Part shown: positions 1 to 15,686 of the stretch, in pieces
Numbering within the stretch: the first letter of the stretch is position 1
How the letters are laid out: each line of letters starts with the position of its first letter
NCBI GenBank assembly: GCA_043816785.1
Contig: JBDRHP010000088.1
Location: forward strand, 1-15,686
Reading direction: 5' to 3'
Length of the DNA: 15,686 nucleotides
Source: Candidatus Margulisiibacteriota bacterium
GTDB taxonomy: Bacteria > Margulisbacteria > WOR-1 > O2-12-FULL-45-9
Position numbers and translations under genes: made by a program
The notes under the pieces: model-generated
Told to the model about the DNA's origin: nothing
What the model saw: the letters and a program-made list of their open reading frames with translations, nothing else
Database searches by the model: none

Positions 1-49
1 TCGGCGGGATTAACCACTGTTGTCTTTGATTGTAATCTTTAAATTTCAT
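1..49 (-). CDS. 5' end of probable IS1182-family transposase (partial, continues beyond left edge)
   Basis: Minus strand reads GAGGTGAATAA-ATG then MKFKDYNQRQQWLIPP. This resembles the FKxYxQxQxxLxPP N-terminus of IS1182-type (DUF772) transposases. Strong SD. Only 16 codons are visible and it is absent from the ORF track. Confidence 0.65.
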   Translation of the reverse strand, partial: MKFKDYNQRQQWLIPP

Positions 50-71
50 TTATTCACCTCACCTCAATTTT

Positions 72-113
72 ACCTCAAGAAACCGCGAAGTTCATTCGCC
101 GGTTTCTTGAGGT
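72..113. repeat. Single copy of the 28-bp palindromic element (core 79..106) with 7-bp complementary flanks
   Basis: acctcaa-GAAACCGCGAAGTTCATTCGCCGGTTTC-ttgaggt. The core matches 11686..11713 (GGAACCGCGAAGTTTATTCGCAGGTTCC) at 24/28 positions. Confidence 0.85.
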
Positions 114-127
114 TATTGGACACCCTC

Positions 128-187
128 CTCTGGGAGAGGGATCAAAAAACAAAAAGTGGTCAATTAAAGAAAAAGTTAGGGTGAGGG
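128..187 (-). repeat. Interrupted BoxC/REP-like repeat downstream of tldD
   Basis: Minus strand CCCTCACCCTAAC-[34 nt AT-rich]-CCCTCTCCCAGAG. This resembles the widespread CCCTCACCCTAACCCTCTCCC...GGGAGAGGG extragenic palindrome and is cut off at the putative IS end. Confidence 0.45.
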
Positions 188-201
188 TGGGATGAGGACC
201 C

Positions 202-1581
202 TTACATCCTCCCGCCGACAATGATCTCGGGGATTCTCGTAGTGGGTTGGGCGTCGCCAACCGGCGCGTGATCGTATTTGCCGCAAACTCCGGTCTGCCA
301 GCCTAGATCAGCGCCAACCATATCAATTATTTCCAGAATTTTTGGGCCATTGCCGGTCAAAATAGCCCCGCGTACAGGGTGTTTGATCTTTCCGTTCTCG
401 ATCAGATAACCCTCGGTAACTTCAAACACAAAATCGCCGTTAGTTACATCAACCTGGCCGCCGCCCATCCGTTTAATAAAAAGGCCGTCTTTGACCGAAG
501 CGATAATTTCCTCAGGATCCATTTCGCCTGGCGCGATGATCGTGTTGGTCATTCTTGGCTGAGGTTTTGACCGGAAACTCTGGCGCCGGCCATTGCCGGT
601 CCTTTTCAAGCCAGCCATGCCCGCTGTAAAGTGATCGGTCAGATAGCCTTTTAGAATGCCATTCTCGATCAGCATGGTTTTCTGGCCCGGGGTGCCCTCG
701 TCGTCAAAAGATAATGAGCCGAATTTGCCGTGAAGGGTGGCGTCATCTACCACAGTGACAAGGTCGGAAGCGACTTTTTTGCCGATCTTGCCGCCAAAGA
801 TGGACGTTCCCTTGATGATAAAATCAGCTTCCAGAGCATGACCGCAGGCTTCGTGAATTAAGGTTCCGCCTGCTTCAGAAGATAGCACGACCATCATCTT
901 ACCGGCCGGAGCATGGGGAGCTTCCAACATTTTGAGTGCCCGTTCAGCTGCTTTGCTGGCGTATTCCTCAGGCGGGTAATGCTCAAACAGCTCAAAACCA
1001 ACGGTTCCGCCCGGGGCCTCATAACCAGTTTGCAAAAGGCCGTTTTTTTCCGCGATTACGTTGATGAAATACCGGGTACGGATGCGATTATCTTCGACGT
1101 ATATACCATCGGAATTGGCAATAGAGACAGCCTGGTTGGAATCAGCATAGCGTACTGTTACTTGTCTGACCTTGTCGCCATAGGAGCGGGCGATCTTATT
1201 TAGTAGTTTGACCTGGGCGGTTTTTTTCTCAGCCTGGACCTCATTGGGCCTTATCTTGATCTGAGAGTTAAATCCAGGAACCTGGGGCTTAAGATCGATC
1301 TTATGTTTTATCTTTTTTCCGGAGATAGAGTCAGAGATCTTTAAGGCGGCGTCTCGCAAACTGGCAAAACTCGTGTCTGAACTGGCAGCATAAACAGTCT
1401 CTTTGCCGGCGATTACCCGCAAGCCAGCCCCGGCATCAATGCCAGCGGAAATTTCCTCAATTTTATTATCTTCGCAGGAGATGGTCGAGGCATTTGCCTC
1501 TTCAATAAAGATCTCTGCGAAATCTCCGCCGTTCCTCAGAGCGGTGGCCAGGAGCTCTTCCAGGTTTTCTTTGGTCAACAT
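202..1581 (-). CDS. tldD: TldD/PmbA family metalloprotease, catalytic TldD subunit
   Basis: 459 aa. GGDFAEIF N-terminus, HEACGHALEAD (HExxGH) motif, FDDEG, TGNGRRQS, PRMTNT, GGQVD, CGK, PVGDAQPT C-terminus. Confidence 0.93.
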   Translation of the reverse strand: MLTKENLEELLATALRNGGDFAEIFIEEANASTISCEDNKIEEISAGIDAGAGLRVIAGKETVYAASSDTSFASLRDAALKISDSISGKKIKHKIDLKPQVPGFNSQIKIRPNEVQAEKKTAQVKLLNKIARSYGDKVRQVTVRYADSNQAVSIANSDGIYVEDNRIRTRYFINVIAEKNGLLQTGYEAPGGTVGFELFEHYPPEEYASKAAERALKMLEAPHAPAGKMMVVLSSEAGGTLIHEACGHALEADFIIKGTSIFGGKIGKKVASDLVTVVDDATLHGKFGSLSFDDEGTPGQKTMLIENGILKGYLTDHFTAGMAGLKRTGNGRRQSFRSKPQPRMTNTIIAPGEMDPEEIIASVKDGLFIKRMGGGQVDVTNGDFVFEVTEGYLIENGKIKHPVRGAILTGNGPKILEIIDMVGADLGWQTGVCGKYDHAPVGDAQPTTRIPEIIVGGRM

Positions 1582-1587
1582 ATTTTA

Positions 1588-1616
1588 ATTATACCTGTGA
1601 AATCTGAAATTTTCCA
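1588..1616 (-). promoter_or_regulatory. sigma70-type promoter for tldD, probably leaderless transcript
   Basis: Minus strand TGGAAA-N17-TATAAT (1593..1588) ends 6 nt before the ATG. No SD is present. Confidence 0.55.
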
Positions 1617-1632
1617 CATCTGAAGGCGATAA
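1606..1632 (+). promoter_or_regulatory. sigma28 (FliA/SigD)-like promoter upstream of the divergent RSH gene
   Basis: GAAA(1606-1609)-N15-GGCGATAA(1625-1632) versus consensus TAAA-N15-GCCGATAA: one mismatch per box and exact spacing. SD GAGGT at 1656-1660. Confidence 0.5.
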
Positions 1633-1670
1633 ACAACCGTGGAGTTGTATCCTTTGAGGTAAATTGTGAA

Positions 1671-3869
1671 ATGACAAGACAACTAAGTTTCTCACTATAT
1701 CCGCTTTTATCACCGCGCCAAGCCAGGCAGCTGCGGCACTGGCGAAAAGAGCTGAGTGTTAGAACAGCATCTTATGCCCGCATGGCCAGAATATCTTCAG
1801 ATACACGGCCGGTCCAGATCGGCCGACTAGGGAACGTTTTTGTCGGCCAGAAGATCGATGAGTATGTCCCCTTGGAATATCAGCAAGCGATCACTAAGCT
1901 TAGTTCTAGAATTGCCGATCCCCATGGTCGGGCTTTGGTTGAAGCCGCCTGCTATCTTGCCTGGGAAGGCCATCATGGAAAAAACCGGGATGATGGCAGC
2001 CCCTTTGTCACACATCCTCTTGCTGTGGCCAATATCTTGCTTGGCTGGGGGGTTGGGGCAGAAACAATTGCCGCGGCCTTATGTCATGATCTGATCGAGG
2101 ATGGAAAGATGAATAACGGCGATCGGGTTACCAACGAAGTTTTAGCGCAACATTTGGGAGAACGGCTAGCACAGCTGGTTGACGGGGTGACAGAGTTCGG
2201 CAAAGAACCTGAGTTTAAGGGCGAAAAACCATCGATCGCTGAAATATTTAAAAAGCTCTTTGCTTATGCTGTCCGGGACCTGGACATTCTGATTATTAAA
2301 TTAGCCGACCGTTTGCATAATATGAGAACGCTCCAGTATAAAGCCTCTGACAAAAGATATGAAAAAGCCTTCGAAACCCTTAACGTGTACGCGCGAATCG
2401 CAGATATCCTGGGGATGTGGCAGCTAAAACGCGAGCTGGAGGATTGGAGTTTTCTTTATCTTGAGCCGGATAAATTCAAGGCTATTGAACAACGACGTTC
2501 CCGAATTTTTCAGGCAAGCGAAAATGATATTGCCAAAATAAAATTGGCCATTGAGCAAAATTTTGCAACTGCTGGGCTGAAAGTTGAAATTCCCCTTGAA
2601 GGTCGCCATGTTTATGAGCTTTATCAGAGGATGCAGCAGAGGGGGATTACCGACGTGGAGCAATTGACGGCAACTGATATTTGGCGTTTGAACATTGTTG
2701 TGCCTGAGCGGGCAGGCTCTTATGTGGCGCTGGGGCGCCTGCATGAGCTTTATGAGCCGATACAGAAGGAACTTTGTGACTACATTGGTGACCCAAGGTC
2801 CAACGGCCATCGGTTTTTACATACCTATGTTGTTGTGCCGCTTTTTGGCAGATTGTTAGTCCAGATCCGTGACCGTAAAATGTTCGCCCATTACCGTTTT
2901 GGGATTATGGGTTTGAGCCCTGCTGAGCGGGAACAGGAAAAACAAAGACAGACCTGGCTGACAGCCGCCAGAAGCCATTTAGAAGAAGGCGGGCTGTCAA
3001 CTGAGGAGACCTATGAAATAATTCGCCTGGTCAGCGCCCCGATAAAAGCCTATACGCCGAATGGGGATGAAATAGAATTGCCTTTTGGTTCAACTGTGCT
3101 TGATTTTGCCCGAAGTGTCCATGAGGAGGTCTTATATGCAGCTGCTGGAGGAATTGTCAATGGACAACGGGTGGAAATTTTTCATGAACTGCAATATGGT
3201 GACCGGGTAGACGTTATTAAGGACGAGGCGGTAATTCCTACACTTGAATGGCTGGAACATGTCCGGACACCGGAGGCCAAAAGTTCTATCAGAGTCTTTT
3301 TGTCTATTCAGGCAAATATAGATATCTATGCTGGCGCCTTGAAGGCCTTGGACGCGGCTTTAAAAAAATATTTTATTCCAGCAAAAGATCTGATCGAAAC
3401 AGATTTGTTTAGCCGATTTGTCAGGACGTATGGGTCTAGCGATTCGCAGGCCTTTCTGCTGGAAATTGGCAAAGGCCGAAGAAATGTCGAAAAGATAGTG
3501 AGGGAGTTGCGGGCTTATTATCGAAAGTTATTCAAGAGGATTATTAAAAAGGCTGCTGAGCAACCTGATGAGTTCTCCCCATATTATTTATCGATTGAGA
3601 CCGAGGATGAACGCGGAAAATTAAAGATCCTGGTTAATGAATTAGATTCCATGGGCTATAACATTCATGATATTTTTCAAGCGGACTCTGAAAAACTGGA
3701 AAAGGCAATTATTGTTTTTGCCGTTGATCTATTGCCAAGGCGCGGGTTGGCGGGGACGCTCAGACGGATCCAAACAATTCAGGTCCAGACAATTGCTGCC
3801 ACAGTTGGGGCAACAACCTTGCTAAGGCCGGACGGCGTGGAAGCCTTGAGAAGGCGCAGGAGAATATAA
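1671..3869 (+). CDS. Divergent long RelA/SpoT homologue: HD hydrolase, degenerate synthetase, TGS, helical and ACT-like domains
   Basis: 732 aa. RDDGSPFVTHPLAVA, AALCHDLIED and IKLADRLHNMRTL hydrolase motifs. TGS: YTPNGDEIELPFGSTVLDFARSVH. ACT-like IETEDERGKL. Synthetase motifs are substituted. Confidence 0.88.
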   Translation: MTRQLSFSLYPLLSPRQARQLRHWRKELSVRTASYARMARISSDTRPVQIGRLGNVFVGQKIDEYVPLEYQQAITKLSSRIADPHGRALVEAACYLAWEGHHGKNRDDGSPFVTHPLAVANILLGWGVGAETIAAALCHDLIEDGKMNNGDRVTNEVLAQHLGERLAQLVDGVTEFGKEPEFKGEKPSIAEIFKKLFAYAVRDLDILIIKLADRLHNMRTLQYKASDKRYEKAFETLNVYARIADILGMWQLKRELEDWSFLYLEPDKFKAIEQRRSRIFQASENDIAKIKLAIEQNFATAGLKVEIPLEGRHVYELYQRMQQRGITDVEQLTATDIWRLNIVVPERAGSYVALGRLHELYEPIQKELCDYIGDPRSNGHRFLHTYVVVPLFGRLLVQIRDRKMFAHYRFGIMGLSPAEREQEKQRQTWLTAARSHLEEGGLSTEETYEIIRLVSAPIKAYTPNGDEIELPFGSTVLDFARSVHEEVLYAAAGGIVNGQRVEIFHELQYGDRVDVIKDEAVIPTLEWLEHVRTPEAKSSIRVFLSIQANIDIYAGALKALDAALKKYFIPAKDLIETDLFSRFVRTYGSSDSQAFLLEIGKGRRNVEKIVRELRAYYRKLFKRIIKKAAEQPDEFSPYYLSIETEDERGKLKILVNELDSMGYNIHDIFQADSEKLEKAIIVFAVDLLPRRGLAGTLRRIQTIQVQTIAATVGATTLLRPDGVEALRRRRRI

Positions 3870-3873
3870 ACTA

Positions 3874-6714
3874 TTAGTGTCCTGATTCAGCCCAGTTTTT
3901 CCCGGTCCCCAAATCTACTTTGACCGGAACTTTTAAAGCGAGAGCCGCGACCATTTCTTCCTCAACAATCTTTTTGATTTTTTCAACTTCTTCTTTTGGG
4001 CATTCAAATACTAATTCATCGTGGACTTGAAGGAGCAGGCGAGATTGGTAGTCAGTAGCCTGTAGGCTGTTAAATATTTTGACCATGGCAACTTTGATCA
4101 TGTCCGCCGCGGTCCCCTGGACTGGCGTGTTGATCGCGGTTCGCTCGGCAAATGAACGCAAACCATGGTTAGGGTTGTTTATGTCAGGCAGCGGCCTCTT
4201 CCTGCCCAGCATGGTCGTGACATAACCGTTTTCTTTAGCTTGTTTAATGGTCTTATCTATGAATTCTTTAACGCCTGTGTGTTTATTAAAATACTTGCTG
4301 ATGTACTCGGCTGCTTCTGTCCTTTTGATCTTTAATTGTTTGGCCAGGCCGAAATCGGAAATGCCATAGATAATGCCAAAATTAACGGTCTTGGCAGCGG
4401 CGCGGCTAATCCCAAGCTCGTCAGCAGTTAATTGATGTATGTCGTGGTTTTCCTGGAAAGCGGCCAGCAATACCGGATCCTGACTTAGATCCGCCAGGAT
4501 GCGCAGTTCGATCTGTGAATAGTCGGCCGCGATCATGACCCAATCCTTTTTTCCTGGCACAAAGGCTGCGCGGATGCGCTTGCCCCAGTCGCCCTTGGCC
4601 GGGATATTCTGCAGATTTGGCTTGGAACTGGACAGCCGACCCGTGGCGGTGATGGTTTGATTAAAAGAAGTATGTATGCGGCTGGTTTTTGTATGGACCA
4701 GGGTAGGGAGGACATCGACATAAGTGGATTTTAGTTTGGTCAGCTGACGATAGGCCATAAGTTTTTCCGCGATCTCAAATTTTTGCGCGGCCAGCTCTTC
4801 TAATACTTCCACGTTAGTGGAGATGCCGGTCTTGGTGCGCTTGATCACCGGCAGCTGCAGTTTTTCAAATAGGATCTTTGATAATTGTTTAGGGGAATTG
4901 AGGTTAAAGGTCTCTCCGGCAATGGCATAGATATCTTCTTCCACATCCTTGAGTGATTTTTCCATCTCCTTGGACATTTTGTTTAGGAGCGCTGCATCCA
5001 GGCTAATGCCATTGCTTTCCATCTCAACCAGCACGGCGATCAGCGGCATTTCAACCTCATAAAAAAGCTTGTCCAGCTTTTGGCCTTTAAGCGCCAGCTT
5101 GAATATTTCGTATAAGCCAAAAGTTACGTCAGCGTCCGAGGCCGCGTAATCAATGGCTACCTCAATGGGCACCTCAGCAAAGTTCTCATATTCCGCGTCT
5201 TTGCCGATCAATTCTACTAATTTGATCATTTCCCGGCCCAAAAATTGTTTACCCAGTGTTTTTAAGGCGTATTTGCCGGAAATCGGATCAAGCAGGTAAG
5301 CTGCCACCATGGTGTCAAAGAGCGGGCCGCTGACCTCAAGGCCGGCATTTTTTAGTATCTCGATATCATACTTAATATTATGGCCGATCTTTAATTTGTC
5401 CGAACTGAATAAAGGTTGTAATCTGTCCAGCACAATCTTTAAAGGAACCTGAGACTGAACGTCTCGGTTCCTTTTGTCGGAACCGCGAAGCACCTCGACT
5501 TCGCTCGGTGCTGCCCTGAGCATCTCGACTCCGCTCGATGCTGCCCCGAGCTTGTCGAGGGGCTTGCCGAAGGGTTTATTCGCAGGTTCCGATTTGTGTC
5601 CGATAGGTATATAGAAGGCAGACTTTGCTTCTGTGGAGATCGACAGACCGACGATCTTGGCAGTAAAGGGATCTAGGCTGGTGGTTTCCAGATCAAAAGC
5701 AAACGCCTGGGCGGCTTGGAGTTTCTTGATCAATTTGGCCAGGGTTTCTTCGCTTTGCACGCAGGTAAAATCCAATTCAGAGATCTTGATCCTCTTTTTT
5801 TCTATGATCTCTTCGGTTTGGTATCCCTCAACTCCCTGGCTGTATTTTTTGACCAGGCGGTCAAATTCCAGTTTAGTAAATAACGGCAGGACTTTTTGCC
5901 AATTGATGCCAGTGCGTTTGCATTTATCAAAATCAATTTCAATCGGAACATTGGTGACAATGGTTGCCAGCATCTTGCTTAGTTTTGCCAGCTCAATGTT
6001 CTTTTTAATGTTCTCTTTGAGCGCTTTTTTAGTTATACGGTCAACATTCTCCAGAATATTCTCTAAAGTCCCGAATTCTTTTAATAGCTGGGCCGCTGTT
6101 TTGTCGCCAACCTTGGGCACGCCGGGAATATTGTCTGAAGCATCGCCCTTTAACGCCTTAAAATCAATTATTTGACTGGCCTGAATGCCGTAACGGTCTG
6201 TGACTTCCTTTTCTCCGTAAAGCATGGTATCGGTTATGCCTTTACGCGTGGTCAGCACCTTAATCTTCTTGCTTACCAGCTGCAGCGTATCAAGGTCGCC
6301 GGTTAATATCTCAACCGTGTACCCTTGTTGCTCTGCTTCTTTGGCCAGGGTGCCAATTACGTCGTCGGCTTCAAAACCAGCGATCTCATAGATCGGGATA
6401 TCAAGGGCTTCCGCGATTTGTTTTACGTAAGGGAACTGTTCGCGCAGGCTGGGCGGGGCCTTGTCGCGAGTGGCTTTATATTCTTTATACTCTTTATGCC
6501 TGAAGGTTGGCTCAGGCCGGTCAAAAGAAATTGCTACAAAATCAGGTTTTTCGTCCAGAACTTTGAGCAGCATGGTGGTAAAACCGTAGATGGCATTGGT
6601 AGTAATGCCGCTAGTGGTGCGCATGGTGTCGGGCAGGGCATAGAAAGCGCGGTAGGCGAGGGAGTTTCCGTCTATTAGGACGATCAGGGGGTCGTGTGTT
6701 TTAGGATTTTTCAC
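3874..6714 (-). CDS. polA: DNA polymerase I (5'-3' exo, 3'-5' exo, polymerase) with a repeat-derived in-frame insertion
   Basis: LIDGNSLAYRAFYAL, EADDVIGTLA, GDASDNIPGV, ExoI FDLET, ExoII GHNIKYD, ExoIII YAASDAD, TATGRLSS, DYSQIELR, AKTVNFGIIYG, QVHDELVFE. Start set at GTG 6714, overlapping the tsf end, because homology begins there. Confidence 0.96.
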   Translation of the reverse strand: MKNPKTHDPLIVLIDGNSLAYRAFYALPDTMRTTSGITTNAIYGFTTMLLKVLDEKPDFVAISFDRPEPTFRHKEYKEYKATRDKAPPSLREQFPYVKQIAEALDIPIYEIAGFEADDVIGTLAKEAEQQGYTVEILTGDLDTLQLVSKKIKVLTTRKGITDTMLYGEKEVTDRYGIQASQIIDFKALKGDASDNIPGVPKVGDKTAAQLLKEFGTLENILENVDRITKKALKENIKKNIELAKLSKMLATIVTNVPIEIDFDKCKRTGINWQKVLPLFTKLEFDRLVKKYSQGVEGYQTEEIIEKKRIKISELDFTCVQSEETLAKLIKKLQAAQAFAFDLETTSLDPFTAKIVGLSISTEAKSAFYIPIGHKSEPANKPFGKPLDKLGAASSGVEMLRAAPSEVEVLRGSDKRNRDVQSQVPLKIVLDRLQPLFSSDKLKIGHNIKYDIEILKNAGLEVSGPLFDTMVAAYLLDPISGKYALKTLGKQFLGREMIKLVELIGKDAEYENFAEVPIEVAIDYAASDADVTFGLYEIFKLALKGQKLDKLFYEVEMPLIAVLVEMESNGISLDAALLNKMSKEMEKSLKDVEEDIYAIAGETFNLNSPKQLSKILFEKLQLPVIKRTKTGISTNVEVLEELAAQKFEIAEKLMAYRQLTKLKSTYVDVLPTLVHTKTSRIHTSFNQTITATGRLSSSKPNLQNIPAKGDWGKRIRAAFVPGKKDWVMIAADYSQIELRILADLSQDPVLLAAFQENHDIHQLTADELGISRAAAKTVNFGIIYGISDFGLAKQLKIKRTEAAEYISKYFNKHTGVKEFIDKTIKQAKENGYVTTMLGRKRPLPDINNPNHGLRSFAERTAINTPVQGTAADMIKVAMVKIFNSLQATDYQSRLLLQVHDELVFECPKEEVEKIKKIVEEEMVAALALKVPVKVDLGTGKNWAESGH
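5444..5590. repeat. 147-bp composite palindromic insertion in polA: 28-bp hairpin doublet containing two nested 42-bp units
   Basis: 5444..5471 is identical to 11647..11674. 5479..5490 joined to 5575..5590 is identical to 11686..11713. The intervening 84 bp are two related 42-bp units. Confidence 0.93.
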
Positions 6715-7300
6715 CCAATTGATATCTGGTAAATCTTCTAATAACGATATTTTCGCCGATCTTAGCGACCAGGTCAGACAACAGGTCTTTAATGCTTGTT
6801 TTGGGATCCTTAATATAGGGCTGGTCCAGCAAGCAGATCTCAGAGTAAAACTTCTCAATTCGTCCTTCAACTATTTTTTGCCTGGCTTTTTCCGGTTTGC
6901 CTTCCTGCTTGGCCTGGGTCTCCAAGATATCCTTTTCATGAGCAATAATGCCTTCCGGCACATCCTCACGGGAAACATATTGCGGATTAGAAGCGGCGAT
7001 CTGCATGCTGATATCTTTAACAAAGGCCTGGAACTCAATGTTCTTGGCCACAAAATCAGTTTCGCTGTTCACTTCCACTAAAACACCGAGCTTGCCGCCG
7101 ATATGGATGTAAGAATCAACTAAGCCCTGGGCCGCGACCCGGCCGGCGCGTTTAGCTGCCGAGGCCAGACCTTTCTTCCGGAGGATATCAGAAGCCTTTT
7201 CCATGTCACCATTGGCTTCGGCTAAAGCTTTTTTGCAATCCATCATGCCGCAGCTGGTTTTTTCTCTGAGTTTTTGAATTGATTCCACGCTGATAGTCAT
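6701..7300 (-). CDS. tsf: Translation elongation factor Ts (short form)
   Basis: 199 aa. LREKTSCGMMDCKKAL, EVNSETDFVAKN, IGENIVIRRFTRYQLGE. Lies downstream of rpsB. Confidence 0.97.
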   Translation of the reverse strand: MTISVESIQKLREKTSCGMMDCKKALAEANGDMEKASDILRKKGLASAAKRAGRVAAQGLVDSYIHIGGKLGVLVEVNSETDFVAKNIEFQAFVKDISMQIAASNPQYVSREDVPEGIIAHEKDILETQAKQEGKPEKARQKIVEGRIEKFYSEICLLDQPYIKDPKTSIKDLLSDLVAKIGENIVIRRFTRYQLGEKS

Positions 7301-7312
7301 TTATCTCCCCCG

Positions 7313-8149
7313 TTAAAATCCGGTACGTTTTTCTTCTGGCTTTTCTACGATCTCAGCCTTGACCAGCCCGGCTTCTTCGATCCTTTGTTCTTCGCTTAAG
7401 ACGTTTACTTCTTCAGGCGTGTCTAAAGGCACCGCGATCTCGTCAGTCTTCTCTTCAATCGGCTTAGCGATTTCTCGACCGGTTATGACTGCTTCAGCCA
7501 CGATGCGGGTCAGCAGCTTGATCGCCCGAATAGCGTCATCGTTGCCCGGCATTGGATATTCAACCTCGTCAGGATCTGCGTTGGTATCAATAATAGCCAC
7601 AATAGGAATGCCCAGCTTTCTGGCTTCATTGACCGCGGTCTGTTCCTTTTTTGTGTCAACGACGAAGACGACGGCTGGCAAGCCGGTCATCTGTCTGATG
7701 CCGCCCAGTCCGCGGACGAGTTTCCTGTGTTCGCGTTCGATCAAGATAACCTCTTTCTTGGGCAAAAGATCAAAAGTTCCTTCTTCCTTCATTTTCTCGA
7801 TCTCGTTGAGCCGGGCGATGTTCTTTTTTAATGTCTTAAAATTGGTCAGAGTGCCGCCCATCCAGCGCTGGTTAACATAGAACATGCCGCAGCGTTTAGC
7901 TTCTTCTTCAATTGCTTCCTGGGCCTGCTTTTTTGTGCCGATAAAGAGAACGGTGCCATTGTTGGCCATGGCGTTTTTAATGAATTCGTAGGCTTTATCG
8001 ATCAGCGGGATCGATTTATTAAGATCTATAACATGGATGTCATTCCGCGCAGCATAGATGTATCTTTTCATTTTTGGATTCCAGCGCTTGCTCTGATGGC
8101 CAAAATGGACACCAGCCTCAAGCAATTCTTTCATACTAACAACCGGCAT
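7313..8149 (-). CDS. rpsB: 30S ribosomal protein S2
   Basis: [45 protein letters not shown], acidic C-terminal tail. SD AAGGAGG. Confidence 0.98.
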
Positions 8150-8182
8150 TTTTTACCTCCTTATGGGTCAAAACGAGAATTT

Positions 8183-8211
8183 ATCTTATCACAATAGCCT
8201 TAAATTTGCAA
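8183..8211 (-). promoter_or_regulatory. sigma70 promoter of rpsB-tsf-polA
   Basis: Minus strand TTGCAA(8211..8206)-N17-TAAGAT(8188..8183) with an extended -10 TG. Confidence 0.65.
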
Positions 8212-9318
8212 TATCGGCGGCTGTTTCCGGCTAAAAAAGGTTTCCGGAAAGCCATCCAGCGGCCAGCCGCGTTCATCCAGAGACAGGGAGAAATAAGAGG
8301 TAGCATTGTTGGCGAAGTTGCCATAGGGATGATAGGCATAGTGGAAGCCGATGCCGGCAAAATTCAGGCTAACACCGAAAGTAAAATTATTTTGAATGCC
8401 GTTGGGTTGCGGATCCTGGTCCATGCCGCCCCTGAGAGTCAGGAAATGATTGGGCGAGAACTCCAGGCCAAGGTGGGTGGTGGTTGGTTTGGCGCTCTGC
8501 AGGCTAAGGTCTGCGTCGGCCACGGCGGTCAGTTCCAGGGGCGAGAGAATAGCTGACTCGAACTCTTCACCCATCAGAAACATTCTGGTGCCGATCTTGA
8601 TCGACAGGGGTAAATCCTCTTCCTGGCCGCTGCGGTAGTGGATCTTGCCCGAACTTAAGAGGTTCTGGCCGACCAGGCCAAAAGAAAGCCAGCCCAAGCC
8701 TTTTTGGAGGAAACCAACATCAATGTTCATGCCTGAGCCGTAGGCGTCATTGAGTTCATTGCCGTCCTGAGAAAAGAACTTGAGATTAATGCCCAGGGAG
8801 ACTTTTTCCGAAAGTTTCCTGCCGTAGGAAGCCAGCAGCACGCTGTTGCCGAAGTTTGATCTCTGCAGCAGGGTGCCGGCAGTGTCCCGGATATCGATGG
8901 CGGTGACCGCGGCCGCCGCATAGCCGATACCAATGGCGCTTCTTTCTCCCAGCGGATAAACCCCGCCTAAAACTGTGTACTGCACTTCTTCTAATAAACT
9001 GCCGGACATGCTGGTGAACTCAAAGGCGTCAATTTCGCCCAAGCCGGCCGGGTTATTAAAAATAGTGTCACTATTTTCCGCCACGGCAACGTAAGCCTTG
9101 CCCATTCCTAAGGCCCGGGCGCCGACACCAATGGCCAACGGATCGAATGCCGTCTGTGCAAATGACCAAGATACAAGTAACAAGAACCAAGCAATAACCA
9201 AGAAACAAATTCCAATAACCAATTTCGGAATTTTGAATTTTGAATTTGAAATTTGTTTGTATCTTGTATCTTGTTTGTATCTTGTATCTTGTTTCTTGGT
9301 TATTGGTTTATAACCCAT
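8200..9318 (-). CDS. PorV/PorQ-like (FadL-fold) outer-membrane beta-barrel protein with signal peptide
   Basis: 372 aa. IGVGARALGMGKAYVAVA and IFNNPAGL motifs, alternating beta-strands, C-terminal FHYAY...YFSLSL, hydrophobic signal ending SFA-Q. Confidence 0.8.
   Translation of the reverse strand: MGYKPITKKQDTRYKQDTRYKQISNSKFKIPKLVIGICFLVIAWFLLLVSWSFAQTAFDPLAIGVGARALGMGKAYVAVAENSDTIFNNPAGLGEIDAFEFTSMSGSLLEEVQYTVLGGVYPLGERSAIGIGYAAAAVTAIDIRDTAGTLLQRSNFGNSVLLASYGRKLSEKVSLGINLKFFSQDGNELNDAYGSGMNIDVGFLQKGLGWLSFGLVGQNLLSSGKIHYRSGQEEDLPLSIKIGTRMFLMGEEFESAILSPLELTAVADADLSLQSAKPTTTHLGLEFSPNHFLTLRGGMDQDPQPNGIQNNFTFGVSLNFAGIGFHYAYHPYGNFANNATSYFSLSLDERGWPLDGFPETFFSRKQPPILQI
9160..9306. repeat. Inverted array of degenerate heptamer repeats (CAANNNN facing NNNNTTG)
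   Basis: caagata caagtaa caagaac caag caataac caagaaa caaattc caataac caatttc ... tatcttg tatcttg tttcttg gttattg. Perfect 17-bp IR at 9192..9208/9289..9305 and an 18-bp tandem duplication at 9256..9291. Confidence 0.9.
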
Positions 9319-9629
9319 ATCTTCCCCTTGCCAACCCTTTGTCCTGAAGTGGTAACGACCTGATAGAGGTAGATGCCATTGCCGACAATTTCGTTGGAGT
9401 AGCTATATCCATCCCAGCCGGTTTTATTGGTCACGCCGCCTTGCAGGTTAAAGTTCATTCTTTGCATCAGGCGGGCGGACATATCATATATATAGAGCAG
9501 CGCTTCGGTGGTTGTGTCAGAGGTGCACTCAAAGGTTGTGGCCTGTCCGCCAACAGGATTAAAAGGGTTGGGATAGTTGATGACGGTGGCAGCCAGGATC
9601 AATGTTAGTAACCAGCTAAGTTTTTTCAT
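9300..9629 (-). CDS. Small exported protein consisting of a T9SS type A CTD/FlgD-Ig-like sorting domain
   Basis: 109 aa. MKK plus a hydrophobic stretch, then NYPNPFNP, IYDMSAR, WDG, VGNGIYLYQV and a terminal KGKIWV. Confidence 0.75.
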   Translation of the reverse strand: MKKLSWLLTLILAATVINYPNPFNPVGGQATTFECTSDTTTEALLYIYDMSARLMQRMNFNLQGGVTNKTGWDGYSYSNEIVGNGIYLYQVVTTSGQRVGKGKIWVINQ

Positions 9630-9663
9630 GCTTGATAGCCTTTGGGGTCGATTGGGTTAATTA

Positions 9664-9672
9664 TGCTATAAT
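9664..9672 (+). promoter_or_regulatory. Extended -10 promoter for the yggS operon
   Basis: TG-C-TATAAT at 9664..9672, 10 nt before GTG 9683, in a short divergent intergenic region. Confidence 0.6.
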
Positions 9673-9682
9673 AAACAACAAG

Positions 9683-10384
9683 GTGTCAATTAGAGAAAAC
9701 TTGCAAGTTGTTAGAGAGCGGATCAAGCAGGCCGCGCAGTCAGTTCGACGCGACCCCCAGGAAATTAAACTCATTGCCGCGGTTAAAGCCCTGCCCACCG
9801 AGCTGGTTTTAGAAGCCTTAGAAGCCGGCCTCACCGATATTGGTTATAATAAAGTGCAAGAGGCCCAAGCCAAACAGGCAGCCATCAGGGCCAAGTTTCC
9901 TCAGGTAACCTGGCACATGATCGGGCATTTGCAGCGGAATAAAGTTAGACAGGCGCTTGATAATTTTGATATAATACAAACAGTTGACTCGGAACGGCTG
10001 GCAAGGGAAATAGAACTTAGAGCGCAGAGCACGGAATACAGAACACAGGTTCCGATTTTGATCGAAGTTAATACCTCGGGTGAAGAGACAAAATACGGCA
10101 TACCTATTGATTCGACCATTGATTTTTTGCAAAAGATATCTAAATTTGGTAATATTAAAGTCCAAGGCTTAATGACCATAGGCCTCTTTACAAGCGATCT
10201 GGAAAAAGTCAGGCCCTGTTTTAGGCAGTTGAGAGAATTAAGCGAAAAAATTAAAAATTTGAGCCTGCCCAATGTGGAGATGAAATATCTCTCCATGGGC
10301 ATGACTGATGATTTTGAAGTCGCGATCCAGGAAGGCTCAAATATGGTGAGAATTGGCCGAGCAATTTTTGGTCAAAGGAGATGA
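9683..10384 (+). CDS. yggS: YggS/PipY family pyridoxal phosphate homeostasis protein
   Basis: LIAAVK, WHMIGHLQRNKV, IEVNTSGEETKYG, GLMTIG, LSMGMTDDFEVAIQEGSNMVRIGRAIFG. Start moved to GTG 9683 (SIRENL). Confidence 0.95.
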   Translation: MSIRENLQVVRERIKQAAQSVRRDPQEIKLIAAVKALPTELVLEALEAGLTDIGYNKVQEAQAKQAAIRAKFPQVTWHMIGHLQRNKVRQALDNFDIIQTVDSERLAREIELRAQSTEYRTQVPILIEVNTSGEETKYGIPIDSTIDFLQKISKFGNIKVQGLMTIGLFTSDLEKVRPCFRQLRELSEKIKNLSLPNVEMKYLSMGMTDDFEVAIQEGSNMVRIGRAIFGQRR

Positions 10385-10390
10385 TTGAAA

Positions 10391-10831
10391 ATGGTTGAAG
10401 GTCTGTTTAAAAGGGCAAAAGCTTTTATCGGGATGGAAGAAGAAGGAGAAGAAGAAAAGCCATACGGCCAGCAGCTGGATATGTCGACTATTTTAAAGGG
10501 CAAAAGGGAAGCCAAGGGTGAGCCAGGCTATGAGGTCATGGTCTATGAACCAAAGGTTTATGAGGACTCCTTAAATATTTCCACTAATCTGCGTTCCGGC
10601 TCGCCAGTGATCATAAATTTAAAGCATCTTGACCCGACCGAAGGCACCCGCTTAATTGATTTTGTTTGCGGCACGGCTTATGCCATTGACGGGCACATGA
10701 TGAAGATCGGGGAAACCATCTTTCTTTTTACCCCCAATAGTATTGCCATAACTTCTGCAGAGGAACGCTCATCACTCGAGGAAGAAATAACATTTGAACA
10801 GGAAAAGCGAGAAACATTTTTCTCCCGCTAA
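10391..10831 (+). CDS. sepF: Cell division protein SepF
   Basis: EPKVYED, VIINL, RLIDFVCGTAYAIDG, IFLFTP. Synteny with yggS and proC. Start is ATG 10391 or TTG 10385. Confidence 0.92.
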   Translation: MVEGLFKRAKAFIGMEEEGEEEKPYGQQLDMSTILKGKREAKGEPGYEVMVYEPKVYEDSLNISTNLRSGSPVIINLKHLDPTEGTRLIDFVCGTAYAIDGHMMKIGETIFLFTPNSIAITSAEERSSLEEEITFEQEKRETFFSR

Positions 10832-10843
10832 TGAGGTAATAGG

Positions 10844-11641
10844 TTGACAACGATCGGTTTTATTGGCGGCGGCAAGATGGCCGAAGCCATAATTAAAGGT
10901 TTGCTCTCATCTAAAATAGTCGAACCCCATGATATTTGCGCTTTTGATATTGCCGGGAGCCGCTTAAACCAGCTGTTCAAGGCTTTTCGCATCTCGGCTG
11001 ACCTGAAAGATAATCAGCAGGTGCTGGCTAATTCACAGACGGTTATTTTAGCGGTCAAGCCCCAGGATATGGACACGGTCCTGGCTGGCCTGGAAATTAG
11101 CGCTGATAAATTGGTCATTTCTATTGCCGCGGGAATCACCCTGGCTTATCTGGAAAAAAAGTTTCCTGGCCTGCCAGTTGTCCGCGTGATGCCCAACAAC
11201 CCGGCGTTGGTCCAGGCGGGGATCTCGGCGATCGCCGCCGGAAAAAACGCTAAAAGGGAACATCTGGAGCAGGCCAAAAAGATCTTTGGGGCGGTTGGCC
11301 AGGTGGTGGAAGTTGATGAAAAACTAATGGACGCGATTACCGGGCTTTCCGGTTCTGGGCCAGCTTTTGTATATCTGGTTATCGAGGCTCTGGCCAAGGC
11401 TGGAGAGGATCTGGGGATCGATAAGAAAGAAGCTGAGAAACTGGCGATCGGCACTGTTATGGGCGCAGCCCAGACCATGCTGCAGACAGGCAAGTCGGCT
11501 TCAGAGCTCAGGGAAATGGTTGCCTCGCCGGGCGGCACCACAATCGCCGGCTTAAAAGTCCTGGAAGAAAAGAAATTTTTTGCTGCCCTGGTGGAAGCGG
11601 TTAAAGCAGCAGCGGAAAGATCCAAAAAATTAAGTAAGTAA
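10844..11641 (+). CDS. proC: Pyrroline-5-carboxylate reductase
   Basis: IGFIGGGKMA, LAVKPQ, ISIAAG, RVMPN, TGLSGSGPAFVY, VASPGGTTIAG. TTG start with SD GAGGT. Confidence 0.97.
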   Translation: MTTIGFIGGGKMAEAIIKGLLSSKIVEPHDICAFDIAGSRLNQLFKAFRISADLKDNQQVLANSQTVILAVKPQDMDTVLAGLEISADKLVISIAAGITLAYLEKKFPGLPVVRVMPNNPALVQAGISAIAAGKNAKREHLEQAKKIFGAVGQVVEVDEKLMDAITGLSGSGPAFVYLVIEALAKAGEDLGIDKKEAEKLAIGTVMGAAQTMLQTGKSASELREMVASPGGTTIAGLKVLEEKKFFAALVEAVKAAAERSKKLSK

Positions 11642-11643
11642 CA

Positions 11644-11715
11644 TATGGAACCTGAGACTGAACGTCTCGGTTCCATAACGTTTAAGGAACCGCGAAGTTT
11701 ATTCGCAGGTTCCTT
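11644..11715. repeat. Intergenic inverted doublet (REPIN-like) of the 28-bp palindromic element
   Basis: GGAACCTGAGACTGAACGTCTCGGTTCC (11647..11674), an 11-nt spacer, then GGAACCGCGAAGTTTATTCGCAGGTTCC (11686..11713). The second is a reverse-complement variant of the first. Confidence 0.92.
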
Positions 11716-11727
11716 GGAAAAATAAGC

Positions 11728-11985
11728 ATGGACTTCATAATTTTTGTTGTCAATTTTCTTTTTTCAGCTTCTTATGTGCTTTTGGCTGTCAGAGCTGTTT
11801 TGCCCTGGATCCGGCACAATAAACAGGATTCGCTGCTCCGACCGATCTATTTATTGACCGATCCGGTCTTGTCAGTTATTCGGCTGGGACTGCCGCCGGC
11901 CAGGATCGGCATGGATGTCTCGCCCTATGTGGTGATCGTTCTGCTCTGGATCGCTCAAAAGGTGATTTTGAAGATGTTGTCGTAA
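11728..11985 (+). CDS. yggT: YggT (YlmG) family membrane protein
   Basis: 85 aa, hydrophobic. RAVLPW, LTDPVL, GMDVSP motifs. Synteny with yggS-sepF-proC. Confidence 0.88.
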   Translation: MDFIIFVVNFLFSASYVLLAVRAVLPWIRHNKQDSLLRPIYLLTDPVLSVIRLGLPPARIGMDVSPYVVIVLLWIAQKVILKMLS

Positions 11986-12103
11986 GTCGGTATTGGTATC
12001 GGTAACGTCTCGGTTTAGTTTTGGTTGTGGATGTTGTCAGCACAAGAACGATAACAAAACCCATAACGAGACTAAATACGATACCGATACCCAAACCAAA
12101 AAC
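11976..12103. repeat. Imperfect inverted array of degenerate hexamer repeats filling the yggT-pfkB intergenic region
   Basis: GT-rich arm (gtcggt attggt atcggt ... tagttt tggttg) faces a CA-rich arm (acgata acaaaa cccata acgaga ... acgata ccgata cccaaa ccaaaa). Confidence 0.75.
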
Positions 12104-12115
12104 AGGAGGCATTAG

Positions 12116-13036
12116 ATGTCAGTTTTAATCGTTGGCTCCATTGGTCTAGATACAGTTGAAACGCCTTTTGGCAAGAAACAGGATATCCTGGGTGGTTCAG
12201 CTATCCATGCTTCGATCTCCTCCAGTTTCTACGCTGACACGGCCATCGTTGGCGTGGCTGGCAGCGATTTTCCCAAGGAGTATTTGGAGTTTTTAAGATC
12301 CAGGAACATTGATGTCGAGGGCATCCAGATTTTACCGGGAGAGACTTTTCGCTGGTCAGGCTATTATGAATACGATATGAACCAGGCCCATACCAAGGAT
12401 ACCAAGCTAAATGTTTATACCCTGTTTGATCCCAAGATCCCTGATAAGCTCAAGGATGCTGAATTTGTTTTTCTGGCTAACCTTGACCCTGAGCTGCAGC
12501 TCAAGGTCCTTGATCAATTGAAAAAGCCAAAACTGGTGGCCATGGATACCATGAATTTTTGGATCGAAAATAAGCGGGAGGCTTTGCACGAAGTGATCAA
12601 GCGGGTGGATGTTGTTTTAATGAACGATGGCGAGGCCCGCCAATTTATGGAAACCCCGAATATTCCGATCGCTGCTGCGCGTCTCCTGAAACTGGGCGCG
12701 AAATCCGTGATCATTAAAAAAGGCGAACACGGAGCCTTGCTGTTCTCAGCTGACGGCCATTTTTCCGCGCCGTCGTACCCGCAGGATATGCTGCGCGATC
12801 CCACCGGGGCGGGGGACTCGTTTGCCGGCGGCTTTATCGGCCATTTGGCCAAAACAGATGATCTGTCCGAGGGCAATATCCGTCGGGCGATCATTGTTGG
12901 CTCGGTCATGGCTTCTTACAATGTCGAGGATTTCAGCCTTGACCGGATGAAACGGCTGACACCGAAGGAGATCTTTGGACGCTTTGAAGAATTTCGGCGC
13001 TTTTCCGAATTCGAAGCGATAGCTGCGCCGCATTAA
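12116..13036 (+). CDS. PfkB/ribokinase family sugar or nucleoside kinase
   Basis: VGSIGLDTVETPFG, LGGSA, DTMNFWI, KKGEHGA, DPTGAGDSFAGGF. SD AGGAGG. Confidence 0.93.
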   Translation: MSVLIVGSIGLDTVETPFGKKQDILGGSAIHASISSSFYADTAIVGVAGSDFPKEYLEFLRSRNIDVEGIQILPGETFRWSGYYEYDMNQAHTKDTKLNVYTLFDPKIPDKLKDAEFVFLANLDPELQLKVLDQLKKPKLVAMDTMNFWIENKREALHEVIKRVDVVLMNDGEARQFMETPNIPIAAARLLKLGAKSVIIKKGEHGALLFSADGHFSAPSYPQDMLRDPTGAGDSFAGGFIGHLAKTDDLSEGNIRRAIIVGSVMASYNVEDFSLDRMKRLTPKEIFGRFEEFRRFSEFEAIAAPH

Positions 13037-13054
13037 AAACTAGGAGGAGAAATA

Positions 13055-13774
13055 ATGATTAAGGAGTTTCAAAGGATCGGTAAGTTTTTGTTTCAAGAAG
13101 GATTAATTGATTCGCATGGCGGTAATATGAGCCTGTTGGAGGGAGATCGGATCTTCATCACCCGCCGGGATTCCATGCTGGGGGACCTTAGGGAAAGCGA
13201 TATTGTTGAAGTTGGTCTGGAGACTGGGCCGGAAGACGGGCAGGCCTCGCGGGAATTGCCGACCCATCGGGCTATTTACAAGCTGGGCAAAGCCAAGGCC
13301 ATAGTCCACGCGCATTCCGCGAATGCTATTGCGCTGTCTATTACCGACAATAAGATCGTGCCGCAGGATGCCGAAGGCCTGTACTTTTATAAGGCCGCGC
13401 CGATCGTTCGGGTGCGTGACGGTATTGGTTCGGAAGAGACCGTTCGCCTGCTGCCGAATTTTTTGGGCGGCGAGAATGTGATTGCCGTGGTCAAGAGCCA
13501 CGGTAGTTTTGCTGTTGGCAATAGTTTGGCCGAGGCCTACAAGTACACTTCATCCTTAGAAAATTCCTGCAAGATCATTGTGGCCATAAGATCTTCTGGC
13601 GGTAGAGGACCAGGTTCAGGAGGAGGAAGAGTACCAGGAGTAGGGGGGAGAGACATAGGACAAGGACGGGGCCCGGTAGGCGGGGGACATGGACGAAGAG
13701 ACAAGGGTGGATATAAGTCAGCCATTCCGCCCGGCATCGGAGTTATGGACAGAAGCCGGCGCCACAAACGATGA
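13055..13774 (+). CDS. Class II aldolase/adducin family protein (fuculose-phosphate aldolase-like) with Gly/Arg-rich C-terminal tail
   Basis: GGNMS, ASRELPTHRAIY, IVHAHS and KSHG Zn-binding motifs. SD AGGAGG. Confidence 0.88.
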   Translation: MIKEFQRIGKFLFQEGLIDSHGGNMSLLEGDRIFITRRDSMLGDLRESDIVEVGLETGPEDGQASRELPTHRAIYKLGKAKAIVHAHSANAIALSITDNKIVPQDAEGLYFYKAAPIVRVRDGIGSEETVRLLPNFLGGENVIAVVKSHGSFAVGNSLAEAYKYTSSLENSCKIIVAIRSSGGRGPGSGGGRVPGVGGRDIGQGRGPVGGGHGRRDKGGYKSAIPPGIGVMDRSRRHKR

Positions 13775-15686
13775 CAGAGTTTGAAGCCTTATTATCCGGA
13801 TTAAAAAGTTATAATCCCCAGGCGGATCTTGGGGTGGTCAGGAAGGCGTATGCTTTTGCCGACCACGCCCATCGGGAACATAAGAGACTTTCCGGCGAAC
13901 CCTATATTACCCATCCTTTGGCAGTGGCATCGATCCTGGTGGAGCTCGAGCAGGACCCTTTGACCATTGCCGCGGCGCTGCTGCATGATGTGGTTGAGGA
14001 TGCTGAGGTTAGCCGCGAGGACCTGACTAAAGAATTCGGGGCTGAAGTGGCCAAGCTGGTTGAGGGTGTTACAAAATTGAGCCAGCTGACCTTTACCAGC
14101 CGCGAAGTCCGCCAGGCTGAAAATTTCCGCAAAATGTTCGTGGCCATGGGTGAAGATTTTCGGATCATTGTTATCAAGTTATCGGACCGCCTGCACAATA
14201 TGCGCACCTTAAAATACCTGCCCCCGCCCAAACAAAAGGATACTGCTTTAGAAACCCGCGAGATCTTTGCTCCTTTAGCCCATCGCTTAGGCATGTGGCG
14301 CTTGAAGTGGGAGCTGGAGGACCTGGCGTTTTCTTTTTTAGAGCCGGACAAGTACGAGGAGGTCAAGGGCTGGGTGACGGAAAGCCGCGGCGCGCGCGAA
14401 AGATATATCAAGAGTTTTATTGAAGAGTCCACGGCCATGCTGAAAAAGGTTGGCGTTGATGGCCATAGCTACGGCCGGCCCAAACATTTCTACAGCATTT
14501 ACCACAAGATGGTCGATCAGAATTTAGACTTTGATGAGATCTATGATCTGACAGCTGTCCGGATCGTTGTTGACACCATCAAAGAGTGCTATGCCGTGCT
14601 GGGTCTGGTCCACGCGGCCTGGAAGCCGATCCCAGGGAGGTTCCGCGATTATATTGCCATGCCCAAATCAAATGGTTATCAATCCTTGCACACCACAGTC
14701 ATCGGGCCGTCCGGCAAACCAGTGGAGATCCAGATCCGGACCAAGGAAATGCACCGGATAGCGGAATATGGCATTGCTGCCCACTGGCGCTACAAAGAAA
14801 AAGATACTGATAAGGGGCTGGACCAGAAAATGTCCTGGTTTCGGCAAATGCTGGAATGGCAGGATGAGCTGAAGGATGCCAAGGATTTTATGGAAAGCTT
14901 AAAGATCGATCTTTTTGTTGATGAAGTTTTTGTTTTTACGCCCAAGGGTGATGTTTTTGGCCTGCCGATCGGCGCGACGCCGGTTGATTTCGCCTATCAT
15001 GTGCATACCGAGGTTGGGCATCGCACAGTTGGTGCGCGGGTCAACGGCCGGATCGTGCCTTTGGATTTTAAATTGCGCCACGGCGACATTGTTGAGATGC
15101 TGACCGGGAAAAAAGATAATCCCAGCCGGGATTGGGTGAGGTTTGTTAAGACCGCGGGAGCGCGGGTTAAGGTCAATAACTGGTTTAAGAAGCAGCGCGG
15201 CGTCAAAAAGGAAGAAGCTGCGCAGGCCATTGTGGCCAGGGAAGACGAGCCGCAGGTCAAGCCATTGCTCGTGCCGCGGCCCAGGGTTAAAGCCAAGTCA
15301 GCGGTCACGGTTTCCGGCCTGGAGAACGTCCTGGTCCGTTTTTCCCGCTGCTGCCGGCCGATCCCCGGTGAGGAGATCATTGGATTTGTAACTCGGGGCA
15401 AAGGCATTACTGTTCATCGCCATGATTGTCCCAATGTGATAAGCCAGGATATCCCAAAGGAGCGAGTTATCCGGGTAGATTGGAATCCCAAAAGAGAGAT
15501 CGTGTTTCCAGTGGAAGTAGAGGTTGAGGCTTTTGATCGAGTAGGGGTGCTCAAGGATATTCTGGGCCAGATCTCGGAGATAAAGACCAATGTTTCAGCT
15601 GCCAAGATCTCGACCAAGCGCGGCAGCTCCGCCTTTTTGCGCCTAACGGTTGATGTAAAAGATAAGCAGCATCTTGAAGAGGTTAT
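13771..15686 (+). CDS. rel: Bifunctional (p)ppGpp synthetase/hydrolase Rel (partial, continues beyond right edge)
   Basis: Own translation from ATG 13771 (ATGA overlap with the aldolase stop): RLSGEPYITHPL, LLHDVVED, KLSDRLHNMRTL, GRPKHFYSIYHKM, YDLTAVR, RFRDY, NGYQSLHT, EIQIRT, AEYGIAAHWRYK, TGS, SRCCRP...HRHDC, ACT. Missing from the ORF track because there is no stop codon in the window. Confidence 0.96.
   Translation, partial: MTEFEALLSGLKSYNPQADLGVVRKAYAFADHAHREHKRLSGEPYITHPLAVASILVELEQDPLTIAAALLHDVVEDAEVSREDLTKEFGAEVAKLVEGVTKLSQLTFTSREVRQAENFRKMFVAMGEDFRIIVIKLSDRLHNMRTLKYLPPPKQKDTALETREIFAPLAHRLGMWRLKWELEDLAFSFLEPDKYEEVKGWVTESRGARERYIKSFIEESTAMLKKVGVDGHSYGRPKHFYSIYHKMVDQNLDFDEIYDLTAVRIVVDTIKECYAVLGLVHAAWKPIPGRFRDYIAMPKSNGYQSLHTTVIGPSGKPVEIQIRTKEMHRIAEYGIAAHWRYKEKDTDKGLDQKMSWFRQMLEWQDELKDAKDFMESLKIDLFVDEVFVFTPKGDVFGLPIGATPVDFAYHVHTEVGHRTVGARVNGRIVPLDFKLRHGDIVEMLTGKKDNPSRDWVRFVKTAGARVKVNNWFKKQRGVKKEEAAQAIVAREDEPQVKPLLVPRPRVKAKSAVTVSGLENVLVRFSRCCRPIPGEEIIGFVTRGKGITVHRHDCPNVISQDIPKERVIRVDWNPKREIVFPVEVEVEAFDRVGVLKDILGQISEIKTNVSAAKISTKRGSSAFLRLTVDVKDKQHLEEV

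Follow-up and report, generated by a model that had tools for sequence, protein, structure and literature searches.

Nested palindromic elements read in frame within the polA gene of a Saganbacteria genome

The polA gene of an uncultured bacterium of the class Saganbacteria carries a 147-nt insert that consists of palindromic repeats nested in three levels and is read in frame within the proofreading domain of DNA polymerase I. It is located in a stretch of 15,686 nt, the whole of which is called the window here. We use the name REP-A for the 28-bp bulged hairpin of the first level and the names U2 and U3 for the 42-bp units of the second and third levels. A preliminary description of the DNA had reported these nested hairpins, and the observation is confirmed with all its coordinates (Table 1). 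The insert probably represents three generations of non-autonomous palindromic DNA stacked in a permissive loop of the protein.

Table 1. Coordinates of polA and of the repeat units in the window
Feature	Position	Strand	Remarks
polA open frame	3874..6870	minus	998 codons from TTG; domains: 5'-3' exonuclease, 3'-5' exonuclease, family A polymerase
REP-A copy 1, intact	5444..5471	minus	consensus orientation GGAACCG..CAGGTTCC; in-frame reading ..NRDVQSQVP
Spacer between polA hairpins	5472..5478		7 nt, TTTTGTC; similar spacer at the same polA place in G058
REP-A copy 2, 5' arm and first loop base	5479..5490	plus	GGAACCGCGAAG
Outer unit U2, head	5491..5520	plus	30 nt
Inner unit U3	5521..5562	plus	42 bp; inserted after ..CCCTGAG of U2
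Outer unit U2, tail	5563..5574	plus	12 nt
REP-A copy 2, remaining loop and 3' arm with bulged A	5575..5590	plus	TTTATTCGCAGGTTCC
Intergenic REP-A pair, REPIN-like	11647..11713		between proC and yggT; both 28-mers, 11-nt spacer, loop without insert
Third REP-A copy in the window	79..106	plus	variant; compensatory outer stem GAAACC..GGTTTC

The intact hairpin at 5444..5471 recurs exactly, over all 28 nt, at 11647..11674. Removal of the 84 nt at 5491..5574 from 5479..5590 restores the exact 28-mer of 11686..11713. The earlier term 'hairpin doublet' needs correction: the hairpins are separate and do not make up a fixed 67-bp unit, as the spacers differ between polA (7 nt) and the intergenic pair (11 nt, 11675..11685). 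The outer and the inner 42-nt unit agree at 36 of 42 positions, all six differences being transitions. The 147 nt correspond to residues 428–476 of the 998-codon frame and encode the peptide given previously; the lengths 42, 42 and 147 are multiples of three, and the frame is open through the insert. Relatives align from about residue 57, and the true start is therefore probably later than the TTG codon. The insert folds with −40.5 kcal/mol (z −7.1) as the plus strand and with −41.2 kcal/mol (z −6.1) as the minus strand.

At the protein level, the catalytic motifs are intact: the residues of ExoI (D, E), ExoII (N, D) and ExoIII (Y, D) are invariant in 36 aligned sequences, this PolA included. 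Placed on the Klenow chain 1d9d_A, the insert comes between residues 65 and 68. In an AlphaFold2 model (mean pLDDT 83), residues 90–130 of the modelled segment belong to the insert; they lack secondary structure and their pLDDT is below 50, while the adjoining regions of the proofreading domain are predicted with a pLDDT above 90. The 49-aa insert is thus modelled as a disordered surface loop that leaves the catalytic residues untouched.

Mis-joining of short repeats during assembly could in principle have created the stack. The genome is a MAG of 106 contigs, and the repeated stretch 5484..5520 exceeds the k-mer of the contigs available from public sequencing runs, which may be the source sample of the MAG itself. 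These short k-mer contigs cover the locus in pieces, none of them spanning it as a whole. One runs from polA into the second hairpin (5100..5483, no differences), one contains both U2/U3 junctions (5492..5590, one difference) and one leads from the U3 tail back into polA (5547..5934, no differences). The second continues into different sequence after 5590, which might reflect another locus or a join made in the graph across the repeat. The frame, however, is open over 998 codons and equivalent nests occur in other genomes, and we regard the probability of an artefact as negligible.

REP-A is a large family. Its members have an 11-bp stem with one bulged base and a GTTYA loop, and 127 elements were found in the 1.53-Mb genome. 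The loop is empty in 106 of these (intact copies, counted at up to seven mismatches) and contains 42 nt in 18, 21 nt in one, 24 nt in another and 84 nt in polA, so that all loop inserts are multiples of three. Pairs comprise 94 of the 127 elements; among 47 adjacent pairs 44 share one inverted order, with spacers of 3–42 nt. Conservation of the stem was evident from the pairs 2/27, 4/25, 8/20 and 11/17, which are Watson–Crick in 103–106 of the 106 copies, the expectation being 52–66 if the two sides were independent. The family is present in 44 of 65 genomes of the class Saganbacteria, and the same pattern read backwards gave no match in the 65 genomes. The ends read G[GA]A[AG]CC and GG[TC]T[CT]C, with variable flanks; a GTAG or CGTC end tag is absent.

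Most REP-A copies lie outside long frames. At least 25 of the 127, however, are in frame in 16 housekeeping genes with Pfam-matched sequence on either side, and four further genes are uncertain. PolA, an AddA/UvrD-like protein, MutS and DinB are among the proteins concerned. The preliminary description had pointed to Rickettsia as a precedent for in-frame palindromes. The Rickettsia palindromic elements (RPE), reportedly described by Ogata and co-workers in 2000, are palindromic selfish DNA that preserves the reading frame of the many housekeeping genes it enters, the proteins accommodating it as a surface loop; we know of no transposase associated with them. The likeness holds for insertion in frame into many protein-coding genes. 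As far as RPE can be compared by description, however, sequence family and host phylum are different, and RPE-1 is a single unit of about 100–150 bp, not a stack of 28- and 42-bp units. A closer precedent is provided by in-gene REPs. These are in-frame single copies or dimers that frequently lie in genes for replication and repair, including those for DNA polymerase I and UvrD-type helicases, and their clusters encode 43–82 aa (Di Nocera et al., 2013, PMC3733652, in the available part of that paper, which also mentions RPE). Those REPs belong to GTAG- or CGTC-tagged families of other phyla, whereas REP-A is untagged, and a nested second-order unit in REP loops, as present here, is not described in that part.

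Class-wide, REP-A shows an association with a low-copy IS200-like Y1 (HUH) transposase gene, which it flanks in inverted orientation. The genome has five Y1_Tnp matches. The Y1 genes on contigs C10 and C60 are flanked by inverted REP-A. The C10 protein scores 69 bits against the IS200/IS605 model NF033573 and passes the NCBIfam cut-off of 55, but fails the RAYT model NF047646 (REP_Tyr_transpos; 48 bits, cut-off 80). Three other genes in the genome (on C16, C49 and C99) pass the RAYT model, and these are flanked by GTAG-type REPs instead of REP-A. Homologues of the C10 TnpA were found in 30 of the 65 class genomes. At 17 of the 30 fetched loci REP-A is within 400 bp of the transposase gene, mostly within 90 bp, and at 13 none was found within 400 bp. 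By a hand count, REP-A is present in 27 of 30 genomes with the transposase gene versus 17 of 35 without it; the latter include the REP-A-rich but incomplete MAGs G019, G057 and G058. A partner of the TnpB type (PF07282) was searched for in five genomes and was in none of them.

These properties resemble the REP/REPIN elements with their RAYT (Y1 HUH) transposases (Bertels & Rainey, 2011, PMC3116915; PMC3337134). Like these, REP-A is a short imperfect palindrome of high copy number, occurs mostly in inverted pairs, lies inverted around a low-copy Y1 transposase gene and persists class-wide with identical variants. A REP/REPIN and RAYT system is also said to have been described by Messing and co-workers in 2012. 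The differences are that the transposase of REP-A fits the IS200/IS605 model and not that of RAYT, that the GTAG/CGTC tag is missing, that about one-fifth of the copies are in genes, and that the REP-A loop is a landing pad for other mini-elements. REPIN-like systems are thereby extended to Saganbacteria, a sister lineage of Cyanobacteria, in which the enzyme resembles an ordinary IS200 transposase and one-fifth of the copies are translated.

The U units form a second tier. When U2 was rebuilt from its two pieces in polA, it matched 11 other sites of the genome without mismatch and 18 with up to three mismatches; the polA copy equals the family consensus. For U2 as for REP-A, repetition is far beyond chance. 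U2 is a 42-bp branched hairpin with no coding capacity. All 19 REP-hosted copies are found at one loop junction in one orientation, and U2 is identical in hosts of at least five hairpin variants, which vary in the loop and in both the outer and the inner stem. It lands in the REP-A loop, in small hairpins of the form CCCCGAG..TCGAGGGG, and at the equivalent junction inside other U units. At each, insertion is directly 3' of the 5' arm of the hairpin plus a G, in one orientation and with no target duplication.

Nesting is not confined to polA. Non-coding nests of U units occur in three genera. This genome has a three-level locus (C11:45268-45375); at loci of G004 and G025 and on two metagenome contigs, U units follow the ..CGAG or ..TGAG of another unit. 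A search for U units in GTDB species genomes yielded five loci, four in one Saganbacteria MAG and one in an Archangium MAG; the last lacks the tail and looks like a chance match. A metagenome collection contained two loci only.

U3 is the inner unit and for this reason the younger one. It belongs to a sister subfamily of U2 that is known from another genus and from metagenomes: 40 of its 42 nt agree with the form found in G025 and on two metagenome contigs, the two differences being one compensatory pair. It speaks against stacked insertion that a second copy of U3 was not found in the assembly (87% complete), while the outer U2 equals the family consensus. Alternatively, U3 might have arisen from U2 by local duplication through a hairpin, followed by divergence. 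This would also explain why the two units adjoin and agree at so many positions, and the heads of neighbouring units can pair in the fold. But the order head–head'–tail'–tail is that of a nest and not of a tandem repeat, U3 differs from U2 at six sites whereas U2 has kept its identity with 11 other copies, and nesting recurs at unrelated loci in three genera. Considering also the subfamily outside this genome, a duplication is scarcely to be expected.

The relatives of this genome (G000) among the 65 genomes of the class provide alleles with fewer levels. In most of them the polA loop is empty. At the site occupied in G000, G058 carries only the hairpin pair and G036 combines the pair with a different 21-nt palindrome in the loop of the corresponding hairpin; G025 has a single hairpin. 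Empty and one-level alleles of polA were thus found. PolA was matched in 63 of the 65 class genomes, and a two-level allele (the pair with U2 only) was found in none of these. As G058 and G036, which share the site, belong to other GTDB families, the pair in polA is either old or recurrent. A difficulty is its patchy spread over four GTDB families, for which one has to assume that it was either lost precisely several times or inserted several times at a single nucleotide position.

The step from the pair to the pair with U2 is seen in leuS. G012, G010, G011 and G056, which represent four genera, carry a pair with the spacer AATGAGCGA and no U2. In G000 the pair has an identical spacer and in addition U2, with no target duplication: AATAAA/CTTCGC in G012 corresponds to AATAAA-(42 nt)-CTTTGC in G000, the boundary being ambiguous by one G. 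Such alleles form a clean, datable series of tiny selfish DNA colonising essential genes, from the empty site to the pair, the pair with U2, and the pair with U2 and U3.

Alternatively, the insert, or at least the hairpin pair, might have been co-opted, either as a selected peptide loop of PolA or as a DNA or RNA structure regulating polA. The pair is kept at one polA site in G000, G058 and G036 and at one leuS site in five genera, with compensatory stem changes at synonymous third positions. REPs in replication and repair genes have been speculated to alter activity (PMC3733652, in its available part), and four proteins of this type carry REP-A here. We nevertheless consider co-option very unlikely. 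About 20 unrelated proteins contain the same peptides (EPANKLRGS, NRDVQSQV and KPFGKLRAAPSEVEV), the insert is disordered in the model and is missing in most relatives, and gene conversion or template switching may also maintain the stem. Orthologous in-frame copies with synonymous compensatory changes provide a probe of selection versus conversion versus template switching.

We therefore return to stacked insertion. In the proofreading domain, ExoI is followed by a beta strand and then by the loop into which, in the first generation, an inverted REP-A pair of the REPIN-like type would have inserted. In the second, U2 would have inserted into the REP-A loop, 3' of the 5' arm plus G, and in the third U3 would have used the equivalent junction inside U2. 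As all loop inserts are multiples of three, selection need only remove copies with stops or at harmful positions. The survivor in polA would be an unstructured 49-aa surface loop sparing the catalytic residues. Successive insertion is supported by the polA alleles, by leuS with and without U2, by the identity of U2 across hairpin variants and by the presence of the U3 subfamily elsewhere. The preliminary description had envisaged successive hairpin-targeted, frame-filtered insertions by an active mobiliser. The insertions themselves are borne out by the alleles; activity can be stated for the past only, and no enzyme is tied to the U units.

The U units may have moved as single-stranded hairpins cut in trans by a Y1/HUH enzyme, candidates being the REP-A-associated TnpA or one of the three RAYTs of the genome. 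We consider this enzyme class a real possibility, though somewhat short of probable. The Y1 transposases known to us cut beside hairpins and not within loops. If a loop-nicking HUH enzyme moves U units, this would be a mode of transposition between that of IS200/IS605 and the nicking by rolling-circle Rep proteins. Since the target rule is exact and the size tiny, oligonucleotides together with one purified protein, or a small set of them, are enough to test the mechanism.

A different origin would be that U units are miniature derivatives, with left and right end joined, of a REP-targeting DDE/DEDD insertion sequence such as IS110 or IS3, moved in double-stranded form by the enzyme of that element and not by an HUH enzyme; the nesting would still be real. 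IS110 would account for both the fixed orientation and the lack of target duplication. The 30/12 junction that holds U3 is where the cargo of the parent would lie. One IS110-family gene (PF01548, C11:105888) is present in G000, and IS copies are often missing from MAGs. However, no motif of REP-A, U or P21 lies within 1.5 kb of this gene, and PF01548 had no match in G003, G058 or the U-bearing G004 and G025. A parent element was not found in G000 either, where every U head directly precedes a tail or another head and none is separated from its tail by a gene. A 42-bp double-stranded intermediate would also be hard to picture. Insertion sequences of five families target one exact point of REPs with high selectivity, among them IS1397, ISKpn1, ISPpu9/10, ISPa11 and IS621 (Tobes & Pareja, 2006, PMC1525189, in the portion available). 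U2 shares with these the REP as an exact-point, orientation-specific target; but they are, as far as that portion tells, full-length elements with their own transposase, whereas U2 is a non-coding 42-bp unit that also targets itself and produces no target duplication. We judge this origin unlikely.

A tentative reading, taken as a whole somewhat less likely than not, is that the U units constitute an undescribed class of mobile DNA of at most 42 bp. They would recognise the 5' edge of a hairpin loop on single-stranded DNA in REP-A, in small GC hairpins and in their own internal hairpin, and would build Russian dolls by duplication-free insertion in one orientation; as their lengths are multiples of three, they could ride inside REPs already in essential genes. 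The REP hairpin itself serves as the landing pad for a second tier of smaller elements, parasites of parasites in an essential gene. In-gene REPs are already known, but the REP-loop-targeting, self-nesting mini-element appears to be new. A literature search, with most subscription journals outside its scope, returned no description of such an element or of repeats in Saganbacteria. Very small mobile repeats are reportedly known from Nostoc, in the sister phylum Cyanobacteria, where Elhai and co-workers are said to have described in 2008 SDR elements of 21–27 nt, some of them inside one another and in hairpin contexts. In this comparison by description only, the U units differ by their length of 42 nt, and to our knowledge a REP-loop target is not described for SDR.

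Elements of the IS200/IS605 group and their miniature derivatives are recognised by a hairpin with an unpaired base and insert strand- and orientation-specifically, without target duplication; they do so next to hairpins, on the 3' side of a set tetra- or pentanucleotide. Shared here are the hairpin with an unpaired base, the lack of target duplication (leuS) and the single orientation (19 of 19 REP-hosted copies). The U units differ in that no parent with tnpA was found in G000, nor any U unit beside TnpA homologues at 29 loci of other genomes, and in that they insert at the 5' edge of a hairpin loop. The target ends are CGAAG, CGACG, AGACG, AGAAG, CAAAG, CTGAG, CCGAG and GCGAG. Only the G at −1 is invariant, and thus there is no clear target tetranucleotide as in IS200/IS605. 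Hosts ending in ..GAAG are weakly preferred (12 of 19 filled versus 35 of 106 empty; Fisher p 0.02). A guide pairing of TTCG in U2 with CGAA in the target fits only some of the targets and is a weak hint.

The polA insert of the genome under study (G000; a 1.53-Mb assembly of 106 contigs with 46.9% G+C) is 147 bp long and is read in frame as 49 amino acids. It contains three kinds of unit, and the order of events is that of their nesting: a pair of 28-bp bulged hairpins (REP-A), an outer 42-bp unit (U2) in the loop of the second hairpin, and an inner 42-bp unit (U3) within U2. The preliminary description of this anatomy proved exact to the letter when the window coordinates were rechecked. The 28-mer at 5444..5471 is identical to 11647..11674, deletion of 5491..5574 recovers the 28-mer of 11686..11713, and the two 42-nt units are identical at 36/42 positions. 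The sole correction concerns the term ‘doublet’: the two hairpins are separate, and the spacer between them is not the same at the two sites (7 nt in polA vs 11 nt). Since the polA genes of relatives align only from at least 56 codons into the frame (window 6700–6870), the real start codon probably lies downstream of the TTG at 6870.

None of the k-mer contigs from public sequencing runs spans the whole locus, which is covered in pieces. Pieces 5100..5483 and 5547..5934 show no difference from the window; piece 5492..5590, which crosses both U2|U3 junctions, shows one. This last contig (run X1, record 7) continues beyond 5590 with a different sequence: the community may contain another locus with the nest, or the assembly graph may have been joined at a shared 28–30-mer. 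The best-matching runs may represent the MAG's own sample.

Aligned with the Klenow fragment (1d9d_A), the insert is positioned behind ..AAYIPVAHD, between residues 65 and 68 of the chain. An AlphaFold2 model computed from 36 sequences (mean pLDDT 83, pTM 0.80) predicts no secondary structure for residues 90–130 of the modelled segment, all inside the insert (pLDDT <50). This stretch is set between strand 78–83 and helix 138–149, and the flanking parts of the domain exceed 90. The catalytic exonuclease residues are invariant in the 36 aligned sequences.

REP-A is abundant in G000, with 106 intact copies (up to seven mismatches to GGAACCGCGACGTTTAGTCGCAGGTTCC) and 127 in total, including those split by a loop insert. 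The element has outer and inner stems of 6 and 5 bp, one bulged base and a GTTYA loop. Four stem pairs are variable and covary on both sides, being Watson–Crick in 103–106 of the 106 copies vs 52–66 expected under independence. Pairing extends past the core into two to four variable flanking pairs. This complementarity of left and right flanks holds genome-wide (position 0/29 is paired in 84/106 copies vs 30 expected), and none of the insertion models considered explains it. Most elements (94/127) occur in pairs, 44 of the 47 in one common inverted order with spacers of 3–42 nt. This corresponds to the layout of inverted REP pairs (REPINs) outlined for Pseudomonas (PMC3116915; PMC3337134). REP-A with the same stem variants was found in 44 of 65 genomes of the class Saganbacteria; the pattern read backwards gave no match in any of the 65.

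Rebuilt from its polA pieces, U2 occurs intact without mismatch at 11 other sites, and with up to three mismatches at 18. All 19 REP-hosted copies (18 of 42 nt, and polA) share one orientation and one position, with the 5′ arm plus G on one side and the loop TTYA on the other, the boundary being ambiguous by one G. Since the hairpins hosting the identical U2 vary in outer stem (GGAACC, GAAACC, GAAGCC), inner stem (GCGAA, GCGAC, GAGAC, GAGAA, GCAAA) and loop, U2 arrived in each host separately. There is some preference for hosts that end in ..GAAG (12/19 filled vs 35/106 empty; Fisher p 0.02). Other units use the same junction: a 24-nt palindromic unit on contig C25, and 21–22-nt copies of the CCTGCCTGCCGGCAGGCAGG family on C72, upstream of a transposase gene on C60 and in polA of genome G036. 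Every insert seen at this junction has a length that is a multiple of three. The CCTGCCTGCCGGCAGGCAGG family comprises 20–22-nt palindromes with 38 copies (up to two mismatches) in G000; six sites, including the MutS gene of C60, are within long open frames. In leuS of G057 (locus L137), a further kind of occupant, the palindrome CCCGCCTAGGCGGG, replaces the inner stem and loop of one REP-A hairpin.

Six positions distinguish U3 from U2. A unit in genome G025, which two metagenome contigs carry in identical form, shares 40/42 nt with U3; the two mismatched positions (27 and 39) compensate each other within a single pair. This identifies U3 as a member of a sister subfamily rather than a local copy of U2. 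In genomes G004 and G025 and in the metagenome contigs, U units occupy the REP-A loop, small CCCCGAG..TCGAGGGG hairpins (after their CCCGAG) or other U units (after ..TGAG or ..CGAG). Within U2, the 3′ portion (CCCTGAG CTTGC CGAAGGG) is itself a small hairpin of this sort, and a single rule therefore covers all cases: insertion directly 3′ of the 5′ arm of a hairpin plus G. Three-level nests are also present on contig C9 of G004 and at a non-coding site of G000. Matches to the U core are confined to three of the 65 genomes (G000, 21; G004, 3; G025, 4). Elhai reportedly described nested very small repeats in Nostoc in 2008.

The exonuclease domain was aligned for G000 and 35 relatives. The span from ExoI to ExoII is 53–107 residues (11 measured of the 36 aligned), and in most relatives the loop is short and without palindrome. 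At the very position of the G000 pair, G058 has nothing but the 63-nt hairpin pair (spacer GATCAAA vs GACAAAA in G000, coding strand). In G036 the pair is joined by a 21-nt palindrome, which occupies the loop of the hairpin that is also filled in G000; G025 has a single hairpin. In G024 and G019 the same loop holds, in frame, a GTAG-type REP pair of the family found at one G000 transposase gene. Among 62 other genomes with a match, the alignment extends into the insert only for G058, G025 and G036. As these belong to three GTDB families, none that of G000, either one old insertion was precisely lost more than once, or insertions recurred at a single position. leuS offers the cleanest contrast of filled and empty sites. 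In G012, G010, G011 and G056 it contains a REP-A pair with spacer AATGAGCGA and without U2. In G000 the same pair, again with this spacer, has gained U2 (AATAAA|CTTCGC to AATAAA[42 nt]CTTTGC), without duplication. The orthologous copies show compensatory changes (CGC..TCG vs CGA..TCT) which are synonymous in the frame used.

In G000, 34 elements lie inside open frames that extend 40 codons or more to either side of them, and 20 of the frames spanning elements are recognizable genes. In 16 of these, with 25 REP-A copies, Pfam-matched sequence flanks the element on both sides (AddA/UvrD-like, HemN-like, Lnt, Cu-ATPase, DAO-type oxidoreductase, MiaA, MetH, GT2, DinB, TsaD, IleRS, GltB, MutS, LeuRS, MiaB-like and PolA). 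In the other four (MoeA, metallophosphoesterase, AIRC protein, NrdD) the element stands before or after the matched domains in the protein; it may belong to a domain that escaped detection or fall beyond the limits of the actual gene. U2 is read in frame in TsaD, LeuRS, MiaB-like and PolA, three of the four sharing one frame (KPFGKLRAAPSEVEV).

Features on contigs of G000 and at one locus of a relative (C88 is the window)
Feature	Contig or locus	Position	Strand	Remarks
polA frame	C88	3874..6870	minus	998 codons; 5′-3′ exonuclease, 3′-5′ exonuclease and family A polymerase domains
RelA/SpoT-family gene, first	C88	1671-3869
RelA/SpoT-family gene, second	C88	13771-15684
TTGTATC heptamer repeat	C88	9189-9308		tandem
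Three-level nest	C11	45268-45375		non-coding
24-nt palindromic unit	C25	19502		at the loop junction used by U2
CCTGCCTGCCGGCAGGCAGG-family site	C60	7300-7520
CCTGCCTGCCGGCAGGCAGG-family site	C72	14434-14483
CCTGCCTGCCGGCAGGCAGG-family site	C64	4595
CCTGCCTGCCGGCAGGCAGG-family site	C73	1887
CCTGCCTGCCGGCAGGCAGG-family site	L002			G036 polA
REP-A-associated Y1 frame	C10	13933-14439	minus
Y1 transposase gene	C16	17359-17676		NCBIfam RAYT model
Y1 transposase gene	C49	10273-10602		NCBIfam RAYT model
Y1 transposase gene	C99	6781-7116		NCBIfam RAYT model

Five G000 genes match the Y1 transposase family (Y1_Tnp, PF01797). REP-A is associated with two of them, on C10 and C60, which it flanks in inverted orientation; the C60 gene contains a TAG within its frame. 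Among NCBIfam models, the C10 protein exceeds the cut-off of that for IS200/IS605 (69 vs 55 bits) but not that of the model for REP-associated Y1 transposases (RAYT; 48 vs 80 bits). The three remaining genes do exceed the RAYT cut-off, and each has GTAG-type REPs of its own family on its flanks. Thirty of the 65 genomes encode a homologue of the C10 protein. Of 30 loci fetched, 17 have REP-A within 400 bp, mostly closer than 90 bp, typically with one copy per side in opposite orientations. By hand count, REP-A is present in 27/30 genomes with a C10-type gene vs 17/35 without, kin not being independent and MAGs being incomplete. The C10 frame reads on through a REP-A hairpin holding U2; the C-terminus of this transposase is encoded by repeats that the enzyme may mobilize.

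The units would be mobilized in single-stranded hairpin form by Y1/HUH enzymes. We infer this chemistry because the bulged base, the absence of duplication and the strict orientation fit it; these are features of IS608 and RAYT. The cut at the loop edge and the target without a fixed word do not fit it. The main rival explanation, that U units are derivatives of a REP-targeting IS, can draw on full-length IS elements already described with REPs as exact targets, as outlined in PMC1525189, but our searches for such an origin gave no support. REPs inside genes, dimers too, including DNA polymerase I and repair genes, are likewise already described (PMC3733652). In the literature searched, we found no description of a non-coding mini-element that uses both the loop of a REP and a hairpin within itself as targets, documented together with a series of alleles in orthologues.

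Two further features of the window were observed. The two RelA/SpoT-family genes are 10 kb apart, and the match to the synthetase region is weak in the first (E 2.4e-09 vs 1.3e-45). Tandem heptamer repeats occur in the window and, as CAAATGA, ATCAGAA and ACTAACA types, dispersed on many other contigs; they are reminiscent of the heptamer repeats known from cyanobacteria.

Follow-up and report, generated by a model that had tools for sequence, protein, structure and literature searches.

The small dispersed repeats (SDRs) of Nostoc, described by Elhai et al. in 2008, are reportedly monomers of 21–27 nt that form the families SDR1–8 and are without a known mover; they are also said to nest within themselves and to show compensatory changes. 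According to the available text of papers citing that work, SDR5 inserted precisely at one bond of the HIP1 motif (PMC4390886, PMC3116915, PMC2884548). The unit described here is likened to the SDRs by description, not by sequence, both being very small mobile repeats.

Also comparable are the CGTC-tagged REPs (Di Nocera et al. 2013), which like the repeats at the present locus are short tagged hairpins and heterodimers and are described as having no transposase of their own; in-frame copies lie in repair genes, including that for DNA polymerase I, and some copies are inserted into palindromes (PMC3733652). REP/REPIN elements (TnpA-REP/RAYT) and the ends of IS200/IS605 elements share with our locus a hairpin, a tetranucleotide 5′ of its foot, inverted doublets, single-strand specificity and insertion without duplication, as far as the consulted parts of two papers describe them (PMC8266576, PMC6006769). 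A further likeness is to Ssn (cd10448) with NTS/SRM (Chenal et al. 2025), where, as here, a single-domain GIY-YIG gene is flanked by an oriented, dispersed tail-plus-hairpin repeat, and the system is strand specific; in the accessible sections, cleavage by Ssn enzymes is confined to single-stranded DNA and falls several bases 5′ of the repeat, and mobility is raised only as a hypothesis (PMC11893778). How transposase-less tagged hairpin repeats such as the CGTC REPs and SDRs spread is an open question in the available parts of this literature (PMC3733652; PMC11893778).

A three-level nest in frame within polA

The window analysed is a stretch of 15,686 nt from a Candidatus Margulisiibacteriota genome (contig JBDRHP010000088.1). 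Its polA gene contains a host hairpin that holds a 42-nt unit (unit 1), which in turn holds a second 42-nt unit (unit 2), all in frame (Table 1). The filled host doublet spans 5444–5590 (147 nt); unit 1 (5491–5520 plus 5563–5574) interrupts its second hairpin between 5490 and 5575, and unit 2 interrupts unit 1 between 5520 and 5563. The core GAGC-N2/3-GYCGA lies in each half of the unit, in opposite orientations. Six differences separate the two units. The first-pass annotation had called the stem differences compensatory, and four of the six do make up two compensatory pairs (CACC/GGTG versus CATC/GATG; CCCT/AGGG versus CCCC/GGGG), the other two lying in loops.

Table 1. Coordinates of the polA nest and of related repeats in the window
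Feature	Position	Strand	Basis or remark
polA ORF (DNA polymerase I)	3874..6870	-	ORF call; NCBIfam NF004397 and TIGR00593 above cut-off; nest in 3′-5′ exonuclease-like domain
Host hairpin A, first of host doublet, loop TGAAC on +	5444..5471	.	Identical 28-nt copy at 11647-11674; many genomic copies
Left arm of host hairpin B; its last base is the loop G that precedes unit 1	5479..5490	+	
Unit 1, left part	5491..5520	+	Reversed GA-tandem hairpin 5491-5510, CTG linker, forward-hairpin left arm ending GAG
Unit 2, whole 42-nt element at GAG^C of unit 1	5521..5562	+	Same site used in relatives
Unit 2, inner parts	Reversed hairpin 5521-5540, linker 5541-5543, forward hairpin 5544-5562	+	
Unit 1, right part, remainder of forward hairpin	5563..5574	+	
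Host hairpin B right arm, beginning with loop TTTA	5575..5590	+	Identical 17 nt at 11697-11713
Empty host doublet, unfilled-state reference in the same window	11647..11713	.	Repeat families of the window
Further host-type hairpin, inside the terminal part of a multicopy insertion sequence that lies at the end of the contig	77..109	.	Repeat family of the window

Unit 1 occurs elsewhere intact and without unit 2 (18 more copies, at the same host bond), and the window itself holds an empty host doublet; the arrangement is therefore true nesting, as had been proposed from the sequence, and not tandem duplication. The latter is ruled out by the intact unit 1 elsewhere and by the halves of unit 2, which match other variants. 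The host doublet entered polA, unit 1 entered the host and unit 2 entered unit 1. Both insertions follow AG, with a junction ambiguity of 1 nt at the first level and 2 nt at the second, and without target duplication, all as first annotated.

Alignment with the Klenow fragment is interrupted over 43 residues right after the YIP.GH motif and then resumes, and the three exonuclease motifs align. This loop is a repeated landing place: of the 27 orthologues read, 5 carry in-frame repeats, which come from three different families. The five are the present gene, L016 with a monomer, L017 and L034 with GTAG repeats, and L036 with a host remnant. Two sequencing runs from one sample, which may be the source, were compared as contigs and lend the nest weak support; none covers the whole nest, with a contig of run X1 matching 5492–5590 with one difference and a contig of run X2 matching 5547–5934 exactly.

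Copies in the genome and in relatives

The prediction that the unit would have other genomic copies was borne out in the assembly searched (1.53 Mb, 86.75% complete), where a degenerate pattern of the 42-nt unit gave 21 matches and a reversed control pattern none, so the matches are not due to chance. Host hairpins number 120, of which 101 are empty and 19 are filled by the unit at the identical loop bond G^TTYA, all 19 in the same orientation and none in the opposite one. These filled copies are spread over 9 host sub-types and 11 host-by-insert combinations. A twentieth unit lies at GAG^C within another nest (C11:45301). Two spurious matches were removed from the copies, and nest-search matches lacking hairpin structure were not counted.

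Elsewhere in the phylum the degenerate pattern matched six times, in 2 of 145 other genomes. In the two relatives with the full unit, GAG^C of a single GA hairpin is the site of six copies, and a further copy lies in a host tip. Scans of sequence collections for the full doublet returned only 4 and 18 stretches (loci with identical letters counted once), so the full doublet is narrowly distributed. In this genome the unit also lies in frame in long ORFs on contigs C80 and C92, which begin like leucyl-tRNA synthetase (leuS) and MiaB, and another copy lies at the end of a Y1 ORF on contig C10; the reading frame is thus kept in polA and in the leuS-like and miaB-like genes. No Rfam family matched the window at the gathering score. 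The 42-nt unit contains no gene; it consists of two GA-tandem hairpins arranged as a doublet and is likely to be a non-autonomous mobile repeat.

Two local hairpins per unit

The unit had been read as an inverted doublet of two covarying hairpins. Across 23 distinct variants, the two local hairpins show two-sided change at 7 of 12 pairs, with 34 cells versus 9.4 in shuffled alignments (reached in 0 of 500 shuffles), a comparison that related sequences can beat and for which the set was picked with a pattern, one that did not constrain the first stem to pair. Slid controls were far lower. One long hairpin across the doublet, which ViennaRNA favours for unit 2, covaried no better than shuffles. 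Standard energy models give the two-hairpin fold no advantage; the covariation, which agrees with the earlier reading, supports two local hairpins rather than one long one.

Invariant GA..GA columns lie opposite each other in the hairpins of the unit. Tandem G·A pairs stack strongly in DNA, according to the available part of one study (PMC8163305). Together, these two points suggest that each strand would form one foldable hairpin preceded by a short tail, with the tails overlapping in the 3-nt linker. Wobble pairs in the unit do not point to one strand.

This geometry bears on a route through RNA, in which the resident reverse transcriptase, which resembles those of group II introns, would copy transcribed hairpins and the copies would enter at nicks. 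Tandem G·A pairs are stable in RNA also, and the genome has an RVT_1 gene with a YADD motif. No link was seen between the repeat and that gene, however; each strand has its own foldable hairpin, the wobble pairs favour neither strand, and the insertions have no duplication or tail typical of retro-insertion. We regard this route as highly improbable and as the least likely of the explanations.

Junctions and target preference

In the filled hosts of this genome the insert follows AAG (12 of 19) or ACG (7 of 19), and AAG hosts are filled more often (AAG:ACG 12:7 among filled versus 35:63 among empty hosts, P = 0.04). Of 64 other genomes of the class, 13 also have this host bond filled, by 28 inserts of about 18 kinds and 19–42 nt (3 of 31 non-self matches were dropped as tandem hosts or chance, and the preceding G is fixed by the search pattern). 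Among these 28, 22 follow CG, 20 start with a CYYG tail and 22 are of 3n length; they end at the 3′ foot of their own hairpin, and the eight that end in A exclude a 1-base duplication of G. One loop bond therefore takes many unrelated tail-plus-hairpin inserts across relatives.

Insertion after AG, as first annotated, describes both polA insertions and 12 of 19 hosts, but it does not stand as a rule, given the 7 of 19 hosts here and the 22 of 28 class inserts that follow CG. The accompanying idea, that AG guides insertion by pairing with the CT that closes the incoming hairpin, is not supported by these counts: an identical tail lands after AAG or ACG, and AG precedes only 4 of the 33 displayed G-preceded monomers. 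A residual point for AG is the over-filling of AAG hosts; read on the opposite strand, AG becomes CT, which is where TnpA-REP cuts.

Insertion always after G holds for the 19 host copies and is built into the class pattern. For the 24-nt forward-hairpin monomer, 112 G-preceded matches in 33 of 65 genomes stand beside 103 in 38 of 65 that are not G-preceded (112 of 215 free monomers), and several 43–42-nt variants from metagenomes follow A; for free monomers the preceding G is a preference only. The second target type, GAG^C of the unit's own hairpin type, is used at six places in two relatives and, besides the polA nest, at one more in this genome. With either target type, the break would fall behind the loop-closing G of the foldable strand. 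Nesting, lack of target duplication, fixed orientation (19 of 19) and landing at a hairpin loop point to a single-strand, structure-directed process, in line with the structure-guided insertion first envisaged.

These distributions also bear on whether any dedicated mover is needed, since rare polymerase template switches at hairpins, followed by passenger spread with the host repeat or by gene conversion, could account for the copies. Filled host sub-types are fewer than a random draw would give (9 versus 12.6, P = 0.017), the CCAGTC variant is found only in AAG hosts (5 of 5), and tandem repeats of tail and left arm, seen in G141, resemble slippage; the X1 contig with 5492–5590 continues into a different flank, as if the nest lay elsewhere too, although this may be a misjoin. 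Against this, at least 11 host-by-insert combinations would each require, once the host was filled, compensatory changes in its two arms, some 18 unrelated inserts occupy the same bond in 13 genomes, and the unit, with precise ends, also sits in a different target type without host hairpin. We consider it unlikely that spread without a mover is the main route; passenger spread on the host repeat probably contributes in any case.

Candidate enzymes

Five genes of this genome belong to the Y1/RAYT family, six encode small GIY-YIG proteins and one encodes a reverse transcriptase. The first-pass annotation had suggested looking among these repeats for a flanked Y1/RAYT or GIY-YIG gene, and both kinds were found, each with a different repeat: the insert hairpin flanks a small GIY-YIG gene, and the Y1 gene is flanked by the host hairpin.

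The GIY-YIG gene (G000:C77; locus L006:1495–1791) encodes a small, single-domain protein of 98 residues. A GA-tandem hairpin lies within 250 nt upstream of it or its homologues at 16 of 30 class loci (the best 30 of 66 class matches) versus 0 of 159 control windows, and downstream at 0 of 30; random windows of this genome contain it in 13 of 2000. In other classes, 7 of 30 homologue loci (30 of 46 matches in 80 other genomes) are flanked versus 0 of 165 controls. All seven are among the 10 closest; frequently the hairpin lies to either side of the gene, and the flanking copies themselves contain nests. Among four plasmid loci fetched, one is flanked (Sphingomonas, L212). The hairpin is absent from 14 of the 30 class loci and from 23 of the 30 in other classes. 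The monomer occurs in 39 of 51 genomes with the nuclease versus 5 of 14 without it (P = 0.008, with kin that are not independent). CGTTC-like tags are found on related hairpins beside homologous nucleases.

In the class, the gene mostly lies behind tRNA-Gln, -Asn or -Met, with a tRNA called at 20 of 30 loci. Proximity to tRNA was rejected as the cause of the link, as none of the 21 tRNA genes called in this genome (by ARAGORN, which missed some tRNA-like genes) has a GA-tandem hairpin downstream.

The closest solved proteins to the C77 product are members of UPF0213 (PDB 1ZG2, 1YWL). On a tree of 91 columns, GA-flanked proteins are spread over three branches that also contain unflanked ones, apart both from the NTS-flanked branch (5 of 6) and from a branch with none (0 of 16). 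The tree does not show a single clade or origin of GA-flanked nucleases, the label needing 15 changes (L009 and L011, which were not located, are left out). Judged by its UPF0213 relatives and its separate branch on this tree, the C77 protein is probably not a member of cd10448. A CGTC-ATTCCC NTS-type repeat flanks a different gene, G000:C33. The GA-tandem hairpin type and the UPF0213-like nuclease branch are thus physically paired.

The Y1 gene on C10 scores above the IS200 cut-off and below the RAYT cut-off. It is flanked by host hairpins, one of which is filled, and the host hairpin flanks 14 of 30 loci of its homologues versus 2 of 30 control pairs. The insert's GA-tandem hairpin lies upstream of 0 of 30 Y1 genes and downstream of 1 of 30, this one a copy nested in a host hairpin, and the monomer is not linked to Y1 presence (20 of 29 genomes with Y1 versus 24 of 36 without). 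The host repeat is therefore partnered by an IS200-type Y1 enzyme, and the insert is not; with this enzyme, the host repeat also fits the pattern of REP and IS200/IS605 elements, as far as the available text describes it.

HUH/Y1 chemistry had been the mechanism first inferred. The host-repeat IS200-type Y1, or a RAYT acting in trans, would cut and join the unit as single-stranded DNA. The lack of duplication and the fixed strand suit the peel-and-paste chemistry described in the available text (PMC6006769), the filled hairpin beside the Y1 gene and the over-filled AAG hosts (P = 0.04) fit, and HUH enzymes join without host help, a simpler account of joining. With a shift of 1 nt, the 12 of 19 AG-preceded junctions can be taken as C|T when the minus strand is read, which is the site of TnpA-REP in the consulted part of one paper (PMC8266576). 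The other 7 of 19 read C|G, however, and the 8 of 28 A-ending inserts are incompatible with any C|N register. Targets end in AAG, ACG, GAG and others, with no conserved tetranucleotide chosen by a guide, and the tail does not covary with the target. The unit lacks the GTAG (GTRG) tag of REP/RAYT systems, its tails being CTG, TTG and CYYG, and has no constant cleavage dinucleotide; unlike REP/IS200 ends, it ends flush with the hairpin foot and lands in loops. With the pattern of gene linkage given above, these points make Y1 chemistry the weaker candidate, and we judge it improbable.

Discussion

We give roughly even credence to the proposal that spread of the unit is started by the small UPF0213-like GIY-YIG nuclease acting on single-stranded DNA. 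In its favour are the single bond and orientation of the filled hosts, the varied inserts at that bond in relatives, the second target type, the covariation of the two hairpins, and the linkage of the hairpin and its monomer with this nuclease. Each strand would fold a single hairpin closed by tandem G·A pairs, and the candidate nuclease would nick single-stranded DNA at these hairpins or beside them, so that a 3′-OH is left at the 5′ side of the target loop. Host polymerase would copy tail and hairpin from a donor, halt at the 3′ foot of the hairpin and return, and ligase would seal the copied insert; units of 3n length would survive in protein loops. Part of the copy number would probably come from riding on the host repeat, itself partnered by the IS200-type Y1. 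It counts against the proposal that GIY-YIG enzymes hydrolyse and cannot themselves join strands.

The scheme is modelled on Ssn, whose cuts in single-stranded DNA lie, in the available text, a short way 5′ of its repeat (PMC11893778), and the left end of the monomer, 4 nt 5′ of the stem, is compatible with cutting 5′ of a hairpin. In the same text, Ssn cutting is demonstrated beside its own repeat, not in loops of unrelated hairpins, which is a further point against the proposal, and no loop insertion or nesting is found (PMC11893778). The present system also differs from Ssn in its partner, which is nearest UPF0213 and outside the NTS-flanked branch, in the position of the hairpin, only upstream in the class, and in the hairpin itself, which has tandem G·A pairs and a CYYG/CTG tail and does not match the CGTC-ATTCCC NTS consensus. 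Counting against the proposal, association of gene and repeat alone does not show that the gene moves the repeat, and the class loci are kin at a tRNA-adjacent hot spot. The other enzymes encoded in the genome, namely the Y1/RAYT proteins (five genes), further small GIY-YIG proteins and the reverse transcriptase, likewise count against it. So do the loci that lack the hairpin, the 15 changes on the tree, the low number of filled host sub-types with the restriction of the CCAGTC variant to AAG hosts, the free monomers that do not follow G, and the energy models.

From the CGTC REPs, compared by description of their consensus, the unit differs in having no CGTC tag and in tails that overlap inside a 42-nt doublet; a terminal CGTC, TGTC or CCTC tag, which together with a stem of 8–9 bp marks CGTC REP families 1–4, is absent from the 42-nt unit. 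The targets here are abundant repeats with many empty copies, whereas the CGTC REPs had no unlinked target palindromes in two of three cases in the available text (PMC3733652). In-frame REPs in polA, REPs in palindromes and transposase-less CGTC repeats are already published, as the consulted part of that paper states (PMC3733652). What we did not find in the literature is the pairing of the GA-tandem hairpin with the UPF0213-like branch and the single loop bond that accepts many unrelated tail-plus-hairpin inserts. The open-licence literature searched contained nothing on this 42-nt family, on UPF0213 genes with repeats or on Saganbacteria repeats; the supplements of PMC3733652 and PMC11893778 may list the hairpin.

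A wider reading, which we offer tentatively and hold less probable than the proposal for this unit, is that a UPF0213-like GIY-YIG branch outside Ssn is the mover of transposase-less tagged hairpin repeats, opening single-stranded loops so that tail-plus-hairpin segments of about 19–43 nt are written into the nick. If true, the process would amount to micro-transposition that is directed to loops, needs no transposase and leaves no duplication, stacking repeats like Russian dolls and giving proteins such as Pol I extra peptides in frame. The present system has exactly defined empty and filled sites, a target of one bond, numerous donor variants and a candidate enzyme of 98 residues, which brings the question of how such repeats spread within reach of a short in vitro test. 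It also shows a way in which essential proteins acquire loop insertions, as in the polA loop.

A multicopy insertion sequence and a short palindrome

One end of the window belongs to a multicopy insertion sequence, which recurs at 11 other contig ends of this organism's assembly (G000) and whose ORF start, we presume, resembles IS1182. Its copies all lie within a palindrome of the CCCTCTCCC type, and at both ends the host hairpin, the abundant repeat partnered by an IS200-type Y1, sits just internal to the common terminal repeat. A perfect 20-nt palindrome was found at 43 places in G000, several of them within host hairpins and tRNA-like duplicates adjoining small GIY-YIG genes; a G precedes or a C follows 21 of its 28 exact copies, compared with 41% expected.

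Among Y1 genes, a second IS200-type copy contains an internal TAG and is flanked by host hairpins, and three RAYT-like genes (contigs C16, C49 and C99) are accompanied by other repeats.

Features of the window and of other loci (C, contig of G000; L, individual locus)
Location	Positions	Feature
Window	1-125	Multicopy insertion sequence
Window	1671-3869	ORF, presumably RelA/SpoT-like
Window	13771-15684	ORF of similar type, presumably RelA/SpoT-like
Window	8200-9318	ORF, start overlapped by one of the two arrays
Window	9189-9308	Inverted array, tandem 6-7-nt units
Window	11989-12097	Inverted array, tandem 6-7-nt units
C11	45282-45364	Second triple nest: GA hairpin > 24-nt hairpin > 42-nt unit
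C33 (L007)	3032-3253	Small GIY-YIG gene with flanking repeats
C60	7523-7870	Second IS200-type Y1 gene
L152 (on C77)	930-1420	Group I intron-like sequence
L216	1174-2529	ORF, 451 aa, group II intron-like reverse transcriptase

Surroundings of small GIY-YIG genes

At L152, the intron-like sequence (Rfam RF00028, scoring slightly below the gathering score) lies within an apparent tRNA gene, immediately 5′ of the GIY-YIG gene, and L153 is alike. Downstream of the GIY-YIG gene at L170 and L171 is a copy of the tRNA-Gln 3′ end, the pattern that an integrated cassette leaves. The L007 gene is flanked by repeats like NTS, those of Ssn nucleases, and is probably a true Ssn gene.
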